The notes under the pieces: model-generated | Database searches by the model: none | Seen by the model: only the letters and a program-made list of their open reading frames with translations | What the model was told of the DNA's origin: nothing | Assembly (NCBI GenBank): GCA_963706595.1 | Contig: OY970166.1 | Location: forward strand, 4,000,001-4,064,000 | Length of the DNA: 64,000 nucleotides | Direction: 5' to 3' | Source of the DNA: an uncultured cyanobacterium | GTDB taxonomy: Bacteria > Cyanobacteriota > Cyanobacteriia > Cyanobacteriales > Nostocaceae | Program-made: the position numbers and the translations under genes | Part shown: one piece after another, positions 1-64,000 of the stretch | Position numbering within the stretch: position 1 is the stretch's first letter | Layout of the letters: the number at the start of each line of letters is the position of its first letter

Positions 1-291
1 TTGAACAACGTGTTTGCGAAGATAAGCTGTGATATTTTCTAATATTTCTAAAGCAATTAAAACGTTTAAAAATAATCCAAAAATTGTAAATAAAATTTGA
101 TTAAATTCGCCATATTTACTAGTAAATAGTTCATTAATTAGGTAAATTACTAAATCAAAAATTGCGACTATAATTACCACTACCATTGCTAGTGACAATA
201 CCTTGGAGACAAGCACCTCAAACTTTTCTATCAGGTGCATAAAATTATCGTCCCTAGCAAGATTCCCAATCTTTCTGAATAGATGCCTCAT
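1..291 (-). CDS. PsiE-family (phosphate-starvation-inducible E-like) membrane protein, 3' end beyond window edge; missing from ORF track
   Basis: Manual translation from ATG at 291: MRHLFRKIGNLARDDNFMHLIEKFEVLVSKVLSLAMVVVII...FGLFLNVLIALEILENITAYLRKHVVQ, open to position 1; hydrophobic helices and the LIALEILENI motif. Confidence 0.8.
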   Translation of the reverse strand, partial: MRHLFRKIGNLARDDNFMHLIEKFEVLVSKVLSLAMVVVIIVAIFDLVIYLINELFTSKYGEFNQILFTIFGLFLNVLIALEILENITAYLRKHVVQ

Positions 292-565
292 TTGCTATAA
301 TTTAAGAGATTCAAAATAATCTTAATTCTTTGGTGTCAAATATAAATATAAATATGGAATAATCACTAATGCAATCAGCGTAGAGGCACATAATTCTCCC
401 TGGCGAACTCAGCTATTTTATACAGTTTAGCGGTTTAAAGTCAATCAAAGTCAATTTTTATAGCTCAAAAAAGCCCACAGACTCGAATCCTGGGGCTATA
501 AAACTCGTAATTCGCAATTGAGTAAGTCAGTTGTGTATCTGCCGCATTCGTGTTTCAAATTGGTC

Positions 566-2770
566 TCACTGATGCGATCGCATTTCTAAAAATGTGAACC
601 TTGCAGGTAACTCTGCATTGACTGGGGTTAGTTGTACAGCACAAGCTTTTAATTCTGGTTGGAGTGAATCTGGGCAAGATTCAGGATGGGTGAGGGTGTT
701 GGCTTCGGCATCATCTGCCCATAAAGCCCCCCAGTGCATGGGGATAAATACTGTCCCAGGTGCGATCGCTTTCGTAATTTTAGCAGGAAATTTGGTTTTA
801 CCCCGACGCGATCGCACTTCCACTATTTGATTTTCTGTAATATTTAACCTAGCAGCATCACGGGGATGAATCTCAATAAACGGTTCTGGGTGCATTTTGC
901 GGATTTTTTCAATGTGTCCCGTGCGCGTTTGCGTGTGCCAATGCCCATAAAGTCGCCCAGTTGTCAAGACAAAAGGATAATTAGAATCTGGTGGTTCTGC
1001 TAAACCCTTAGAATAATATGCGCCAAAACGCGCCCTTCCGTCTGGGGTGCGGAAACGTAAATCTGTGTAAAGACGTTTATATTCCCCACTCCCCACTCCC
1101 CACTCCCCACTCCCCTTATTTGGATGAGGCCATTGAGTCGGTCCGTTGATTTGTAATTGTTCGTGACTAATACCAGTCATATCGCAGAGGCGATCGCCTG
1201 TCAATTGCACAAACTCCGCATAAACTTGAGATGAGTTAGCAAAGGTAAATTCTTTCTCAAAACCCAATCTGCGCCCCACCTCGGCGAAAATTTCCCAATC
1301 GGCTTTGGCTTCTCTGGGCGGTTGGCGGAAGGCTTGACACAAAGTCACCGTTCTTTCCGAATTAGTCATCACGCCAGTTTTTTCACCCCACTGGGCGGCG
1401 GGTAAAAGAATGTGAGCGTAAGCAGAGGTTTCTGTGGGATAATACGCATCTTGGTAGATTGTTAAAGGCGATCGCCATAAAGCCTTTTTAGTTCTTTCTA
1501 AATCTGGCATACTCACAGCCGGATTAGTCGCCGCAATCCACAGTAAACCCACAGCGTCATTTTCCAAACCAGTAATCATATCCCAAGCAGTTAAACCCGG
1601 AGTAGGTGAAATTTGCCCAGGTTCTAAACCCCAAAACTGCTCAACTTCCGCACGATGTTGGGGATTTTTTACCAAACGATAACCGGGTAACAAATGCGCC
1701 AAACCCCCAGCTTCCCGTCCTCCCATCGCATTCGGCTGACCCGTCAGGGAAAAAGGTCCCGCCCCTGGCTTACCAACTTGTCCAGTCATCAAATGCAGAT
1801 TAATGATAGTTCTGACCTTGGCTGTACCTTCACTGGATTGATTGACACCCATTGACCACAGAGAAAGCACCCGTTGAGATTCCCCCCAGTACCGGGCTGC
1901 GGTTTCTAAATCTTCAATACTGATACCACATTGACGCGCCGCAACGTCTGGGGTGTAATGACGAATCACCTCAGCATATTCCGAAAAATTGCTCGTACAA
2001 TCATCAATAAAACCGATATCAATATAATTCCAACGCATCAATAAATGAGCCATCCCATTCATCAAATCAATATCTGTACCCGGACGAATAGCTAAATGTA
2101 AATCAGCAGCTTCAGCCGTTGGTGTCCGCCGAGGATCGACCACAATCATTTTGACGTGGCGATTTTTTTTATGATGTTTTACCAACCTGTTAAAAACGAT
2201 GGGGTGACATTCCGCCGTATTCGTACCAATTAAAAATGCACAATCAGTTAAATCTAAATCTTCATAACAACAAGGTGGTCCATCTGAGCCAAAACTTTGA
2301 ATATATCCAGACACAGCACTAGACATACATAAACGCGAATTGGCATCAAAATTATTAGTACCCAGACATCCTTTAAGAAGTTTCTGAGCTATATAATAGT
2401 CTTCAGTTTGAAACTGACCAGAACCATACATACAAATAGCTTCAGAACCCTGAGTGCTGCGAATTGTTTGGATACGTTGCGTAATAATATTAAAAACTTC
2501 ATCCCAACTAACCCGGCGAAACTCCTGATTTAAAGAGTCTCGCATCATTGGGTAATGTAATCTACTTTTATCTAAAGATTCAGCAATGGTTGCACCCTTA
2601 ACACAAACCATGCCTTTACTTGACGGATGAGATTTATCACCCCGTACCCGCCAAATTGGATTTCCCTGACTATCTCGATTAGTTGCTTTTGCCAATTGCG
2701 CCGGGGGTGAAACTTCCAGTCCACAACCCACACCGCAGTAAGGACAAAGAGTTTTAGTAAATTCAGTCAT
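566..2770 (-). CDS. narB: Ferredoxin-nitrate reductase (Mo-bisPGD, 4Fe-4S)
   Basis: N-terminal CPYCGVGC...C Fe-S motif, molybdopterin oxidoreductase motifs, located at the end of the nir operon. Confidence 0.97.
1083..1115. repeat. STRR-type heptamer array (TCCCCAC)x4.7 inside narB, in frame
   Basis: Tandem heptamers encoding [11 protein letters not shown]. Confidence 0.9.
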
Positions 2771-2827
2771 GGTAGATTGCTTTGAGTGGGAGTCGGAAAT
2801 GGGAAGAGAAGAATTTTCTTAATTAGT

Positions 2828-2921
2828 ACGGACTTACGCAAAAACTCTCTAAAACTCTTCCTTCTTTCTTTGCGTCCTTTGCGTCCTTTGCGGTTCGTTT
2901 TTCATGATTTTACGTAAGTCC
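2828..2921. mobile_element. MITE-like element with inverted ends GGACTTACG...CGTAAGTCC and internal 9-mer repeats
   Basis: ggacttacgcaaaa ... ttttacgtaagtcc inverted ends; internal (ttgcgtcct) repeats. Confidence 0.6.
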
Positions 2922-2941
2922 CTAAAGCCCAATGACTACTT

Positions 2942-4453
2942 TTAATCCTTAGTAAAAGCAGGGAACTCTTCTGCTGTCAGTTCTGGTTCATCACCCTCAT
3001 GGTGTTCAGCAAATGAACCTTGAGGTTCCTTCAGCAAAAAAGCACAAAGGAAAGTCACAACCAACGCACTCACACCCAGAGTCTGAAAAAAGATTTGATT
3101 CCCAACATCACCTGCTGGTAAAAAACTGTATAAAGTCAAGTAAGCCACAGCGCCAACATTGCCGTAAGCACCAACATTCCCAGCAATCTGTCCAGTAATT
3201 CGCCGCTTCACTAAAGGTACAATCGCATAAGTAGAACCTTCCCCAGCTTGGACAAAAAATGAACAAGTCATCGTCAGTAAAATTGCTATAGCTAACCACC
3301 AATTACCACTGACACCACTCATTACTAGATAAGCAATACCCATACCACCAGTCAGTATAGTCATTGTCCATTTACGACTCCCGACAGTATCTGAAACCCA
3401 ACCACCACCGGGACGTGCAACTAAATTCATGAATGCGTAACTAGCAGCAATCATCCCGGCTAATACTTTGCTGAGGCTGAAAGTTGATTCAAAAAATGCC
3501 GGTAGCATAGAAACAACTGCTAACTCTGAACCAAAGTTGACGAAATAAGTTAGTTCTAAAATTGCTACTTGCGAAAACTGATAACGGTCTTTAGCAGCAT
3601 ATTGTTTTTTACCTCTCATCAAGTCTTGGTTCACGTCCCAGCACTTATACGCTTGGAAGAGGTACAGACCAATTAACAAAAAGTAGACAATAAATAACTG
3701 TGTTGGAGAAAGTAAACCAATTTTAGAAATGCGCCAAGCTAATATGGCTAAAATGCCCACTAAGGGAATATTGGTTAACATCAATAGCCAAAAGCTTTTC
3801 TTGGTAGTAACTTCTATCCCACCGTGACGAGAGGGACGCTGATAAACTTTGCCAGAGGGAGTATCTTCAACATTGAAGAAATAGATCACTCCATAGATAG
3901 CAGCTATTATCCCAGTTAATGCGATCGCCAGTCGCCAGTTAAGTTGACCAACAGTGAAAAAAGCCGTCGCCGCCGCTAGTGAAGGTAAAGTAAAAGCCGC
4001 AGCTGCTGAACCAAAATTACCCCAACCACCATAAATTCCCTCTGCAATGCCAATTTCTTTGGGAGGGAACCATTCAGCAACCATGCGAATCCCAATTACA
4101 AACCCAGCACCGACTATACTTAGCGCCAAGCGACTGATTACCAACTGGCTGAAGTTTTGGGCTAAAGCAAAAGCCAAACAGGGAATAGCCGCATACATCA
4201 GCAAGATTGAATAAGTAATCCGTGGACCATACTTATCTAGAACCATACCAATAATAATCCGGGCTGGCACAGTCAGGGCTACGTTGCAGATAGCGATAGT
4301 TCTAACTTGTCCTTCACTTAAACTAAACGCTTCTTTAATAGCCGTTTGAAAAGGTGCAAAGTTAAACCAGACCACAAATGATAAAAAGAATGCAAACCAA
4401 GTCAGATGTAATATCCGGTAACGACCCTGTAATGAAAATAATCCTCTAAGCAT
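2942..4453 (-). CDS. nrtP: MFS nitrate/nitrite permease (NarK/NNP family)
   Basis: 12-TM MFS pattern with NNP signature GGWGNFG and AGNVGAYGNVG; located between nrtD and narB. Confidence 0.93.
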   Translation of the reverse strand: MLRGLFSLQGRYRILHLTWFAFFLSFVVWFNFAPFQTAIKEAFSLSEGQVRTIAICNVALTVPARIIIGMVLDKYGPRITYSILLMYAAIPCLAFALAQNFSQLVISRLALSIVGAGFVIGIRMVAEWFPPKEIGIAEGIYGGWGNFGSAAAAFTLPSLAAATAFFTVGQLNWRLAIALTGIIAAIYGVIYFFNVEDTPSGKVYQRPSRHGGIEVTTKKSFWLLMLTNIPLVGILAILAWRISKIGLLSPTQLFIVYFLLIGLYLFQAYKCWDVNQDLMRGKKQYAAKDRYQFSQVAILELTYFVNFGSELAVVSMLPAFFESTFSLSKVLAGMIAASYAFMNLVARPGGGWVSDTVGSRKWTMTILTGGMGIAYLVMSGVSGNWWLAIAILLTMTCSFFVQAGEGSTYAIVPLVKRRITGQIAGNVGAYGNVGAVAYLTLYSFLPAGDVGNQIFFQTLGVSALVVTFLCAFLLKEPQGSFAEHHEGDEPELTAEEFPAFTKD

Positions 4454-4477
4454 TCAATATTCCCTTATTAAATTCCT

Positions 4478-4542
4478 GTAGAGACGCGATTCATCGCGTC
4501 TTCTTCCTTGCGATTCATCGCGTCTTCTTCCTTGCGATTCAT
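4478..4542. repeat. REP-like palindrome GTAGAGACGCGATTCATCGCGTCT with local 24-bp tandem duplication
   Basis: gcgattcatcgcgtcttcttcctt x2 plus a partial copy. Confidence 0.75.
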
Positions 4543-4556
4543 GCAATTATTATTAT

Positions 4557-5396
4557 TTAATCTTCAGGATGAGCGCATCGACTAAACAGAAAATCTAAAG
4601 CATAATTACGCAGGTGATAGTATTCTGGATCTTCCATAATCTGGCGACGATTGCGGGGACGAGAAAAAGGAATATCTAACACTTCACCGATGTTAGCGGC
4701 TGGTCCATTGGTCATCATCACCAGTCTGTCTGCTAAGAACAGGGCTTCATCAATGTCATGAGTAATCATCAAAACAGTCACTTGATGTTCTTGCCAAATT
4801 TGCAGTAATTCCTCTTGTAATTCCTCTTTAGTAATGGCATCCAAAGCCCCAAAAGGTTCATCTAAAATCAACACTTGTGGACGGATGGAAAGGGCGCGTG
4901 CGATCGCGACTCGTTGCTTCATCCCGCCAGAAATCTGACTAGGTTTTTTATCAGCAGCTTCCGTCAATCCCACCATTGCCAAATGTTCTTTAACAATCGC
5001 CCTTTTTTCTGCCGTGGTTTTAGTCGTAAACACTGAATCAACGGCTAGATAAACGTTCTCAAAAACACTCAGCCAAGGTAGTAGACAGTAATTTTGAAAA
5101 ACCATCATCCTGTCTGGTCCTGGTTCGGTGATGGGTTGATCTTGGAGAAAGACAACACCATCAGTAGGGGTGTTAAACCCAGATACCATATTCAACAGGG
5201 TTGATTTGCCACAGCCAGAGTGACCAATAATGCAGACAAATTCACCTTCACGAACTTTCAGGTCAACGCCATCAATTACGGTGTAAGGACCCTGAGAGGT
5301 TGGATAAATTTTGCTAACACCATCAATTACTAAAAAATTTTCTTTTTTCTGAGCTAACACTTGATTAATTTGAGTATTTTTGTTTACTAATTGCAT
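4557..5396 (-). CDS. nrtD: Nitrate ABC transporter ATPase
   Basis: Walker A GHSGCGKST, signature ISGGMKQ, operon position. Confidence 0.95.
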   Translation of the reverse strand: MQLVNKNTQINQVLAQKKENFLVIDGVSKIYPTSQGPYTVIDGVDLKVREGEFVCIIGHSGCGKSTLLNMVSGFNTPTDGVVFLQDQPITEPGPDRMMVFQNYCLLPWLSVFENVYLAVDSVFTTKTTAEKRAIVKEHLAMVGLTEAADKKPSQISGGMKQRVAIARALSIRPQVLILDEPFGALDAITKEELQEELLQIWQEHQVTVLMITHDIDEALFLADRLVMMTNGPAANIGEVLDIPFSRPRNRRQIMEDPEYYHLRNYALDFLFSRCAHPED

Positions 5397-5534
5397 AAAT
5401 TTAATTTTGGTTAATATTTGTTTAAACGAACCGCAAAGGACGCAAAGTACACAAAGTTAAGAAAGAAAAGAAGAGAGATGTTTCTTGCAAATTTCTTAAA
5501 CTCTTCCTTTGCGCCTCTGCGCCTTTGCGTGAAC

Positions 5535-7523
5535 CTAAATCAACACCTCTTCAATTTGAAACTGACGGTTAATTTCTAAGTTTTTGAGATATTCAATTGG
5601 TTCAGAAGAATTAAAAACTTTGCCATCAAATAAATGAATCGGATCATCCCAACCAATATCCAGTAAGCCTAAATCTCTCGCAGCAGCACCAAATAAATCT
5701 GCACGACAAACTCTTTCAATCACTTCTACCCAATTTTTAGGAAATGGTACTAAACCCCAACGCGCTAGTTGAGTCACCATCCACAAAATTTCGGTACGGT
5801 TGGGATAGTTGGTTTTATTGAGATAAAACTGGTTGTATGCTGTGAGTTGTTCTGGGAGAGTACCATCACCGCGATCATAAGGATCGATGAAACCAGGACG
5901 GACATAAGCTGGATCTACATTCAGATACTCAGGACGGCAGATTAATTTGAGAATTTCTTCCCGGTTGCGGAGTTCATCACAGTATTTACACGCTTCTAAT
6001 AGTCCTTTAATTAGCGCCTGATAGGTTTTTGGATGCTGATGCGCCCAATCTTCCCGGACTCCCAAAACTTTTTTCGGCTGTCCTGACCAAATTTCTAAGG
6101 CGGTAGCAGCTACGAAGCCTAAGCCTTGATGAACAGCCATGTAATTCCAAGGTTCCCCCGCACAATAACCGTCAATATTACCGGCTTTGAGTTGAGAAAC
6201 CATTTCCATTGGTGGAATTACACTCAAGCTGACATCTTTATCCGGATCTATCCCCCCAGCCGCTAGCCAGTAACGCAGAATTAAGTTCTGCATTGAGGTG
6301 GGATGAACTACTCCTAATGTGAGAATTTTGTCAGGAGAAGCATTAATCACCGCTTTGAGATCAGCTGGTTTTCTGACACCTTGGTTGTATAAGTTTTTGC
6401 TTAAGGTAATCGCGTTAGCGTTACGGGAGATATTCAAGGCATTAATTATACAAGTCGGTGTTTTACCACCAGCACCCAAAGTCATGGCTAAAGGCATTCC
6501 CGCCAGCATTTGAGCCGCATCTAATCTGCCTGTAGCAACATTTTTGGCAATTTCGTTCCAACTAGAAGCACGGGTTAGGGTAATTTTTTCTAAGCCGTAT
6601 TTAGCAAAGAAGCCTTTTTCTTGGGCAATAATTAAAGGTGCAGCATCAGTTAAAGGCATAAAGCCAATATCTAAATTGACTTTTTCTAAGCCTCTGTGAG
6701 ATATCCCCACTGATACGGTAATTTGCTGTGATTTGCGTTTTTTCGCTTGTTTTTGTTGGTTGAGGAAGTAAATAATTTCGTTTCGCAGACTGTAGTAATT
6801 GGGATGTTTGACTACTTCCAAACGTTCACGGGGTCGAGGAATTGGCACTTCCAGAATTTGCCCAATGTGTGCTTCTGGACCATTGGTTAACATGACGACG
6901 CGATCGCTCAACAATAAAGCTTCATCCACATCGTGTGTCACCATCACACAAGTAACATTGTGTTCGTTACAGATTTTCATTAATTGTGCTTGCAAACTCC
7001 CCCGTGTCAAGGCATCCAGCGCCCCAAAGGGTTCATCGAGTAGCAACAACTTCGGACGAGTAGCCAAAGCACGCGCGATCGCCACTCGTTGTTTCATTCC
7101 CCCAGACAACTCATGAGGACGTTTAGTCGCCGCTAGGCGCAGTCCTACCATGTCGATATGTTCTTCAACAATACCCCGACGTTGACCTTTGGGTTCATGT
7201 TTATACACCTCATCCACAGCCAAAGCGATATTTTCCCGTACTGTTAACCAAGGAAGCAACGAATAATTTTGAAACACCACCATCCTGTCTGGGCTAGGGT
7301 CTCTAACTTCCCGCCCTTCTAAAGTCACACCACCAATACTTGCCCTATCTAGACCTGCAATAATATTTAGCAGAGTAGATTTACCACAACCAGAGTGTCC
7401 AATTAAAGAAACAAATTCCCCCTCTTTAATTTTCAACTCAATATTTTTGAGAGCAATATACTTACCCCCATTCGGCAAATCAAAAACCCGATCAACGTGA
7501 TCAACTTCAACAAAAATAGTCAT
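5535..7523 (-). CDS. nrtC: Nitrate ABC transporter ATPase with C-terminal NrtA-like regulatory domain
   Basis: ABC domain followed by a solute-binding-like domain (GEPWN motif); 662 aa. Confidence 0.96.
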   Translation of the reverse strand: MTIFVEVDHVDRVFDLPNGGKYIALKNIELKIKEGEFVSLIGHSGCGKSTLLNIIAGLDRASIGGVTLEGREVRDPSPDRMVVFQNYSLLPWLTVRENIALAVDEVYKHEPKGQRRGIVEEHIDMVGLRLAATKRPHELSGGMKQRVAIARALATRPKLLLLDEPFGALDALTRGSLQAQLMKICNEHNVTCVMVTHDVDEALLLSDRVVMLTNGPEAHIGQILEVPIPRPRERLEVVKHPNYYSLRNEIIYFLNQQKQAKKRKSQQITVSVGISHRGLEKVNLDIGFMPLTDAAPLIIAQEKGFFAKYGLEKITLTRASSWNEIAKNVATGRLDAAQMLAGMPLAMTLGAGGKTPTCIINALNISRNANAITLSKNLYNQGVRKPADLKAVINASPDKILTLGVVHPTSMQNLILRYWLAAGGIDPDKDVSLSVIPPMEMVSQLKAGNIDGYCAGEPWNYMAVHQGLGFVAATALEIWSGQPKKVLGVREDWAHQHPKTYQALIKGLLEACKYCDELRNREEILKLICRPEYLNVDPAYVRPGFIDPYDRGDGTLPEQLTAYNQFYLNKTNYPNRTEILWMVTQLARWGLVPFPKNWVEVIERVCRADLFGAAARDLGLLDIGWDDPIHLFDGKVFNSSEPIEYLKNLEINRQFQIEEVLI

Positions 7524-7638
7524 ATTTAATTCGTAATTCGTAATTAGAAGATGGAAATAAAAACCTCTTCCTTTTCTTCCTTTTCTTTCTTAACTTGGCG
7601 TACTTGGCGTACTTGGCGGTTCGTTAAAAAAATCTTCT

Positions 7639-8478
7639 CTACTTTTGTTCAGCCACAACCTTACCAGCAATAAATTCCACCAACTTATCAAGCAGCAAAC
7701 CCACCAAACCGACATATATCAGAGCGATAATAATCTCACTCAAATTAGTATCCGTACTCGTGTTATAAGCATTCCAAATAAACGAACCAATGCCCACACC
7801 ACCAACCAACATTTCTGCGGCGACAATCGCTAACCAAGATAAACCAATGCCAATTCGTAACCCGGTGAATATATAAGGAACCGTGGCAGGAAACACAATT
7901 TTCACGAAATACTTTAGTCCTTTTAGACGTAAAACCCTCGCCACATTGACATAATCTTGAGGAATTTGTTGCACCCCTACCGTAGTATTAATAATAATCG
8001 GCCAAATAGAGGTAATGAAAATCACAAAAATAGCCGAAGGATTAGCTTGTTGAAATGCCGCCAGTGAAATAGGTAGCCATGCTAGAGGCGGTACAGTTCG
8101 CAAAACTTGAAATAGAGGGTCTACAGCATTATAAATAAATCGATTAGTACCAACTAAAATCCCCACCACTACGCCCACAATGGCTGCTAGCGAAAATCCC
8201 CAAGCAACTCGTTCTAAGCTACTGAGTATTTGCCAACCCAAACCTTTATCACTTTCGCCATTATCAAAAAATGGATGAATGATAAAAGGATCAAAAGTAT
8301 CATTAAAGGTTTTGATTGGACCAGGTAGCTGAAAATCGGGGATTAAAACCAGTAGCTCCCAAATTACTAGAAAGACAGCTAATGCTACTAATGGCGGAAC
8401 TATTTTTTCTACCACTAGTTTATTAATAGCCTTTACCGATTTATTACTTTTAAAGCGACTCCCCGTAATAGCAGCCAT
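7639..8478 (-). CDS. nrtB: Nitrate ABC transporter permease
   Basis: LRTVPPLAWLP and AIVAAEM motifs; transmembrane helices. Confidence 0.95.
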   Translation of the reverse strand: MAAITGSRFKSNKSVKAINKLVVEKIVPPLVALAVFLVIWELLVLIPDFQLPGPIKTFNDTFDPFIIHPFFDNGESDKGLGWQILSSLERVAWGFSLAAIVGVVVGILVGTNRFIYNAVDPLFQVLRTVPPLAWLPISLAAFQQANPSAIFVIFITSIWPIIINTTVGVQQIPQDYVNVARVLRLKGLKYFVKIVFPATVPYIFTGLRIGIGLSWLAIVAAEMLVGGVGIGSFIWNAYNTSTDTNLSEIIIALIYVGLVGLLLDKLVEFIAGKVVAEQK

Positions 8479-8537
8479 TTTTTATCTCCCCTCTCAAATT
8501 CGGTTGATTACAAAAGAATTCATTGAATCGGCGGTAA

Positions 8538-9848
8538 TTAGACTTTCTTAATTTTCAAACTATTTAAATATTCTTGGGGTTTCTCTGGGTCAAATTTGAC
8601 TCCATCAAAGAAAGTCTCTATACCACGAGAATTACTGGTAGGAATTTGAGAATCAGGCACACTGACTGCTTTAGCTGCTTGCTTCCATAAATCTTCTTTA
8701 TTCACCTGATCAACAATTTCCTGAATCTTGGTATCCTTGGGCAAATAACCCCAGCGAATATTTTCAGTTAAGAACCAAATATCATGACTCTTATAGGGAT
8801 ATGAAGCATTATCTGCCCAGAATTTCATCCGATATGGGAAATTTTTCTCAGTGCGTCCATCACCAAAATCAATATTGCCTTTGGATCTTTCGACAATATC
8901 GGCAACTGCAACGTTAAAATATTTACGTTCTGAGCAGATTTTGCACATTTCTTCAGTGTTTTCTGGCTTATCGCACCATTGTTGTGCTTCTATAACTGCC
9001 ATCAACATTGCCTGTGCTGCGTTAGGATTTTGATCAACCCAATCTTGGCGCATAGCAAAGGCTTTCTCTGGATGGTCATTCCATAATTCGCCTGTAACTA
9101 AGGCTGAATAACCAATGTCTTGGTTTACCAACTGAGCGTTCCAAGGTTCTCCCACACAGAAAGAATCAATGGTGTTTACTTTCATATTGGCGACCATTTG
9201 TGGTGGTGGTACAGGTGATAAAACCACATCTTGGTCTGGATTGATACCACCAGCCGCTAGCCAGTAGCGCATCCATAAATCATGTGTACCACCAGGAAAG
9301 GTCATACCAAATTTCAAAGCATTTTGCGCGGATTTAGCTTGAGAAGCCGCTTCTTTCAATGCCTTACTTTCTAACTTGACATTGAACTCTTTAAATTTCT
9401 TGGCTACAGAAATCGCCTGACCGTTGGTGTTTAACCGTGCCAAAATGTACATTGGCACTATATTATTGATGGTCATTAAGTAAGGCATGGGGCTGAGGAT
9501 GTGTGCGCCATCAATCCCACCACCACCTGAACCAAGTGCCAAATTATCGCGGGTGACAGGCCAGGAGTTTTGCTTAATCACATCGACCTCAGTCATGCCG
9601 TATTTAGCAAAGAAACCTTTTTCTTTCGCGATAATTAAGGGAGCAGAATCAGTTAAGGCGATAAATCCTAACTTAGCTTTGGTTGTTTCTACCTGTGGTG
9701 CATTAGCTGCTAAAGAAACGTTAGTAGCAGGGGTTGTTGTCCCTGTCTCTGTTTGAGAATTATTGCTAGAACAACCATGAGCCAAGATAGAAGCTGCGGC
9801 TGCTGCACCGGCGCTAAAAATAAATTGTCTTCTAGGAAAGTTTGACAT
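8538..9848 (-). CDS. nrtA: Nitrate/nitrite-binding lipoprotein
   Basis: RR signal plus lipobox HGC; GFIALTD, GGTHD and VGEPWN motifs. Confidence 0.95.
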   Translation of the reverse strand: MSNFPRRQFIFSAGAAAAASILAHGCSSNNSQTETGTTTPATNVSLAANAPQVETTKAKLGFIALTDSAPLIIAKEKGFFAKYGMTEVDVIKQNSWPVTRDNLALGSGGGGIDGAHILSPMPYLMTINNIVPMYILARLNTNGQAISVAKKFKEFNVKLESKALKEAASQAKSAQNALKFGMTFPGGTHDLWMRYWLAAGGINPDQDVVLSPVPPPQMVANMKVNTIDSFCVGEPWNAQLVNQDIGYSALVTGELWNDHPEKAFAMRQDWVDQNPNAAQAMLMAVIEAQQWCDKPENTEEMCKICSERKYFNVAVADIVERSKGNIDFGDGRTEKNFPYRMKFWADNASYPYKSHDIWFLTENIRWGYLPKDTKIQEIVDQVNKEDLWKQAAKAVSVPDSQIPTSNSRGIETFFDGVKFDPEKPQEYLNSLKIKKV

Positions 9849-9867
9849 TTTTGCTTAGTTGTGATGA

Positions 9868-9946
9868 ACGAATTACGTTAGCGAAGCTCCTCTGAAAGAG
9901 GCACTACGAATTACGAATTACGAATTACGAATTACGAATTACGAAC
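9868..9946. repeat. (ACGAATT)n heptamer array interrupted by a small hairpin insert
   Basis: acgaattacg[ttagcgaagctcctctgaaagaggcact]acgaatt followed by about 5 more units. Confidence 0.8.
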
Positions 9947-11571
9947 TATGAATTATTCACTTTTGCCCCAAAGTGCTGAATGAGTAAATCCCGCAGCACT
10001 GGCTGTAAATCTTCGCAGGGGATGCCTTTTTGTACGCAATTGCCTAAATGCGCGTCTTTGCCAACTGTGCCACCCATATATATGTCTACGCCTTCTACAG
10101 CTTTGCCATCTTTACGGGCTTTGGTTCCCATCAAGCCGATGTCTGCAACTTGAGGCTGTCCACAGGAATTAGGGCAACCAGTCCAGTGAATTCGCACGGG
10201 ACGAGTCAGGGTTAACTCAGATGCTAAGGCTTGAGCCATTTCCAAGGCGCGGTTTTTGGTTTCAATGAGGGCAAAGTTACAAAACTGTGCGCCTGTACAA
10301 GAAACAAGCGATCGCGTTAACATATCTGGATTAACTGCAAACCTCTGTAGTAGTGGCTCTGTTAAAAATATTGCCAAACGCGAGTCAGGAATATTAGGAA
10401 TGATGATGTTTTGCTCAACTGTAAACCGCACCTCTCCACTGGCGTAAACCTCTGCTAAATTAGCAATTTCAAACATATCTTGGGCATACAGGCGACCCAC
10501 AGGAATATTTAAACCTACGTAGTTTAATCCTGGTTGTTTTTGTTTATATACCCCAATGTGGTCGCGTTTTTCCCAGTTGATTTCGTCTTTAGCAGCTGCG
10601 GGTGACAGTGTTTTACCCAAACGCGTTTCTACTTCAGCACGAAATTTTTCTATCCCCCATTCATCAAGTAGCCACATTAAGCGAGACTTGAGACGGTTAG
10701 CGCGTAAACCGTTGTCACGATAAACTTCTAAAACTGCTCTACATACGGCTACTACATCCTCTGGAGAGACCCAAACATTGAGAGGAATCGCCGCTTCACA
10801 GCGTTTGGCTGAGAAAAAGCCACCCACAAGAATGTTAAAACCGAAGATTTTTTGAGCAGTCGGAGAAGATTCTTCTGGTTTTTCACCACTCCCCACTCCC
10901 CACTCCCCACTCCCCACTCCCCACTCCCCACTCCCCTCTTTAAAAGCTGGAACGAAGGCTAAATCGTTGATTTCTGCGTGAACTGAATTGTCACGACCAC
11001 CGGCGATCGCAATATTAAATTTTCGTGGTAAATTGCTAAACTCTGGGTTTCCTTGCCCTTTATTGGTCAGCATATCTTGAATTTGCTGCACCACTTCCCT
11101 GGTGTCAAATAACTCATCCGCATCTAACCCAGCGACCGGATCGCCTGTGATATTACGGACATTATCCATCCCAGATTGGACGCTGGTTAAACCAACAGAG
11201 TCAAATTTAGCAAAGATATCAGGTAAATCTTCAATTCTAATGCCCCGCAGTTGAATATTCTGTCTGGTAGTAATATCAGCACTACCATCATCTCCGTAAC
11301 GCTGTAATACTGACGCTAAAACACGTAACTGATGGCTAGTGAGAACACCGTTAGGTATCCGCATCCGCATCATAAACTTACCTGGAGTGACTGGGCGAAA
11401 AAATACCCCCACCCACTTGAGGCGATGGTCGCGGTCGTTTATGTCCATTGCTTCCCAACCGAGAGAAGCAAATTGTTCTATTTCTTCCTTAACAGCCAGC
11501 CCATCTTTCTCGGCTTTGAGTTTCTCAAATTTATTGAGGTTGGTTTTGGTAGTAGTTACTGTATCTGTCAT
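9946..11571 (-). CDS. nirA: Ferredoxin-nitrite reductase (siroheme, 4Fe-4S)
   Basis: ITTRQNIQLRG, NLPRKF, SCTGAQFC...GCPNSC siroheme/Fe-S ligands. Confidence 0.97.
   Translation of the reverse strand: MTDTVTTTKTNLNKFEKLKAEKDGLAVKEEIEQFASLGWEAMDINDRDHRLKWVGVFFRPVTPGKFMMRMRIPNGVLTSHQLRVLASVLQRYGDDGSADITTRQNIQLRGIRIEDLPDIFAKFDSVGLTSVQSGMDNVRNITGDPVAGLDADELFDTREVVQQIQDMLTNKGQGNPEFSNLPRKFNIAIAGGRDNSVHAEINDLAFVPAFKEGSGEWGVGSGEWGVGSGEKPEESSPTAQKIFGFNILVGGFFSAKRCEAAIPLNVWVSPEDVVAVCRAVLEVYRDNGLRANRLKSRLMWLLDEWGIEKFRAEVETRLGKTLSPAAAKDEINWEKRDHIGVYKQKQPGLNYVGLNIPVGRLYAQDMFEIANLAEVYASGEVRFTVEQNIIIPNIPDSRLAIFLTEPLLQRFAVNPDMLTRSLVSCTGAQFCNFALIETKNRALEMAQALASELTLTRPVRIHWTGCPNSCGQPQVADIGLMGTKARKDGKAVEGVDIYMGGTVGKDAHLGNCVQKGIPCEDLQPVLRDLLIQHFGAKVNNS
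10886..10936. repeat. STRR-type (CCCCACT)x6+ array inside nirA, in frame
   Basis: Encodes [18 protein letters not shown]. Confidence 0.9.
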
Positions 11572-11882
11572 AAACTGACTCTCATTGCTGCTAATCCAGC
11601 GAAAACTTTGGACACTAGTGGCCCAATATCAATTAACCCTTAGTCTTTTAATTGCTGGGTCTACGAAGTTGAGTGTTTAACACGTATATCTGTTTGTGGC
11701 TAATTTCTCGTAATCCAGAGCCTGACCTAGTGACTCATCTGCTACTTAATCACAGACAAGATGCACAAGTTTATTGAGTGAACTCAAATTGTAGTTAGTT
11801 GGGAAACGGTTGTAATCTTTTGCATTTAGGAATTTGTCAAGCAGGTTTGGTTACTGTTTATGTAACAATTTCGATACTCATC

Positions 11883-11924
11883 AGGTTAAGGTGAGATTAT
11901 AGTTAAAATCGTATAAATTGTTAC
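11883..11924 (-). promoter_or_regulatory. Class II NtcA-activated nir operon promoter (NtcA box 11911-11924, -10 TAACCT 11883-11888)
   Basis: Minus strand reads GTAACAATTTATAC (GTA-N8-TAC), then exactly 22 nt, then TAACCT (TAN3T). Confidence 0.9.
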
Positions 11925-11961
11925 GGTTTTTTGAATAAATTGTATAAAGCGGATGAGTTTG

Positions 11962-11976
11962 ATGCAATTTCTGCAT
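11962..11976. promoter_or_regulatory. NtcB (LysR) binding site
   Basis: ATGCAATTTCTGCAT = AT-N11-AT with 5-bp inverted arms, centred about 93 nt upstream of the inferred nirA start site. Confidence 0.8.
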
Positions 11977-12234
11977 TAAAGTCTTTTTTCTTGAAAAAAT
12001 AAACGTTGATACACCCCGCCTGCATTCATATACTTAAATCACCAAATAGGCAGCAAGTGCTGATTGCTGTGAGTTTTGGTAACAACAAGTCTTGAGCATA
12101 AGTCGGTTTTATCAGCGTTTATCTATGTTAATCATTGATTTTTTCGACTCTTATCACGTCAATACATATTAAAAAATTATTAAAAAGTTGAATAATATGA
12201 CATTATCTATAAATAGGTATTATTTCTTAGTAAT

Positions 12235-13923
12235 ATGATGGCAGATCAATTTCCCTGGCTAACCGCGATTGTCCTGCTACCATTCATTGCTGCTCTGGTT
12301 ATCCCTGTGCTACCCGATAAAGACGGCAAGTTGGTACGATGGTATGCCCTGGGCGTGGGAGTTGTAGACTTAATCTTGATGTGTTACGCCTTTTGGCACC
12401 ATTACGATGCCAGCAATGCTATTTTTCAACTAGAAGAAAATTATAGCTGGATGCCTCAACTAGGTCTAAATTGGGCAGTTGCTGTGGATGGGTTATCAGT
12501 TCCCTTTGTACTTTTAGCCGGACTGGTGACGACACTGGCGATTTTTTCAGCTTGGCAAGTTGACCGCCGACCCAAACTGTTCTATTTCCTGATGCTAGTG
12601 CTGTACTCGGCGCAGGTAGGCGTATTTGTCGCCAAAGACTTGCTGCTATTTTTCATTATGTGGGAAGTAGAGCTAATTCCCGTATACCTACTGATCTGCA
12701 TTTGGGGCGGGCAGAAACGTCGTTACGCCGCTACCAAATTTTTGATCTATACGGCTGCGGCTTCTATATTTATTCTAGTAGCAGCATTGGCAATGGGGCT
12801 TTACGGTGGTGGTAATGTCAGTTTTGATTTGGTTGATTTGGGACTGAAGGATTACCCCCTAAATTTAGAACTGCTGCTATATGCAGGATTGCTGATTGCC
12901 TTTGGGGTCAAGTTGGCTGTGTTTCCGATGCACACTTGGTTGCCCGATGCTCACGGTGAGGCTTCTTCCCCCGTATCGATGATTCTTGCAGGTGTATTGC
13001 TAAAGATGGGCGGATACGGATTAATTCGCCTGAATTTAGGAATTCTTTCGGATGCACATATTTACTTTGCACCGGTTTTAGCGATTCTGGGGGTTGTCAA
13101 CATTATCTATGGTGCTTTGAACTCCTTCGCCCAAGGAAATATGAAGCGTCGGCTGGCTTATTCGTCGATTTCTCACATGGGATTTGTACTACTGGGTATT
13201 GCGTCCTTCACTGATTTGGGCATTAGCGGCGCAATGTTGCAAATGATTTCTCACGGTTTAATCGCGTCGGTGCTGTTCTTCTTGGCAGGTGTGACTTACG
13301 ATCGCACTCGTACAATGATCATGGATGATCTAGGCGGTCTTGGTCAGGTAATGCCGAAAGTATTTGCATTATTTACAATCAGCGCCATGGCTTCCCTGGC
13401 TCTTCCTGGTATGAGTGGCTTTGTGGGCGAACTTGCGGTTTTTGTGGGCATAACTACCAGCGATGTCTATAGTTCAGCCTTTTCCATTGTGACGGTTTTC
13501 CTCGCCGCAGTGGGAGTTATTCTCACTCCAATTTATCTGCTCAATTTGCTGCGTCAGGTCTTTTACGGTAGTAGTGCAGCCTTGATGTGTGACGTTAATA
13601 ATGCAGCTTTCGAGAATCAGGAGGACGAAGGAACAGCTTGTTTTGGTACTGACTGTCTGCTACCCGAACAGACCATTTATACCGATGCCAAACCGCGTGA
13701 AGTGTTCATTGCTGCCTGTTTTTTAGTGCTGATTATCGGTATTGGGTTTTATCCCAAGCTGGCTATGCAAATGTATGATGTCAAGACTGTGGCGGTAAAT
13801 GCTCAGGTACGTCAATCTCTGATGACTATTTCCCAAACAAATCCCCACGTCTATGCTCAAGGTTTATTAGTTCCTAATATCCCATCTGCGGAAGTTGCGC
13901 CTGTTTTGGGAGTTGTTAAGTAA
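12235..13923 (+). CDS. ndhD: NDH-1 subunit 4 (NdhD1/D2 type, probably NdhD2-like)
   Basis: [19 protein letters not shown] and AYSSISHMG motifs; C-terminal ACFGTDC-containing extension. Confidence 0.9.
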
Positions 13924-13979
13924 TTTTGTTGACCTGTTAAGATAATGGTCAATAAGTATTACAGAGAATTTCTAGAACT

Positions 13980-14390
13980 ATGAAACGTCGTGATTTCATT
14001 AATTGGGTAGGTTTGGGTGCAATAATTAGTAGCTTACCTGTAGCGATCGCGGCTTGTTCTGACCAAACAATTACATCTGACGATTGGCAAACTGTGGGGA
14101 CTGTGGCAGAGTTAGATAAAGATGGTCAATTCTCATTCAAAAATTTGCCATCTGTCAATGTTTTAGTAGTCGGTACATCGAAAAGCGAAAATCTCATTGC
14201 TGTTAACCCTACTTGTACTCACTCTGGTTGCACCGTGACATGGAACACTGAAGGCAATAAATTTAACTGTCCTTGTCATGGTGCAGAATATGGCAGTGAT
14301 GGTCAGGTGCAAAAAGGCCCGGCTACAAAACCACTCAAAACTTACACTGCCAAAATTGAGAATAATTCTGTTTTAGTTAAACAAAATTAG
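13980..14390 (+). CDS. Small Tat/lipoprotein Rieske 2Fe-2S protein (PetC-like paralog)
   Basis: MKRRDF Tat motif, lipobox IAAC, CTHSGC...CPCHG Rieske boxes. Confidence 0.88.
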   Translation: MKRRDFINWVGLGAIISSLPVAIAACSDQTITSDDWQTVGTVAELDKDGQFSFKNLPSVNVLVVGTSKSENLIAVNPTCTHSGCTVTWNTEGNKFNCPCHGAEYGSDGQVQKGPATKPLKTYTAKIENNSVLVKQN

Positions 14391-14415
14391 TCCTCCCCAC
14401 TTCCTATTTACAAGC

Positions 14416-15729
14416 ATGGTGAATCATATCAACCAGCTTTTAGTCCAAGCACAAGCCGCATCAGATGCAGCCGATTGGTCATTACTAACTCAATATTTAC
14501 AACAATTGATGCTGAAACTAGATTCTACACACCCAGAAGTAGATCAAAATCGGCAGTGTGTGCTGAAATTAGCACTCTCAATTTTAGAAATGGGAGATTT
14601 TCAGCAACGTTGGGATATTGCTAAAGTGTTGCGGCAACTGGGAAATATTGCTATCCCCCCATTGATTGATATTCTCTCAGATGAAGATGCGGCAGAAGAT
14701 TTACGTTGGTATGCAGTTCGCACTTTGGGGGAGTTTCAACACCCAGATGCCATAATCTCTGTCGTTGATTTGCTGAAAACCAGCGAAAATCAAGAACTCA
14801 AAGCGATGGCGGCTTCAGCTTTAGGGCAAATGGGGACTGCGGCCATTACGGCACTGACTGCACTTTTGGCTGCGGAAGAAACAAGACTTGTAGCAGTGCG
14901 ATCGCTTGCTTATATTCGCACTCAGGAGACCATTACACCTTTATTGAGTGTTGTCGAAGATTCGCAAGCCGCAGTCCGCAGCGCCACCCTAGAAGCCCTC
15001 AGTAGCTTTCATGACCAACGTGTACCACCAGTCCTCTTAAATGCTTTAGATGACGTTTCTGCCACTGTCAGACGTGCAGCAGTACAGGGTTTAGGTTTTC
15101 GCCCTGACTTATGTACAGAATTAGATTTAGTAACAAGATTGCAACCCAGATTATCCGATTCTAATCTTGAGGTTTGTTGTGCAGCTGCGATCGCTCTTTC
15201 CCGCATGGGTACTGATGCGGCGGCGCAGCATTTATTTGAGGTGTTAATTTCAGCGAATACACCACTGAAGCTGCAATTAGAAATTATTCGTGCTTTAGTC
15301 TGGGTGGAAACTTTATCTGGCTTGGCATATTTGCAAGAATTATTTAAACATACCACATCCGAGATTCTTTGGCAAGAAATTAGCACCGTTTTGGGGCAAG
15401 TGCAGAAGCCGCAGTTAATGAAACCAGCCGCCGAAATTTTGTTAACTGTTTTGCAGTCACCGCAACTCGTGACAGTGGCAAATCCTTGGGGGGCTAGGAT
15501 TAAAAGTGCGATCGCTCTGGGCTTGGGGCAGTTAGAAAATAATCAGGCTGTTGAAGCTTTGATTTTATTGTTGGCAGATGAGAATCAAATTGTCAAATTA
15601 AATGCGATCGCGGCACTAAAAAAGCTGGATAAAGAAGCCGCATATCAACAATTACAGCAATTAGCCCATAATTCCAAACTCACACCAGATTTGCAACAAG
15701 GAGTAGCGATCGCGCTGGCGGAATGGTAG
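14416..15729 (+). CDS. nirB: HEAT/PBS-lyase repeat protein, NirB-like nitrite reductase maturation factor
   Basis: Repeated VR..A..AL HEAT motifs; divergent from nirA next to a Rieske gene, as in other Nostocales. Confidence 0.75.
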   Translation: MVNHINQLLVQAQAASDAADWSLLTQYLQQLMLKLDSTHPEVDQNRQCVLKLALSILEMGDFQQRWDIAKVLRQLGNIAIPPLIDILSDEDAAEDLRWYAVRTLGEFQHPDAIISVVDLLKTSENQELKAMAASALGQMGTAAITALTALLAAEETRLVAVRSLAYIRTQETITPLLSVVEDSQAAVRSATLEALSSFHDQRVPPVLLNALDDVSATVRRAAVQGLGFRPDLCTELDLVTRLQPRLSDSNLEVCCAAAIALSRMGTDAAAQHLFEVLISANTPLKLQLEIIRALVWVETLSGLAYLQELFKHTTSEILWQEISTVLGQVQKPQLMKPAAEILLTVLQSPQLVTVANPWGARIKSAIALGLGQLENNQAVEALILLLADENQIVKLNAIAALKKLDKEAAYQQLQQLAHNSKLTPDLQQGVAIALAEW

Positions 15730-15740
15730 TGTTTTGAAAA

Positions 15741-15774
15741 AAATCTCCCCCGGTTAAAAACAGAGGGGAGATTT
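15741..15774 (+). terminator. Hairpin after nirB, probable terminator
   Basis: aaatctcccc...ggggagattt 10-bp inverted repeat. Confidence 0.5.
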
Positions 15775-16155
15775 ACAGTTAAAGTTCGTCAGGTGATCGG
15801 AATAGCTATTTATTTAGTATTAATCACCACTACTTTAATTCCTCCTAAAGATAGATAAATCTGATTTCAAGATGGTTGGGCATTCTGAAACTGATGCTAC
15901 ACAATAGTTTCAACCATAAATCTGCGAACCACCACCCGAACCCGTGCAATTAGGTGGTGCGATCGCCGCCGGCGGACGCTTTGCGCCATCGCTGGTTCTA
16001 TCCTTATTTTTACTACCCAGAACCCAGTATTTTTAACAAGACTTATGTCTACGTAGGGATATGCTAACTGATGTTGAGATGTTACAGTTTTAATATCGCC
16101 AAATTTTGTGAAATCATAAGCACAAAATGCCAATTTTGGCAATATTTAGTAAGGA

Positions 16156-16926
16156 GTGAATGTGAATAGGACTTTTCTTGTCTCTGACACGCTACGCAAA
16201 CGCAACGGTTTGTTTTACTTGCCCAGTTTAGCTGCCCTGGCAGTCTTAAGTACTGGTTTGTCTGCTGTTGCCCAAACAGTAGATACTCAAATGGTAGCTG
16301 AGTCTGCTGTAAATGCAACATCTTCTGATGCCATTAATTTACAGCAATTTCCCAGCGCTAATCCCCAGGAAGTGGCAAATCGAACACTCACACCTGTACC
16401 AGGAACAGCCTTAACTTCATCAGCAGGCCTGATTTCTGAATCAAAACCGACGGCTCAATTTCCTTCTACTCAGGTAGCACAAGCTGATATTGATCTTGGT
16501 AGACCTACTCGTGGCGGTAGAAGCTATATCGGTGTTGCTGGTAACATTGGTATAGGTGGTGGTGACTCATCTTTAGGTGATGGCAATTTTGCAGTTATTA
16601 GTAAAGTGGGACTGACAAATAGCATATCGGTCAGACCGTCAGCTGTATTTGGCAACAACACCACAATCCTACTTCCGATTACTTACGACTTCAACTTGCA
16701 GCAGGCAGATCCATTTGAAGAACCCCTAGCGATCGCGCCCTATGTTGGAGTAGGTGCAGCTATTAAAACTGGTAGTGATTCCAGCACTGCCTTGTTAGTA
16801 TCTGGTGGTATAGATTTTCCTCTAAATCCTCAATTCACGGCCACAGCTTCCATCAATGCCGGATTTTTTGACCAGACTGATGTCGGTTTGTTGTTAGGAG
16901 TTGGTTACAATTTCACCGGTTTCTAA
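16156..16926 (+). CDS. Outer-membrane beta-barrel protein
   Basis: Signal peptide, low-complexity linker, amphipathic beta strands ending GVGYNF. Confidence 0.75.
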   Translation: MNVNRTFLVSDTLRKRNGLFYLPSLAALAVLSTGLSAVAQTVDTQMVAESAVNATSSDAINLQQFPSANPQEVANRTLTPVPGTALTSSAGLISESKPTAQFPSTQVAQADIDLGRPTRGGRSYIGVAGNIGIGGGDSSLGDGNFAVISKVGLTNSISVRPSAVFGNNTTILLPITYDFNLQQADPFEEPLAIAPYVGVGAAIKTGSDSSTALLVSGGIDFPLNPQFTATASINAGFFDQTDVGLLLGVGYNFTGF

Positions 16927-17260
16927 CTACATAATCTGAAACATAAAAGGCAAAAGTAATATTAGCTTTTGCCTTTTGCCTTTTGTAACTTTCAAATTTC
17001 TTAATTTTTAATCAACCTAAACAAATTCTAGAAGTGAGATAATAGTTATATTCTTGACATCGTGAGTATCACTTAAAAATACATAGTTTTCTATCTTGAT
17101 GTCATGCCTAAATTCTGCAATAATATGCCAAACTTAGCTATTACAGATGAACAACCACAGATCAATTTCTAGGTGGGGATATGAGCTTGATTTTTGCAGT
17201 AATTATTTTAGTTTGTATAATAACAAATAAATCTTTAATCAAAATCTAGCATTTATATAT

Positions 17261-17866
17261 ATGAATAAACCTGATAAGTCATCTGCTCACATCACACATA
17301 TTATCGTGGAAAAGCAAAAAGAAGCAGAACTGATGCATGATGTGCTTCTATTGCTGCAAAATTTGATTTCTAGAGAAGTAACTACTATCAAGCTAGTCTT
17401 GGATTCTCTCTATGATGTCGGCTCAACTAACCTGATTAACCACAAGTTTCGTTCTCGGACTCTCAATAGAGGTTTGAAACTAATTTCCCGGACATCCAAG
17501 CCAGTATTTAGAATTTTGGCTTGGCGCTGGTTTCAAAAGAATGGTTCTCAATTAATTACTAAATGGCTGCAAAGCCAGGTGACTTTCAAAAGCACAGAAC
17601 AACCAAAAGCAGCGAAAGCAGAATTGGTGCTAGAAAATCCCGAAATCAACCTGAATTATCCTCCCAAGCCTCAGTATCAGCTTCATGAAGTCAAGCATCT
17701 TCGTTCCCAAGTGACATTGCTCACTGGTATTTTGGCCGGAGTTGTGACAGTGTTCGGTGGTAGTTTTGTCTGGTTAGGTTATTCCCTAGAGCGATCGCAT
17801 CTGCAAACAATTGTCGAATTACAAACTCAGGTGAAAACTCTCGAAGCTAGCGTCAATAAGCCATAG
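17261..17866 (+). CDS. Hypothetical protein with C-terminal TM helix and coiled coil
   Basis: 201-aa ORF with coding-like composition. Confidence 0.7.
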   Translation: MNKPDKSSAHITHIIVEKQKEAELMHDVLLLLQNLISREVTTIKLVLDSLYDVGSTNLINHKFRSRTLNRGLKLISRTSKPVFRILAWRWFQKNGSQLITKWLQSQVTFKSTEQPKAAKAELVLENPEINLNYPPKPQYQLHEVKHLRSQVTLLTGILAGVVTVFGGSFVWLGYSLERSHLQTIVELQTQVKTLEASVNKP

Positions 17867-17904
17867 CCCACCTTTGTGGGCTGTGTAGCATAGTTCGGGA
17901 ACTT

Positions 17905-19188
17905 CTATTGAGGACTAGGATTAACTTTGTCAATCACCTGAATTTTGCCATCTGCTTCTACAGTCCAAACATCGTAGACACCGACAACATCACCGTTAGC
18001 ATCAACATCAACATTACCGCTTGCGCCTTGATAGTTAATGTCTTGACCCTCTCGCAGTAATTTCAGCCCCTCGCAGACATCAGTAACTTCTGTACCAGGT
18101 TCATTAGCAACTTCACGGATTTTGTTAGAAATACCAACACCTGTGTTTTCCTGCGCCGCTTGTGCTGCAAGTACCAACAAAGCCGCAGCATCCCAAGCTT
18201 GGGGAGCGTATTCCCCTGGAGAACTGCCTTTTTTCGCTTGCCACAGCTTGTTAAAATCTGCTAACGCTTTGCCATCAGAACCGGGTACTGTACCCACCGC
18301 CCCAGCTAAGAGATATTTCCCATCAGCGCTTTTGCCTACTTGATCAGGAAAGGTGGGTGCTTTGACTCCATCTGTGAGCATAATTTGCACACCATCAGTT
18401 AAACCTTGTTGGTAAGCAGTTTTCAGGAGGAGACTGCCTGTTTCAGCATAAAGAACGGCTATGACTGCATCTGGTTTTCCCGCAAAAGCAGCAGCAGCTT
18501 CGGTATCAAATGTTTGGGCTTTAGGATCATAGCGCACAGGCTGATCTTTATTAATTACGGTTCCACCCAATTTTTCAAAAGTTTCTACAAAGGCTTTTTC
18601 AAACCCTACCCCATAGTCGTTATTAATCACAACTGTGGAAACTCGCTTGAAGCCTTTTTGATTAGCTAGTTGAGCTAATGCTAATGCTTGGTAGGTATCA
18701 GGAGGAGCAGTTCGCGCCCAAAAACTTTTAAAGTCTCCTTTTTGGGCTTTTTCTGTAAACACTGGACTGGTACTACCAGGAGAAATCATCATTACTTGGT
18801 TAGGGACAGCCACTGAGACAGCAGCAGTAGAAACGCTACTTGCAAAGGAACCAACTACACCAGCAACTTTATCCAGAGTTGCCAATTTGGTCATCCCCGC
18901 CGCACCTGCTCTAGGGTCGGTTTGGTCGTCTACTTCTACGAGGGTGACTGGTTGCCCATTCACACCTTCGCAAGCGTTCACAGTCTCCACTAGCAAGGGA
19001 ACTGAGCCTGACATTTGCTGTCCAATGGCAGCCAAATCACCGGTTGCTGGCAGTAAAGAACCAATTTTCAAGCCTTGACTACTATCGGTTGCGGTATTGG
19101 TGTTCTCAGCATTTTCGCAAGCTCCCAAAAGGAAACCCGTTGCTAAGGTAGCTATACTTAAGGCTAAAGCAGTATTAATTTTTGGCAT
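17905..19188 (-). CDS. Branched-chain/neutral amino-acid ABC substrate-binding lipoprotein (NatB-like)
   Basis: Lipobox LGAC; LivJ-family motifs (VDDQTDP, ISPGSTSP, NNDYG). Confidence 0.85.
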   Translation of the reverse strand: MPKINTALALSIATLATGFLLGACENAENTNTATDSSQGLKIGSLLPATGDLAAIGQQMSGSVPLLVETVNACEGVNGQPVTLVEVDDQTDPRAGAAGMTKLATLDKVAGVVGSFASSVSTAAVSVAVPNQVMMISPGSTSPVFTEKAQKGDFKSFWARTAPPDTYQALALAQLANQKGFKRVSTVVINNDYGVGFEKAFVETFEKLGGTVINKDQPVRYDPKAQTFDTEAAAAFAGKPDAVIAVLYAETGSLLLKTAYQQGLTDGVQIMLTDGVKAPTFPDQVGKSADGKYLLAGAVGTVPGSDGKALADFNKLWQAKKGSSPGEYAPQAWDAAALLVLAAQAAQENTGVGISNKIREVANEPGTEVTDVCEGLKLLREGQDINYQGASGNVDVDANGDVVGVYDVWTVEADGKIQVIDKVNPSPQ

Positions 19189-19415
19189 AGTTTACTTTCA
19201 CTCCTCAGATATTTAGGAGCCTCAAAGTAAGATTCAAACTAGGCTTTTAGGTTAGCCCAATCTTAACAGGCTCTAAAGGATAAATAATAGCATCTACCCA
19301 CAGGAGTAAAACTTTTTACCAATACATCAAGATTTATTGGTTTGTTTTCTATTAATTTACCTAGTCCTACCTAAGCTTGAGCTATGGGTAAAGACTAGGT
19401 TTAAATAACTAAAAA

Positions 19416-19507
19416 CGGAGAGGGAGGGATTCGAACCCTCGGTACGGAGTTACCTGCCGTACAACAGATTAGCAATCTGTCGCTTTCGACCACTCAGCCA
19501 CCTCTCC
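19416..19507 (-). tRNA. tRNA-Ser(GCT)
   Basis: GGAGAGG/CCTCTCC acceptor stem, ACAGA-TTGCTAA-TCTGT anticodon arm, long variable arm, TTCGAAT T loop. Confidence 0.97.
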
Positions 19508-19715
19508 AGGTGGTCTACAGATAATAACGTTAGCAGACTTTTTGGAGTTAGTCAAGTCTGGGTGAGCAAATAATTCGTAATTCGTAATTAATAGACAGAG
19601 CTACTTCGTTTATCAATGGATAAAACAGAAATGCAGTCAATTTTTTAGATTTTCCTGAATTTATTTATGGTGTGCAGAACTTACGAATTACGAATTATTC
19701 TGACTACTGGCCTGA

Positions 19716-22071
<2,356 letters not shown>

Positions 22072-22116
22072 TTAAACTTACTGCCTTTCAATATTTTTTA
22101 TCCTTTTGTCGTTCTC

Positions 22117-22141
22117 ATTATACGTTGCAATCCGTTACATT
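22117..22141 (-). promoter_or_regulatory. Putative crtP promoter: -10 TATAAT with adjacent HLR1/RpaB-like direct repeat
   Basis: GTTGCAAT-CC-GTTACATT (22124-22141) abutting minus-strand TATAAT (22117-22122). Confidence 0.5.
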
Positions 22142-22547
22142 TGGCAGGGGTTGTGCGATCGCTTCTGCAAAAACTGCCCTCAAAAGCAATTTTACTGCGA
22201 TTTGCAAACGAAAGCAGAGCGCCAGCATCACTACCACTCAAGGACACAAAGATTCGTAAGTTATATCCTAATTCTTGGAAAAAAGTCTCAAATATCCCGG
22301 AGTATACGTTAATTTATTTAATTTATTTGTTAAACTTTTACATGAATTTTGACGTGGTGCTAACATACAAAATTTTTATTGCCATCCATACCCTCCACCA
22401 AGAAAATATTTTTTCTCAATGCAGATGAGTTCGAGAATCAGCACTCACAAAATGTCCCCAAATCATCAGTAGGTAGTCACGAGCTATGACGTTGACCAGC
22501 AAAATTACATCTAACTGCGGCAAATCATCCGACTGATTGCTCAAAAG

Positions 22548-23447
22548 TTGACAAATGCCAGCTTATGTATGCTATCCAATAACAAGAATCAATTACAAAC
22601 TACATCCAGTATCTCAAATCCTATGCCAACAACTAGTACAGAGAATTGGTCTAATTCTGATGGAATGATTGTATCCAAGTTAGAACACATTACTCCTCTG
22701 ATTCTTACTTATAACGAAGAAGACAATATTGAGCGCACGCTTGAGCATCTCTCTTGGGCAAAAACAATTATAGTTATTGATAGTTATAGTACCGATGCAA
22801 CCCTAGAAATTCTTGACGGATATTCACAAGTCCAGGTATTAAAACGTAAATTCGATACCCACGGTCAACAATGGAACTATGGCTTAGAGCAAGTGCAATC
22901 ACCCTGGGTACTTTCTCTGGATGCCGATTATATAGTTACAGATGAATTAATCTCGGAAATGGCCACCTTACCTGTGGATGGAGAAATTGATGGCTACTTT
23001 GTCAGGTTCAATTACTGTGTGCTTGGCAAACCCGTTCGTAATACCAGAATACTTCCTCCGCGTCAAGTTCTATTTAAAAAAAGCAAAGCTATTTATATTG
23101 ATGATGGACATACACAAGTTTTACAACTGACTGGTAAATCAGATTTACTCTCTAGTTATCTGTACCACGATGATCGTAAACCGTTTAGTCGTTGGTTATG
23201 GTCACAAGAACGCTATACAGTGCTGGAAGCCAAGAAAATACTGGAAACCCCCATCAGCGAACTCGATTGGGTCGATCGTATTCGCAGACGAAAAATTTTG
23301 GCTCCTTGGATGATCTTTCTCTATTGCTTAATTATCGAAGGCTGGATTTTTGATGGTTGGCATGGTTGGTATTACGTATATCATCGGGTTTTAGCAGAAA
23401 CTATTTTGGCAATTCGGATTATTGAAGCAGAAAAATTAAAACGGTAG
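22548..23447 (+). CDS. Glycosyltransferase family 2 (start uncertain, possibly 22622 or later)
   Basis: LILTYNEE, VIDSYSTD, LSLDAD motifs. Confidence 0.9.
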   Translation: MTNASLCMLSNNKNQLQTTSSISNPMPTTSTENWSNSDGMIVSKLEHITPLILTYNEEDNIERTLEHLSWAKTIIVIDSYSTDATLEILDGYSQVQVLKRKFDTHGQQWNYGLEQVQSPWVLSLDADYIVTDELISEMATLPVDGEIDGYFVRFNYCVLGKPVRNTRILPPRQVLFKKSKAIYIDDGHTQVLQLTGKSDLLSSYLYHDDRKPFSRWLWSQERYTVLEAKKILETPISELDWVDRIRRRKILAPWMIFLYCLIIEGWIFDGWHGWYYVYHRVLAETILAIRIIEAEKLKR

Positions 23448-23473
23448 TAAAATCACCCTGATTTAATAGAGTA

Positions 23474-24370
23474 TCAATCCATACGAGTGGCAACACACAT
23501 CAAAGACAATGCAGCCTCTGGGGAGTTAGGGTCTATACCGGATAATCTCTGAGCTAGTCGGTACTTCCAAAATGGCCTACCGTAATTACCCTTTAATGCT
23601 TCTGCACCTACTATATGGTTATGAGGGTAAACCTTAACTCCAAACCCCATCGATTCTAGGATTTCATAGAACATCTCTGATGTCACACCATCACAAGCTT
23701 TGTGATGTACTTCTGTTGCCAAACCCCAGGATTGCTCCTCTGCCGTGGAATGTCCGCCTCGTTGTATATACTGATAAATTGGCAAACGTAACTGCCACAA
23801 TAACGAACCTAAACCTTTAAACTGATAAGCATTTTTTTGGGGATCGTGATCTGTGATTAAAAGCCCACCAGGGCGGACTAATTTAGCAGCCTCTTGCAAA
23901 ACTTTCTCCATATCATCGCAATGATGTAAGCTGGCATTTAACATCACAATATCAGCAAACCCAGACACAAAAGGTAGATTGTGAGCATCTGCTAGGACTG
24001 TTGTATATCCTAGCGAACTAGCCATTTTTAGTGCGCCGAGAGAAACATCTACGCCAATTAATAACTGCGGTTCACCACAAAACTCTTTGAGAGAGGCATA
24101 CACATTGCCTGGACCACAACCGATATCCACTACTATTTTGCCTTGCCAACTACCAATTACAGCTTGCCAAAGTTCTATAAATTTTTCATCTCTGTGACAA
24201 GCTGCAAAATAATTTAATCCCCAATCTGGATGCCCAAAGTAGTAGCTGTTGGCTTCGATAGCTGGGGTGGGATTTAAAATCTGGCAAATAATAGTATCTT
24301 CATCCCATCTATCAATTTTGCTTGGTTGGGCAAAATAGTCAGCACAGTTGGTATGTAATTCGTTTAACAT
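23474..24370 (-). CDS. Class I SAM-dependent methyltransferase
   Basis: VVDIGCGPG motif I, LHH, LVRPGG. Confidence 0.88.
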   Translation of the reverse strand: MLNELHTNCADYFAQPSKIDRWDEDTIICQILNPTPAIEANSYYFGHPDWGLNYFAACHRDEKFIELWQAVIGSWQGKIVVDIGCGPGNVYASLKEFCGEPQLLIGVDVSLGALKMASSLGYTTVLADAHNLPFVSGFADIVMLNASLHHCDDMEKVLQEAAKLVRPGGLLITDHDPQKNAYQFKGLGSLLWQLRLPIYQYIQRGGHSTAEEQSWGLATEVHHKACDGVTSEMFYEILESMGFGVKVYPHNHIVGAEALKGNYGRPFWKYRLAQRLSGIDPNSPEAALSLMCVATRMD

Positions 24371-24676
24371 CTATGACAATTTATTAGTGTGTATTTACTT
24401 AAAACGTTGTGGTTGACTGCCGACACTAGAGATTATACTGGACTTGAGTTATAATCTATTTGAAAATAACATAAAGTTTATGTAAATGTATCAGTATTTT
24501 CGTAAAACTCTTAAACTAGGATAAGTTCATCAAAAAAATCACAAAAAATTAATGTTTTTGTAAAATCAAACCACCTAATGTCAGAGTTGGAATTTTTTAT
24601 TGAGTTTTGCCATTTTCGGAAAGTTATATATAATCAGATTTCCAATTGTTTTTACTAAATCCGGAATAAATTAGAA

Positions 24677-25495
24677 ATGATAGACAAAACTTCGAGAAAT
24701 TATTATGCAGAGCAAATTTTAAATAAACTCGAACAGTATAAATCGGCTTTAAAAAAAGAATTTGCCATCGCCAACCGGATCAACGCCTGTTATTTAGATG
24801 ATTTATTAAATGTAGAGGATGTACTGAAAATCCATAACGCATTTCCTGATAAGAAAAACTTATTGCAGTTAAAAGATTTGAGAGAATTTAAATATGTTGG
24901 TATCCAATTAGATAAATTCAATCCTATTTTAGAAGAAATTATCTATGCTTTCCAGGATGACAGAGTAGTGCAGCTAATTGCCGAAATCACCGGATTTGAA
25001 CAGTTAATGCCAGATGAATACCTTTACGCTGGTGGCTTTAGCCTCATGGAATATGGCTGTTTTTTAAATCCTCATCTGGATAATTCCCATGATAAAGATA
25101 TTAATAACTATCGGGTTTTGAATTTACTCTATTATGTAACTCCTGGTTGGCAAGAAGATTATGGCGGGAATTTAGAACTTTGGGATCAAGGTTTAAAGCA
25201 TCCTTGTCGAACTATTCATAGTAAGTTCAATCGGCTAGTTATTATGGTTACTAATAAAAGTTCTTTGCATTCTGTTAGTCCAATTAATCATCATGGTCAG
25301 CGCTGTTGTGTGTCTAACTACTACTTTTCACCAAAACCTGCTGATACACAAAATTATTATCATGTTACTTCTTTTAGAGGTCGCCCAGAACAGAAACTGA
25401 GAGATATAGTTTTGAAAGTAGACGCTAGCTTACGACAAATAGTGCGTAAAGTTGTGAGAAATCGCTTTAAAAAACCTCATTTTTATAGAAAGTAA
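24677..25495 (+). CDS. 2OG-Fe(II) oxygenase family protein
   Basis: HLD...H facial triad, GGNLELW, C-terminal R...NYY. Confidence 0.85.
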   Translation: MIDKTSRNYYAEQILNKLEQYKSALKKEFAIANRINACYLDDLLNVEDVLKIHNAFPDKKNLLQLKDLREFKYVGIQLDKFNPILEEIIYAFQDDRVVQLIAEITGFEQLMPDEYLYAGGFSLMEYGCFLNPHLDNSHDKDINNYRVLNLLYYVTPGWQEDYGGNLELWDQGLKHPCRTIHSKFNRLVIMVTNKSSLHSVSPINHHGQRCCVSNYYFSPKPADTQNYYHVTSFRGRPEQKLRDIVLKVDASLRQIVRKVVRNRFKKPHFYRK

Positions 25496-25775
25496 AGTAA
25501 TAGATCATGCTATTGAAAAGAGTGTGATTAGTTGCCAAATTCCATTGTCATCGCCAGCACAAATTTTCATCTCATATCAATTTGCCTTTTGGACACACCC
25601 ACTCTAAAAAATAGTAGGACTCATGGGTTAAAAGATTTACTAGCGTGTATTGCCGTTTTAGGAAGCAGATAAATTTTAGATATTTTATATATCAAGCATA
25701 TAATAGGACTTGCGACATATTTGCTACATATACGTAGGTGTGAGCATAATTAGTCATCCACTACAGCCGATTTAT

Positions 25776-25917
25776 TAGGGACTTCCAAATAAAAAAATAC
25801 TCACTCACCTAACGCAAAAAACCTCTCAAAGTCTCATAACTCTGTGTCTGGAGTGGTAGCCTTCGGCAAGCTACGCTAACGTTTATTTGGTTAAGGTTAT
25901 TTCTTAGAAGTCCCTTA
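25776..25917. mobile_element. MITE, copy 1 (ends AGGGACTTC...GAAGTCCCT, TA-flanked)
   Basis: Terminal inverted repeats; the interior matches the reverse complement of 55763-55914. Confidence 0.8.
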
Positions 25918-26018
25918 CGGGGCAAAAATTTTTAACCTGGTTATAAACCTGTAAAATAATACCGTATTTGCTCAAAATTGAAAATCCCCGTTGTTTGTTA
26001 CACAACTAGAGGTGAAGC

Positions 26019-27107
26019 ATGATGGCAGTATCGCAAGAGTTCGAGGGCTTTGGAAATCACTTGATCCTGGGGATTTCCGGCGCTTCATTAAGTGATGACG
26101 ATAAACGCACACTGAGCGAATTAAAACCAGTTGGGGTAATTTTTTTCGCGCAAAACTTTCTGGATGGTACGCCTTATGAAGTTTGGCTAGAAAGCTTCAA
26201 GAATCTGAACGACGAAATCAGAAAATATACTGAACGTGACTCAATGTTTATGACATTAGATCACGAAGGGGGAAGGGTTGTTCGGACACCCCTACCAATT
26301 ACGCGATTTCCTTATGCTTTGTTGTGCAGATCACAGGCAAAACAAGTAGCAGAAGCTACAGCATTAGAGTTGAAATCCCTGGGAATAAATGTGTCCTGGT
26401 CTCCTGTAGCAGATATTTTTTCCCATCCTCAAAATCCAATTATTGGGCCTCGTGCCTTTGGTCGCACCCCGGAAACAACGGCTGAAGGTGTCTGTGAATA
26501 CTACAGAGGACTTCGGGAAGGGGGAATTTTAGGATGTGCTAAACACTTTCCCGGACATGGAGACACCAGCAAAGATTCTCATATTGAATTACCAATACTG
26601 AATCTTACCCTAGAAGAATTACGGATGCGGGAATTGATACCGTTTAAAGCGCTGATATCGGAGCAAATTCCGTTAATTATGACAGCGCATATCCTGTTTC
26701 CTCAGATAGATCCGCAATTTCCCGCCACACTTTCCCCAGCTATCCTGAAGAAGATACTCCGAGAGGAATTGGGCTTTGAAGGAGTGGTTGTATCTGATGA
26801 CTTGGATATGAAAGCTGTCTCAGATATGTTTATCCAACGTGGGACAGTAGCGCGAGCTTTTAATGCTGGCTGTGATTTGTTTATTGTCTCGCGGAATATT
26901 AATTCGTTATCTATTGAAAGGACTTATCAAATGGCTAAAGATTTTGCTGATTCCTTTAGCAACGGTAGTCTAGATGAATCAGTCGTGGCCGCAGCTAGAG
27001 ACAGAATTGAGAAACTACTGACCGTAACTCCCCAATATATGATTCATGCTTTGGATAGAAATATCCTACAGCAACACGCTGAACTGGCGATCGCTTGTTG
27101 TTACTAG
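26019..27107 (+). CDS. nagZ: Beta-N-acetylhexosaminidase (GH3)
   Basis: DHEGGRV, KHFPGHGDT..DSH, SDDLDM motifs. Confidence 0.93.
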   Translation: MMAVSQEFEGFGNHLILGISGASLSDDDKRTLSELKPVGVIFFAQNFLDGTPYEVWLESFKNLNDEIRKYTERDSMFMTLDHEGGRVVRTPLPITRFPYALLCRSQAKQVAEATALELKSLGINVSWSPVADIFSHPQNPIIGPRAFGRTPETTAEGVCEYYRGLREGGILGCAKHFPGHGDTSKDSHIELPILNLTLEELRMRELIPFKALISEQIPLIMTAHILFPQIDPQFPATLSPAILKKILREELGFEGVVVSDDLDMKAVSDMFIQRGTVARAFNAGCDLFIVSRNINSLSIERTYQMAKDFADSFSNGSLDESVVAAARDRIEKLLTVTPQYMIHALDRNILQQHAELAIACCY

Positions 27108-27135
27108 GGGAGTGGGGAGTAGGGAGTGGGGGATC

Positions 27136-27534
27136 TTAAGGCAAAAACCGATCTAAAGCAGCTTTTAACTGTTGAATTTCTACTTCCATGTTGCCTTCTT
27201 GAGCTGCTCTAGCAATACACTCAGTTAAATGTTGATCTAAAACAATTCTGGCGACTTTATCCAAAGCGCCCCGCACAGCCGCAATTTGTAATAAAACATC
27301 AGGACAAGGACTATCGTGCTGCACCATTGTTTTTATACCGCGCACATGGCCTTCTATCCGAGATAGCCGATTGACGATTTTTCGTAGTGACTCTTGACTA
27401 TGAACGTGAGGATGCGCCGACGTTCCATGCTCATGAGTATGATTTGTCGGCTCTTCTGTATCATGATTGTGGACTTTTTCTACTTGCTGGGATGCCGGCA
27501 AAGATTCTTTAGCTAATCGGTTTGATCCGTTCAT
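27136..27534 (-). CDS. CsoR/RcnR-family metal-sensing repressor with His-rich N-terminus (InrS-like)
   Basis: RLSRIEGHVRG...C.DVLLQ...H...C; HTHEHG...HPHVH. Confidence 0.88.
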   Translation of the reverse strand: MNGSNRLAKESLPASQQVEKVHNHDTEEPTNHTHEHGTSAHPHVHSQESLRKIVNRLSRIEGHVRGIKTMVQHDSPCPDVLLQIAAVRGALDKVARIVLDQHLTECIARAAQEGNMEVEIQQLKAALDRFLP

Positions 27535-27810
27535 GGGTTCATGTTGCCAAAGCACTGGTAGTATTAAGATCCTAGCCTAGAAGATAATTGGTATTGAAAA
27601 AAGTATTTCTGCCATTGAGCGATCGCCTGATTTCAATGACTCAATGGTGAAACCCGAACCTGGAACGGGCAATGTCCTTAATAGCTATTTTGTTAAATAT
27701 TATATTAATTTTTATGACAGGTAGTTTACGACGAATCATCTGCCATTCTGTAAAAATAAATGTAAATGCATTTTTAGGCAAAAGTTAGGCTGCCATATTA
27801 GGTTGTAATT

Positions 27811-29130
27811 ATGCGATTTTCCCAAATATCAAGTTCTATACGTCAATTCAGTTCTTATTTGTTAGCCCTAATTATCGGCGTGACGCTAACCGTCAGCACT
27901 TGGCAGGTATTACCCTCTCAAGCAGAACCGGCTCCTTATACAGACGCGATGAATATAGACGCGATGAATATAGACGCGATGAATATAGACGCGATGAATA
28001 TAGACGCGATGAATATAGACGCGATGAATATAGACGCGATGAATCGCGTCTCTACAAGTGATGGTTCGGATATGGTCGCCCGGCAATCACCAGCAAATGC
28101 GGCTATAGGTAGCACTAGCTTTGTCACGGCGGCGGTGAATCGTGTGGGAACAGCAGTGGTACGGATTGACACGGAACGCACGATTACGCGTCGGATGGAG
28201 CCTTTTATGGAAGACCCGTTTTTTCGGCGATTTTTTGGTGATGGTTTCCCTCAACAGATGCCTTCTGAACAATTGCGCGGTCTAGGTTCGGGGTTTATTA
28301 TTGATAAAGGTGGTCTAGTTTTGACCAATGCCCATGTAGTCGATCAAGCTGATAAAGTCACAGTCCGCCTCAAAGATGGCCGCACCTATGAAGGTAAAGT
28401 TCAAGGTATTGATGAAGTCACAGATTTAGCAGTGGTGAAGATTAACCCTGATCAAGATTTACCTGTTGCGCCTTTGGGTTCTTCCGATGCAGTACAAGTG
28501 GGAGACTGGGCGATCGCGGTGGGTAATCCTTTAGGATTTGATAATACCGTGACTTTGGGAATTGTCAGCACTCTGAAACGTTCTAGCGCCCAAGTTGGCA
28601 TTGCTGACAAACGCTTAGACTTTATTCAAACCGATGCGGCGATTAATCCTGGTAACTCCGGGGGTCCATTATTGAATGAACGGGGCGAAGTCATTGGGAT
28701 TAATACGGCTATTCGTCCTGACGCGATGGGTATTGGCTTTGCGATTCCTATTGATAAGGCTAAAGCGATCGCCTTGAAATTGCAACGTGACGGTAAAGTT
28801 ATTCACCCCTATTTAGGTGTACAAATGGTAACTTTAACGCCAGAACTTGCAAAGCAGAATAATAGTGATCCCAACTCTCCTATTCAAATACCAGAAGTTA
28901 ATGGTGTTTTGGTGATGCGAGTTGTACCTGATTCGCCAGCTGCATCTGCTGGTGTACGACGTGGGGATGTAATTGTGCAAATTGATCGCGAACCTGTCAC
29001 CAGTGCCGATAAGTTACAAAATTTGGTGGAAAATAGTCGCCTGGGTCAGTTGTTGCAGGTGAAAGTTCAACGCGGTAATCAGATCCAACTGCTTTCCATC
29101 CGCACGGCTGAGTTACGAGATCCTGTTTAA
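27811..29130 (+). CDS. hhoA: HtrA/Deg serine protease with PDZ domain
   Basis: TNAHVV, DLAV and GNSGGPL catalytic triad motifs; C-terminal PDZ; signal peptide. Confidence 0.88.
   Translation: MRFSQISSSIRQFSSYLLALIIGVTLTVSTWQVLPSQAEPAPYTDAMNIDAMNIDAMNIDAMNIDAMNIDAMNIDAMNRVSTSDGSDMVARQSPANAAIGSTSFVTAAVNRVGTAVVRIDTERTITRRMEPFMEDPFFRRFFGDGFPQQMPSEQLRGLGSGFIIDKGGLVLTNAHVVDQADKVTVRLKDGRTYEGKVQGIDEVTDLAVVKINPDQDLPVAPLGSSDAVQVGDWAIAVGNPLGFDNTVTLGIVSTLKRSSAQVGIADKRLDFIQTDAAINPGNSGGPLLNERGEVIGINTAIRPDAMGIGFAIPIDKAKAIALKLQRDGKVIHPYLGVQMVTLTPELAKQNNSDPNSPIQIPEVNGVLVMRVVPDSPAASAGVRRGDVIVQIDREPVTSADKLQNLVENSRLGQLLQVKVQRGNQIQLLSIRTAELRDPV
27942..28056. repeat. 15-bp tandem repeat (AGACGCGATGAATAT)x6 plus REP-like palindrome inside hhoA
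   Basis: Encodes (DAMNI)x6-DAMNRVST. Confidence 0.93.
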
Positions 29131-29215
29131 AAGTAGAGACGCGATAAATTGCAAATTAAACAAATTAAGACGCGATGAATCGCGTCTCTACAAAAGTCAC
29201 TATATTTATGTCTTT

Positions 29216-30394
29216 ATGCTTTACAGAAGATTTGGCCGCACAGAATTACAGATGCCTGTTTTTTCTTGTGGCGGTATGAGATATCAATTCAAATGGCAAG
29301 ATGTTCCTAATTCCGAAATCTCTACGGATAATCAGGCAAATTTAGAAGCGACTATTCGCCGCTCTCTGGAAGTAGGAATTAATCACATTGAAACTGCCCG
29401 TGGTTATGGTACATCGGAAATGCAATTAGGGCAAATATTGCCCAAGTTTCCCCGTGAAAAATTAATTGTGCAGACAAAAATTGGTCCGGTTGCAGATTCC
29501 CAGGAATTTCGCCAAACATTTGCACAATCACTACAAAATCTCCAGTTAGATTATGTTGATTTACTGGGAATACACGGCATTAATCATGCTGAATCATTCG
29601 ACTATAGTATGCGCCCTGGTGGCTGTTTAGAAGTGGCGCGGCAGTTGCAAAAGGAAGGCAAAGTCAGATTTATCGGCTTTTCGACTCATGGATCTAAAGA
29701 GGTAATTATTCAGGCAATTAATACTAATCAATTTGATTATGTTAACCTGCATTGGTACTATATTAATCAATGGAATTGGGAGGCAATTACAGCCGCTAAC
29801 GATCATGATATGGGTGTATTTATTATTAGTCCTTCAGATAAAGGAGGAATGTTATATAAACCACCGCAAAAGTTAGTTAATCTTTGCGCTCCTTTGAGTC
29901 CGATGGTGTTTAATGATTTGTTTTGTCTGAGTCGTGAAAATGTCCATACCTTAAGTGTGGGTGCAGCCAGACCTGAAGATTTTGATGAACATCTCAAAAC
30001 TTTAGATTATTTAGAGCAAGCGGAGGAAATTTTACCGCCAATCTTGAGTAAGTTAGAACAAGAAGCGATCGCTACTTTAGGAGAAGACTGGGTAAAAACT
30101 TGGGAAACTAATTTACCCACCTGGGAAAAAACACCGGGACAAGTGAATATTCCTGTAATTTTGTGGTTGTTAAATTTAGCGATCGCCTACGATTTAGTAG
30201 ACTACGCCAAAATGCGCTACAACTTATTGGGTCATGGTAGTCACTGGTTCCCAGGTAATAAAGCAGACCAACTAGATGAACTCAAACTGGGACAATCTCT
30301 CGCCAATAGTCCCCACGCCCAGAAAATTCCGCAAATGTTAGCAAAAGCCCATGAGATGTTAGCAGGGGCTGAAGTTAAGCGGTTATCTAAGTAA
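29216..30394 (+). CDS. Aldo/keto reductase family protein
   Basis: YRRFGRT, HIETARGYG, LDYVDL, IGFSTH motifs. Confidence 0.9.
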   Translation: MLYRRFGRTELQMPVFSCGGMRYQFKWQDVPNSEISTDNQANLEATIRRSLEVGINHIETARGYGTSEMQLGQILPKFPREKLIVQTKIGPVADSQEFRQTFAQSLQNLQLDYVDLLGIHGINHAESFDYSMRPGGCLEVARQLQKEGKVRFIGFSTHGSKEVIIQAINTNQFDYVNLHWYYINQWNWEAITAANDHDMGVFIISPSDKGGMLYKPPQKLVNLCAPLSPMVFNDLFCLSRENVHTLSVGAARPEDFDEHLKTLDYLEQAEEILPPILSKLEQEAIATLGEDWVKTWETNLPTWEKTPGQVNIPVILWLLNLAIAYDLVDYAKMRYNLLGHGSHWFPGNKADQLDELKLGQSLANSPHAQKIPQMLAKAHEMLAGAEVKRLSK

Positions 30395-30534
30395 CATGAT
30401 CGTAATTAAGTTCGTAGTCAGGGCTTCAGCCCTGATTAGAGGACTAAAGTCCTCACTACAAACCTTTAGAAAAGTGAATATAAATTAAGTCTAATTTTTG
30501 TTATTTTTAACGACTTCCTCCTGTAGTAAAACTT

Positions 30535-33500
30535 ATGGCATTTTCTTCTATTGTGCGTGCCTTAGCGCGATCGCCTCTGACTACTGAATTACTTTCCAAG
30601 TTAAATCGCCAACGAGAATTGCAGTTAAATGGCATTTCTCGCTTACCGAAAGGTCTGGTGGCTTCGGCATTAGCACAAAATTCAGGTAAGAATTTATTGG
30701 TAGTAGTGCCAACCCTGGAGGAAGCCGGACGGGCTTTTGCACAGTTGGAAGCGATGGGATGGCACACAGTGCATTTTTACCCCACTTCTGAAGCCTCTCC
30801 CTACGAACCCTTTGACCCGGAAACGGAAATGACTTGGGGACAGATGCAGGTTCTCGCTGATTTGATTAATGGAGACTGGGAATCAAGCCAAAATTCCACA
30901 GCGAAGCGTTCTTTGGCAATTGTCGCCACGGCTGGGGCGTTACAACCCCATCTACCACCGCCAGATGCTTTTATACCTTTCTGTCTCACTGTCAAGCGGG
31001 GGATGGAATTTGATTTGGATACCTTTGGGGAAAAAATTACGACTTTGGGCTATGAACGAGTTCCATTGGTGGAAACAGAAGGTCAATGGAGTCGGCGCGG
31101 TGATATTGTCGATGTCTATCCGGTTTCGTCGGAAATGCCCGTGAGATTAGAATGGTTTGGCGACGAAATCGAGAAAATCCGCGAATTTGACGCTGCAACT
31201 CAACGTTCTGCCCTTGACAAAGTTGACCAAATTACCCTCACTCCTACTAGTTTTGCGCCTATTGTTTCGGAAGCACTCAAAGATAGTGCTGAGTTTACAG
31301 ACGCGATGAATCACGTCTCTACAGAAGAAGGAAGTCGCAGATTTTTGGGGTTGGCTTTTAAACAACCGGCTTCACTTTTAGATTACTTAAGTGAAAATAC
31401 TCTGGTGGCTGTGGATGAACCAGAACAGTGTCATGCACATAGCGATCGCTGGGTGGAAAATGCGGAGGAACAATGGGGAGTGGGGAGTAGGCTTGCCCTG
31501 AGCGCAGTCGAAGGGGAGTGGGGAGTAGGGAGTGGGGAAGATTCCTTACAATTGCCGAAAATTCACCGTTCCTTTGATGAATGTCTGAATGATGTAACTA
31601 AATTTCTTACTATATATTTGTCGGAACTATCAGAAGAAAACAGTGGGATAAATTTGGCGAGTCGTTCGTTACCTGTGACACCGCACCAATTTAATAAACT
31701 CGCGCAAACACTGAGAGGAGAGCGCGATCGCAATTTCTCAATTTGGCTCATTTCTGCCCAACCTTCCCGTTCTGTCTCTCTCCTCCAAGAACACGATTGT
31801 CCGGCGCAATTTATCCCCAATCCCCGCGACTACCAAGCAATTGACAAATTACAAATTAACCATACACCTGTAGCCCTGAAGTATTCCGGTTTAGCTGAAC
31901 TCGAAGGCTTTATTTTGCCGACATATCGGCTAGTAGTTGTCACAGACCGGGAATTTTACGGACAGCATTCCTTAGCTACACCGGGATATATCCGTAAACG
32001 TCGCCAAGCCAGTTCTAAGCAAGTAGACCCTAACAAGCTGCGTCAAGGTGATTATGTAGTTCACAGAAGTCACGGAGTAGGTAAATTTGTCAAGCTGGAA
32101 AGTCTCACGATTAATCATGAAACTCGTGATTATTTGGTAGTACAGTATGCTGACGGTATTCTGAGAGTTGCAGCCGATCAAGTTGGTTCTTTATCCCGAT
32201 TTCGCCGCACAGGAGATAAAGCCCCAGAATTACACAAAATGACTGGTAAGGCTTGGGAGAATACGAAGAACCGCGTTCGTAAAGCCATCAAAAAGTTAGC
32301 AGTGGATTTACTGAAACTTTATGCAGCCAGATCCAAGCAAGAAGGCTATACCTATCCTCAAGATATGCCTTGGCAAGAAGAAATGGAAGATTCTTTTCCC
32401 TACCAAGCTACTACCGACCAGCTAAAAGCTGTGCAGGATGTCAAACGGGATATGGAAAGCGATCGCCCAATGGATCGTTTAGTTTGTGGTGATGTAGGAT
32501 TTGGGAAAACCGAAGTAGCAATTCGCGCGATTTTCAAAGCTGTGACATCAGGTAAACAAGTCGCCCTGTTAGCACCCACTACTATTCTGACTCAGCAACA
32601 TTACCACACCCTCAAAGAACGCTTTGCACCTTACCCGGTAAATATCGGCTTACTGAATCGTTTTCGCAGTGCTGAAGAACGCCGCACGATTCAAAAGCGA
32701 TTAGCCACAGGAGAATTAGATATAGTTGTCGGGACACACCAACTTTTAGGAAAAAATGTCAGCTTTCGGGATTTAGGACTGTTGGTGGTAGATGAAGAAC
32801 AACGATTTGGGGTAAATCAAAAGGAAAAAATTAAAAGCTTAAAAACTCAAGTTGATGTGCTGACACTTTCGGCGACTCCCATTCCTCGGACTTTATATAT
32901 GTCTTTGTCGGGGATTCGAGAAATGAGTTTAATTACTACACCACCCCCCAGCAGAAGACCAATTAAAACTCACTTATCGCCATTAAGCCCGGAAATTGTC
33001 CGTAGCGCTATTCGTCAAGAATTAGACAGAGGGGGACAAGTATTTTATGTAGTTCCACGAGTAGAAGGAATTGAAGAACTGACGGCTAATTTACGAGAAA
33101 TGATACCGGGGGGTAGGTTTGCGATCGCGCATGGTCAAATGGATGAAAGCGAGTTAGAGTCTACAATGCTGACTTTCAGTAATGGTGATGCCGATATTCT
33201 GGTTTGTACAACAATTATTGAATCTGGTTTAGATATTCCGCGAGTCAACACCATTTTAATTGAAGATGCCCACCGCTTCGGTTTATCGCAATTATACCAA
33301 TTACGTGGTCGTGTAGGACGTGCTGGAATTCAAGCACACGCTTGGTTATTTTATCCTAAGCAAAGAACTTTATCGGATGCAGCCCGGCAAAGGTTGCGAG
33401 CGATTCAAGAATTTACCCAACTCGGTTCTGGGTATCAGCTAGCAATGCGCGACATGGAAATCCGGGGTGTGGGTAACTTGCTGGGTGCAGAACAATCGGG

Positions 33501-34053
33501 TCAAATGGAAGCTATCGGCTTTGATTTGTATATGGAAATGTTGGAAGAGGCGATTCGAGAAATTAGAGGACAAGAAATACCCAAAGTTGATGATACACAA
33601 ATTGACCTCAACCTCACAGCATTTATTCCCTCTGATTATATTCCCGACGTGGATCAAAAGATGAGTGCTTACCGTGCAGTGGCGGCGGCGAAGTCTTCAG
33701 AAGAATTAAAATATATCACGGCTGAGTGGAGCGATCGCTATGGGGCGTTACCAGTTCCAGCGAATCAACTTTTACGAGTTATGCAACTCAAACAGTTAGC
33801 GAAAAAGTTAGGATTTAGCCGCATTAAACCAGAGAATAAGCAACACATTGTTTTAGAAACGCCAATGGAAGAACCCGCTTGGAATTTACTAGCGGGAAAT
33901 TTACCGGAACATTTAAAGACACGTTTTGTTTACTCTCCTGGTAAGGTGACAGTTCGCGGTTTAGCAGTTTTAAAAGCTGACCAACAATTGCAAAGTTTGC
34001 TGGATGCGATGAATAAAATGCAAGGTGCTGTTGCTGAGGCGGTTGTTGTGTGA
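30535..34053 (+). CDS. mfd: Transcription-repair coupling factor
   Basis: UvrB-like N-terminus, Car[32 protein letters not shown]-terminus. Confidence 0.97.
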
Positions 34054-34123
34054 TCAATAATCCATCAGGAGTTCAAAAAAAGGGTTGCTTAGGTCTGGTT
34101 GATTCTGGATTTGCATAGAATAA

Positions 34124-34432
34124 ATGGCAGATTTACCTAACAATTGGGCTGATATACAACCAGATACTGTATATATTTCAATGAGTGGGCTGTTAATTTC
34201 ATTTGCAAGCGAGCAAATAAAGTTAGGAATAAAATATGATCAAAATGGCAAGCATTTAAAAGCAATCGAGAAGGGACAAGTACCCACACGCGGTAATGTT
34301 GGGCTAGTTCCTTCCCAAGAAGAAGGCTATGAGTTGAAATCGAAAGTATTAGGTAAAGGTGGCGATCGCCGATTTCATGCAAAATTTATTGATGGTGTGT
34401 TGCACTTTCCCGGTTGGATAACAGAACATTAA
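34124..34432 (+). CDS. Small hypothetical protein, possible RNase-toxin-like domain
   Basis: 102-aa ORF; ELK.KVLGKGGDRR...H C-terminus; tightly followed by the next ORF. Confidence 0.6.
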   Translation: MADLPNNWADIQPDTVYISMSGLLISFASEQIKLGIKYDQNGKHLKAIEKGQVPTRGNVGLVPSQEEGYELKSKVLGKGGDRRFHAKFIDGVLHFPGWITEH

Positions 34433-34444
34433 ATAGGAGTAAGT

Positions 34445-34825
34445 ATGACAAAACTCGAATTAAGAAATCACCAAGTCTGGAGAGATTTAACCGAAATATT
34501 AGAAACTTTATATCCTGATATTCTTGTTAAAGAACATCTTGAATCATGTGATTATAAAATATGCGGCTACTGGGATGAGCAAGATAAATATCATGAAACA
34601 ATTACTTTACCGCGTAATCTAGAAGCCTTATTAGTCAGCAGTTCTATCGGAGTTACTAATAAAAAACGCTTTATACAACTAAAGTTTTCCCTAATAAATG
34701 CTGGTATTGATATTACTCATCAGCCAAGTAATAACTCTCAAAAGTTGGGTGAATTAGTTCTTGTATATGATGAAAATCTGGAGTTTATTGATGAAAATTG
34801 GCTTTTAGATATCGATTTTATATAG
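34445..34825 (+). CDS. Small hypothetical protein, possible immunity/antitoxin partner
   Basis: AGGAG RBS, 12 nt after upstream stop, acidic C-terminus YDENLEFIDENW. Confidence 0.65.
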   Translation: MTKLELRNHQVWRDLTEILETLYPDILVKEHLESCDYKICGYWDEQDKYHETITLPRNLEALLVSSSIGVTNKKRFIQLKFSLINAGIDITHQPSNNSQKLGELVLVYDENLEFIDENWLLDIDFI

Positions 34826-34852
34826 CAATCCTAAATAAGTCATTGGACCCAA

Positions 34853-34885
34853 AGATCCCCGACTTCTTGAAGAAGTCGGGGATCT
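34853..34885. repeat. 33-bp dispersed palindrome AGATCCCCGACTTCT-N3-AGAAGTCGGGGATCT (copy 1 of 3)
   Basis: Identical arms at 43146 and 52228. Confidence 0.9.
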
Positions 34886-34991
34886 GAGCCTCTCGTCCTT
34901 CACTGATGCAGCAAATTATGGGCTAAAAAAATGTGTTACTCTACAGGTGTTAATCTTTACATTATCAAACAAGCAACTTTAGACTCTGAAT

Positions 34992-35879
34992 ATGCAAATA
35001 GAAAAACGCTTAAAAAATCACTACAAACGCTGGAATATTGAATTCTCTTATGAGGAAGAATTTTTAAAGTTCAAAAATAGATTGGTAAGGATTATCGATA
35101 AATTAATCGGTGTTGAGCTGCTTTTAAATTCAGATGTTGATAAAGATTTTATTGAAATATTTAACTTCCATCAAGCACATGAACCCTATGTGAATACTTA
35201 TTATAATGAAGAGGATTTTTTTGATCTCGATACCAAAATATTGCGTTATATCAAGGATTGTAAAAATACACAAGAACTAGCGACAGTATTACAATTTATG
35301 TTTTGGGCGCTAGAAAAAAATGATGAAACGCAAAATTTGGTTTTACAAATAGTCAAAGAAATTAGGAGATTGTCTCCATTAACACCCAGCGCGGCGTTTC
35401 AAATTTACAAAAAAGGTAAGCAAGTAATTATTTACCCTTATGGTGATGAGTTTTTGGATATCGGTATTATCGATTGTGTACTGTCTGGACTGGAAGATTA
35501 TCCAAAAGTCGCTGAACCTTTTGAAAAAGCACTCAAGATTTATCAAAGTGGTGAAATAAGCTTATACAGAAATTTGCTTGATAATTTACGCTTTGCGCTT
35601 GAGCAACTTTGTCGGCAGATATTGAACAACGAGAAACAATCATTAGAAAATCTAAAACCTTCTCTTCTACGTTGGCTTCACAATAAAGGATTACATAAGG
35701 AAGTATCAAATTTATATGAAAAGCTATTAAGCCAATATGAGAAGTACCAAAATAACGCTGTGAAGCACAATGAAAATTATTCTATAGATGAAGTGGAATT
35801 TATGATTTATCTCACTGGCAACTTTATCCGTCTCATACTCCAGTTGGCAAGGCAAGTAAACAATGTTACCGAGTCGTAA
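34992..35879 (+). CDS. Hypothetical protein with HEPN/Abi-like helical C-terminal domain
   Basis: LDNLRFALEQL...YQNNAVKHNE...EVEFMIYLT pattern; AT-rich. Confidence 0.55.
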   Translation: MQIEKRLKNHYKRWNIEFSYEEEFLKFKNRLVRIIDKLIGVELLLNSDVDKDFIEIFNFHQAHEPYVNTYYNEEDFFDLDTKILRYIKDCKNTQELATVLQFMFWALEKNDETQNLVLQIVKEIRRLSPLTPSAAFQIYKKGKQVIIYPYGDEFLDIGIIDCVLSGLEDYPKVAEPFEKALKIYQSGEISLYRNLLDNLRFALEQLCRQILNNEKQSLENLKPSLLRWLHNKGLHKEVSNLYEKLLSQYEKYQNNAVKHNENYSIDEVEFMIYLTGNFIRLILQLARQVNNVTES

Positions 35880-36030
35880 CTGTTCACTGTGAGATGTTAA
35901 CAAGTGATCGCCTGGAAAATACACCCTCAGATTTTATAATAATTAGTGCGCTATTAGTGCGATCGCCCCTCATATCGGCAACAATAAAATTAGAGATGAG
36001 ATTTCATGAGTTTTGCAGAAGGTGAATCCT

Positions 36031-36258
36031 ATGGAAAAAATAATGGCTATTGCTCAAATCGAAGAGCAGTTTAATTCAGAATGGGTACTGGTGGAAGACC
36101 CAGAAACTGATGAAGCTTTAGACGTTCAAAGCGGCAAGGTACTGTGGCATAGTAAGGATCGAGATGAAGTTTATCGGAAAGCCGTAGAATTACGTCCCAA
36201 AAGGTTTGCAATGCTTTACACTGGGCAGATACCTGAAAATACAGCGATCGCGCTATGA
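36031..36258 (+). CDS. Small conserved hypothetical protein (DUF5678-like)
   Basis: EWVLV...GKVLWHSKDRDEVY...YTG pattern. Confidence 0.65.
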   Translation: MEKIMAIAQIEEQFNSEWVLVEDPETDEALDVQSGKVLWHSKDRDEVYRKAVELRPKRFAMLYTGQIPENTAIAL

Positions 36259-36427
36259 GTTTCTCTTTCTGGAAGTCTTTGCAGTAGGTTCAAAATTTTG
36301 GTCAATGCAAGTTACCGTTGCAGAGACAGTTGTTATTTCAATACTGATAATTGGTAGCCAATTTATTAAAACGGGTGTAGAGTAGTTGAGATCGTTTATC
36401 TCATCCTCACCTTTAAAGCATCCATCT

Positions 36428-36667
36428 ATGGATAGAAAAACCAAGCGCCTGTTATTGCTCGTTTTTTCCTGTAGTCTAACTGGTGTAATTCTAGGCGGCA
36501 CATCCAGTTGGGCAGAAAGTAATCTTTGCTTACAATCCGAGACAGTGACGAGCAATTGTTTAAAACAAGAACCCATCCAAAAAACTATCCAAGGCATGAG
36601 TACAGGTTTGGTAGCAGGAGCAGGTGCGGCGGCTGGTGCAGCCTGGAATATCCGTCACGAAGATTAA
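36428..36667 (+). CDS. Small membrane protein with two TM segments and a Cys pair
   Basis: ATG at 36428; hydrophobic N- and C-terminal segments. Confidence 0.65.
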   Translation: MDRKTKRLLLLVFSCSLTGVILGGTSSWAESNLCLQSETVTSNCLKQEPIQKTIQGMSTGLVAGAGAAAGAAWNIRHED

Positions 36668-36777
36668 TTTGTCAGACAACATCCCTATTTTAGATATAGA
36701 GTTTGAGCAACGCTTGGCGTTGCTCAGTTCTGGGAACCAATGACTTCTAACCTGTGGGCATTTGTGCCAAATCAAGG

Positions 36778-37527
36778 TTAAAAAGTATAATTTCGCTCGC
36801 GCACCCATAAACTAACGGGTACAGCATTACCTTGAGGATCTACTTTGACTCTGACAGTAATTGGTCGGATTTGTCTACCTCTATTTCCTCTATTTCTTCT
36901 AGTTTGCTGAACGCTTTGGAAGATATCATCACTAATTTGCTGCCGTTGTTGTTCTGGAAGGTAGTATGTTTCTACTCCATAGGTAACGGCATTATCTTGA
37001 TATACCCCTCTTAAGGCTACTTGATTACTGGGGAGAGATTCAGGCAGATTGCTACTTACTCGTATCGGTCTCCAAGCGGTGGGAACACCACGACCAGAAG
37101 AAATTCGTTGCTCTTGCAAAATCACATACAAATTGGTTCCTGGTGCCAATTGTCTGTTTCTACCTTGATTTCCCTGGAATAAATCATCCCAACCGCGAAG
37201 TCTTCGCAAATTTTCTACACGGGATATGTTGTATTCCAATTGTAGGGAAAAGTCTTGAACAACATTATTCGGGTCTTGAGCCACTGTTTGCAGAATTACA
37301 TCCCTACCCGCGATGTTAGTATACATTGCTTGGGTAGGAACTGCGAGAATTATTCCTGTTTGAATTAAGAGGGGAACTAATAGCCGCCAAAAAGGTAGCG
37401 GTTTGTTCGCTTTTTGTTCAGTAGCAATGAGGTAATCTCGAAAAGTTAGCTTCTCCGAGAATTCGGCTTCTGGGGATAATGTTCTAAATGATTTATTTCC
37501 ACTCGATTCAGAGGAATCACTTTTCAT
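36778..37527 (-). CDS. GDYXXLXY-domain membrane-anchored protein
   Basis: DP....DFSLQLEY (degenerate GDYxxLxY), YGVETYYLPE; follows a DUF2157 gene. Confidence 0.8.
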   Translation of the reverse strand: MKSDSSESSGNKSFRTLSPEAEFSEKLTFRDYLIATEQKANKPLPFWRLLVPLLIQTGIILAVPTQAMYTNIAGRDVILQTVAQDPNNVVQDFSLQLEYNISRVENLRRLRGWDDLFQGNQGRNRQLAPGTNLYVILQEQRISSGRGVPTAWRPIRVSSNLPESLPSNQVALRGVYQDNAVTYGVETYYLPEQQRQQISDDIFQSVQQTRRNRGNRGRQIRPITVRVKVDPQGNAVPVSLWVRERNYTF

Positions 37528-37636
37528 GAGCGTAGTCCTAAAATGAAGGGTTATTTTTCTAATTCTGTCTGGTTAAATTACCAGAATTAGGACTGACGCA
37601 GAGATCCTCTAAAAAGGGTGAAACACAGAGATTTCA

Positions 37637-37747
37637 CTAGTACAAGTTGGCGTAAATAAACAGACCATTCAAAATCCATGAAAAGCCCATTTTATAAGCT
37701 TTTTGACTTTTGATTTTTGACTTTTGACTTCCGCCTTGCGGTACTAG
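37637..37747. mobile_element. MITE-like element with CTAGTAC/GTACTAG ends and internal (TTTTGAC)n array
   Basis: 7-bp inverted ends enclosing four heptamer units. Confidence 0.6.
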
Positions 37748-37806
37748 CTACTATCGGTAAACGGAAAGAAGTTACACATTTGAAATGCTCAAACCCTTAC
37801 AGAACT

Positions 37807-37855
37807 GTAATTACGAATTACGAATTACGAATTACGCATTACGCATTACGAATTA
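37807..37855. repeat. (AATTACG)n heptamer array overlapping the DUF2157 stop
   Basis: About 6-7 tandem heptamers. Confidence 0.85.
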
Positions 37856-39270
37856 GATCCAACAGGTCGGCGACGTTCAAACCACAGTCCAGCGCTAATT
37901 AATGCCGAACCGCATAAAACAAAGACAAGTGAGCGAAAAAGTATGTCAGTGTCGTATTCTAGCACGCGGCTAATAATTTGCAGCGTTAGTAATAGCATAC
38001 CGCCCCAGAAGGTGTTTCTGTTGTTTAATTTTAATCCTTCTCGGATTAGCCCTGATGCCAAAAATGCTAAAAGTACATTGAAGATAAAACCGCCTAATTC
38101 ATCAATGCGCGTGATAGCTAGATGCCAAAAAGGTGTAACGATGATGAAAGTCAAAAAAGTGATAACTACAGCAAGAGTGAAAATCACTTCCCGGCGAGGA
38201 GGGTTATTTCTCAGGCGCAGCAGCGACAACCATTGTAATACTGCTAAACCACTGAGAACTCCTAAATCGATCACAGGCAGAGTCATGAATAAGTTATTTG
38301 TTGTGCTATTTAGCACAAAAGAATTCAAGGTTGGGGCTACCCATTGCCAACGAAAAGACAAGGCATAAAACACCAGTCCAAAAAATATCAACGCTAAGTT
38401 ACGGGCGAGAGGTTGAAATAACCTGTAATTAACTGTCGGGAACAGCAAATCATCATAACTCCAAAACAATGCAGGTGGCAGTGCAAAAGCAAAAGATGCC
38501 ACCCAAGGAGCCATATTAGAATAGTTCAGCAGTGGTAGCGGATTGAGATTCAACTGCAAAGTACCAGCAAAAACCAACGCTGCTAAGGCAAAAATCCAGC
38601 GCGAGCGACAAAAGTATGCTAAGGGTACAAATAGTAACCATGACAACAAAGGCATGTGTCGCACTAGCAAACGGACCCAATTTAAATCGCCCGGAGAAAA
38701 TGATAAGTCTCCTCTTCCCATCCAATACCCGATTTGGATGAGGATGATTGCCATAATTCCCAGGGAACTTAAAGACAGACAGTAGGCCATAGCCAACACA
38801 CCAAATCCCCAAGCAAAAAACAGTTCGGTCATAGAACCGTTAATGTTAAAAGCTTGTGCCATCAGAACTATGTTTGCGCCTAAAATGAAAGCGCTTAAAA
38901 TTAGCAGACTTTCTCCCAGGATGCGTTTACCTTGTTGCTGTTTATTCTTTTCGTTGTTGCTGGATTTAGCTTGGTTCCATGTCGAAAAACCAGTGATACT
39001 CGTTGAGATAAACAAACTCATCATCAGGATAAATTTGACTTCTCGTGACCATGTTTGCCAGTTTGCTGCTACAAAGGTAATTACACCTAAACACAAAAGG
39101 ATACTACCGATAGAAATCACAATCACGACAAAGCGATCGCGTGCTGCTGCTTCTAGGTTATTAAATCGATAACGTTGTGCTAGGTCTTGGTACTGGGAAG
39201 CACTAATTAGTCCTTCATCTCGCCATAATTGTGCTTCTCGGCGTAATTTTTGCGGAAAATCATCTAACAT
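37846..39270 (-). CDS. DUF2157 multi-pass membrane protein
   Basis: W..EGLI, GVITFVAANW, GANIVLMAQAF motifs. Confidence 0.88.
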   Translation of the reverse strand: MLDDFPQKLRREAQLWRDEGLISASQYQDLAQRYRFNNLEAAARDRFVVIVISIGSILLCLGVITFVAANWQTWSREVKFILMMSLFISTSITGFSTWNQAKSSNNEKNKQQQGKRILGESLLILSAFILGANIVLMAQAFNINGSMTELFFAWGFGVLAMAYCLSLSSLGIMAIILIQIGYWMGRGDLSFSPGDLNWVRLLVRHMPLLSWLLFVPLAYFCRSRWIFALAALVFAGTLQLNLNPLPLLNYSNMAPWVASFAFALPPALFWSYDDLLFPTVNYRLFQPLARNLALIFFGLVFYALSFRWQWVAPTLNSFVLNSTTNNLFMTLPVIDLGVLSGLAVLQWLSLLRLRNNPPRREVIFTLAVVITFLTFIIVTPFWHLAITRIDELGGFIFNVLLAFLASGLIREGLKLNNRNTFWGGMLLLTLQIISRVLEYDTDILFRSLVFVLCGSALISAGLWFERRRPVGSNS

Positions 39271-39390
39271 TTATGACCATCTCCTGTACAGTGGGTTAGC
39301 TGAGAAATCATGATCAGAATGTCGGTCATTAGACTTTCAGTATGCAGCCAAAACCCTGAATAGCATTGTTCTTCTGTAACAGTTTTACTA

Positions 39391-40371
39391 ATGGAAAAAC
39401 CATCAAATTTATTACTTAAACTCTCGCGCCGTTTGTTTGAAAACCCTGATAAACAAGAACAATTTATTGATGCATTAATTAATCCTCAACCTTTTAATCC
39501 GGCTATTCTTTGGTGTCAAAGCAAGCCGAACTTACTGCCTTTTTCAGTAGAATTACCAACAGATTGGCAACCAGATTTTGTAGACCGTCTATTATTAGGA
39601 GAAAAGCCAGGTAAACATCCCCTACATCAACAAGGTTATTTTTATTGTTTAGATTTTTCTTCTATATTTGCAGCTTCAGTTTTATTAACAATTCCTCAGC
39701 CGGTGCGTTTGGTTTTTGATATGTGTGCTTCCCCAGGAGGAAAGAGTGTTTTCGCCTGGAAAGCTTTGCAACCTGCTTTACTAATTAGTAATGAAGTGAT
39801 TGGTAAACGTTTGGGGATGCTAATTTCTAATTTAAAGCGTTGTCAAATTAGCCCTTGTACCGTAGTTAATCGAGATTCTAGTATTTTTGCCGACAACATT
39901 CCTTTGTCTAGTGATTTAGTCATAGTAGATGCGCCTTGTACTGGGCAATCTTTACTAGCTAAAGGGGAAACAGCACCTGGATGTTTTCATCCCACAGCTA
40001 TTAATAGAAGTGCTAATCGGCAAAAAAGAATTATCGCTAATTCGGCTCAATTAGTTGCACCACAAGGCTATCTAGCTTATATGACTTGTACATACTCGGC
40101 TGAGGAGAATGAGCAGGTTTGTGAATGGTTTTTGTCAAAGTTTCCTCAGTTTCAAGCAGTGAGAGTTGATTATTTAGATGAATATCAGTCACACTTAAGT
40201 AATATTCCTTGTTATCGGCTTTTTCCTCAAGATAGGCTGGGTGCAGGTGCATTTACGGTGCTTTTTCAAAATACTGAAGTTGGTAAAGCACAAGAAATAA
40301 ATTTAGACGATTTGTCTGGGGTTTGGATGAATACGAACCACAGAGGCGCAGAGAACGCAGAGAATTTTTAG
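39391..40371 (+). CDS. RsmB/NOP (RsmF-like) m5C RNA methyltransferase
   Basis: DMCASPGGKS, VDAPCTG, YMTCT..EENE motifs. Confidence 0.9.
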   Translation: MEKPSNLLLKLSRRLFENPDKQEQFIDALINPQPFNPAILWCQSKPNLLPFSVELPTDWQPDFVDRLLLGEKPGKHPLHQQGYFYCLDFSSIFAASVLLTIPQPVRLVFDMCASPGGKSVFAWKALQPALLISNEVIGKRLGMLISNLKRCQISPCTVVNRDSSIFADNIPLSSDLVIVDAPCTGQSLLAKGETAPGCFHPTAINRSANRQKRIIANSAQLVAPQGYLAYMTCTYSAEENEQVCEWFLSKFPQFQAVRVDYLDEYQSHLSNIPCYRLFPQDRLGAGAFTVLFQNTEVGKAQEINLDDLSGVWMNTNHRGAENAENF

Positions 40372-40629
40372 CGTTGCTGAAAGCAAGTATGAATTTAAAT
40401 GTAGAGACGTTCTTTATTGCAAGTCTTTACAGAAATTTTGGCATGATCACAAATCATGTTTATACTTCAACTCAGCAACGCCGAATTTTTAAATGTATTC
40501 ACCACAGAATATGTATAAGTAAACTTATGGTTGCTCATAGAGAAAATATGGGTATTTTTGAGTAAAAATACGGAAGTGTAGCCCTAGATTTAATCTTAAG
40601 ATATACTTGGATATTTATGGATTTTAATC

Positions 40630-43095
40630 ATGTCAGAAGTGCCTACTCAGTGTCAAAATTTATCAGAGCAAGTTGAGTCTATATTACAATTTTTACAGCA
40701 AGAACCATCTTTACGTTCTCAAGATATTACATCTGTACAAACTTCTCTAGGAAAAGTGATTTCTCCAAAGTTTGAAATTGTATTTGCAGGTGCATTTAGT
40801 GCCGGGAAGTCGATGCTAATTAATGCCCTCCTAGAACGGGAGTTGTTATATAGTGCCGAAGGACACGCTACAGGTACGGAATGCAAAATTGAGTATGCGG
40901 AACTAAATAATGAACGGGTGGTTTTAACGTTTTTAAGTGAAGTTGAAATTCGGGAACAAGCTAGTTTTCTGTGTCAACATTTGGGATTTCAAACAGCCGT
41001 TAATATTAATCAAGTTGAAGTAATTAGCCTCTTGCGTCAAGGTTGTGAAACGATTATTCAGCACGAAGGTGGGGAAAGTAAATCGGAACGTGCAAAACAA
41101 GCGAAGGCTTTAATATTGCTGCTGGATGGGTATGAGGCAAACCGTCAACATATTCATACTATGAATAATGCTACATACTCGATGGAGCAATTTAACTTTT
41201 CTAATCTCAAAGAAGCTGCTGGATATGCGCGGCGTGGGAGTAATAGCGCTGTGTTAAAAAGAATTGAATATTACTGTAACCATCCCCTTTTGTCAGATGG
41301 TAATGTGATCATCGACACGCCAGGAATTGATGCACCAGTAGAGAAGGATGCACAGTTAACTTACGACAAGATTCAACATCCAGATACATCGGCGGTGGTG
41401 TGTGTGTTAAAACCTGCTTCTGGTGGTGATATGACGAAGGAAGAAACGGAACTTTTAGAAAAAATGCGAAACAATGCGGGAATACGCGATCGCATCTTCT
41501 ACACCTTCAATCGCATTGACGAAACTTGGTATAATACCCAGTTAAGGCAGCGTTTAGATGATTTAATTAGTCAACAGTTTCGAGATGCGAGTCGGGTTTA
41601 TAAAACCAGTGGTTTACTCGGATTTTACGGTAGTCAGATTAAACGCACTACTGAAATAGATAGATTTGGGTTAGATTCTGTTTTTACAGAGAGTGTTAAA
41701 AGTCTCAATGGCACAGAAGAAACACCGCAATTTATTAATGAGTTTAACCGCTATTGTGTTAATTCTGGCAAACTTTCACATAGACAGTTTCCCATTTCCA
41801 TAAGCAATGCTCAAACTGCCAATCAAAATTATGTGAGAATTTTAAATGAGCATGGAACGCCTTTAATTAATCAGCTAATTCAAGATAGTGGAATTGAGGA
41901 ATTTCGCACAGCTATTACTAAATATTTAGTAGAAGAAAAGCGTCCACAGCTTTTCAAAAATCTGGCTGATGATTTGGAAGATATTTGCATTAAATTAAAA
42001 AAACATTATCAGGGTGAACAAAGGAATTTAGATAGTCAACCGCGAGAAATTGAGGCGATGAAGGCGCAAGAGTTACAACGCCTGAATCAGCAGCTACAGC
42101 AAGTTGGTAAAGATTTTAGCCAGCATATTGCAGAAGAAGTCAACCAAATAATTAATAATTCCTGTGATGCTTTTGAATCAGATTTTCGACAACTACAATC
42201 ACGGATGATTCGGCGTTTAGATGAATTGCTAGATACCTTTTCTGTGGCTGATGCTTATCGACGTTCTACTATTAGTCATCCCCGAAATGCAACTGCACCT
42301 TTACTAGCTATTTTAGTCGAGGCATTTTATTATTTAGCAAATCAATTAGAAGATATCTTGATAGATTCTTCTCAACAATTAGTTGCTAATTTGTTTCAGC
42401 GATTAATGGATAAAATTCGCAAGTCAGAATACTATCGTCAATTATATCGGTTGTTAGGTAATGATGGCGGCATTGAAAAAGAGGTAAAAATTTTAGAAAA
42501 ATCAGTATCTTTAGCGTTAGTAAGTGCAGCTAGTATAGAATGCGATCGCTTCGTCAGAGAAAGTCCTAGATTTTATGATGAAGGCACGTTTTCTATATAT
42601 CAATTTCGCCAAACTTTGCTGCAAACTTCCCAAGGTTACGATTCTGAAAGCATAGTAGAAGCTGAACCAGCAATTAGACAATTGTTAAAGTTAGATTTTG
42701 AACCAAAAGTTTCTCAAACAATCCGTAAAACCTTCCGCCAAACTATCAGCCAAATCCTCAAAAGTCAGTTATTACCTATGGCGGAACAGCAAGCAGATGA
42801 TATTTTGCAGCAGTACCCCCAAGCGCGGGCTTATTTAGAGCAAAGTCTGCAACAAGAAGCTGAGGAAAAAATTCTGAATAATCGCCGCTTATTGAGTGTT
42901 GTTGAACAAAAAATTGCGGCTTATAATTCCGCCGTTTCGCAAATCAATAATTGCTTACAGTCTATGCAGTTATATGATCATTTATTGCCTGAAATTGGCA
43001 ACGAAGATGTTCAACCACTAGTAACTGATGCAGAAGTTGTTGAATTTGCGAATAAAGATACTTTTATTGCTGATGGTTTAGTCAGCAATATATAG
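40630..43095 (+). CDS. Bacterial dynamin-like GTPase (SynDLP-like)
   Basis: G1 GAFSAGKS, G3 DTPG, G4 NRID, long helical stalk, HPRN motif, Cys near both termini. Confidence 0.88.
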   Translation: MSEVPTQCQNLSEQVESILQFLQQEPSLRSQDITSVQTSLGKVISPKFEIVFAGAFSAGKSMLINALLERELLYSAEGHATGTECKIEYAELNNERVVLTFLSEVEIREQASFLCQHLGFQTAVNINQVEVISLLRQGCETIIQHEGGESKSERAKQAKALILLLDGYEANRQHIHTMNNATYSMEQFNFSNLKEAAGYARRGSNSAVLKRIEYYCNHPLLSDGNVIIDTPGIDAPVEKDAQLTYDKIQHPDTSAVVCVLKPASGGDMTKEETELLEKMRNNAGIRDRIFYTFNRIDETWYNTQLRQRLDDLISQQFRDASRVYKTSGLLGFYGSQIKRTTEIDRFGLDSVFTESVKSLNGTEETPQFINEFNRYCVNSGKLSHRQFPISISNAQTANQNYVRILNEHGTPLINQLIQDSGIEEFRTAITKYLVEEKRPQLFKNLADDLEDICIKLKKHYQGEQRNLDSQPREIEAMKAQELQRLNQQLQQVGKDFSQHIAEEVNQIINNSCDAFESDFRQLQSRMIRRLDELLDTFSVADAYRRSTISHPRNATAPLLAILVEAFYYLANQLEDILIDSSQQLVANLFQRLMDKIRKSEYYRQLYRLLGNDGGIEKEVKILEKSVSLALVSAASIECDRFVRESPRFYDEGTFSIYQFRQTLLQTSQGYDSESIVEAEPAIRQLLKLDFEPKVSQTIRKTFRQTISQILKSQLLPMAEQQADDILQQYPQARAYLEQSLQQEAEEKILNNRRLLSVVEQKIAAYNSAVSQINNCLQSMQLYDHLLPEIGNEDVQPLVTDAEVVEFANKDTFIADGLVSNI

Positions 43096-43145
43096 CATTT
43101 TCCATCTTATAACTATTCATCCCGTCTTCCGTTTGTACAACAAAA

Positions 43146-43178
43146 AGATCCCCGACTTCTTCAAGAAGTCGGGGATCT
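43146..43178. repeat. 33-bp dispersed palindrome (copy 2 of 3)
   Basis: Same arms as 34853. Confidence 0.9.
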
Positions 43179-43218
43179 AAGCTTCTCGGTTCCGCCACAT
43201 AATCAATCAGGCTAATTG

Positions 43219-43464
43219 ATGAATAAAACGCCGCGAATTCGTATCCCGCCAGAAGTCAGACAATATGTATTTCAAAGAGATAAATACCAATGCCAAAGCT
43301 GCGGTAAAACCAAGTTAGAAACTGACTTGACAATCGATCATATCATCCCCCTAGCCCGTGGCGGTCAAAACGATATGAGCAATTTACACACCCTCTGCTT
43401 GACTTGCAACCAGCAAAAAACCGATAAACTTGACCCTCGATTCCGGCGACATTTTCAGAATTAG
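43219..43464 (+). CDS. Small stand-alone Zn-binding HNH endonuclease
   Basis: RD...CQSCG...IDHIIPLARGG...NL..LCLTCN..K. Confidence 0.9.
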   Translation: MNKTPRIRIPPEVRQYVFQRDKYQCQSCGKTKLETDLTIDHIIPLARGGQNDMSNLHTLCLTCNQQKTDKLDPRFRRHFQN

Positions 43465-43541
43465 GAATTTTCCAAAAATAAATTATGCCTTTTTAGTTAA
43501 TTGTGTTACATTAAGTAGCGAGATGTAATACATAGGCTTTG

Positions 43542-43629
43542 TTATGGTTTGGGTTCTATATACCCGACTGGCGCGCCAACCACTGGATTGACCGTGTAGT
43601 ACAAAGTAACTTGTAACGTCACACCATAA
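43542..43629 (+). ncRNA. Putative ~90-nt multibranch ncRNA (RNA A)
   Basis: Closing stem TTATGGT/ACCATAA enclosing hairpins TTGGGT/ACCCGA, TGGC/GCCA and TGAC/GTCA. Confidence 0.5.
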
Positions 43630-43633
43630 ACCC

Positions 43634-43704
43634 CAAAAGTTAGCTCACTGGTAGAGCAATCGAACAAAATCGATTTGTTACAGGTTCGATTCCTGTACTT
43701 TTTA
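43634..43704 (+). ncRNA. tRNA-like RNA with non-canonical 6-nt anticodon loop
   Basis: AAAAGT/ACTTTT acceptor, T8A9, GCTC-ACTGGTA-GAGC D arm, ATCGA-ACAAAA-TCGAT anticodon arm, ACAGG-TTCGATT-CCTGT T arm. Confidence 0.85.
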
Positions 43705-43748
43705 CCCACCCTGAAAAGGTGAAACACACTAACCTGAAAAGGTTACTA

Positions 43749-44030
43749 GAAACTCTGTAATGTAGGCTTACTAGCGCTCATCACTTGTGGTGTTCGGTAG
43801 TAGCAGTAAAGAAGCCAGCGCGAATGTTCTCTCCCTGACTTGAGTCTGTCCCTTCGGTTTTCCTATCCGGAGTTCTGGAACTGGCTAACCGAACGGCATA
43901 TTTGAGCGTTGTTGTCTGTTTCTAGATTACCCTTGGGTAGTTTAGGAATAAGTAGCAGCCTTCTTAATCCAGTTTTGGATGTGAAATTTGCCCGCAACTG
44001 AACTGTAAAAACCTACATTTGCGGAGTTTT
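43749..44030 (+). ncRNA. Putative ~280-nt multibranch structured ncRNA (RNA B)
   Basis: 18-bp end-to-end helix plus at least five internal helices; many pairs are G-U on the + strand. Confidence 0.65.
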
Positions 44031-44103
44031 AAAATTTAGTGTAGTATGTGTAGTATTGACTCAAAAGTTATCTCCTAATTAAGTTATTGGCACTAATGCC
44101 TGA

Positions 44104-44210
44104 TATAGCGGTTATCAGTTAAGTGAGATACAAGAACCCCACCCCCAACCCCCTCCGGTGCAAGCGAGGAGGAGGCTATGATCTACTTCATTGAAGTGGA
44201 TACCGCCATA
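44104..44210. mobile_element. MITE-like element (TATAGCGGT...ACCGCCATA); related inverted copy at 51056-51143
   Basis: Imperfect inverted ends; shared core aagaaccccacccc...gcaagcgagga...gctatgat. Confidence 0.65.
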
Positions 44211-44223
44211 ACTCATTTTACCT

Positions 44224-45810
44224 ATGTTTTTATTAAACTTTTTTCGTCGGCTAAAACTGCCGAAATTATCTATGAAAATTTCTTTGTGGAAAACTTTTTA
44301 TATCAAGCCTAACGAAATTGGGATTTTGTATCAACGCAGTGATTTTCATAAAATCTTACAACCTGGTACTTACAACTATTTTGGTCCGCACTGGAATGTG
44401 AAAACCTATGATCTCAATCAACCAGAGTCTCAAATTGAGAACTTGGAATTGTTGGTGCGAAATCATAGTGCAGAGTTACAGCCACATCTCTTAGTAGTTA
44501 AAACAGCATTTAATGAAGCGGCTTTAGTTCGCTGTGGTCAAAATTGGGTCAGTGTTGCGCCTAATGAATTACGAGCTTTTTGGCGTGGTTTTATTGAGGT
44601 AGAATCCCATATTTTCAACTTAGATGAAAACTTGGAATTACCTGCGGAATTTGTGCGGCAACTACGGGTAAATACCTTAAATGGCATCAAAAAATTCCAA
44701 ATTTTTGAGTACGAAATTGGTTTGCTGTACGTGCAGAATAACTTTGTGCGCCCCCTAGTAACCGGAGAGTACGCTTTTTGGGCTGTAGATAGAGATGTTT
44801 CAGTGCGGACTCTCAGCCGGATGATTCCAAATCCAGAGTTTCCCTTAGAAGATATCTTGATTTCACAACATCCCGATTTTGTCGCAGCTTATTGCAAAAC
44901 TGTCGAATTACAAAATCAACAAGTTGCGATCGCCCGCTATCAAGGTAAAGTTATTAGTATCCTCGCCCCATGTAGTCGCAAGCTGTTTTGGCGAGATGTA
45001 GAGGTAGAAGTCATTGACATCAGCACCGATGCTAAATTGTCATCTGATTTAGTTGCTGAGTTGGTTGTGGGTTTACCTGAAGCGGTAATTTTGAGCCTCA
45101 ATAGTTTACATATTGCCTACATACCCCCGCAGTATGTGGGACTGTTGTACATCAATCAAGAGTTTCAAACACAACTCCAGTCCGGGAATCATGCTTGGTG
45201 GGTGTTTGGGCGTTCTGTAAACACAGAAATCTTTGACCTCCGCCAACAAACGATGGAAGTATCCGGCCAAGATATTTTATCCAAAGATAAAGTGCCTTTG
45301 CGCCTCAACTTAACTGCTGGCTACCGCATCACCGACCCACTCACAGCCAAAAACCGTTTATCGGATTTAACTAGCTACTTATACAAAGAGTTGCAATTTG
45401 CTTTACGTGGTGCTGTAGGTGAAAAAACCCTAGATACCTTACTAGAAGACAAAGGAGCCATTGATAGCAGTATTTTTGATTACATTCACCAAAAAACCGC
45501 CGACTATGGCATAGAAATAGATTCGGTTGGAGTCAAAGATATCATTCTCCCTGGTGAGATTAAAACGATTTTAGGGAAAGTAGTAGAAGCAGAAAAAATC
45601 GCCCAAGCTAACGTCATCCGTCGTCGTGAAGAAACTGCTGCTACCCGCAGTATGTTAAATACTGCCAAAGTAATGGAAGATAACCCCGTAGCATTGCGTT
45701 TAAAGGAGTTAGAAGTATTAGAACGAATTGCTGAGAAAATTGAGAAAATCCAAGTCAATGGAAGTTTAGATAGTATTTTGACCGACTTAGTGCGGATGAA
45801 TCGCGATTAA
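44224..45810 (+). CDS. SPFH/Band-7 (slipin-like) protein with five N-terminal beta repeats and C-terminal coiled coil
   Basis: DLRQQ.MEVSGQDILSKDKV.LR.N, GVKDIILPGE, AEK.AQAN.I.RREETAATRS.LNTAK motifs. Confidence 0.9.
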   Translation: MFLLNFFRRLKLPKLSMKISLWKTFYIKPNEIGILYQRSDFHKILQPGTYNYFGPHWNVKTYDLNQPESQIENLELLVRNHSAELQPHLLVVKTAFNEAALVRCGQNWVSVAPNELRAFWRGFIEVESHIFNLDENLELPAEFVRQLRVNTLNGIKKFQIFEYEIGLLYVQNNFVRPLVTGEYAFWAVDRDVSVRTLSRMIPNPEFPLEDILISQHPDFVAAYCKTVELQNQQVAIARYQGKVISILAPCSRKLFWRDVEVEVIDISTDAKLSSDLVAELVVGLPEAVILSLNSLHIAYIPPQYVGLLYINQEFQTQLQSGNHAWWVFGRSVNTEIFDLRQQTMEVSGQDILSKDKVPLRLNLTAGYRITDPLTAKNRLSDLTSYLYKELQFALRGAVGEKTLDTLLEDKGAIDSSIFDYIHQKTADYGIEIDSVGVKDIILPGEIKTILGKVVEAEKIAQANVIRRREETAATRSMLNTAKVMEDNPVALRLKELEVLERIAEKIEKIQVNGSLDSILTDLVRMNRD

Positions 45811-45826
45811 TATCCACAACATTCAA

Positions 45827-46366
45827 CTATTCCTCTCTGCGACTCTGCGCCTCTGCGTGATACCCTTCCTGATTTGTTTCCGGGGTGTTAAACTTCACCC
45901 CTTCAAAAAAAATAGACATCCAAGGTAAAGCCGCAAGAATTCCCGCTAAAACGACTAAAAATACAGAAATTGCAAATATTTGATCACGAGGAATTTCCAG
46001 AACACCACGTAAAATTACTTCTCGCAAAGCCGAAACAATAGTAATTTCCACGGCTGCACCTACAGAAATTCTCTGTTCTTGTAAATAATCAAGTAACAAT
46101 CTAAATAACTCAACTAAAATCAAAATAAATAAGATATCAGAAGTTACTTCTCGTAAATCTAAAGGATGTAAAAACGAAGAAAACATATCTGCTAATCGAA
46201 TTAGCATCACACCAAATAATCCCAAGCACAGAGCAATAACAATGAAGTCTTGAAAAAGTTCTAAATTACTGACAATTCTCTCACGCTTAAACCAACTTTG
46301 TACTTCTATAATTACCCGCTTGGGCATAGTAACTCCAGATATTTTAGATTCCTCTCCCTTCATCAT
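45827..46366 (-). CDS. PsiE-family membrane protein
   Basis: DILFILILVELFRLL..Y, VSALREVI motifs. Confidence 0.85.
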   Translation of the reverse strand: MMKGEESKISGVTMPKRVIIEVQSWFKRERIVSNLELFQDFIVIALCLGLFGVMLIRLADMFSSFLHPLDLREVTSDILFILILVELFRLLLDYLQEQRISVGAAVEITIVSALREVILRGVLEIPRDQIFAISVFLVVLAGILAALPWMSIFFEGVKFNTPETNQEGYHAEAQSRREE

Positions 46367-46589
46367 AGGGAATTCAAAATTTTAAAAGTTATTAATAATA
46401 ACTTTTTTAGTTAAACATATAAAAATATCAAACCTAATCTCTTATACCAATTTTACGTAAGGCTGTATATAATCGTGAAATTACTTGATCAATCCATCTT
46501 TATCTGTGTTAATCTGCGTCCATCTGCGTTCAATAAAAAAAAGGTGCGTTGCGCTACGCGACAACACACCCTACAGATTTGATACTGAG

Positions 46590-49250
46590 TTAATCCAACT
46601 TACTCAAAATATGGCTGACATCAACAGCTAACTTTTTCCCTAACTTCAGCAATTGACGACATTGATTGTTGTCTTCCTTATTGCTAAAACTTGTGAGACA
46701 CAATGGCACAATTTGACTTTGCAGACAACTGAAATATAACTCTTGCGATTTGTGCAAAGAAATACCAATATTTAGCTGATAGCTAACATCAATCAACCGT
46801 TCTAAACATTGAATTTCTATGGCAAAACTACCGTTAGCATCGTGTAACAATTGCCAAAGTAATCGCATGATCAATTGCTCTAATATCTGCTTACCTTCGG
46901 GTATATTCAGCCGACAATGCAGTTGTTTAGATTCAGTCGCGATCGCCTCTAATTCTACAACATGACTTAAGCTTAACGCCGATTCAGTGATATCTTGCTC
47001 AAGCGATCGCAATGTCAGCATACAGCGCGATCCCAAAGCAATCTCGGCGGCTACCTGCAACTCTTGCGGAACCTCTAACTCATCCCGGTGAAACGCCATC
47101 AAAATACCGTAATTATTCCGATAGACTTGGCTATAAAGTTGGTCTAAACGGGTCAGTGTTTCCTGACTGAGTAACCGCATAATCCGGTGACGTTCCTCAG
47201 CAAACAAATTCTGCAAGCTGAATGTTTCCTCTTTAAATAGCTGTGTCATCACCAAGATAGTTTGAGCCGCACTCGCCTGTTCTAAAGAACTAAACAGCTT
47301 TTCTTTCAACTTACTGTAGTTACGCCGTCCCGTAAATAATTGAGTACAGCAGTGGAAATCCCAGCCACCCAAATGCAGTACGGCAAATACCAAACTCTCA
47401 CTTTCCCAGGTAATTTCCGACACTAGCTGTAAATGTCCAACCGCCAGCGTCAATGATCCCATGCGTTGCAGTTGGTAATCTATCTCATTGACGGTGTAAC
47501 AATAAACACGCTTGTGGTCAGGATGAGGATATTTAGCTTTTCCAGGATGAGGATTGGGCTTCTCTGTAGATTTATGATTACCAAACAGAGAAGTAATGGC
47601 ATAGTGGGCAGCTACTTGCTTTACACTAACTTGGGCAGTTTGCACCAGTTGGCGATAAACTTCCCCACCATGTTTGAAACTATCCACATTACTGGGGGCT
47701 AATCCCAAGCGTTTGAGGAAATTCTTTTCCAACTGCACACCAGCCACATCTCCAGCTAATTCCAAAGCACGGGAAGCATAGCGGAGAATTTGCGTACCTT
47801 CTGGGCGAGAAATTTCTTCAAAAAACCAGCCGCAACTGGTGAACATCAGCAAAGCATGACGCTGCATTTCTAACAGCCGCAAAGCATCTACTTGTTCGGC
47901 TGCGGTGAGTTTATGGGTTTGATGGCGAGACAGGAAGGAGTTAACATTAGCAGGAGAGCGATCGCGCATCACTTGAATATATTCATCTCGTGCTAACCAG
48001 GGATCATTAAATAGCAACCCAGCATTTTCTTCATACACCAAAATCAGCTGATCCCGCAGCCAATTTAAAGCATCTCGCAGAGGTCGCCGCCATTTTTGAT
48101 GCCAAACCCCACCTTCACCACCACAACCACAGTCATCTTGCCATCTATCAACACCGTGGGCGCAACTCCAAGCCGTGGCGGGTTTAATTTCAGCTTCCCA
48201 AGTGGGAGTATTCAGGCTGAGATAGTGAGCAAAATTTGTCACCGTCCAACCTTGTTTAGGAAACTCACCAATAAAAGCGTAGGCTAAAGTTTTCTCGGTT
48301 CCCTTCTTATGGTGTCCGAAAGTTTCCCCATCTGTAGCCACAGAAATTAACTGGGCTGGGCGGTGATCCCCACGTACCGCCGAACCGATGCGGCCAGCAA
48401 AGTGACTGGAATTATAGACCACATCACTAAAACCCATATCCCGTGAAATGGGACCATCGTAGAAGAAAACATCAATGTAAGGGCGGGTATCAGTGCCGTT
48501 ACTTTCTTTGAGATAACAGCGATAAGGACGGGTAGGATCAATTTGACTACCGCCAACTTCTTGCCATTCCGGGTGGGGATCATTCTCCGTTGGTAGGGGA
48601 CGGCAACGCTGCGCCTGAGATGGTGCAAGGATAATGAAGCGAATCCCTTCAGCAACCAAAGCTTCTAAAGTGGGGTAGTCTACACCCGTTTCCGCTAACC
48701 ACATACCTTCGGGATCACGCCCAAACCGAGAGCGAAAATCTGCTTTACCCCAGCGAATTTGGGTGTATTTATCCCGTTCATTGGCCAGAGGCATAATTAT
48801 GTGATTGTATACCTGCGCGATCGCATTCCCATGACCATGTAAGCGCTGACAACTCTTGATGTCTGCCTCCAAAATGCGCTGATACACCTCAAAATCGTAG
48901 CGTTCTAGCCACGACATCAGCGTTGGCCCCATATTAAAGCTGAAATATTCGTAATTATTCACAATTTCTACCACTTCACCTTGGTCATTGCAGACCCTGG
49001 CAAAAGCGTTGGGGCGATAGCATTCCCAGTGAATGCGTTCATTCCAATCATGGAAAGGTGCAGCACTGGGTTGACGTTCAATCGCGTCTAAATAAGGGTT
49101 TTCCCGTGGTGGCTGGTAAAAATGACCATGCACTGTGACATAAACACCAGTCGCCTGCTTCAGGGGATCAGTCTGGTGAGTATCGTGGGGAGTTGAATGT
49201 GATGTCAAACTTGTGCCAGGGCTAACTGGCCTTTCAGCAGCAGAAGTCAT
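46590..49250 (-). CDS. GH57-like / DUF3536 glycoside hydrolase family protein
   Basis: HGHFYQPPRENP, GMWLAET, ATDGETFGHH, MFTSCGWFF motifs. Confidence 0.88.
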   Translation of the reverse strand: MTSAAERPVSPGTSLTSHSTPHDTHQTDPLKQATGVYVTVHGHFYQPPRENPYLDAIERQPSAAPFHDWNERIHWECYRPNAFARVCNDQGEVVEIVNNYEYFSFNMGPTLMSWLERYDFEVYQRILEADIKSCQRLHGHGNAIAQVYNHIIMPLANERDKYTQIRWGKADFRSRFGRDPEGMWLAETGVDYPTLEALVAEGIRFIILAPSQAQRCRPLPTENDPHPEWQEVGGSQIDPTRPYRCYLKESNGTDTRPYIDVFFYDGPISRDMGFSDVVYNSSHFAGRIGSAVRGDHRPAQLISVATDGETFGHHKKGTEKTLAYAFIGEFPKQGWTVTNFAHYLSLNTPTWEAEIKPATAWSCAHGVDRWQDDCGCGGEGGVWHQKWRRPLRDALNWLRDQLILVYEENAGLLFNDPWLARDEYIQVMRDRSPANVNSFLSRHQTHKLTAAEQVDALRLLEMQRHALLMFTSCGWFFEEISRPEGTQILRYASRALELAGDVAGVQLEKNFLKRLGLAPSNVDSFKHGGEVYRQLVQTAQVSVKQVAAHYAITSLFGNHKSTEKPNPHPGKAKYPHPDHKRVYCYTVNEIDYQLQRMGSLTLAVGHLQLVSEITWESESLVFAVLHLGGWDFHCCTQLFTGRRNYSKLKEKLFSSLEQASAAQTILVMTQLFKEETFSLQNLFAEERHRIMRLLSQETLTRLDQLYSQVYRNNYGILMAFHRDELEVPQELQVAAEIALGSRCMLTLRSLEQDITESALSLSHVVELEAIATESKQLHCRLNIPEGKQILEQLIMRLLWQLLHDANGSFAIEIQCLERLIDVSYQLNIGISLHKSQELYFSCLQSQIVPLCLTSFSNKEDNNQCRQLLKLGKKLAVDVSHILSKLD

Positions 49251-49699
49251 GTATATTTATCCAAATAAAAAACTTACATTTGCGCCGAAACCTGGGATTT
49301 AAACCTTACTACAGAGGTTTACAGACAAAATCCGGTATACAGCAAAACTATGATTATAGAATACAGTCAAATTGGCGAAAAAATTGTTTGACTAGAGCCG
49401 GAAATCTGCGTTATCGCACAGGTATGAGGTTTGTTTATGAAAATAAGGTTAGTCAAATATTTTAGAGTCTATGGATCTATTAAACCCCATATTTCGCGGA
49501 AAATCTTCGCTCTAATTGATATTTTTGCTACGAAAGTTTGCAAAAACTCCATAAATTGCAATTTTATTTTACATATCGAGTACTAATGTAGAGACAGTAT
49601 AATTTCTCAGGACACCGCAGACACTTCAGAGTATCCTAGTGTCTGTTTGCAAAATATTGCGAATTATCTGTGCATGATACTCTCACCTTAAGGTAGCAA

Positions 49700-50791
49700 A
49701 TGTCAATTAAAAATAAACTTTTTCTGGTTTTCTTACTGTTTATTCCAGTTTCCCTAGCAGCCCACTTTTTGGAGTGGGGAGACTTGATAGTTTTCATTAC
49801 AGCTGGTTTAGCAATTTTGCCCTTAGCAGCCTGGATGGGTACAGCTACAGAAGAAATAGCTGTGGTAGTTGGCCCTTCATTGGGAGGATTACTCAATGCT
49901 ACTTTTGGCAATGCCACAGAATTAATTATAGCTTTAGTTGCCCTGAATGCCGGCTTGGTGGATATAGTCAAAGCCAGTATTACAGGTTCGATTATCAGTA
50001 ACTTACTACTAGTCATGGGTTTTTCCATGCTTTTGGGCGGACTGCGTTACAAGGTACAGACATTTCAATCTGTTGTGGCGCGTGTGAATGCTTCGGCGAT
50101 GAATTTGGCTGTAATTGCCATTCTCTTACCAACGGCTGTGAATTATACTTCAGTAGGAATTAACGAAAAAGTTCTGCAAAATCTTTCTCTTGCAGTTGCT
50201 GTGGTGTTAATTCTAGTTTATGTTCTGACGCTGTTATTTTCGATGAAAACCCATGCCTATTTATATGATGTGGGTGTTGCAGAGATAGAAGAGGAAGAAA
50301 CACCTCATACCAAACCCAATATCTGGCTATGGAGTGGTGTGTTGTTAGTATGTACTCTTTTGGTGGCATTGGAATCTGAAATGTTGGTAGGTTCTTTGGA
50401 AGTAGCCACATCTCAACTCGGTTTAACATCACTATTTACAGGGGTGATTTTGGTTCCCATCGTTGGTAACGCGGCTGAACACGCTACCGCAGTCACTGTG
50501 GCTATGAAGAATAAAATGGATCTTTCGATCTCGGTCGCTGTGGGATCAAGTTTACAAATTGCCCTATTTGTTGCACCAGTTTTAGTAATAGCTGGATGGG
50601 TACTTGATAAACCAATGGATTTGGATTTTAACCCTTTTGAATTAGTAGCTGTAGCTGTATCAGTTTTAATTGCCAATAGTATTAGTTCGGATGGTGAATC
50701 TAATTGGTTAGAAGGGGTTTTACTATTAGCAGCTTATACAGTTTTGGGGTTTGCTTTCTACTTCCATCCTGTAATTGATGGTATTGGCTAG
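49700..50791 (+). CDS. Ca2+/H+ antiporter (CAX/ChaA family)
   Basis: GNATE and GNAAEH alpha repeats; acidic central loop. Confidence 0.93.
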   Translation: MSIKNKLFLVFLLFIPVSLAAHFLEWGDLIVFITAGLAILPLAAWMGTATEEIAVVVGPSLGGLLNATFGNATELIIALVALNAGLVDIVKASITGSIISNLLLVMGFSMLLGGLRYKVQTFQSVVARVNASAMNLAVIAILLPTAVNYTSVGINEKVLQNLSLAVAVVLILVYVLTLLFSMKTHAYLYDVGVAEIEEEETPHTKPNIWLWSGVLLVCTLLVALESEMLVGSLEVATSQLGLTSLFTGVILVPIVGNAAEHATAVTVAMKNKMDLSISVAVGSSLQIALFVAPVLVIAGWVLDKPMDLDFNPFELVAVAVSVLIANSISSDGESNWLEGVLLLAAYTVLGFAFYFHPVIDGIG

Positions 50792-50827
50792 TATTTTTTC
50801 CCAAAATAATTGCCGGATATATTTTAT

Positions 50828-50975
50828 GTAGAGACGGCGATTTATCGCGTCTCTCCAACTATTTGACGGCACGGGTCTCTCCAACTATTTCACGGCACGG
50901 GTCTCTCCAACTATTTCACGGCACGGGTCTCTACAACTATTTGACGGCACGGGTCTCTCCAACTATTTCACGGCA
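50828..50975. repeat. REP-like palindrome followed by 26-bp tandem repeat x~4.9
   Basis: gtctctccaactattt(g/c)acggcacgg units from 50849, with no spacers. Confidence 0.9.
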
Positions 50976-51055
50976 TGACCTCACCCTGGTTTTGCTATGC
51001 AAAACCTGTCCCTCTCCTTGGTAAGGAGAGGGAAATATGAACTCAACTGTTCACT

Positions 51056-51143
51056 TATAGCCTTTTAGGTCTATCATAGCCCCCTCCTCGCTTGCGGGGA
51101 GGGGGTGGGGTTCTTATACCTCAGCAGACTACGAAACGCTATA
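51056..51143. mobile_element. MITE-like element, inverted relative of 44104-44210
   Basis: atcatagccccctcctcgcttgc...ggggtggggttctt...cgctata. Confidence 0.6.
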
Positions 51144-51627
51144 GCAATTTTTCTGTCTTGAATAGGAATGAGGCGGTTATTTTTATTACTTGGCTGGAAT
51201 TGCCAAAATATGATTGTTGTAAAAAATATCTTGATTTGGGTTAAAAATTGTACAAATCATGGTTAGATTTATGCTTCAAAAAATGCTTACTAGCGAATAT
51301 CTGGTAAGTTTTATTACTGAATAAAATATTTTGTGAATATATTTATTTACTTTCGTTAATTACTGAGGAAGTTGATGAGACTTTGGGAGGAAGAAAGCAA
51401 ATACTAGGTTATTGTACATTTAACTAACTTAAATTTAAATATAGCAGATGCAATTAATCGCGTCTCTATAAATGGGAAGAATTAAATAAAAACTGCAATA
51501 TGAAATGGGTGATAAATAATAATTACAAATAAAAAATACCTGATTTTTAGGATGTTTTTGTATATACCATTCCAGACTCATAACACGTTTGTTTGTCAAG
51601 TTAGAGATTAGGTTGTTGCTAAAATGA

Positions 51628-52197
51628 ATGACGATGAGCGAAATTAGTCTGCTGATGACGAGTATATTAATCGCCAAAGGACTATCTTTACACCATAAAT
51701 TACCGAAGCAGCAACCATTGGAAATGGAAAATAGCTCGGATAACTTAACAGAAAATAATTTAACTCAATTAGTTATTAATCCTGAAATTATACCACCTGA
51801 GTTCATGGAAACAAATCACATTTCTCCAGTGGCTTTATCTGCATCTCAGCTAGATAAAGAAAAACTGTTGGATAAAATCACAAAAAGGCATTTATCTCCA
51901 GGTTGGTTAACTCTGGCTAAGAACGACAATGGGCTAATTCTCAGCGATAGTAGTATTAATATAGCAGCGCGATCGCCTAGATTTACCGGACCAGCTTTAC
52001 CGACTCTGCGTTTTGGTAATTCCGGTACTTCTGTGAGAATTTTACAACGTTTATTAGTTGCTAACGGCTATGCAATTCGAGTTGATGGGGCTTTTGGTCC
52101 CCTAACGGAAACGGCTGTGAAAGCCTTTCAAAACCAGCGTAGTGTCGGGGTTGATGGAGTCGTAGGACCAGTTACTTGGCAAATTTTAAGCATTTAG
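51628..52197 (+). CDS. Peptidoglycan-binding domain protein
   Basis: C-terminal LR.G..G.SV..LQ..L...DG.FGP.TE.AVKAFQ...DGVVGP.TW. Confidence 0.88.
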   Translation: MTMSEISLLMTSILIAKGLSLHHKLPKQQPLEMENSSDNLTENNLTQLVINPEIIPPEFMETNHISPVALSASQLDKEKLLDKITKRHLSPGWLTLAKNDNGLILSDSSINIAARSPRFTGPALPTLRFGNSGTSVRILQRLLVANGYAIRVDGAFGPLTETAVKAFQNQRSVGVDGVVGPVTWQILSI

Positions 52198-52227
52198 TCA
52201 GTTGTCAGCGTGGAAATTTGACGATAT

Positions 52228-52260
52228 AGATCCCCGACTTCTCAAAGAAGTCGGGGATCT
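52228..52260. repeat. 33-bp dispersed palindrome (copy 3 of 3), between convergent genes; possible bidirectional terminator
   Basis: Same arms as 34853 and 43146. Confidence 0.9.
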
Positions 52261-52274
52261 GGATATTACGTTTT

Positions 52275-54695
52275 CTAACGATGCTGATGCTGTTCTAATA
52301 ATGCTTGGGCTTTGGGTTTGTAAATTAGATAGAACAAAGCTTCCAAGTAGCGCAGCAAATCTTCGCGGTTTTCCTTGGAGGTAAAGTTCCAAAATCCATA
52401 AATCCGGGCTAAAGATAGCAATTTGGTGGTATGGATTTTCCAAGTATATGTAGTCAATACTCGGTTAATTCCTTCCTCAGAAACTGCATCCCAATATTGA
52501 GGACTTTGATCACACTTGCTCACAAATTCTAAGATTTTCTCGGCTGTTTCTTCTAAATTTGTGGGGTTAATGTAAAAGCCATTGATTTTATCTTGGATAA
52601 TTTCTAGTGGTCCACCAAATTGGGTTGCAAAAGTTGGTAGTCCTGAAACCATAGATTCCAAAATTGTCAAACCAAAGGCTTCAAATAAAGCTGGTTGGAC
52701 AAAGATACCTTTACGGTCAGCAATGACTCGATAAATTTCACCGGAATCAGATTTGCTTAAGCGCACACCTAACCAACGAATCTTACCGTAAAGATTGTAC
52801 TGTTCAATGATTTGATAGAGTTTGATAATTTCGTCCCGTTCTTCGTTGTCGCCTGAATCTTCTACACGCAACTTACCTGCGATTAAGATGAGGTTGCAAT
52901 GTTTCTGTAATTCTGGACTCTGACCATAGCATTCGGCTAAACCTGTGAGGTTTTTAATTCGGTCAAGACGCGCTACGGAGAACAGAGGGCGTTTTGTGGG
53001 GTCATCCAGTTTACCAAAAATTTGGTTGGGATCTTCCAAAGTAAAGAGGATATCAGCCAGGCGATCGCTATCAGCTTCTACTCTTTCTTCTTTGCGTGTG
53101 TAAGGGAAGTAGTAACTCTCGTTGACTCCAGGAGGTACAACGTTAAATTTAGGACTAAATAATTCAATCCCGTTGACTACGTGGTATAACTCCGGCATGG
53201 TGAAGCATTTGTACGATTCGTACTGTCCCACGCTATCCGGTGTCCCGACAATTTCTTGATAGGTACTGCTAACCACGAAGTTTGCTGCATTCATCGCAAT
53301 CAAATCGGCGGTAAATTGCAAGGAGAAATGATATTTATCTTCTAAGTCTTCCCAGTAGAGGTTACTAAACAGGTATTTGGATTTTTCCAAAGCGTGGGCG
53401 ATGTTACATTGAGTCACATCCATCCGTCGTGCTAAGAGAAATGCTACCAAGTTACCATCAGAGTAGTTACCCACGATTAAGTCGGGTCTACCTTGAAATT
53501 CGGCGAGGAGTTCTTTTTCAGAATCAATCGCAAAACTTTCTAAATAAGGCCAAAATTCAAATCGGGAAATCCAGTTTTGCGTCATATTAGGGTTGAATTC
53601 CCGCAGAGGTACGCGCAAAATCCAGGCGTTTTCTGTCCCGTGAACTTTTTCTAGGCGTTGGTTACACAGTGTCCCGTCACTATTGGGAATCAGACGGGTG
53701 AGAATAATTACTTTTGGCTCAACGTTCAGTCCATCTAAACCAGCTAAATGAGCATCTTCTTGGAGTTGCTTTTGCAGATTCTTGGCTTGGTCGAGGACAT
53801 AAACCACTTGTCCACCAGTATCAGGACGACCCAAAACGCCTTCTTGACCAAACCAACCATGCGCCGATACTAGGACGATTCTAAAAATCATCGGGATGCG
53901 AGAAATAAAGGCTTCGATGGTTTGGGGGTCAGGAGAATCAATCAATTCATCTAAAATATCCAGGGTGTCACCTACCCGCTTGGCTGTGTTACCCCAACCC
54001 GGTTCAAAACCCATCATTTGCAATTCAAAACGGAATTGTTCGTAGGGTTCATCTTTGGGGCGATCGCTCACAAAGGTGATCGCTTTTTTAATTTGCTGGG
54101 AAAGTTGCTGCTGAGTTGTGATGCGATCGTTGATTAGCAGTTGGACACCGTTGTATTGGTGGAGACGCAAGAAATTTAATAAGCTGTCCAGCAGTTGTTT
54201 TGAGTCTTGGAAAATTTTGCTGGAGAGATAGCGGTTGAGGAATTGTACCCCTTTACCAATATTTTTCGGGTCGCGGATAATTGGCGTGTAGTCATAAAAC
54301 GGACCGAAATCTAGTTCTAGCAGATCACCTTCTTGGGGATGAAATTTATTCACCAAGCGATCGCGTAGATCCAGTAATTCCTGTACTGACATTGGCTCAA
54401 CGTTCAAATCCTCTGTCAGCCAATACACTTCTTGACTAGCAATTTTAGGACGAATGATAAAACAAAGGTTGGAATCCTCTTGAATAATTTCCTGAGTATA
54501 GTAAATTAGTTTGCCTAAGCGAGAAGAAGCCGCAGCAGTTTCTGATTTTTCGGACTTGGAGCAATAATCAATAAAAACATTCAGGATGTCGTTACGCAGC
54601 AAGTAATTTTTTTCTTCCTGGCGTAACTGACTCACGAAGGAACGCAAATCGCTTTTTTCTTCGCTATCCAGGATTGCTTGGATTAATTCAGACAT
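52275..54695 (-). CDS. susA: Sucrose synthase
   Basis: 806 aa; GRPDTGGQVVY, AHALEK, EAFGLT motifs; N-terminus like Anabaena SusA. Confidence 0.93.
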   Translation of the reverse strand: MSELIQAILDSEEKSDLRSFVSQLRQEEKNYLLRNDILNVFIDYCSKSEKSETAAASSRLGKLIYYTQEIIQEDSNLCFIIRPKIASQEVYWLTEDLNVEPMSVQELLDLRDRLVNKFHPQEGDLLELDFGPFYDYTPIIRDPKNIGKGVQFLNRYLSSKIFQDSKQLLDSLLNFLRLHQYNGVQLLINDRITTQQQLSQQIKKAITFVSDRPKDEPYEQFRFELQMMGFEPGWGNTAKRVGDTLDILDELIDSPDPQTIEAFISRIPMIFRIVLVSAHGWFGQEGVLGRPDTGGQVVYVLDQAKNLQKQLQEDAHLAGLDGLNVEPKVIILTRLIPNSDGTLCNQRLEKVHGTENAWILRVPLREFNPNMTQNWISRFEFWPYLESFAIDSEKELLAEFQGRPDLIVGNYSDGNLVAFLLARRMDVTQCNIAHALEKSKYLFSNLYWEDLEDKYHFSLQFTADLIAMNAANFVVSSTYQEIVGTPDSVGQYESYKCFTMPELYHVVNGIELFSPKFNVVPPGVNESYYFPYTRKEERVEADSDRLADILFTLEDPNQIFGKLDDPTKRPLFSVARLDRIKNLTGLAECYGQSPELQKHCNLILIAGKLRVEDSGDNEERDEIIKLYQIIEQYNLYGKIRWLGVRLSKSDSGEIYRVIADRKGIFVQPALFEAFGLTILESMVSGLPTFATQFGGPLEIIQDKINGFYINPTNLEETAEKILEFVSKCDQSPQYWDAVSEEGINRVLTTYTWKIHTTKLLSLARIYGFWNFTSKENREDLLRYLEALFYLIYKPKAQALLEQHQHR

Positions 54696-55187
54696 AGTGA
54701 CACCTAACGTTGATTTTCATTTTTGACTTCCAGGACAGAGTTAACATCTCTTCCTTCCGCCTAATCACATACAAACACAAACAAACACAGACGAATTCTC
54801 TATCTGTGTTCCTTAGCTCACCCATGAGCAGACATCTTCATTCGTGTTTCTCTTTAGTCAGAATATCTGCTACTCAGTATTTTTGCACTCTAACTAAGGA
54901 CGGACAATTTCTCATCGCGTCTATGTTATGTCATGATTCTCACACAAAGTTGGCAAAATATTGTAAATTCTCAATTAAATAGTTTTTGGTGATTAATTAC
55001 AAAATTTATCATTCTTGACTAATAGACATCTGGTGAGAATTAAATGTGCGTTTCCTATAACCCTTGTAGAGACGTTCCATGGAACGTCTCTACATTCTTT
55101 TCTGGAGATGTTTAATGGCCTTGCCTGAATATTTAGATAAAGATTATCTCTAAATACAGAATCTGTACCAATATTAAATTAAAATAG

Positions 55188-55261
55188 GGCGAACGATGGG
55201 AATTGAACCCACGAATGGTGGTACCACAAACCACTGCCTTAACCACTTGGCTACGCTCGCC
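55188..55261 (-). tRNA. tRNA-His(GTG), G-1 encoded
   Basis: G-GCGAGCG/CGTTCGC-C acceptor, GTGGT-TTGTGGT-ACCAC anticodon arm, TTCAATT T loop. Confidence 0.96.
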
Positions 55262-55384
55262 ATTCGATATTCTTGATTATAGCACCTTGCTCGCCAAAAA
55301 ATCAAGACTTTTTTTCAAGGAACGGATTTTGTTAATTTAGAGTCTTTGGACTGCAATCACTATAGAGAATCGAAGCTAGAACAA

Positions 55385-55765
55385 ATGAAAGCACTGACCA
55401 TTATAGCCTGTTCGGGAGCAGTAGGACTAGCAGCCTTGGGGGTGGCAATGTCCACAACAAATCCATCTCCACCGGAATACGAAGAGTATGCAGCACAACG
55501 GCTCACAGAGTATCTCAAAACGGACATTTGCCAAAAAACCACAAATTTTCTCGAAAATTTAATCAAGTCTCAATGCGAAACTCTGGTGGATCAAGCCACT
55601 CCCCAAATGCGGGAAATCCTGGGACGCAGTACAGAACAGCAAAATTTTGTGATTTTCAGTATTTACAGGACGGATTTAAAACTGAGTTCCTTGATACCGA
55701 TTTATAAATTTGAAACCGTGGGAGCGTTTAATAACTTTTATACTTACACCGCAGAGCAGCAATAA
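55385..55765 (+). CDS. DUF4359-like exported protein
   Basis: N-terminal TM, TNP..EY..YA, NF.IFSIY.T, ETVG motifs. Confidence 0.8.
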   Translation: MKALTIIACSGAVGLAALGVAMSTTNPSPPEYEEYAAQRLTEYLKTDICQKTTNFLENLIKSQCETLVDQATPQMREILGRSTEQQNFVIFSIYRTDLKLSSLIPIYKFETVGAFNNFYTYTAEQQ

Positions 55766-55914
55766 GGGACTTCCAAGAAATAAATATCCGGATTAACGTT
55801 AGCGTAGCTTGCGCGTAGCGCGTACCACAAAGGCGCAGAGGACACAGAGGAATCAGGGTTGGAGAGGTTTTTTTACGTTAGGTGGTTGAGTATTTTTTTA
55901 TTTGGAAGTCCCTA
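55763..55914. mobile_element. MITE, copy 2 (inverted relative to 25776-25917), abutting the TAA stop of the upstream gene
   Basis: taagggacttccaa...ttggaagtcccta ends; interior homologous to copy 1. Confidence 0.8.
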
Positions 55915-56129
55915 AGCCAAAATTGGGGAATTACTGATTACTTCCACTCTATTCCGCAATTCTTTTTGAGTTGGCTTGTTCCTCAAGGATACTTCCCTTC
56001 TCGGATTTGGGCTGGTGGGACTCAAGTTTGGCAACACACGCAGGTTTTAGTCTCAAAGTTACCAAACTGTTACCGTGACATACTCCACACACTCCCTTTC
56101 AGGTGAGTGTAGGCTTCTCAACGACTCCT

Positions 56130-57329
56130 CTATGAGGACATTGGTTGAGCTTTAAGACCGTGTGTCCCACGGTTCTTGATATTTATAGCCGCATTCAAAT
56201 CTCTGCACAAACTCGCATGACATACAGGGCAGTTGTGCATTCTTTGGGATAGCGGCTTTTTAACTTTGTGACCACAACTAGAGCATTCTTGGCTTGTCCC
56301 GCTTGGGTTTACAGCGATTACTTTCAAGCCAGCATTTTCGGCTTTGTTTGAAAGAATGGTTATAAATTGTCCCCAACCAGCGTCATTAATACTTTTTGCC
56401 AACCATGTTCTAGCGAGTCCTTTTATATTCAACTTTTCTACAGCAATCACATCGTACTTTTTTAGGAGATTGTTTGCGGTTTTAAAGTGGAAATCTTTGC
56501 GGGTATCTGATACTTTCTTGTGTTGAATACCCAGTTTTTTAATCGCTTTTTTACGACGATTAGACCCTTTTTTTCTACGAGAAACGCGACGTTGCGCGGA
56601 TTTTAATTTACGTTCAGCTTTACGCAAAAACTTAGGGGCTGCAATCCTTCCATTGTCTGATGTAACAATAAAATCAATTAGTCCGACATCAATACCAACA
56701 ATATTATTAGCATTAAAATCAGGCTTAATGACTGGAACTGTTTTATCATCAAGGCTTAGAGTTATATAATACCCGTCTGCTTTTTTAGTGACAGACACAG
56801 TTTTAATATCAAAGCCATCGGGTATTTGACGATGAATAATTACTTTTACGTCGCCTATTTTTGAAAGCGTTATTTTGTTTTTAGCAAAATGATGTCTCTT
56901 AAATTGAGGATATGTAAATGTTTTATATTGCCCCGCACCTTTAAATCTAGGCCTGCCCGATTTTTTACCATTAACATCACCTTTTAACCATCGATCAAAG
57001 GCTAATTCAACTTTTTTAGGAACTTCTTGTAGCACCTGAGAATGAATATCTCTGTACCAAGGACGGTCTTTTTTAAGTTGAGTTAATGATACTTTTTGGC
57101 TGTAATAATTTGGCTTATCCTTGAGTTCTGGTAAATGACAAACGAAAATGGAACACCTATCAATAGGAGAACGGTTTTGTTCATACCAATTAAACCGTTG
57201 AGCAAGCAAATAATTGTATTGATAACGCAATTTTTCTAGCGTTTTATCAATCTTTTCTGCCTGTTCTTTCGTCGGCTTAATTTTGTATTGGTATGATATC
57301 CGCACCTGATTTTTGCTTTTTCCTGGCAT
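56130..57329 (-). CDS. tnpB: RNA-guided endonuclease TnpB (start uncertain)
   Basis: HTH N-terminus, RuvC D (GIDVG), E (AVEKL), D (RDLNAA), Zn finger CSSC/CPVC. Confidence 0.95.
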   Translation of the reverse strand: MPGKSKNQVRISYQYKIKPTKEQAEKIDKTLEKLRYQYNYLLAQRFNWYEQNRSPIDRCSIFVCHLPELKDKPNYYSQKVSLTQLKKDRPWYRDIHSQVLQEVPKKVELAFDRWLKGDVNGKKSGRPRFKGAGQYKTFTYPQFKRHHFAKNKITLSKIGDVKVIIHRQIPDGFDIKTVSVTKKADGYYITLSLDDKTVPVIKPDFNANNIVGIDVGLIDFIVTSDNGRIAAPKFLRKAERKLKSAQRRVSRRKKGSNRRKKAIKKLGIQHKKVSDTRKDFHFKTANNLLKKYDVIAVEKLNIKGLARTWLAKSINDAGWGQFITILSNKAENAGLKVIAVNPSGTSQECSSCGHKVKKPLSQRMHNCPVCHASLCRDLNAAINIKNRGTHGLKAQPMSS

Positions 57330-57381
57330 TGGTGTTACTGTTTTAGTATACACCAACTACAATAGATATGCCAAAAAGCTT

Positions 57382-57795
57382 GTGAAAAATGATTTTGTAT
57401 CGAAGGGAAGGTCGGTCAGCGATTTAAAAGTACATCTAGTTTTAACGACAAAATATAGACGCAAAGCCTTTACTGGAGAGATGTTACAGCGACTTCATCT
57501 TATCTTAGAGGAACTATTAGTAAAATGGGACTGCAAGCTTGTGGAGTTCAACGGAGAGGAAGATCATATTCATTGCTTATTTCAGTACCACCCGGACTTA
57601 GAATTAAGCAAACTGATAAATAATCTTAAATCAGTTTCTTCTAGAAAATTACGCCAAGAATTTTCAGAGCATCTAGCAAAAATTTATTGGAAAGATGTTT
57701 TTTGGAACGGATCTTATTTTGTAGCTAGTTGTGGTGGGGTAACTATTTCAACGTTACGAAAATATATTGAAAATCAAAATTCACCGGAAGAATAA
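57382..57795 (+). CDS. tnpA: Y1 HUH transposase TnpA (GTG start)
   Basis: HLVLTTKYRR, DHIH (HUH), FW..SYF, YIENQ. Confidence 0.95.
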   Translation: MKNDFVSKGRSVSDLKVHLVLTTKYRRKAFTGEMLQRLHLILEELLVKWDCKLVEFNGEEDHIHCLFQYHPDLELSKLINNLKSVSSRKLRQEFSEHLAKIYWKDVFWNGSYFVASCGGVTISTLRKYIENQNSPEE

Positions 57796-57958
57796 GGAAA
57801 TGCTCGTTTCCTCCGTGTCTCCCTTCCTCGCTGTCGCATTGGTCGGGAGACTGTCGTCAACTCACGCGCAATTCATCTCATCACTTCCACTATCGTGGTA
57901 AGTGAGAGGCTTCTTGCTGTTTAAGCTAAAAATAGCTCCTAAAAGTGAAACCTTTTCC

Positions 57959-58666
57959 ATGACATCTGCGTATTTACTAGTATCCCACGGCAGTCGTGAC
58001 CCCCGCCCAGAAGTTGCTATGCAGCAATTAGCTGGGTTGGTGTCTCATAAATTGGGTAATACCAAACATCCGGTAGCTATAGCTGCTTTGGAATTACAAC
58101 CTCAGCCTTTACATCAGCAGATCCAAAAATTTGCTACTTCGGTTGACGAGGTTGATTGCTTGCAGGTTGTCCCGCTATTTCTGTTACCGGGTGTCCATGT
58201 AATGACGGATATTCCTGATCAGATTGCTTTGGCAAAACAGGCTCTTGGTGAAGAGATCACGATTAATCTGCGTCCCCATCTTGGTAGTCATCCTGGTTTA
58301 ATTACGTTACTATCCGAGCAAATGGCTACAATGAAAGCCGAAACCACAATTTTGTTAGCTCATGGTAGCCGTCGTCTTGGTTCTTTAGAAGCAATTGAAA
58401 CCATAGCCGCGAAGTTGGGCGCTGTAACTGCTTATTGGGCTGTAGCTCCTAGTTTAGAATCGCGGATACAAGATTTGGTAGCTGGGGGAAAGAGGGAAGT
58501 GACAATTTTGCCGTACTTTTTATTTACAGGTGGCATCACTGATGCGATCGCTCAGTCCATAGAAAAGTTAAAATTACAATTTCCTGCTGTGACTTTCCAA
58601 TTGGCTGCGCCTTTGGGAGCAAGTGCAGAATTAGCTGAGATCATTGGGGATTTAATAGATACATGA
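57959..58666 (+). CDS. sirB: Sirohydrochlorin chelatase (SirB/CbiX family)
   Basis: Two HGSR half-domains, PLFLLPGVH; ATGA overlap with cobA. Confidence 0.85.
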   Translation: MTSAYLLVSHGSRDPRPEVAMQQLAGLVSHKLGNTKHPVAIAALELQPQPLHQQIQKFATSVDEVDCLQVVPLFLLPGVHVMTDIPDQIALAKQALGEEITINLRPHLGSHPGLITLLSEQMATMKAETTILLAHGSRRLGSLEAIETIAAKLGAVTAYWAVAPSLESRIQDLVAGGKREVTILPYFLFTGGITDAIAQSIEKLKLQFPAVTFQLAAPLGASAELAEIIGDLIDT

Positions 58667-59442
58667 GCCGCACAGAGAAAGAAACGCAAAAGTGTTTGGG
58701 TAAGGTTTATTTGGTAGGTGCGGGACCAGGAGATCCAGGACTCATGACCCTTAAAGGTAAGGGTTTATTAGAATGTGCAGATGTAGTTATCTATGATGCT
58801 TTGGTCAGTCCAGCAATTTTGGCTATGATTAATCCCCAAGCTGAAAAAATCAACGCTGGAAAGCGTATGGGGAGACATTCATTATTACAAGAAGAAACCA
58901 CCCATTTATTAATTGAAAAGGCGCAGGAACAAGCTGTAGTGGTGCGTCTTAAAGGTGGCGACCCGTTTATCTTTGGTCGCGGTGGCGAGGAAATGGCTGA
59001 TTTAGTTGCATCTGGGGTGTCTGTAGAAGTTGTGCCGGGAATTACATCAGGAATTGCGGCTTCTGCCTATGCGGGCATACCTTTAACTCATAGATTATAT
59101 AGTTCCTCTGTTACTTTTGTAACTGGACATGAGTCAGCAGGCAAGTATAAACCACAGGTAAATTGGCAGGCGATCGCTCACGGTTCAGAAACCATTGTCA
59201 TTTACATGGGCATTCACAATTTACCTTATATTGTGGAACAATTAAATCAAGCTGGGCTGGATTTACAGACACCCATAGCCTTAGTCCGTTGGGGTACACG
59301 ACCAGAACAAGAAGAACTAATTGGCACTTTAGAAACCATTATTGGACAAGTTGCAGAAACTGGATTTAGCGCTCCGGCGATCGCAGTCATTGGCTCAGTA
59401 GTAAATCTGCACAGTATTCTCTCTGGTTGTCGTCCTGTTTGA
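58663..59442 (+). CDS. cobA: Uroporphyrinogen-III C-methyltransferase
   Basis: VGAGPGDP, RLKGGDPFIFGRGGEE, GIPLTHR motifs. Confidence 0.95.
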   Translation: MSRTEKETQKCLGKVYLVGAGPGDPGLMTLKGKGLLECADVVIYDALVSPAILAMINPQAEKINAGKRMGRHSLLQEETTHLLIEKAQEQAVVVRLKGGDPFIFGRGGEEMADLVASGVSVEVVPGITSGIAASAYAGIPLTHRLYSSSVTFVTGHESAGKYKPQVNWQAIAHGSETIVIYMGIHNLPYIVEQLNQAGLDLQTPIALVRWGTRPEQEELIGTLETIIGQVAETGFSAPAIAVIGSVVNLHSILSGCRPV

Positions 59443-59463
59443 AAAATTTAATAGGAGGATAAA

Positions 59464-60090
59464 ATGGGATTTTACTCACAAAAAATACTTCCTTATCTCC
59501 TTGATTGGTCTTTATCAGACCCTAATATTGCCAAATATCGAAAAGAAATTTTGGCAGAAGTAAAAGGGGAAGTTTTAGAAATAGGTTTTGGTACAGGTTT
59601 AAATCTTTCCTACTATCCGAAAGAACTAGAAAAGCTGATTACCATTGATTCTAATCCCGGAGTGCATAAATTAGCACAAAAACGTATTCAATCATCCTCC
59701 ATTACAGTAGATAATCGCATTCTAAATAGTGAAAATTTACCAATGGCAGATGACACCTTTGATAGTGTGGTCAGCACTTTTACTTTATGCAGTATTGCCA
59801 AAGTTGAACAAGCGCTAAAAGAAGTCTATCGGGTATTAAAACCGGGAGGAAAATTTTTCTTTGTAGAACATGGATTGAGTAATGAACCTAAAATCCAAGT
59901 TTGGCAAAACCGATTAACACCCATACAGAAAGTTATCGGAGATGGGTGTCATTTGAATCGCAATATTAGACAATTAGTTGAGCAACAGTTCGATACTGTC
60001 ACCTTAGAAGAATTTGTTGGTGAAAACTTACCAAAAATTGCCGGATATCTATATAAAGGAGTGGCAACAAAAGCGGTGAAAAGTTCGTAG
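59464..60090 (+). CDS. Class I SAM-dependent methyltransferase
   Basis: LEIGFGTG, FTLCSI, RVLKPGG..EH, GC.LNR. Confidence 0.9.
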   Translation: MGFYSQKILPYLLDWSLSDPNIAKYRKEILAEVKGEVLEIGFGTGLNLSYYPKELEKLITIDSNPGVHKLAQKRIQSSSITVDNRILNSENLPMADDTFDSVVSTFTLCSIAKVEQALKEVYRVLKPGGKFFFVEHGLSNEPKIQVWQNRLTPIQKVIGDGCHLNRNIRQLVEQQFDTVTLEEFVGENLPKIAGYLYKGVATKAVKSS

Positions 60091-60283
60091 TGTTCGCGTA
60101 GCGTCTCCGAGAGGAGATAGAGAGGACTTTAGTCCTCATCTTAAAAAAAACATATACAGAACATATAGCCGTCCTAAATCATTTCTAAACCTCTTTACTT
60201 CTTCACTTGGCGACCTTGGCGACTAAAGCCCTGGGGGCATACGCTGCGCGAAGGCGGTTAGATAAATTCATAAATCAAATAGG

Positions 60284-61492
60284 ATGGCTAAAGTGGCACA
60301 AATTATCATTGTAGGCGCAGGTCCCACAGGTGCAGCACTAGCCCTACTCCTGGTGAAACGTGGTATTAATGTCACGCTAATTGAAGCAGCAAAAGACTTT
60401 AATCGTATATTTCGCGGTGAGGGATTAATGCCTAGTGGGTTAGATGCACTCACACAAATGGGACTATCTACACTCTTAGAGAATATTCCATCTCGAAAAC
60501 TCGATGGTTGGGAGTTCATCATTGAGGGAAAACAATTATTTCGCGTAGACGAGCCAATGGGGTCAACTCGTCCCTGTACACTGGTGTCACAACCGCCACT
60601 GCTCAAAGCCTTAATTTCCGAAGCTCAAACCCATGATGGATTTGAATTTATCCCAGGCGTTGCTGTCAAAGATTTATTTTGGAATAATCAGCGTGTTGCA
60701 GGTGTAATACTCAGTGATGGGCGACAAATTACGGCTGATTTAGTGATTGGGGCGGATGGTCGTAACTCAATTGTGCGGGAACGTGCAGGATTAAAATTAG
60801 TACATCAGCCCAAAAATATCGATATTCTCTGGTTTAAGTTGGCAGCTAGTCCCCAGTTTGCAGATGATAATGTGTTTCGGACGATAGTAAATAGCGATCG
60901 CATCTTTAGCATCTTTCATGGAGCAGAGTCTGATAAACTACATTTAGCTTATGTAATCTCCGCCAACGAAAAAACCGATTACAAACAAGCAAATTGGGCA
61001 GAAATTTTCGCCTCATTATCCCCCGCATGGTTAGCAGAGCATTTTCGCAATTACGCAGATACTATCGAATCTCCCATTAAACTCTCTGTTGTGGTTGGTT
61101 GTTGTCCACAATGGCACGCACCAGGGATATTACTTTTAGGTGATGCTGCACACCCCATGTCGCCTGTCCGCGCTCAGGGTATAAATATAGCGTTGCGTGA
61201 TGTAATTGTTGCAGCTAATTATTTAGTACCGATATTGCAAGCAGACGCGGAACACCAAAAAATTGATACTGCACTATCACAGATTCAAGCAGAACGTCAG
61301 CCAGAAATTATCCGCGCCCAGCAACTTCAGTTACAAGAAGCTGCACAAGGCGAACTACTGCGAAACAATTCCCTAGTGCGATCGCTCTTAATCCAATTTT
61401 CGCCTTTGTTACGTCCTATGATTAAACTCTCTTGGTTAAGGCGACAACTTCAAATGCGCCAGGGCATCACACAAGTCAATCTAAAAGTATAA
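60284..61492 (+). CDS. FAD-dependent monooxygenase/oxidoreductase
   Basis: GAGPTG, GADGRNS, GDAAHPMSP..AQG motifs. Confidence 0.9.
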   Translation: MAKVAQIIIVGAGPTGAALALLLVKRGINVTLIEAAKDFNRIFRGEGLMPSGLDALTQMGLSTLLENIPSRKLDGWEFIIEGKQLFRVDEPMGSTRPCTLVSQPPLLKALISEAQTHDGFEFIPGVAVKDLFWNNQRVAGVILSDGRQITADLVIGADGRNSIVRERAGLKLVHQPKNIDILWFKLAASPQFADDNVFRTIVNSDRIFSIFHGAESDKLHLAYVISANEKTDYKQANWAEIFASLSPAWLAEHFRNYADTIESPIKLSVVVGCCPQWHAPGILLLGDAAHPMSPVRAQGINIALRDVIVAANYLVPILQADAEHQKIDTALSQIQAERQPEIIRAQQLQLQEAAQGELLRNNSLVRSLLIQFSPLLRPMIKLSWLRRQLQMRQGITQVNLKV

Positions 61493-61613
61493 AAAACCTT
61501 TAGCTATGATGCGCTCAATTCCATTTTTTGGAGGATTTGTAGAGCCTTTTATGACGGCATTGCTTAAAATGTAAAGAGAATAATCATGCATACTTCAATC
61601 CAATATCCATTCT

Positions 61614-61826
61614 ATGCAAATTACCCTTAACCTTGATGAATCGCTTCTCAACGAAGCCTTTCAACTGACTAACCTCACCACCCAAGAAGAACTTATGAAT
61701 CTTGCTCTAAAAGAATTTGTGAGATCGCGCCGTAAGAAAAACCTTCTCGACCTTGCGGGACAGATTCAATTTGCCCCAGATTTTGATTATAAAGCCCTAC
61801 GTGAAACTCGTCATGTTGCTGATTGA
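61614..61826 (+). CDS. vapB: VapB-family antitoxin
   Basis: RHH-like M.ITLNLDE.L; C-terminal DYKALR; overlaps vapC. Confidence 0.85.
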   Translation: MQITLNLDESLLNEAFQLTNLTTQEELMNLALKEFVRSRRKKNLLDLAGQIQFAPDFDYKALRETRHVAD

Positions 61827-62211
61827 TACATCTGTGTGGATCAGCGTCTTCCGCAATCGCAGTGGTCAAGTTCGCCAGCAGCTTGAAACTCTGGTTGCGA
61901 ATCGGCCGGTACAACTCACTCGGTTCACCCAGCTTGAATTGTTGCAAGGTAGTCTGAATGAGCAAGAGTGGACTCTCCTCTCTACTTATCTTGAAACACA
62001 AGACTACGTTGAACTCACGCCTTCTTCGTGGCAAGAGGCTGCACGTATCTACTACGACTTGCGCCGCCAAGGGCTTACCGTTCGTAGTCCAATCGATTGC
62101 TGTATTGCTCAAGTGGCACTGGAAAATAATTTGCTTTTGATCCATGATGATCGTGACTTCGAGACCATTGCTCAAGTGCGATCTCTCCAACACCTTCGTT
62201 TTCAGCCTTGA
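61813..62211 (+). CDS. vapC: VapC PIN-domain ribonuclease toxin
   Basis: LIDTSVWI, ELLQG, DCCIA, HDDRDF; ATG at 61813. Confidence 0.9.
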   Translation: MLLIDTSVWISVFRNRSGQVRQQLETLVANRPVQLTRFTQLELLQGSLNEQEWTLLSTYLETQDYVELTPSSWQEAARIYYDLRRQGLTVRSPIDCCIAQVALENNLLLIHDDRDFETIAQVRSLQHLRFQP

Positions 62212-62366
62212 ATCCTCTAATCGTACTTAAGGGTTGGGGTTAGCTATTGCTGTGGCGATCGCCCAAAGTTATGTGTTTTACATTGGGCAAAGATTGTAAA
62301 TAATCATTAAATATAGCTAATAAATTTTTTACTAAATAAGGTATTTATGATACTTAAATCAACTAA

Positions 62367-63443
62367 TTAGCTGATGTGTTGAAAGATGATTTTCAATAAA
62401 TCCCCTTGTATAAAAGGTTTAGCTAAAAAGCCTGAAGCTCTGACAAACTTGGCTCTAGCTCTATCTATCAGCCCTGTTCTACCTGTCACCATAATCACAG
62501 GCGTATTTTTCAAAGATGAGTGTTTACGTAACAACGAGCATAATTCATACCCATCTAAATTAGGCATCTCAACATCTAATAAAATCAGGTCTGGTTTGGT
62601 GCGAACAATTTGCATTAAAGCATTCAAAGAATCGGTAATTGTAATCACAGAAAACATTTGCTCATCTAAGTAACTTTTTATAGTGTTTAATACCGCCGGA
62701 CTGTCATCAATACAGAGGATTGTGAAGAGATTTTTGTCAGCAGTTGGTGTAGTTTGCTGACCGCTATTATGGATATTATGAATATTGTGAGTTGATGCAG
62801 GTTGAGAGTATGCAGTTTTATGACCTTCACTGACTTTAGCAGAGGTTTTTACAGGTTGTGTTTGAGGTAATGGCTGATTTAACCGCACAACTGGCGATGT
62901 CTGTGTGTAGGTTCCCCCACGGCTACCCCTTTGCTGCTGTTCCACTAATAAACGAATATTTAGATGACAGTACTTTGGCATATCATCGAGAAAGCTTTCC
63001 GGAACAAATTCATAACTTCCTTCTTCTAAGTTCAAGAATGTCTCCAAGACTTCTAGCGCCAATTGCTCTATGAGCATCGCCGCTTGAGCAGGGGTGATGT
63101 ATTTTTGGCTGACTAGCCAACAAATAGCCAGATAATCTGGGTTTGGTATTGCTTGATCCTCAATCCCATTTTCAAATATCGCCTGTAACTGCTCATTAAT
63201 TCCGTGAGGAAGAGTTGAGATGTGCTGACTTAAGCTTTCCAAGTTTCTGTAAAGCGGCTCAAACATTTTCTCGGAGTAGCAAGCATAAATCAGCTTACCC
63301 TCTTCTATATAGATTGACCAAGAGCCAGATGTGCTAAAGACTTGTAAACAACCATTAACAGTCTTACTGGTAACCTTTTTTAAAAGAGGTATGGGTTGAA
63401 GTTTTTGGAAAAATCTATATCTACTAATGGGAAGTGTCTTCAT
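62367..63443 (-). CDS. patA: Heterocyst pattern regulator PatA (PATAN plus receiver domain)
   Basis: MKTLPI.RYRFFQK N-terminus typical of PatA; C-terminal REC domain (CIDDS, LDVEMP, KPF). Confidence 0.9.
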   Translation of the reverse strand: MKTLPISRYRFFQKLQPIPLLKKVTSKTVNGCLQVFSTSGSWSIYIEEGKLIYACYSEKMFEPLYRNLESLSQHISTLPHGINEQLQAIFENGIEDQAIPNPDYLAICWLVSQKYITPAQAAMLIEQLALEVLETFLNLEEGSYEFVPESFLDDMPKYCHLNIRLLVEQQQRGSRGGTYTQTSPVVRLNQPLPQTQPVKTSAKVSEGHKTAYSQPASTHNIHNIHNSGQQTTPTADKNLFTILCIDDSPAVLNTIKSYLDEQMFSVITITDSLNALMQIVRTKPDLILLDVEMPNLDGYELCSLLRKHSSLKNTPVIMVTGRTGLIDRARAKFVRASGFLAKPFIQGDLLKIIFQHIS

Positions 63444-64000
63444 CGGCACAGATTTGAGATATAATTAACATCCACTGTCAAAATCAGTGAATAACCTTTT
63501 GGGAATTAACAACCAGAGTTTCAAAAATAGTGTTCAGCTAAATATAGCGGTAACATTTGGGTTAGTACAGATACTCTTCACCCCTAACTCCTAATTTCCC
63601 AATATCTGTTAAGCTATAGTTGATAAAATGGCGATTTACTGTATTAGACCCAGCGATGCTATTGAAAAACAGTAAAATCATCCCACTGGTGACTGGAAAA
63701 TAGGATTCTCAAAACCAGTTTGATGGTCTGTGATTTCGCTAATTTGGCTAATTTAACAGTAACTTAACTCTTGCACACAGACTATTGGCTCTAGCCCATC
63801 AGTAGCAAAAGTGTTGCTATTCACCGTATTTCCTCGATTAATGTCTGCTCAATCAGCACTTAAAAATCGGCTTAACTAGGATAGATAGTATTTTAATTGA
63901 CTAAGTAGCTATCCGGTTGAGGCTGTTGCGCCAGTTTGAGATGGGAGAGTTTTTCTGTAATCAGGTTGAGGCAAAATTTTCGCTTTCACAACAAGAACAG

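What the first reader, a model, noticed from the sequence alone, without database searches (positions are those of the whole stretch)
43500..45810. Candidate RNP system: cassette of structured RNAs (90-nt RNA, tRNA mimic, 280-nt RNA) upstream of a multi-repeat SPFH/Band-7 protein, with no RtcB or Ro nearby
Seen in the sequence: about 530 nt of non-coding DNA is almost entirely taken up by + strand helices in the order RNA A (43542-43629), tRNA-like cloverleaf (43634-43704), two GAAA hairpins (43707-43745) and RNA B (43749-44030), followed co-directionally by an SPFH gene. Established: slipin-like Band-7 genes often sit in RtcB RNA-repair neighbourhoods, and from memory tRNA-like RNAs have been reported beside them; the major vault protein also combines beta-repeats, an SPFH-like shoulder and a long helix, and associates with small RNAs. 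Inference: this is a stand-alone ribonucleoprotein or stress module in which an oligomeric SPFH cage binds one or more RNAs cut from a single precursor. The two extra structured RNAs and the lack of an adjacent ligase are not explained by any family I recognise.
Basis: partly seen in the sequence, partly recalled or inferred. Interest (0 to 1): 0.92.

Follow-up and report, generated by a model that had tools for sequence, protein, structure and literature searches.

The report
Conserved RNA cassette before slipin gene
A block of three kinds of folded RNA, including a transfer-RNA look-alike whose anticodon changes unusually fast, sits in front of a vault-like cage protein across cyanobacteria and appears to be their version of a predicted but untested bacterial RNA-repair particle.

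Summary
Window 43529-44031 (+) carries a 60-nt core RNA A, a tRNA-like gene with a 6-nt anticodon loop, two small hairpins and a 280-nt multi-helix RNA B. They lie upstream of a 528-aa slipin/SPFH gene. A 109-nt dispersed repeat (44103-44211) lies between them and is not part of the cassette.

RNA A and RNA B each accompany the SPFH gene in 73 of 80 cyanobacterial loci. Both show compensatory base changes, and neither matches Rfam 15.

This is not an unknown kind of system. It is the cyanobacterial form of the Band-7/"b7a-tRNA"/RtcB module predicted by Burroughs and Aravind. RNA A recurs upstream of the homologous SPFH gene in Photobacterium and Burkholderia. In Anabaena, the published TrcR translational-stress regulon holds a slipin gene that is probably this one, together with rtcB.

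Apparently new here:
- RNA A and RNA B as structured RNAs.
- An anticodon triplet that evolves faster than four-fold degenerate sites in Nodularia.
- A type XIII-like retron reverse transcriptase embedded in the cassette in 13 of 80 loci, but not in this one.
- A predicted fold collinear with the major vault protein.

No binding or processing of the RNAs has been shown. The scan had already met the proteobacterial form of this module on other DNA.

The parts
43501..43535 (+). Conserved promoter-like block upstream of RNA A: TTGTGT, a 17-nt spacer, then TGTAAT. It contains the TTACAT-N-TAATACA signature shared with the rtcB upstream region.
   Evidence: The block is conserved in the 59 anchored upstream regions. 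The composite pattern occurs only here and upstream of rtcB in the 5.57-Mb genome, but the pattern was chosen post hoc. The consensus scan did not call it a promoter.
43541..43602 (+). RNA A core: hairpin 43550-54/43562-66, stem 43571-75/43593-97 with an inner 3-bp hairpin, and a closing 2-bp helix.
   Evidence: The full CM R1 match is 43529-43630 at 87.3 bits. Covariation is counted. Homologous hits lie upstream of SPFH in Photobacterium and Burkholderia.
43634..43704 (+). tRNA-like gene of 'type 2'. The D and T arms are intact, the 1-72 pair is mismatched, and the anticodon loop has 6 nt (43664-43669).
   Evidence: Rfam tRNA at 48.3 bits. ARAGORN does not call it. The four close orthologues have identical D, T and anticodon stems, and their anticodons read AGA, TCT, CAT and TCC.
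43707..43745 (+). Two short hairpins with anticodon-loop-like loops (CUGAAAA and UGAAAA). They occupy the slot that holds a third tRNA-like gene in other genera.
   Evidence: Sequence. One close relative has the first hairpin deleted and another has its loop changed. The third-slot tRNA-like genes appear.
43749..44031 (+). RNA B, about 280 nt: an 18-bp terminal stem closing at least five internal helices, followed by a U-run.
   Evidence: Fold z = -5.6. Covariation on 54 sequences and on the 37 without a reverse transcriptase. No Rfam match at E <= 10.
44103..44211 (.). Dispersed repeat (MITE-like) inserted between RNA B and the SPFH gene. It is not part of the system.
   Evidence: At least 40 copies at 84-96% identity in the own genome. 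Without it the gap to the start codon would be 83 nt, as in L039, L040 and L047.
44224..45810 (+). Slipin/SPFH protein of 528 aa: two N-terminal beta-repeat modules, an SPFH domain and a long helix. No hydrophobic anchor was noted, but this was not tested.
   Evidence: Pfam Band_7 over aa 300-470. AlphaFold model with pLDDT 88.3. Stomatin matches at Z = 17 and major vault protein at Z = 10-12, collinear. Sources name it 'slipin family protein'.

Best explanation
The non-coding block is the RNA half of the cyanobacterial version of the Band-7 (slipin) / b7a-tRNA RNA-repair-type module.

**Shown here**
- The cassette has a fixed order: RNA A, then one to three tRNA-like genes, then RNA B. It lies co-directionally and directly upstream of a soluble multi-repeat SPFH gene across cyanobacteria.
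- It has its own conserved upstream block.
- RNA A, and the same order of parts, recur in proteobacterial loci that also carry RtcR, RtcB-sized and nucleotidyltransferase genes.

**Inferred**
- A promoter controlled by the translational-stress repressor TrcR makes one precursor.
- RNase P and RNase Z cut at the tRNA-like unit and release RNA A, the tRNA mimic and RNA B.
- These RNAs dock on or inside a vault-like homo-oligomeric SPFH cage.
- The particle presents anticodon-loop mimics as bait or substrate for tRNA-damaging nucleases. It works with the unlinked RtcB ligase when translation is damaged.
- The fast-changing anticodon would then reflect an arms race or a free-running bait, not decoding.
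For: **Linkage**
- RNA A (CM R1) is found in 73 of 80 SPFH loci, with all 81 matches on the SPFH strand.
- The RNA B profile is found in 73 of 80.
- ARAGORN finds one to three same-strand tRNA-like genes in 64 of 80.
- No other protein neighbour recurs in more than 13 of 80 loci.

**Structure**
- Covariation supports RNA B and RNA A.

**Family**
- The b7a-tRNA/Band-7/RtcB prediction is quoted in bioRxiv 10.1101/312249 (passage seen).
- R1 hits lie 330-480 nt upstream of the SPFH gene in Photobacterium (E = 0.009), B. cenocepacia (E = 0.018) and B. stagnalis (E = 5.6), out of 73 kb searched.
- Photobacterium has the same order: RNA A, two tRNA-like genes, a stem-closed RNA, then SPFH.
- Citrobacter has rtcR | slipin | nucleotidyltransferase.

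**Regulation**
- In the Anabaena trcR mutant, alr0739 and alr0740 (slipin) rise 72- and 42-fold and rtcB 77-fold. TrcR shifts the alr0739 promoter (PMC10272220, passages seen).
- In this genome TTACAT-N11-15-TAATACA occurs only upstream of rtcB and of RNA A.
- The published TrcR operator 18-mer occurs exactly once.

**Expression**
- Contigs from RNA libraries of four studies cover 43547-44024 at 99% identity or better.

**Protein**
- The model is collinear with major vault protein repeats, shoulder and cap helix. Model residues 23-486 align to MVP 164-690 at Z = 10.3-12.2.

**Anticodon**
- 15 of 18 pairwise site comparisons differ among four Nodularia-group orthologues. Four-fold degenerate sites in the adjacent gene diverge by 0.21.
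Against: - No experiment or computation here shows that the RNAs bind the protein, that they are processed, or that a cage forms.
- The metatranscriptome records are assembled contigs. They cannot show RNA ends, strand or level, and DNA carry-over is not excluded.
- The shared promoter pattern was read off the two sequences it then 'found'. About four chance sites would be expected genome-wide by my own rough estimate, so only its uniqueness counts.
- That alr0740 is the orthologue rests on the source name and on contig length, not on a direct alignment.
- I could not read Burroughs and Aravind 2016. I therefore cannot say whether RNA A or RNA B is already described there.
- In this window a U-run after RNA B and a repeat insertion separate the RNAs from the SPFH gene. 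Co-transcription is therefore doubtful here.
- RNA B has no detectable sequence homologue outside cyanobacteria.
Confidence: 0.55

Rival explanations
1. The cassette is, or derives from, a retron-type element. RNA B, whose terminal stem resembles the a1/a2 repeats, possibly together with RNA A, would be the template RNA of a type XIII-like reverse transcriptase, with SPFH as the effector. The Nodularia locus would be a copy that has lost its reverse transcriptase.
For: - 13 of 80 SPFH loci carry an RT-cluster ORF. Full-length members of the cluster score 519-668 bits on PADLOC RT_XIII.
- In 12 of the 13 the RT lies on the SPFH strand, inside or next to the cassette, for example RNA A - 3 tRNA-like - RNA B - RT - RNA A' - RNA B' - SPFH in L060. 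In L044 it lies on the opposite strand, 1.7 kb upstream.
- Five of the 13 RT frames are short and look like remnants: L061, L100, L104, L107 and L114.
- The RTs inside SPFH loci cluster on a quick tree: 2 changes against a shuffled mean of 7.3, and 0 of 500 shuffles as low.
Against: - 67 of 80 loci have no RT. The own genome has only a different retron-type RT fused to an AAA domain, 38% identical.
- RNA B keeps its compensatory changes in the 37 RT-less sequences taken alone: 59 of 101 pairs.
- Of 30 RT loci fetched from 300 sampled cyanobacterial genomes, none has RNA A, RNA B or SPFH within 1.5 kb.
- RNA A occurs in proteobacterial RtcR-type loci that have no RT.
- The tree is a quick one; the careful search did not finish.
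Confidence: 0.15
2. The block is a long structured 5' leader that regulates SPFH expression in cis, with ordinary tRNA genes lying in it by chance. On this reading it is a riboregulator, not a set of stable RNAs.
For: In many loci RNA B ends only 11-60 nt before the SPFH start codon. This fits a leader.
Against: - The tRNA-like genes carry anticodons not used for decoding in bacteria (AGA, AAG, AAT and stop-reading CTA and TTA). Many have 5- or 6-nt loops or a mismatched first pair.
- In 11 loci a 190-200-aa OmdA-like gene lies between RNA B and SPFH. In this window a repeat does.
- Whole cassettes are duplicated.
Confidence: 0.15
3. The tRNA-like genes are functional spare tRNAs of a stress regulon, like the Anabaena trn array. 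RNA A and RNA B would be processing by-products.
For: - Many copies encode a 3' CCA and a canonical 7-nt loop, most often CAT.
- The trn tRNA array belongs to the same TrcR regulon.
Against: - The window's copy has a 6-nt loop and cannot decode.
- The body is identical across anticodons that would need different synthetases.
- RNA A and RNA B are themselves under structural selection.
Confidence: 0.08

Closest known systems
Band-7 / b7a-tRNA / RtcB RNA-repair operons under RtcR. Predicted by Burroughs and Aravind, NAR 2016. I know this only through the passage in bioRxiv 10.1101/312249 and earlier notes of this scan.
   Same: - A soluble slipin-type SPFH protein, 40% identical to the three-repeat Burkholderia stagnalis form.
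- A tRNA-like gene just upstream on the same strand.
- RNA A upstream of that.
- A link to RtcB at the level of regulation.
   Different: - No RtcB, RlaP-type nucleotidyltransferase or RtcR at the locus, and no sigma-54 promoter.
- One to three tRNA-like genes of three distinct types.
- A 280-nt RNA B with no detectable sequence relative outside cyanobacteria.
- A retron reverse transcriptase in some loci.
Ro60 (Rsr) with the YrlA/YrlB Y RNAs
   Same: A tRNA-mimicking domain joined to a second RNA module, encoded beside a ring- or cage-forming protein in RtcB neighbourhoods.
   Different: No TROVE protein in this genome. No Rfam Y-RNA-type match at E <= 10. The partner protein is SPFH, not Ro.
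Eukaryotic vault (major vault protein plus vault RNAs)
   Same: The predicted protein is collinear with MVP repeats, SPFH-like shoulder and cap helix (Z = 10-12). Small structured RNAs are encoded with it.
   Different: - Only two repeat modules instead of nine.
- No Pfam Vault or MVP-shoulder hit.
- 11-16% identity to MVP.
- No TEP1 or PARP partner.
- Neither RNA association nor cage formation has been shown.
Type XIII retrons (Mestre et al. 2020, PMC7736814; passages seen)
   Same: The reverse transcriptase found in 13 of 80 loci scores best on PADLOC RT_XIII.
   Different: - No WH-SWIM or ARM partner genes in these loci.
- The window has no RT.
- RNA A and RNA B are not found beside the other cyanobacterial RT_XIII genes.

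Membership tests
Band-7/b7a-tRNA RNA-repair module (Burroughs and Aravind 2016) | A soluble slipin-type Band-7/SPFH protein orthologous to the one in RtcB operons | tested here: met
   tblastn gives 40.5% identity over 95% of the query to the B. stagnalis gene, which sits between an RtcR-sized ORF and RtcB-sized and nucleotidyltransferase-sized ORFs. It gives 42.5% to the Citrobacter 'slipin family protein' beside rtcR. The B. stagnalis neighbours were sized, not searched against families.
Band-7/b7a-tRNA RNA-repair module (Burroughs and Aravind 2016) | A tRNA-like non-coding RNA encoded next to the Band-7 gene | tested here: met
   Rfam tRNA at 48.3 bits at 43634-43704 with a non-canonical loop. 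The same is seen in 15 of 15 related loci scanned with Rfam, and in B. stagnalis and Photobacterium.
Band-7/b7a-tRNA RNA-repair module (Burroughs and Aravind 2016) | An adjacent RtcB ligase | tested here: not met
   The only RtcB match in the genome is at 1,686,768-1,687,859, which is 2.36 Mb from the window. No RtcB-like cluster recurs among neighbours in the 80 loci. A functional link is suggested only by regulation.
Band-7/b7a-tRNA RNA-repair module (Burroughs and Aravind 2016) | RtcR / sigma-54 control | tested here: not met
   No RtcR gene lies beside the module. PMC10272220 states that Anabaena has no RtcR homologue and that TrcR plays the equivalent role.
Ro60/Y RNA system | A TROVE-domain Ro60 protein | tested here: not met
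   PF05731 finds nothing in the own genome (94% complete), while the control genomes respond.
Retron (type XIII) | A retron-clade reverse transcriptase adjacent to its ncRNA | tested here: not met
   No RT lies in the window, as the ORF list and Pfam show. The only RT relative in the genome is a different type at 2.27 Mb. The feature is met in 13 of 80 related loci.
Retron (type XIII) | msDNA synthesis from the ncRNA (branching G, a1/a2 repeats) | not testable with these tools
   RNA B has an 18-bp terminal stem. Whether it primes cDNA cannot be computed.
Major vault protein family | MVP repeat and shoulder domains recognisable by sequence | tested here: not met
   Pfam reports only Band_7 and Band_7_1. 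The resemblance is at fold level only.
Genuine tRNA | A 7-nt anticodon loop and an anticodon usable for decoding | tested here: not met
   The loop has 6 nt and ARAGORN makes no call. The orthologues read AGA, TCT, CAT and TCC on an identical body.

The most novel reading that the evidence does not exclude
Cyanobacteria, and more widely bacteria with slipin/b7a loci, build a vault-like ribonucleoprotein. In it an MVP-like SPFH cage is loaded with RNA A, RNA B and tRNA mimics. The anticodon loops of the mimics are kept under diversifying selection as a bait library for anticodon nucleases from phages or competitors. Damage to the bait would trigger or guide RtcB repair. In some lineages a captured retron reverse transcriptase would copy or diversify the cassette. 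This would make the module a prokaryotic counterpart of vault particles and their vault RNAs, and a new kind of innate sensor of tRNA damage.
Probability: 0.15. Interest if true: 0.92.

Novelty: new variant of a known kind. Interest (0 to 1): 0.74.

Why it matters
The b7a-tRNA/Band-7 module was still only a prediction in 2018: bioRxiv 10.1101/312249 says its RNA 'has not been validated experimentally'.

This locus family offers a well-resolved, testable version:
- Two further structured RNAs with covariation support that are absent from Rfam 15.
- One of them, RNA A, conserved from cyanobacteria to beta- and gamma-proteobacteria. It is therefore a likely handle for the protein.
- A known genetic switch, TrcR, to turn the module on in a tractable model (Anabaena PCC 7120).

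The anticodon triplet changes faster than neighbouring synonymous sites while the rest of the loop and the body stay fixed. That is an unusual evolutionary signature for any tRNA-like molecule.

The vault-like fold and the occasional retron reverse transcriptase connect three poorly understood topics: vault origins, SPFH cages that are not membrane-bound, and retron domestication.

Tried and rejected
- **Rfam.** Beyond the tRNA match, nothing appears in 43400-44300 at E <= 10 except chance-level rows: Plastid-ycf2 on the opposite strand, mir-241 and psbT-asRNA.
- **HNH link.** I considered a HEARO/IscB-type link to the upstream HNH gene. I dropped it because HNH and the dynamin recur only in the Nodularia group, in 6 and 4 of 80 loci. 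Earlier scan notes assign them to the SynDLP dynamin operon.
- **RNA B model.** I used an nhmmer profile and inspection instead. nhmmer found no RNA B relative in the two proteobacterial loci searched, L150 and L151, which is no evidence of absence.
- **Papers not held.** Burroughs and Aravind 2016 could not be opened by DOI or by a guessed PMC id. The supplement of Mestre 2020 was too large to read. Either may bear on whether cyanobacterial RT/SPFH loci or RNA A and RNA B are already listed.
- **RNA A outer helix.** A helix between 43538-43544 and 43601-43607 fits the window but not the other genera. Only its inner two pairs were kept.
- **RNA A and RNA B ends.** Pairing between the RNA A 5' flank and the RNA B 3' end was considered and dropped as weak.
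- **Search motif.** The 12-mer TGTAGTAATACA with 2 mismatches is not enriched in the window: 7 found against 6.5 expected.
- **Metatranscriptomes.** No contig covered the SPFH or HNH coding regions. With assembled contigs this proves nothing.
- **Neighbour comparison.** The 213-aa recurrent neighbour is unrelated to the ORF beside the RT in L120.
- **Literature searches.** None of the following found a paper describing these RNAs in cyanobacteria:
  - tRNA-like / SPFH / cyanobacteria
  - Band-7 / RtcB / Y RNA / vault
  - b7a-tRNA
  - Burroughs / RNA repair / band-7 / tRNA
  - retron / type XIII / SPFH
  - slipin / RtcB / tRNA-like
- **Complex prediction.** No complex-prediction job was sent.
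Full report
**What is in the window**

The 759-nt gap lies between a small HNH gene (43216-43464) and a 528-aa Band_7/SPFH gene (44224-45810). On the + strand it holds five things in order.

- A conserved promoter-like block at 43501-43535.
- RNA A, core 43541-43602.
- A tRNA-like gene at 43634-43704. Rfam scores it as tRNA at 48.3 bits. ARAGORN does not call it because the anticodon loop has only 6 nt.
- Two small hairpins at 43707-43745.
- RNA B at 43749-44031.

RNA B folds far better than shuffled sequence (z = -5.6). RNA A alone does not (z = +0.5). Window 44103-44211 is one of at least 40 copies of a dispersed repeat in this genome and is an insertion. Without it, RNA B would end 83 nt before the start codon, as in three sister genomes.

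**Conservation**

The window belongs to a 5.57-Mb single-contig genome whose nearest named relatives are Nodularia and Anabaena CCY records. A scan of one genome per species found 545 confirmed relatives of the SPFH protein. The best 80 were kept, and all are cyanobacteria of several orders.

- My covariance model of RNA A gives 81 matches at E <= 0.001. One is in the window and 80 are in 73 of the 80 loci. Every match is on the strand of the SPFH gene.
- A profile of RNA B hits 73 of 80 loci.
- ARAGORN calls one to three same-strand tRNA-like genes within 1.5 kb upstream in 64 of 80.
- The window's own protein neighbours recur in 0-6 of 80 loci. No other neighbour cluster exceeds 13 of 80.

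The conserved unit is therefore the RNA cassette plus SPFH.

**Structure of the RNAs**

I projected the window's minimum-energy fold of RNA B onto 54 non-redundant sequences.

- 86.1% of cells pair, against 35-42% with slid partners.
- 59 of 101 pairs carry compensatory changes, against 28-36 slid.
- 0 of 500 column shuffles reach any of the five measures.
- Helices 1 to 6 are supported. Two short proposed helices are not.
- The structure was derived from one of the sequences, which favours it over the slid controls.
- The signal persists in the 37 sequences from loci without a reverse transcriptase: 59 of 101 pairs.

For RNA A, a 15-pair structure is 95.8% paired, against 18-58% slid. It has 52 double-change cells, against 2-11 slid. 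Neither RNA matches any Rfam 15 family at E <= 10.

**The tRNA-like genes**

Aligning 121 of them shows three types that occupy fixed slots.

- Type 1 has acceptor GUUUGAU and often a 5-nt loop.
- Type 2 is the window's type. Its first pair is mismatched and its loop is usually CU-NNN-AA.
- Type 3 has a different D stem and irregular loops.

Many encode CCA. The anticodons called include CAT (41), TAT (11), TTT (10) and many that bacteria do not decode with. These include AGA, AAG, AAT and the stop-reading CTA and TTA, plus 2- and 4-base 'anticodons'.

In the window and four close relatives, the tRNA body is identical apart from the acceptor 5' end and one variable-loop base. The loops read AC-AAAA, CTAGAAA, CTTCTAA, CTCATAA and CCTCCAA.

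- Among the four with 7-nt loops, 15 of 18 pairwise site comparisons differ.
- Four-fold degenerate sites of the adjacent SPFH gene differ by 0.21 on average.
- By my own parsimony count this needs at least six substitutions at three sites, plus a deletion. That is well above a neutral expectation of roughly one. The estimate is rough and the taxa are not independent.
- Across all type-2 pairs with 4.6% body divergence, the anticodon differs at 34% of sites.

Positions 32, 33, 37 and 38 stay conserved. The loop shape is kept and the triplet is not.

**What family it is**

Wang et al. [quoted passage not shown] I could not open the original paper.

Earlier notes of this scan describe the proteobacterial form: RtcR, a tRNA-like RNA, slipin, RtcB and RlaP. 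I checked this in part.

- Citrobacter has rtcR | slipin | nucleotidyltransferase.
- B. stagnalis has a three-repeat SPFH 40% identical to ours. A tRNA-like gene lies 260 nt upstream. RtcR-, RtcB- and nucleotidyltransferase-sized ORFs lie around it.

The RNA A model, built only from cyanobacteria, hits 330-480 nt upstream of the SPFH gene in three proteobacteria. It gave one other weak match in the 73 kb searched.

- Photobacterium: E = 0.009.
- B. cenocepacia: E = 0.018.
- B. stagnalis: E = 5.6.

The Photobacterium hit keeps GGUGCGCCAA and GCGUAUACC, and changes both sides of hairpin 1. Photobacterium also has the same order: RNA A, two tRNA-like genes, a stem-closed 125-nt RNA (z = -2.7), then SPFH.

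RNA A is thus a cross-phylum part of these loci. RNA B is so far seen, by sequence, only in cyanobacteria.

**Link to RtcB without linkage**

The genome has one rtcB, 2.36 Mb away, and no TROVE/Ro gene. In Anabaena PCC 7120, deleting the repressor TrcR raises three transcripts (PMC10272220, passages seen).

- alr0739 rises 72-fold.
- alr0740, a 'slipin family protein', rises 42-fold.
- rtcB rises 77-fold.

TrcR shifts the alr0739 promoter, and the authors call TrcR the functional equivalent of RtcR. The PCC 7120 member of our family is named slipin and lies on a 6,413,771-bp contig. I take it to be alr0740 but did not align it. In related genomes a 190-200-aa OmdA-like gene sits between RNA B and SPFH. 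That would correspond to alr0739.

In the window's genome, the pattern TTACAT-N11-15-TAATACA occurs only twice: upstream of rtcB and upstream of RNA A. The pattern was chosen after comparing the two, so this is weak. The published 18-base TrcR operator occurs exactly once elsewhere.

**The protein**

The AlphaFold model (pLDDT 88.3) shows two beta-repeat modules, an SPFH domain and a long helix.

- The SPFH part matches stomatin at Z = 17.
- The whole chain aligns collinearly with major vault protein. Model residues 23-486 align to MVP 164-690 at Z = 10.3-12.2, with about 225 residues aligned.
- Relatives come in a three-module form of about 510 aa and a two-module form of about 380 aa. At E <= 1e-30 there are 524 cluster representatives.

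**The reverse transcriptase**

In 13 of 80 loci an ORF of one reverse-transcriptase cluster lies in the locus. Full-length members score best on PADLOC RT_XIII, at 519-668 bits against 301-331 for the next model.

- In 12 of the 13 it is on the SPFH strand, inside or beside the cassette. It is typically followed by a second RNA A'-RNA B' pair without tRNA-like genes.
- In L044 it lies on the opposite strand, 1.7 kb upstream.
- Five are short remnants.
- The eight full-length ones fall in two groups on a quick tree (the careful search did not finish).
- Related RTs in 300 sampled cyanobacterial genomes are never next to the cassette: 0 of 30 fetched loci. Some sit beside RNase III or canonical type XIII partners.
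- The window's genome lacks this RT.

I read it as a lineage-specific addition, not the core of the system.

**Expression**

Assembled contigs from RNA libraries of four studies cover 43547-44024 at 99% identity or better. One 446-nt contig spans RNA A through most of RNA B. Contigs cannot show ends, strand or abundance.

**Verdict**

This is a ligase-unlinked cyanobacterial variant of a predicted RNA-repair-type ribonucleoprotein module. Several features appear undescribed in the papers I could search. How it works remains inference.

Noticed in passing
window 44103-44211: A 109-nt dispersed repeat (MITE-like) with at least 40 copies at 84-96% identity in the own genome. It is also abundant in the same-genus genomes searched.
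   Followed up: partly
window 40630-43464: An 821-aa dynamin-family GTPase followed by an 82-aa HNH gene. Earlier scan notes describe this as the SynDLP-type dynamin operon with a small HNH companion. Here the pair recurs only in the Nodularia group (4 and 6 of 80 loci).
   Followed up: partly
window 43146-43178; also L119 about 2715-2750: A 33-nt perfect palindrome (AGATCCCCGACTTC...GAAGTCGGGGATCT type) lies after the dynamin gene. A near-copy lies upstream of rtcB. Many metatranscriptome contigs match only this element, so it is a dispersed palindromic repeat.
   Followed up: no
L118 (own genome, 2,270,592-2,271,371, minus strand): A 748-aa ORF joining a retron-type reverse transcriptase to an AAA_5 domain. 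Its best PADLOC rows are RT-Protease_XI, RT-TIR_XII and RT-Toprim_I-C. This looks like a separate retron-like defence gene.
   Followed up: partly
L121 3001-3774, L125 448-1149, L126 2940-3623: An RNase III gene lies directly beside type XIII-like retron reverse transcriptases in three cyanobacterial genomes. I found no description of this pairing.
   Followed up: no
L014 2050-2126: A group II intron domain (Rfam Intron_gpII, 65 bits) abuts the first tRNA-like gene of the cassette in one genome.
   Followed up: no
L042, L043, L062, L073, L074, L077, L079, L080 and others, between RNA B and SPFH: A 190-200-aa protein with a C-terminal OmdA/YdeI domain is inserted between RNA B and the SPFH gene in 11 loci. 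It probably corresponds to alr0739 of Anabaena PCC 7120. A PD-(D/E)xK protein follows SPFH in about 10 loci.
   Followed up: partly
L101 3425-3500, L108 3393-3468, L097, L106, L104, L052 (tRNA-like genes): A subgroup of the tRNA-like genes keeps an unusual loop, UGUAUCG, with G instead of U at position 33. It is conserved across several genera, so not all loops are free to vary.
   Followed up: no

What the first reader, a model, noticed from the sequence alone, without database searches (positions are those of the whole stretch)
43634..43704. tRNA mimic with perfect D and T arms but a non-decoding anticodon loop
The elbow elements are canonical (T8, A9, GCTC/GAGC D stem with GG, ACAGG-TTCGATT-CCTGT). 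The anticodon loop is only 6 nt (ACAAAA) and lacks U33, the acceptor stem is 6 mostly A-U pairs with a C1-U72 mismatch, and the discriminator is followed by CCCA. All stems remain paired, which suggests selection for shape rather than decay. It could be an RNase P/RNase Z processing signal, since RNA A ends 4 nt before its 5' end, or a decoy or substrate for anticodon nucleases and repair enzymes.
Basis: partly seen in the sequence, partly recalled or inferred. Interest (0 to 1): 0.8.

Follow-up and report, generated by a model that had tools for sequence, protein, structure and literature searches.

The report
tRNA-shaped domain inside large cyanobacterial RNA
The tRNA look-alike is real, but it is one module of a roughly 480-base folded RNA that filamentous cyanobacteria keep directly upstream of one particular cage-type (SPFH, vault-protein-like) gene, so it is neither a decoder nor a decaying tRNA gene.

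Summary
Observation confirmed. Window 43634-43704(+) scores as tRNA in Rfam (48.3 bits) and ARAGORN does not call it. It has a 6-nt loop ACAAAA, a C1xU72 mismatch and A73 followed by CCCA.

It is not a free-standing gene. It lies between a conserved 5' domain (from about 43547) and a conserved 3' domain (43751-44028, closed by a long-range helix). Helices in both domains covary across 67 orthologues. Rfam has no family for either domain.

One to three tRNA-like units occupy this position in other genera. Ours is "unit 2". In 68 relatives its loop is 7 nt in 67 and 8 nt in 1, CUCAUAA is the commonest loop (32), and the anticodon triplet varies freely. All four other Nodularia genomes with the element carry different triplets. 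"Unit 1" loops are 4, 5, 7 or 9 nt. The stems, the elbow loops, an unpaired 1:72 and an encoded 3' CCA are conserved.

The 5' domain and a full-length copy of the downstream 528-aa SPFH gene co-occur exactly in a phylum-wide sample: 9 of 151 genomes have both, 142 have neither. The predicted protein fold resembles stomatin and, over its whole length, major vault protein.

Best reading: a shape-selected tRNA-derived domain of a new structured RNA tied to this protein. Whether RNase P/Z cuts the unit out is open.

The parts
43501..43534 (+). Conserved motif upstream of the RNA (TTGTGTTACATTAAGTAG..GTAATACAT), promoter- or operator-like. A related motif follows the RNA's 3' end in other genera.
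   Evidence: Conserved in same-genus alignment A1 and across genera. Related downstream motif seen. The consensus promoter scan found no + strand site here, so the role is inferred.
43547..43630 (+). 5' domain of the RNA: hairpin P1 43550-54/43562-66, invariant CUGG 43568-71, helix P2 43571-76/43592-97, then a variable spacer. The spacer ends in AAACCCC, which looks like the 3' remnant of a lost 'unit 1'.
   Evidence: RNA contigs from two studies both begin at 43547 (a weak hint of the end). Covariation in P1 (UA/CG/UG, GC/AU) and P2 (UA/CG) over 67 sequences. Alignment A4 and model R1. R1 gives one hit per positive genome except G055, which has 2.
43634..43704 (+). tRNA-like domain ('unit 2'): full cloverleaf with canonical D and T loops, a 6-bp acceptor helix and unpaired 1:72.
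43664..43669 (+). 6-nt anticodon-position loop ACAAAA, the variable tip of the domain.
   Evidence: Orthologues have 7 nt (67) or 8 nt (1) out of 68. The variant AAAAAA occurs in RNA run X2.
43705..43708 (+). CCCA after A73. Most other genera have CCA at this position.
   Evidence: N73+CCA in 49 of 68 unit-2 copies, against 1 of 43 genuine tRNA genes of this genome.
43707..43745 (+). Two small hairpins: CACC-CUGAAAA-GGUG at 43707-21 and UAACC-UGAAAA-GGUUA at 43730-45. They link the tRNA-like domain to the 3' domain.
   Evidence: Hairpins lie at the same position in other genera, e.g. ACCC-UGUCC-GGGU.
43751..44028 (+). 3' domain, closed by the long-range helix 43751-66 x 44012-28. Inner helix 43844-50 x 43895-901. 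Conserved CUUAAUCCAGUU at 43963-74.
   Evidence: RNAalifold on 67 sequences and on 31 sequences (40 pairs, 17 with compensatory change). Whole-RNA MFE z = -3.65. RNA contigs cover up to 43992.
44027..44040 (+). U/A-rich tract directly after the closing helix, probably the terminator tail.
   Evidence: The function is inferred.
44224..45810 (+). 528-aa SPFH (Band_7, slipin-like) gene. The model shows five 5-stranded beta repeats, an SPFH domain and a long helix. It is the strictly co-occurring neighbour of the RNA.
   Evidence: Pfam Band_7; synteny; co-occurrence; structural model and fold matches.

Best explanation
The element is a tRNA-derived structural domain of a roughly 480-nt structured non-coding RNA, not a tRNA gene. 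The RNA runs from about window 43547 to about 44030. Its order is 5' domain, tRNA-like unit, two small hairpins, then a 3' domain closed by a long helix followed by a U/A tract.

The RNA lies directly upstream of an SPFH protein gene with a vault-protein-like architecture, on the same strand, and is gained and lost together with it.

The tRNA-like unit works by shape. Its four helices, the D-loop/T-loop elbow, the unpaired 1:72 and a 3' CC(A) are kept. The anticodon-position loop is a free tip that decodes nothing, so its triplet and even its length drift. The 6-nt loop here is one such state.

I commit to the reading that the unit stays in the mature RNA as an architectural module or as a handle for a tRNA-recognising partner. 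This RNA would then act together with, or on, the neighbouring SPFH protein.

Shown: the anatomy, conservation, covariation, gene linkage, and RNA contigs that bridge the unit.

Inferred: that the unit is retained and not excised, who the partner is, and any RNA-protein contact.
For: 1. Part of a larger conserved RNA. The whole intergenic stretch 43465-44100 is about 90% conserved among 5 Nodularia genomes. The same module order recurs across genera.

2. Flanking domains are structured. Helices in the 5' and 3' domains covary (one search gives 40 pairs, 17 compensatory).

3. Number of units. My own cloverleaf parser found 1, 2 or 3 units in 64 of 67 RNAs (21, 38 and 5) and none in 3. Two of those three (L043, L086) hold a degenerate or chimeric unit by eye. 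L053 was not inspected.

4. Shape selected, decoding not. The cloverleaf is 95.3% paired with 8 doubly changed pairs. D and T loops are nearly invariant, while loop positions 33-36 carry 1.0-1.6 bits of entropy. Unit-2 loops show 24 different sequences in 68 copies. Unit-1 loops are 4 nt (6), 5 nt (15), 7 nt (27) or 9 nt (1). The five Nodularia genomes have five different loops.

5. Unlike host tRNA genes. 1:72 is unpaired in 56 of 62 distinct rows with letters there. CCA is encoded in 49 of 68 units against 1 of 43 genuine tRNA genes.

6. RNA evidence. Contigs from RNA libraries of two studies span 43547-43992 without a break at either end of the unit. A relative's homologous 550-nt contig has mean word depth 788.

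7. Linkage to the gene. In a phylum-wide sample of 151 genomes the 5'-domain model hits 9. Exactly those 9 have a full-length SPFH orthologue, 0.6-1.3 kb downstream on the same strand. Among 61 relatives, 20 have the RNA and 17 a full-length gene; none of the 41 without the RNA has a full-length gene.

8. Tolerated damage fits a scaffold role. Variants include degenerate D and T loops (L035 first copy, L043, L050), a 30-nt insertion in the T loop (L055) and a unit1/unit2 fusion (L086).
Against: No raw reads were available, so the contigs cannot show how much of the RNA is cut at the unit boundaries. Contigs can bridge even when precursors are rare.

Encoded CCA, and the layout in which the A of unit 1's CCA is position 1 of unit 2, would fit precise RNase P/Z excision as well as retention.

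Nearly half of unit-2 copies keep a perfectly canonical CUCAUAA loop (32 of 68). Pure neglect of the loop does not predict this.

No RNA-protein contact was tested. The linkage could be regulatory and not physical.

In one genome (G020) the RNA and the gene lie 789 kb apart, and the gene has an internal stop.

The RNA's 5' and 3' ends rest only on a weak hint: the same contig ends in two studies.
Confidence: 0.55

Rival explanations
1. Punctuation signal. RNase P cuts at the 5' side and RNase Z or an exonuclease cuts at the 3' side of each tRNA-like unit. The primary transcript is split into a 5'-domain RNA, one to three tRNA-sized CCA-ended RNAs and a 3'-domain RNA, as with mascRNA and MALAT1 or mitochondrial tRNA punctuation (both recalled).
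For: The elbow and the acceptor/T-arm stack are intact. N73+CCA is encoded in 49 of 68 unit-2 copies and N73+CC in 47 of 49 unit-1 copies. In tandem units the A of the first CCA is position 1 of the next unit. A single cut there would leave a mature CCA end and a 6-bp acceptor, which explains the unpaired 1:72.
Against: Contigs in three RNA runs cross the unit or its 3' boundary unbroken, including a homologue at depth 788. The conserved anticodon stem and D arm are not needed by RNase P/Z (recalled). Variants without a proper elbow persist. CCA after N73 blocks RNase Z in many bacteria (recalled; cyanobacterial enzymes may differ).
Confidence: 0.25
2. Cis-acting leader. The whole RNA is the 5' leader/attenuator of the SPFH gene. 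The closing helix plus U tract acts as a terminator, and the tRNA-like unit binds a tRNA-binding factor that sets read-through.
For: The RNA is always upstream of the gene on the same strand. A long closing helix is followed by a U/A tract. Contigs stop before the ORF (weak).
Against: A conserved promoter-like motif with TATAAT lies between the RNA and the ORF in many genera. Inserted elements or a whole ORF separate them in several genomes (L035, L072, and a MITE in this window). No site complementary to the anticodon or covarying with N73 was found.
Confidence: 0.08
3. Ordinary or spare tRNA genes co-transcribed with flanking RNA. Under this reading the copy in this window is a strain-specific pseudogene.
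For: Rfam scores reach 58-65 bits for units in other genera. 32 of 68 have a canonical CAU loop, and ARAGORN calls many of them as tRNAs. The body resembles the genome's tRNA-Asn.
Against: The anticodon differs between orthologous sites even within one genus, and includes AGA, UAG and other unusual triplets. 1:72 is unpaired in 56 of 62. Unit 1 commonly has 4-5-nt loops. Encoded CCA is unlike the host's tRNA genes. The unit is lost together with the SPFH gene, which is not expected for a needed tRNA.
Confidence: 0.05
4. Decoy or substrate for anticodon nucleases, with diversifying selection on the anticodon loop.
For: Among the 4 other Nodularia genomes all 3 anticodon positions carry 3 alleles. 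Only 8 of 166 four-fold degenerate sites of the adjacent gene do. A further loop variant occurs in a near-identical strain.
Against: Other unconstrained sites of the same RNA are equally fast, so a high local mutation rate in a heavily transcribed RNA is a simpler cause (inference). About half of all genera keep CAU. No nuclease, repair or defence gene is a conserved neighbour, and the SPFH protein has no PADLOC hit. The rate test is post hoc and rests on 4 genomes.
Confidence: 0.04

Closest known systems
tRNA-like domain of bacterial Y RNA (YrlA)
   Same: A tRNA-shaped module with real D and T loops embedded in a larger non-coding RNA. That RNA is encoded next to its protein partner and tethers proteins. 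(Recalled; only the start of the abstract of 10.1101/312249 was seen, in the listing.)
   Different: No Rfam Y RNA match. The unit here has a full anticodon arm and an encoded CCA, and comes in 1-3 copies. The neighbour is an SPFH protein, not Ro/Rsr.
tmRNA tRNA-like domain
   Same: tRNA mimicry inside a large, abundant, structured bacterial RNA.
   Different: ARAGORN finds no tmRNA here. There is no tag reading frame, and the tRNA-like part is internal and complete, not formed by the RNA's two ends.
mascRNA / MALAT1-type tRNA-like processing signals and mitochondrial tRNA punctuation
   Same: A non-decoding cloverleaf with a free 'anticodon' loop placed between functional RNA segments. This is the basis of the main rival. 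(Recalled.)
   Different: Cleavage is not shown here. Contigs bridge the unit. The system is bacterial.
Cyanobacterial trn operon / tRNA arrays
   Same: Extra tRNA-type genes in heterocystous cyanobacteria, some with odd anticodon loops. (Start of the abstract of PMC10272220 in the listing; the rest recalled.)
   Different: Those are arrays of about 26 diverse tRNA genes on a megaplasmid. Here 1-3 units of near-constant body sit inside a conserved structured RNA on the chromosome. No plasmid match was found.
T-box leaders
   Same: A long leader-like RNA upstream of a gene in which the tRNA elbow and NCCA matter.
   Different: T-boxes bind a tRNA; this RNA contains one. There is no Rfam T-box hit, no specifier-like site and no partner covarying with N73.
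Vault particle (major vault protein + vault RNA) and OLE RNA with its membrane protein partners
   Same: A dedicated structured RNA paired with a cage- or membrane-scaffold protein. The neighbour's model aligns to MVP over beta repeats, shoulder and cap helix. That vaults consist of MVP, vPARP, TEP1 and vault RNA was read in 10.1101/872010, part 1 of 3. OLE is recalled.
   Different: No binding or cage has been shown. The protein is 528 aa with about 5 repeats and is closer to stomatin (Z 17) than to MVP (Z 10-12). The RNA is unrelated in sequence to any Rfam family.

Membership tests
Canonical tRNA (Rfam RF00005) | Covariance-model score above the gathering threshold | tested here: met
   48.3 bits against 29. 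It is the lowest of the 44 hits in the genome.
Canonical tRNA (Rfam RF00005) | 7-nt anticodon loop with U33 and a purine at 37 | tested here: not met
   The loop is ACAAAA, 6 nt. ARAGORN makes no call.
Canonical tRNA (Rfam RF00005) | Anticodon conserved at the orthologous site (stable decoding identity) | tested here: not met
   Five different loops in 5 Nodularia genomes and 24 loop sequences in 68 unit-2 copies.
Canonical tRNA (Rfam RF00005) | Fully paired 7-bp acceptor stem, and a 3' trailer like the host's other tRNA genes | tested here: not met
   1:72 is unpaired in 56 of 62. CC(C)A is encoded here and CCA in 49 of 68 relatives, against 1 of 43 host tRNA genes.
Canonical tRNA (Rfam RF00005) | Aminoacylation and use on the ribosome | not testable with these tools
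   Needs acid-urea gels or tRNA sequencing.
tmRNA | tRNA-like domain formed by the two ends, plus a tag reading frame | tested here: not met
   ARAGORN finds no tmRNA in the window. There is no Rfam tmRNA match.
Bacterial Y RNA (YrlA) | Match to the Rfam Y RNA models | tested here: not met
   cmscan at E up to 10 over 42500-45000 gives only tRNA and chance hits. Seven related loci give only tRNA.
Bacterial Y RNA (YrlA) | Ro60/Rsr gene nearby | tested here: inconclusive
   Pfam found no Ro/TROVE domain on the 7 ORFs scanned around the element or on the 33 ORFs of related loci. The genome was not searched for Rsr.
T-box riboswitch | Specifier complementary to the anticodon, and a UGGN bulge covarying with the discriminator | tested here: not met
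   No aligned site matches the anticodon complement in more than 7 of 32 non-CAU sequences. No column complements N73 in more than 54% of sequences.
tRNA-like processing signal (mascRNA type) | Cleavage by RNase P at the 5' side and RNase Z at the 3' side | not testable with these tools
   Only assembled contigs were available. They bridge both boundaries.
Vault-like ribonucleoprotein | Shell protein with MVP architecture (beta repeats, SPFH-like shoulder, cap helix) | tested here: inconclusive
   Model pLDDT 79. Foldseek MVP hits at E 5e-13 to 4e-9 over 566-654 alignment columns. VIA Z 10.2-12.1 with rmsd 7-16 A, model residues about 86-486 (one row from 24) against MVP residues about 218-692. 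Pfam Vault repeat was not hit. Stomatin scores higher (Z 17).
Vault-like ribonucleoprotein | Closed cage assembly that holds a small RNA | not testable with these tools
   Needs purification and cryo-EM or RIP.
Cyanobacterial trn operon (tRNA array) | Long array of many different tRNA genes | tested here: not met
   1-3 units, always between the same 5' and 3' domains.

The most novel reading that the evidence does not exclude
The RNA and the neighbouring protein form a bacterial vault-like ribonucleoprotein. The protein would be a soluble SPFH/MVP-like cage protein: five beta repeats, shoulder, cap helix, a basic disordered N-terminus and no clear membrane helix. It would come with its own dedicated, abundant, structured RNA. 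The embedded tRNA-like domains would be the packaging or docking handle. This would be a prokaryotic counterpart of MVP plus vault RNA, found in filamentous cyanobacteria.
Probability: 0.12. Interest if true: 0.92.

Novelty: new variant of a known kind. Interest (0 to 1): 0.72.

Why it matters
tRNA mimicry inside larger RNAs is known from tmRNA, Y RNAs, viral 3' ends and mascRNA. This case differs in three ways.

First, the carrier is an undescribed structured RNA of about 450-600 nt. Rfam 15 has no family for it, and four full-text searches found no paper on it.

Second, it carries one to three complete cloverleaves whose anticodon loops are evolutionarily free.

Third, it is inherited as a cassette with a single protein gene of the SPFH family that folds like a shortened major vault protein.

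This gives a concrete, testable RNA-protein pair in culturable cyanobacteria (Nodularia, Nostoc, Calothrix, Fischerella and others). It is a natural series of variants for asking what a tRNA shape is recognised for when decoding is irrelevant: loops of 4-9 nt, degenerate elbows, insertions and fusions.

There is also a practical point. Units with CAU or other anticodons are likely to be annotated as extra tRNA genes in these genomes.

Tried and rejected
**Other RNA families.** cmscan at E up to 10 on 42500-45000 and gathering-threshold scans of 7 related loci gave only tRNA and chance hits.

**T-box-like pairing in cis.** No site complementary to the anticodon and no column covarying with N73.

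**Paralogues in the own genome.** blastn finds one copy only. The nearest sequence is tRNA-Asn at 78% over 54 nt.

**Mobile origin.** No blastn match in plasmids or phages.

**Defence system.** No PADLOC hit for the SPFH protein. The weak LeoA and HNH hits fall on non-conserved neighbours. NCBIfam gives only a sub-threshold HflK match.

**HNH association.** The upstream gene varies (HNH, QueF, FUR, MerR, flavin reductase and others), so it is not part of the system.

**Promoter scan.** No + strand consensus site upstream of the RNA.

**Expression.** RNA-library contigs gave no cover over the HNH ORF or the SPFH ORF. Run X12 covered only the repeat at 44104-44210. Lack of cover is not evidence.

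**Literature.** Four searches found nothing on this RNA.
- PMC4734099 has no occurrence of 'tRNA' in its main text (term search only).
- PMC3610870 was read as passages only. Its three held supplements contain none of 'band 7', 'SPFH', 'stomatin' or 'dynamin', and no start-site table is held.
- PMC9950537 was read as passages only and lists Synechocystis SPFH proteins, not this one.
- 10.1101/872010 (part 1 of 3 read) concerns true MVP homologues in Oscillatoriales, Myxococcales and Cytophagales and no bacterial RNA partner.

**Earlier findings of this scan.** Nothing returned.

Full report
**1. Observation**

It has a 7-position acceptor with a C1xU72 mismatch, U8 A9, D stem GCTC/GAGC with loop ACTGGTA, anticodon stem ATCGA/TCGAT with a 6-nt loop ACAAAA, variable loop TTGTT, T arm ACAGG-TTCGATT-CCTGT, and A73 followed by CCCA.

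Rfam's tRNA model matches these exact coordinates at 48.3 bits against a gathering score of 29. ARAGORN does not call it. It is the weakest of the 44 tRNA-model hits in the 5.57-Mb genome and has no paralogue there.

The cloverleaf is also the single-sequence minimum-energy fold, z = -2.08.

**2. It has orthologues, and their loops differ**

A DNA search of 61 related genomes found the region in 24. Four same-genus genomes are 84-92% identical over about 330 nt.

In the same-genus alignment the tRNA-like body is invariant except for the top of the acceptor, one variable-loop base and the anticodon loop. The loop reads AC-AAAA, CTAGAAA, CTCATAA, CTTCTAA and CCTCCAA in the five genomes.

The record titles place these relatives in Nodularia.

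It does not make the element a plain pseudogene, because every relative has a different anticodon on an otherwise frozen body.

Contigs from RNA libraries of two studies reproduce the 6-nt loop. One carries a C>A change inside it, giving AAAAAA.

**3. The unit is one module of a larger conserved RNA**

Across genera the intergenic region has a fixed order:
- a conserved upstream motif;
- a 5' domain, consensus GGUUUGGGUUCUGUAUACCCGACUGGUGCGCCAACCUCUGGAUUGAGCGUAUACCGC;
- one to three tRNA-like units;
- small hairpins;
- a 3' domain of about 280 nt;
- a U/A tract;
- an SPFH gene.

I fetched 80 loci around orthologues of that gene and parsed the upstream DNA with my own cloverleaf script. Of these, 67 loci (including the window) had the 5' and 3' motifs in order. 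The parser found 1, 2, 3 or 0 units in 21, 38, 5 and 3 of them. Two of the three zeros (L043, L086) hold a degenerate or fused unit by eye. L053 was not inspected.

Three unit types recur:
- 'Unit 1' has acceptor GUUUGAU/AUCAAAC.
- 'Unit 2' has acceptor xxAAAGU/ACUUUxx. This is the type in the window.
- 'Unit 3' has a body like an initiator tRNA.

In Nodularia the spacer before the unit ends in AAAC-CCC, the 3' end of a lost unit 1.

**4. The flanking domains are structured**

RNAalifold on 67 sequences gives the following, each with compensatory changes:
- two 5' hairpins;
- a 13-16-bp long-range helix closing the 3' domain (window 43751-66 with 44012-28);
- an inner helix (43844-50 with 43895-901).

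The tool's own run on 31 sequences gives 40 pairs, 17 of them with compensatory change. The whole RNA folds with z = -3.65.

No Rfam family other than tRNA matches, either here or in seven related loci.

**5. What is and is not conserved in the unit**

On 69 unit-2 sequences (65 distinct rows), 95.3% of pair cells are standard pairs and 8 pairs change on both sides. No shuffle out of 500 reaches the observed values, and slid registers give 28-46%.

Conserved features:
- The D stem, GG, and the T loop UUCRAxU are invariant or nearly so.
- Position 1:72 is unpaired in 56 of 62 rows.
- D-loop position 15 and variable-loop position 48 change together: U with A, G with C, C with U. This suggests a kept tertiary pair.

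Variable features:
- The loop triplet carries 1.0-1.6 bits per position.
- 32 of 68 unit-2 loops are CUCAUAA. The rest are 23 other sequences, including the anticodons AGA, UCU, UCC, UUU, GAU, CGU, GUU, CAG and UAG, and a recurrent UGUAUCG.
- Unit-2 loop length is 7 nt in 67 copies and 8 nt in 1. The window's 6-nt loop is unique among them.
- Unit-1 loops are 4 nt (6), 5 nt (15), 7 nt (27) or 9 nt (1).

After the discriminator, CCA is encoded in 49 of 68 unit-2 copies and CC in 47 of 49 unit-1 copies. Only 1 of the 43 genuine tRNA genes of this genome encodes CCA (which corrects my first count). In tandem units the A of the first CCA is position 1 of the next unit.

The nearest genuine tRNA is tRNA-Asn(GUU). 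It shares the D arm and the ATCGA/TCGAT stem.

**6. Rate of change in the loop**

Among the four other Nodularia genomes each of the three anticodon positions has three alleles. Only 8 of 166 four-fold degenerate sites of the adjacent gene do. Pairwise divergence at those sites is 14-28%.

Taken at face value the triplet changes faster than synonymous sites, roughly 1e-4 by the cube of 8/166. The test is post hoc and rests on four genomes. One multi-base event per lineage would also produce this pattern.

Other unconstrained positions of the same RNA are similarly variable. A raised mutation rate in a heavily transcribed RNA, combined with no constraint, is the simplest reading. That is my inference.

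**7. Expression**

RNA-library contigs were laid on 43300-44400.
- X1 gave one contig covering 43547-43992 with 3 differences.
- X2 gave 43547-43835 and 43842-43992.
- X3 gave 43688-43952.
- X1 and X2 come from different studies and share both contig ends, with no loose end. The tool rates this as only a weak hint of real RNA ends.
- The contigs run through both borders of the unit.
- A 550-nt contig in X1 at mean word depth 788 is a relative's homologue. Its loose end reads a D arm, the same anticodon stem and a loop beginning CUAUU.

Contigs cannot give ratios of cut to uncut RNA.

**8. Link to the neighbouring gene**

The gene upstream of the RNA varies between genera. The downstream SPFH gene does not.

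I built a covariance model of the 5' domain.

In an even sample of 151 genomes of the phylum it hit 9. A protein search of the same 151 genomes found full-length orthologues (61-100% identity) in exactly those 9, each 0.6-1.3 kb downstream of the RNA on the same strand. Three genomes with distant partial homologues (36-47%) lack the RNA.

Among 61 relatives, 20 have the RNA and 17 have a full-length gene. The exceptions are:
- a truncated RNA without the gene (G019; sequence);
- an RNA on a 1.1-kb contig (G027);
- a gene split into two pieces (G023);
- G020, which counts among the 17 but has RNA and gene 789 kb apart, with an internal stop in the gene.

None of the 41 genomes without the RNA has a full-length gene. 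Within Nodularia, 4 of 10 other genomes have both and 6 have neither.

In many genera a TATAAT-containing motif follows the RNA's closing helix. It resembles the motif upstream of the RNA. This suggests two transcription units with shared control. That is my inference.

**9. The protein**

Pfam finds only Band_7 at residues 300-470. The feature search names the protein slipin/stomatin-like.

The AlphaFold model, built on 26 orthologues with mean pLDDT 79, shows five 5-stranded beta modules (residues 22-338), the SPFH domain and a long helix.

Fold comparisons:
- Foldseek ranks stomatin first (E 2e-14, about 220 alignment columns). Major vault protein follows over 566-654 columns (E 5e-13 to 4e-9).
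- VIA-align gives stomatin/SPFH Z 12.6-17.4. It gives MVP Z 10.2-12.1, with rmsd 7-16 A, for model residues about 86-486 (one row from 24) against MVP residues about 218-692.

There is no clear transmembrane segment (maximum hydropathy 1.6). The first 21 residues are basic, +5.

The architecture is therefore MVP-like, but the protein is closer to stomatin. Assembly into a cage and RNA binding are untested.

**10. Mechanism**

Decoding is excluded as the selected function, for the reasons in sections 2 and 5.

Two mechanisms remain.

(a) The unit stays in the RNA as a four-way-junction or L-shaped module, or as a handle. Supporting this:
- the bridging contigs, including the abundant homologue;
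- survival of variants with degenerate elbows, a T-loop insertion and a unit fusion;
- conservation of arms that processing enzymes do not need.

(b) The units are cut out by RNase P/Z. Supporting this:
- the encoded CCA;
- the head-to-tail register of tandem units;
- the unpaired 1:72.

I put (a) at about 0.55 and (b) at about 0.25. A leader/attenuator role, a real tRNA and a nuclease decoy are less likely.

**11. Novelty**

tRNA-like domains in larger RNAs are a known kind. This carrier RNA, its multiplicity of complete cloverleaves and its exclusive pairing with an SPFH/MVP-like gene are not in Rfam 15. They are also not in the papers found by four full-text searches.

The preprint on bacterial MVP homologues (10.1101/872010, part 1 of 3 read) treats different proteins and mentions no bacterial RNA partner in the part read.

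Noticed in passing
window 44104-44210: A roughly 107-nt repeat with well over 100 copies in this genome (80-96% identity), inserted between the RNA and the SPFH start codon. It is absent from the same site in the four other Nodularia genomes, so it looks like an active MITE-type element. RNA contigs of several runs match it.
   Followed up: partly
window 43216-43464 (+): An 82-aa stand-alone HNH_5 endonuclease ORF just upstream of the RNA. Its best NCBIfam similarity is to the HNH part of IscB, below cut-off. It is present upstream in Nodularia, and a longer HNH ORF is present in one other genus (L012), but it is not a conserved neighbour.
   Followed up: partly
window 40630-43095 (+): An 821-aa dynamin-family GTPase with weak PADLOC LeoA/LeoBC similarity. 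An RsmB/F-like m5C RNA methyltransferase lies at 39391-40371. Neither was checked for linkage to the RNA cassette outside Nodularia.
   Followed up: no
window 43146-43178 (-): A perfect 15-bp GC-rich hairpin followed by a T run on the minus strand (terminator-like). It overlaps a sub-threshold Rfam NsiR1 match (18 bits against 39).
   Followed up: no
own genome (G000), whole: ARAGORN and the Rfam tRNA model find only two CAU tRNAs, no initiator-type tRNA-fMet and no tRNA-Leu(UAA). These may carry introns or lie in missing sequence (completeness 94%).
   Followed up: no
L019:1481-1570, L021:1488-1577, L023:1487-1576, L024:1481-1571: A second family of tRNA-like elements in four other cyanobacterial families. 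The body resembles the one studied here (AGCUCA..GAGCAAUCGA.. stem) with variable anticodons (UGU, CUA, AUU, CAG). It is set at the tip of a long flanking inverted repeat (AGAAAGCUUACAUAC ... AGCUUUCU). Rfam reports only tRNA.
   Followed up: partly
L035:532-1015 and 1176-1777; L094 and L101 (two copies each); L053, L056, L100: Some genomes carry two copies of the RNA in tandem or about 1.3-1.8 kb apart. The second is often a divergent 'type II' form with loop UGUAUCG and, in some, D and T loops that have lost their tRNA signature together. In L094 a 357-aa ORF of unknown family lies between the copies.
   Followed up: partly
L055:1380-1450; L047:216-2152; L086:703-1040: Natural lesions of the RNA. 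There is a roughly 30-nt hairpin insertion inside the T loop of unit 2 (Calothrix sp. NIES-2100). About 1.9 kb is inserted inside the 3' domain (Tolypothrix campylonemoides). A recombinant unit has the 5' half of unit 1 and the 3' half of unit 2, with a mismatched acceptor.
   Followed up: partly
window 44030-44060 and the same place in L041, L051, L058, L063, L072: After the RNA's closing helix a conserved AAAAUAUAAUGUAGUAUAUGUAUUAC motif occurs. Its GUAUUAC part is the inverted form of the GUAAUAC upstream of the RNA. It may be a shared promoter or operator for the RNA and the SPFH gene.
   Followed up: partly
L035:1855-2500 and L072:1830-2500; L011:2194-2769: In a few genera an extra ORF of about 190 aa lies downstream of the RNA. 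In L035 and L072 it sits between the RNA and the SPFH gene and was seen only as sequence, with no family scan. The ORF scanned in L011 carries the YdeI/OmdA 'bacteriocin-protection' domain.
   Followed up: no

What the first reader, a model, noticed from the sequence alone, without database searches (positions are those of the whole stretch)
43749..44030. ~280-nt multibranch RNA with strand-specific G-U pairing
Helices found by eye: 43749-43766 with 44012-44030 (18 bp, one bulge, 3 G-U); 43772-43780 with 43903-43911 (9 bp, 2 G-U); 43853-43859 with 43887-43893, capped by TCCGGA/TCTGGA; 43917-43950, a fully paired 16-bp hairpin with 4 G-U around a C(UU)G loop; ATCCA/TGGAT at 43967-43980; GACT/AGTC at 43837-43846. 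Departures from perfect palindromes are G-U wobbles on the + strand and would be A-C mismatches on the - strand. That is the signature of RNA-level selection rather than a DNA inverted repeat. I do not recognise it as RNase P RNA, tmRNA, SRP, 6S or an intron.
Basis: seen in the sequence. Interest (0 to 1): 0.85.

Follow-up and report, generated by a model that had tools for sequence, protein, structure and literature searches.

The report
New structured RNA beside slipin gene
This is a real, expressed, roughly 280-base folded RNA of filamentous cyanobacteria that is made together with tRNA look-alikes, always travels with a slipin (membrane-scaffold family) gene, appears wired into the cell's translation-stress response, and matches no described RNA family.

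Summary
The RNA is real. On the + strand 43750-44030 folds far better than shuffles (z -5.9; - strand -3.0). It is single-copy in its genome. Across 39 homologues a 10-helix structure is 92% paired (35-41% when partners are slid), and 63 of 91 pairs show double-sided changes. No Rfam family matches.

It is the 3' module of a larger unit: a TrcR-type promoter box, a conserved structured leader of about 100 nt, 1-3 tRNA-like genes with hypervariable or degenerate anticodon loops, two small hairpins, then this RNA. Metatranscriptome contigs cover about 43534-44022 and not the flanking ORFs.

A tandem TGTAGTAT box (the published TrcR operator) and a triple-SPFH slipin gene follow directly. RNA and slipin co-occur strictly: 17 of 17 slipin genomes carry the RNA, and 40 of 61 relatives have neither (3 more keep only gene fragments).

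In Anabaena 7120 an intergenic forward-strand transcript at the equivalent place is co-induced with rtcB, the tRNA L-array and the slipin operon.

Best reading: a stress-induced trans-acting RNA, released by tRNA-type processing, that works with the slipin protein. That function is inferred, not shown. In four genomes a retron-type RT sits beside the unit.

The parts
43512..43531 (+). Promoter region of the RNA unit, with a TrcR-type box (TGTAATAC at 43524-43531; -10 candidate TAATAC)
   Evidence: The box is found by pattern. The equivalent position is conserved in 38 loci as GTAGTAAT/GTAATAC-type repeats. Metatranscriptome contigs begin at 43534 and 43547. TrcR half-sites are taken from PMC10272220. 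Binding is inferred.
43523..43620 (+). Conserved structured leader domain: a closing helix, hairpin 43546-54/43562-69, and hairpin 43570-81/43585-600
   Evidence: Alignment A8 of 38 loci. The structure is 92.6% paired against 28-35% when slid, 16 of 29 pairs show double-sided changes, and 0 of 500 shuffles reach it.
43634..43704 (+). tRNA-like element (class B) with a 6-nt anticodon loop; probably not a decoding tRNA in this genome
   Evidence: Rfam tRNA scores 48.3 bits. ARAGORN does not call it. Orthologues have the same body but different anticodons.
43707..43745 (+). Spacer with two small hairpins (43707-43721 and 43730-43745)
   Evidence: Read from the sequence. Equivalent hairpins are conserved in the multi-locus alignment.
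43750..44030 (+). The structured RNA (about 281 nt). P1 43751-66/44012-28; P2 43770-84/43787-801; P3-P4 43803-23/43988-44006; P5 43830-43/43968-81; P6 43844-57/43889-901; P7-P8 43861-69/43876-84; P9 43904-12/43955-63; P10 43921-31/43936-46
   Evidence: Fold z-scores. Alignment A6 and its structure. Pair counts. Coordinates. Covariance model R1.
44040..44056 (+). Tandem TGTAGTAT boxes: the predicted TrcR operator and -10 (TAGTAT) of the slipin gene promoter
   Evidence: Pattern hits at 44040-47 and 44049-56. An exact TGTARTAY lies 27-41 nt after the model hit in 25 of 43 RNA copies. The same 8-mer is the footprinted TrcR site and -10 box of the trn operon (PMC10272220).
44224..45810 (+). Slipin/SPFH gene (ORF 528 aa; the likely start is Met17 at 44272), with two truncated SPFH-like repeats before a complete SPFH domain and coiled coil
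   Evidence: Pfam Band_7, 3.1e-31. The repeats are read from the translation. PDB stomatin 1e-21. Fold matches to stomatin, prohibitin and HflK/C at Z 15-17. It lies downstream of 36 of 43 RNA copies and co-occurs with the RNA.
43216..43464 (+). 82-aa HNH endonuclease gene upstream of the unit (only in this genus)
   Evidence: Pfam HNH_5, 4.9e-23. Close orthologues occur only in L001-L005. HNH genes flank cyanobacterial tRNA L-arrays and belong to the TrcR regulon (PMC8421152 sections 22 and 26; PMC10272220 Table 1).

Best explanation
Position 43750-44030 (+) encodes a genuine structured non-coding RNA of a family not yet described.

It is transcribed as the last module of a unit of about 500 nt. 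The unit runs: TrcR-type promoter, structured leader, tRNA-like element(s), two small hairpins, then this RNA.

The tRNA-like modules most likely serve as built-in RNase P / RNase Z processing signals that release the leader and the RNA of about 280 nt as separate stable molecules.

The unit's promoter, and the promoter of the slipin (SPFH) gene that follows immediately, both carry TrcR-type boxes. Both should therefore be switched on when translation is impaired.

The RNA then acts in trans together with the slipin protein, probably as a ribonucleoprotein whose invariant internal loops are the binding surface.

Shown here: the structure, conservation, strand, single copy, expression as a unit separate from the flanking ORFs, synteny, and strict co-occurrence with the slipin gene.

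Inferred: TrcR control, tRNA-type processing, and physical or functional partnership with the slipin protein.
For: Structure:
- z = -5.92 on the + strand.
- 39 homologues give 10 helices that are 92.0% paired against 35-41% when slid. 63 of 91 pairs show double-sided changes and 0 of 500 shuffles reach this.

Not a repeat: there is one copy in the 5.57-Mb genome.

Distribution:
- 18 of 151 genomes sampled from the order.
- 18 of 61 relatives.
- 8 of 151 genomes in a phylum-wide sample, all within two families of the same order.

Unit architecture:
- 38 of 43 unique copies have 1-3 same-strand tRNA-like genes called by ARAGORN within 700 nt upstream.
- A conserved leader is found in 38 distinct loci, and its structure is supported by covariation.

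Expression:
- RNA-library contigs from 4 runs cover 43547-43992, 43547-43835 plus 43842-43992, 43688-43952, and 43534-44022 (depth 137).
- No contig laid reaches the HNH ORF or the slipin ORF.

Link to slipin:
- The gene lies downstream of 36 of 43 copies.
- Among 61 relatives, all 17 genomes with a full-length gene have the RNA. The one further RNA genome has the RNA on a 1.1-kb contig. 40 have neither. Three more have gene fragments only and no RNA.

Stress link:
- The TGTAGTAT tandem box is identical to the footprinted TrcR site of the trn operon.
- This genome has a trcR orthologue with the exact published operator.
- In G124 the order is RNA, box, YdeI, slipin. This is the same order as alr0739-alr0740, which rise 71- and 42-fold in a trcR deletion mutant.
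- The probe alr0738_igFwd (intergenic, forward strand) is the top transcript co-regulated with rtcB, the L-array, all8564 and alr0739/40 (PMC9938897, Supplementary Table 2).
Against: - No experiment or computation here shows RNA-protein contact.
- Contigs cannot show RNA ends, processing or abundance, and DNA carry-over in the RNA libraries is not excluded.
- Only 25 of 43 copies have an exact TGTARTAY box downstream. A genome-wide scan for tandem boxes found 11, no more than a rough shuffle expectation of about 18.
- Co-occurrence could reflect inheritance of one locus rather than function.
- In G020 the RNA and the slipin gene (which carries an in-frame TAA) are 790 kb apart.
- The 5' strand of the leader's closing helix overlaps the presumed -10 box, so either the start site or that helix is misjudged.
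Confidence: 0.5

Rival explanations
1. It is a cis-acting element of the slipin operon. The folded RNA would act as a leader, attenuator or insulator whose terminal helix and U-run stop or pass transcription from the upstream tRNA-like promoter into the slipin gene.
For: It lies immediately upstream of the slipin gene on the same strand in 36 of 43 copies. In the window, P1 is followed by UUUU. No contig continues past 44022.
Against: A separate promoter-type box lies between the RNA and the gene. The U-run is not conserved: several homologues have A-runs after P1. Ten conserved helices and invariant internal loops are far more than a terminator needs. Upstream copies in tandem loci are followed by another unit or by an RT gene, not by slipin.
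Confidence: 0.13
2. It is a retron-type or otherwise RT-associated non-coding RNA, acting as template or primer for a reverse transcriptase. Most genomes would then retain it after losing the RT.
For: In 4 genomes a 315-375-aa RT lies directly beside a unit: L052, L065, G055 (L023/L188) and G113 (L169). PADLOC scores it as RT_XIII at about 500 bits, E about 1e-150. In L065 the RT ORF starts about 14 nt after an RNA copy. Like retron RNAs, this RNA is closed by a long duplex of its 5' and 3' ends.
Against: The closest RT-like hit in this genome is 38% identical and about 1.77 Mb from the locus. Across 61 relatives, close RT homologues (55-65% identity) and the RNA do not co-occur: 8 genomes have the RT only, 12 have the RNA only, and 5 have both, with the two adjacent in only one of these. 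Of 12 RT_XIII loci, 11 have no R1 hit, no unit motif, no adjacent tRNA-like and no slipin gene. The fold pairs its 5' and 3' halves along its whole length, instead of forming separate msr hairpins and an msd hairpin, and no conserved unpaired G follows P1.
Confidence: 0.07
3. It is a decaying remnant of a horizontally acquired tRNA L-array or other mobile cassette, conserved only by recent common descent and without a function of its own.
For: Distribution is patchy, 4 of 10 species in the same genus. HNH and tRNA-like neighbours resemble L-array surroundings (PMC8421152 section 22). The anticodon loops are degenerate.
Against: Pairing is maintained by compensatory changes across several families at 65-94% identity. 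Many loop nucleotides are invariant. It is expressed at high depth in environmental RNA libraries. It is gained and lost strictly together with an intact slipin gene.
Confidence: 0.05
4. It is not an RNA feature at all, but DNA-level inverted repeats or protein-binding sites.
For: The flanks carry repeated operator-like boxes.
Against: There are 15 G-U pairs on the + strand. Fold and model scores are strand-asymmetric. The changes are compensatory rather than sequence-conserving. RNA-library contigs cover the region.
Confidence: 0.02

Closest known systems
OLE RNA with its membrane protein partner OapA (Firmicutes); comparison made from recall
   Same: Both are large, ornate, highly conserved ncRNAs of unknown chemistry. 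Each is encoded next to, and phylogenetically tied to, a partner protein gene and is linked to stress tolerance.
   Different: There is no sequence or Rfam relationship. This RNA is about 280 nt, not about 600 nt. The partner is a slipin/SPFH protein. The RNA is fused to tRNA-like modules. Binding is not shown here.
YrlA / bacterial Y RNA with Rsr (Ro) in the rtcBA stress operon
   Same: Both are ncRNAs with a tRNA-like module and a stem closed by the 5' and 3' ends. Both are co-regulated with the RNA ligase RtcB in a translation/RNA-damage response (the RtcB-TrcR link is from PMC10272220).
   Different: The Rfam YrlA model scores only 23.5 bits against a gathering score of 69, and only across two adjacent tRNA-likes in L155. 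No Ro/TROVE gene was seen next to the loci examined. Here the tRNA-like element is a separate upstream module.
Cyanobacterial tRNA L-array (trn operon) of the TrcR regulon
   Same: Both have tandem tRNA(-like) genes with an HNH neighbour, a TGTAGTAT operator overlapping the -10 box, and induction by translation inhibitors in Anabaena 7120 (PMC8421152; PMC10272220).
   Different: Only 1-3 tRNA-likes are present, many with abnormal loops. They are followed by a 280-nt non-tRNA RNA and preceded by a structured leader. The locus is tied to a slipin gene. The passages and sections I read of the two L-array/TrcR papers do not mention such an RNA.
Retron ncRNA (msr-msd), especially type XIII systems
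   Same: Both have a terminal duplex of the 5' and 3' ends. In four genomes a type XIII-like RT gene lies next to a unit.
   Different: See the membership test. There is no RT at this locus, and no co-occurrence or shared motifs with typical type XIII loci. The domain layout is different.
Vault RNA with major vault protein; comparison partly from recall
   Same: A small structured RNA would be paired with a cage-forming protein whose shoulder domain is SPFH-like. Foldseek aligns the whole slipin model to MVP at E 2.6e-13 over 584 columns.
   Different: The N-terminal half folded alone has no significant match: best E 0.04, MVP 0.15, from a model with pLDDT 59. The C-terminal SPFH domain matches stomatin and prohibitin better, Z 15-17 against 10-12 for MVP. 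Pfam finds no Vault or MVP domains. This is an analogy only.
tRNA-like processing signals such as mascRNA at the MALAT1 3' end; from recall
   Same: An embedded tRNA-like fold recruits RNase P or RNase Z to define the ends of a neighbouring long RNA.
   Different: That is a eukaryotic system and is unrelated in sequence. Processing has not been shown here.

Membership tests
Any Rfam 15 family | Match to a covariance model at or above its gathering score | tested here: not met
   The whole window at gathering thresholds gives 3 hits, all tRNA. For 43400-44250 at E up to 10, only the tRNA-like at 43634-43704 passes. In L155, YrlA scores 23.5 bits against 69.
tRNA (for the upstream element 43634-43704) | Cloverleaf with a 7-nt anticodon loop and a readable anticodon | tested here: not met
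   The cloverleaf scores 48.3 bits. The loop has 6 nt, however, and ARAGORN makes no call. Orthologues have 7-nt loops with differing anticodons.
Retron ncRNA (msr-msd) | Contiguous retron RT gene | tested here: not met
   No RT lies at the window locus. The closest RT-like hit in this genome is 38% identical, at C1:2270598. An RT lies beside the unit in only 4 genomes.
Retron ncRNA (msr-msd) | Terminal a1/a2 duplex, separate msr stem-loops and msd hairpin, and a conserved unpaired branching G after the duplex | tested here: inconclusive
   A terminal duplex is present (P1). The 5' and 3' halves pair with each other through P3 to P5, and no invariant unpaired G follows P1. msDNA cannot be tested here.
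Retron type XIII system | Its own ncRNA and its WH-SWIM / ARM partner genes next to the RT (PMC7736814 passages) | tested here: not met
   Of 12 RT_XIII loci, 11 lack any R1 hit or unit motif. I did not scan for the partner genes.
TrcR regulon (Anabaena 7120) | TGTAGTAT-type operator overlapping the -10 box | tested here: met
   Boxes lie at 44040-47 and 44049-56, with TGTAATAC at 43524-31. A trcR orthologue with the exact published operator is present in this genome.
TrcR regulon (Anabaena 7120) | TrcR binding, and derepression in a trcR mutant or under translation inhibitors | not testable with these tools
   There is only indirect support: the alr0738_igFwd probe is co-regulated with regulon members in PCC 7120, and alr0739/alr0740 are derepressed in the trcR deletion mutant.
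MITE / dispersed repeat | Many genomic copies | tested here: not met
   One match in the own genome. Short-word BLAST finds only chance 13-17-mers.
Type V-K CAST tracrRNA | Lies on the strand opposite to the neighbouring tRNA, next to a CRISPR array and cas12k (PMC9938897 section 6 passages) | tested here: not met
   It is on the same strand as the tRNA-like element. The flanking ORFs are HNH, a dynamin-like GTPase and slipin.
T-box-like tRNA sensor | A specifier triplet complementary to the partner tRNA's anticodon | tested here: not met
   The best alignment column matches the codon in 6 of 30 sequences.
Intrinsic terminator | Stem followed by a conserved U-run | tested here: inconclusive
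   The window has UUUU after P1. Several homologues have A-rich tails. The simple scan does not flag it.

The most novel reading that the evidence does not exclude
The locus encodes a stress-induced ribonucleoprotein system that has not been described before. One TrcR-controlled precursor would yield a structured leader RNA, tRNA mimics and the 280-nt RNA. The 280-nt RNA would load onto or organise an oligomeric triple-SPFH slipin assembly, a bacterial counterpart in logic to vault or OLE particles. The tRNA mimics would evolve fast at the anticodon triplet alone because they act as decoys or sensors in a conflict with anticodon-directed nucleases or other translation-targeting agents. The occasional capture of a retron-type RT beside the unit would mark the module as part of the defence and stress gene pool.
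Probability: 0.2. Interest if true: 0.9.

Novelty: categorically new. Interest (0 to 1): 0.8.

Why it matters
Large, intricately folded bacterial RNAs with no known function are rare, and they have repeatedly led to new biochemistry.

This one comes with unusually concrete handles:
- a defined regulator (TrcR) and inducing condition (ribosome-targeting antibiotics);
- a single candidate protein partner (a soluble-looking triple-SPFH slipin) that is gained and lost with it;
- built-in tRNA-like modules whose anticodons change even between species of one genus;
- a genetically tractable relative (Anabaena 7120) in which a transcript at the equivalent place is already seen to be induced.

It would add an RNA component to the cyanobacterial translational-stress regulon. 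It would also give SPFH-family proteins, whose functions are often obscure, a testable RNA connection.

Tried and rejected
- **MITE or repeat.** Rejected: there is a single copy.
- **Known RNA family.** Nothing in Rfam.
- **Plasmid collection.** BLAST found no match.
- **Pattern scan of genome contigs.** The pattern was too loose. Only 6 cyanobacterial loci were confirmed by the model. L030, L079 and L101 were not.
- **Full-length covariance model.** I modelled 180 central and 3' positions instead.
- **T-box-like specifier** complementary to the variable anticodon. Rejected.
- **rRNA mimicry or antisense targets** in the own genome. Only chance-level short matches; a cluster near 0.30 Mb is not an rRNA operon.
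- **Genome-wide enrichment of tandem TrcR-type boxes.** Not enriched: 11 found against a rough expectation of about 18. The ORFs beside the other sites were not informative.
- **Consensus promoter and terminator scan.** Uninformative.
- **Vault-like N-terminal repeats in the slipin protein.** The N-terminal model is poor (pLDDT 59) and has no significant fold match. The true bacterial MVP homologues in the literature are different proteins (bioRxiv 10.1101/872010, part 1 read).
- **RT_XIII as obligate partner.** Rejected by distribution and by typical RT loci.
- **CAST tracrRNA remnant.** Rejected on strand and neighbours.
- **Earlier notes of this scan.** Nothing found.
- **Absence of contig cover over the flanking ORFs**. 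This is noted but is not evidence that they are silent.
Full report
**The observation**

Folded as RNA, the + strand gives -99.2 kcal/mol against a mean of -72.3 for dinucleotide shuffles. That is z = -5.92, and 0 of 200 shuffles fold as well. The - strand gives -75.1 kcal/mol, z = -2.96, with 1 of 200.

Rfam 15 finds only three tRNA matches in the whole window at gathering thresholds. At E up to 10 in 43400-44250 it finds nothing else of note.

One of those tRNA matches lies 45 nt upstream on the same strand (43634-43704, 48.3 bits). Its anticodon loop has six bases, and ARAGORN does not call it.

The element occurs once in the 5.57-Mb genome, so it is not a MITE.

**Homologues and structure**

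BLAST over 61 related genomes found matches at 65-94% identity. I aligned 17 loci.

A full-length covariance model could not be calibrated within the time cap. I therefore built a 180-position model of the central and 3' part from 15 sequences, leaving out L008 and L014, which carry insertions of more than 80 nt.

The model scores the window at 198 bits on the + strand and a 19-bit fragment on the - strand. It finds the RNA in:
- 18 of 151 genomes sampled from the order;
- 18 of 61 relatives;
- 8 of 151 genomes sampled from the phylum, all in two families of the same order.

Named hosts, from a pattern scan confirmed by the model, are several Nostoc species, Nostoc linckia NIES-25, a Stigonema MAG and Floridaenema aerugineum.

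From 44 matches I kept 43 unique copies. I aligned 39 of them at full length. The four dropped were L008 and L014 (large insertions), L163 (irregular ends) and L105:4966 (degenerate 5' end).

The RNAalifold consensus has 91 pairs in 10 helices. 92.0% of cells are paired, against 35-41% when partners are slid by 1-3 columns. 63 pairs show changes on both sides. None of 500 column shuffles reaches any of the five measures.

In window coordinates the helices are:
- P1: 43751-66 with 44012-28
- P2: 43770-84 with 43787-801
- P3-P4: 43803-23 with 43988-44006
- P5: 43830-43 with 43968-81
- P6: 43844-57 with 43889-901
- P7-P8: 43861-69 with 43876-84
- P9: 43904-12 with 43955-63
- P10: 43921-31 with 43936-46

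The window sequence forms 71 Watson-Crick and 15 G-U pairs out of 89.

The other three, tested together, are no better than shuffles: 71.4% against 71.0% paired, with 128 of 500 shuffles as high.

P2 is missing in several homologues, so it is a variable arm.

**The RNA is the last module of a larger unit**

In 38 of 43 copies ARAGORN calls one to three tRNA-like genes on the same strand within 700 nt upstream. They fall into recurrent classes.

The class next to the RNA keeps its body, U33 and A37-A38 almost invariant, and often has an encoded CCA. Its anticodon triplet is the most variable stretch of the molecule. Among 30 copies with a three-base anticodon, CAT occurs 8 times, AAT 6 times and twelve others 1-2 times each.

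Within the window's own genus the five orthologues carry a 6-nt loop, AGA, TCT, TCC and CAT.

The upstream class often has malformed loops.

No triplet in the RNA tracks the anticodon: the best column matches in 6 of 30 sequences.

Upstream of the tRNA-likes, a conserved leader of about 100 nt is present in 38 distinct loci, including each copy of tandem duplications. Its fold is 92.6% paired against 28-35% when slid, and 16 of 29 pairs show double-sided changes.

The 5' strand of its closing helix overlaps a box of the GTAGTAAT/GTAATAC type. That pair covaries, AU 14 against GC 13. This may mean RNA pairing, or two DNA operators changing together. I could not decide which.

**Expression**

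Eleven RNA-library runs from eight studies hold 10-31% of the sampled words of 43450-44450.

Laying four of them gave these contigs:
- 43547-43992 (X1; 446 nt, 3 differences);
- 43547-43835 and 43842-43992 (X2);
- 43688-43952 (X3; no differences);
- 43534-44022 (X11; a relative with 26 differences, depth 137). This one runs straight into what I recognise, from recall, as Illumina adapter.

A 550-nt contig of depth 788 in X1 matches only the most conserved parts. It is presumably the homologue from another organism.

No contig laid reaches the HNH ORF (43216-43464) or the slipin ORF. Pieces at 44100-44210 have foreign flanks and belong to a dispersed repeat.

Contigs cannot give ends, strand or abundance, and DNA carry-over is not excluded. 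With that caveat, the data fit a transcript of about 490 nt made of leader, tRNA-like element and RNA.

**Neighbours**

A 528-aa ORF with an SPFH/Band 7 domain lies downstream of the RNA in 36 of 43 copies. The seven exceptions are upstream members of tandem pairs, contig ends, and the isolated copy in G020.

The protein is of the slipin kind. Before the complete SPFH domain and coiled coil it has two truncated SPFH-like repeats. Its likely start is Met17.

Among 61 relatives:
- All 17 genomes with a full-length gene have the RNA.
- The one further RNA genome (G027) has the RNA on a 1.1-kb contig.
- Three genomes have only gene fragments and no RNA.
- 40 have neither.
- Within the window's genus, 4 of 10 other species have both and 6 have neither.
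- In G020 the two are 790 kb apart, and the gene carries an in-frame TAA.

Between RNA and gene, the window has two TGTAGTAT boxes (44040-47 and 44049-56). An exact TGTARTAY lies 27-41 nt after the model hit in 25 of 43 copies.

**Link to the translational-stress regulon**

TGTAGTAT is the footprinted TrcR site that overlaps the -10 box (TAGTAT) of the trn tRNA L-array promoter in Anabaena 7120 (PMC10272220, passages and sections 8, 10, 13).

Tandem 9-nt repeats over the -10 box and start site confer induction by chloramphenicol (PMC8421152, section 22). An HNH gene sits upstream of most L-arrays (PMC8421152, sections 22 and 26).

The window's genome has the exact published trcR promoter motif, followed by a ribbon-helix-helix ORF.

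In Table 1 of the TrcR paper, alr0739 and alr0740 (the latter a slipin family protein) rise 71- and 42-fold in the trcR deletion mutant.

In G124 the order is RNA, box, YdeI/OmdA ORF, slipin. This matches alr0739 (YdeI) followed by alr0740.

In Supplementary Table 2 of PMC9938897, the probe alr0738_igFwd (intergenic, forward strand) shows the largest change (log2 -2.41). It changes together with rtcB, the L-array, all8564, alr0739, alr0740 and asr0855. The authors attribute this to erythromycin in the complemented strain.

I could not test whether that transcript is homologous to this RNA.

A genome-wide count of tandem boxes is not above a rough chance expectation. The regulon assignment therefore rests on the identity and position of the boxes, not on enrichment.

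**The slipin protein**

An AlphaFold model from 14 sequences (pLDDT 70.5) matches stomatin, prohibitin, HflK/C, flotillin and erlin over its C-terminal half. Foldseek gives E down to 8.5e-14 and VIA-align gives Z 15-17.

Foldseek also aligns the whole length to the major vault protein (E 2.6e-13, 584 columns). VIA-align gives MVP Z 10-12 at rmsd 7-12 Å. The N-terminal half folded alone is poor (pLDDT 59) and has no significant match.

I treat the vault likeness as an analogy only.

**Reverse transcriptases**

In four genomes an RT of 315-375 aa lies directly beside a unit:
- unit-RT-unit-slipin in L052 and L065;
- RT-unit-(group II-type RT)-unit-slipin in G055;
- RT-unit at a contig end in G113.

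PADLOC scores them as RT_XIII at about 500 bits. They lack roughly the first hundred profile positions. NCBIfam places them with retron RTs below the family cut-offs.

Close homologues of 55-65% identity, with open frames mostly 480-585 aa, occur in 13 of 61 relatives, plus two partial copies. They do not track the RNA: 8 genomes have the RT only, 12 the RNA only, and 5 both, with the two adjacent only in G055.

Eleven of twelve such loci carry no model hit, no unit motif, no adjacent tRNA-like and no slipin gene.

Type XIII retrons are described with their own distinct ncRNA and with WH-SWIM and ARM partner proteins (PMC7736814, passages).

I therefore read the RT as an occasional neighbour, not a defining part. 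It remains a lead.

**What it most likely is**

This is a new family of structured ncRNA, the 3' module of a composite unit that includes tRNA-like elements. The unit is probably controlled by TrcR and induced under translational stress. The RNA acts in trans with the slipin protein that it always accompanies.

My odds for the separate claims:
- real structured, expressed RNA: about 0.95;
- member of the TrcR regulon: about 0.6;
- release by tRNA-type processing: about 0.5;
- functional partner of the slipin protein: about 0.4.

The rivals are a cis-acting leader or terminator, an RT-associated RNA, a decaying L-array remnant, and a DNA-level feature. They are set out with their tests in the fields above.

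**Prior description**

I searched the paper library with alr0739, with alr0740, with a tRNA-like/cyanobacteria/non-coding RNA/Nostoc/SPFH combination, and with retron/type XIII/ncRNA. I found no description of this RNA.

The only trace is the unnamed microarray probe.

The library lacks most subscription journals. I also did not read the supplements of the two L-array/TrcR papers.

Noticed in passing
L052:3441-4568(-), L065:3311-4417(+), L023:2141-3187(-), L169:1021-1968(-): Short retron-type reverse transcriptases sit directly beside RNA units in four genomes. PADLOC scores them as RT_XIII at about 500 bits, and they lack about 100 N-terminal profile positions. In L052 and L065 the RT lies between two complete units, upstream of the slipin gene.
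   Followed up: partly
window 43634-43704 and orthologues in L002-L005: The anticodon of the tRNA-like element differs in all five species of one genus: a 6-nt loop, AGA, TCT, TCC and CAT. The rest of the element is nearly identical. Across families, the triplet is the most variable part.
   Followed up: partly
window 43523-43620: A second conserved structured RNA domain, the leader of about 100 nt, precedes the tRNA-like genes in 38 loci. Its closing helix overlaps the presumed operator and -10 box.
   Followed up: partly
window 44100-44210 (core about 44137-44178): A G/C-rich segment lies in the long 5' region of the slipin gene. RNA-library contigs with unrelated flanks match it, so it is a dispersed repeat inserted between promoter and start codon.
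   Followed up: no
window 43216-43464: An 82-aa free-standing HNH endonuclease. Its best NCBIfam partial match is the HNH domain of IscB (62.5 bits, below the cut-off of 175). It is present upstream of the unit only in this genus.
   Followed up: partly
G000:C1:1789809 (- strand), outside the window: An exact copy of the published 18-nt trcR promoter motif is followed by a small ribbon-helix-helix ORF. The genome therefore has the TrcR repressor.
   Followed up: partly
L023:1-648(-) in G055: A group II intron-type RT (RVT_N plus RVT_1) lies between the two RNA units. This suggests an intron insertion into the tandem locus.
   Followed up: no
G020:C1:4660901 and C1:5449487: This is the only genome seen in which the RNA and the slipin gene are far apart (790 kb). 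There the slipin frame carries a TAA, and the RNA copy has no downstream TGTAGTAT box.
   Followed up: no
window 40630-43095: An 821-aa bacterial dynamin-like GTPase lies upstream of the HNH gene. It is syntenic only within the genus.
   Followed up: no
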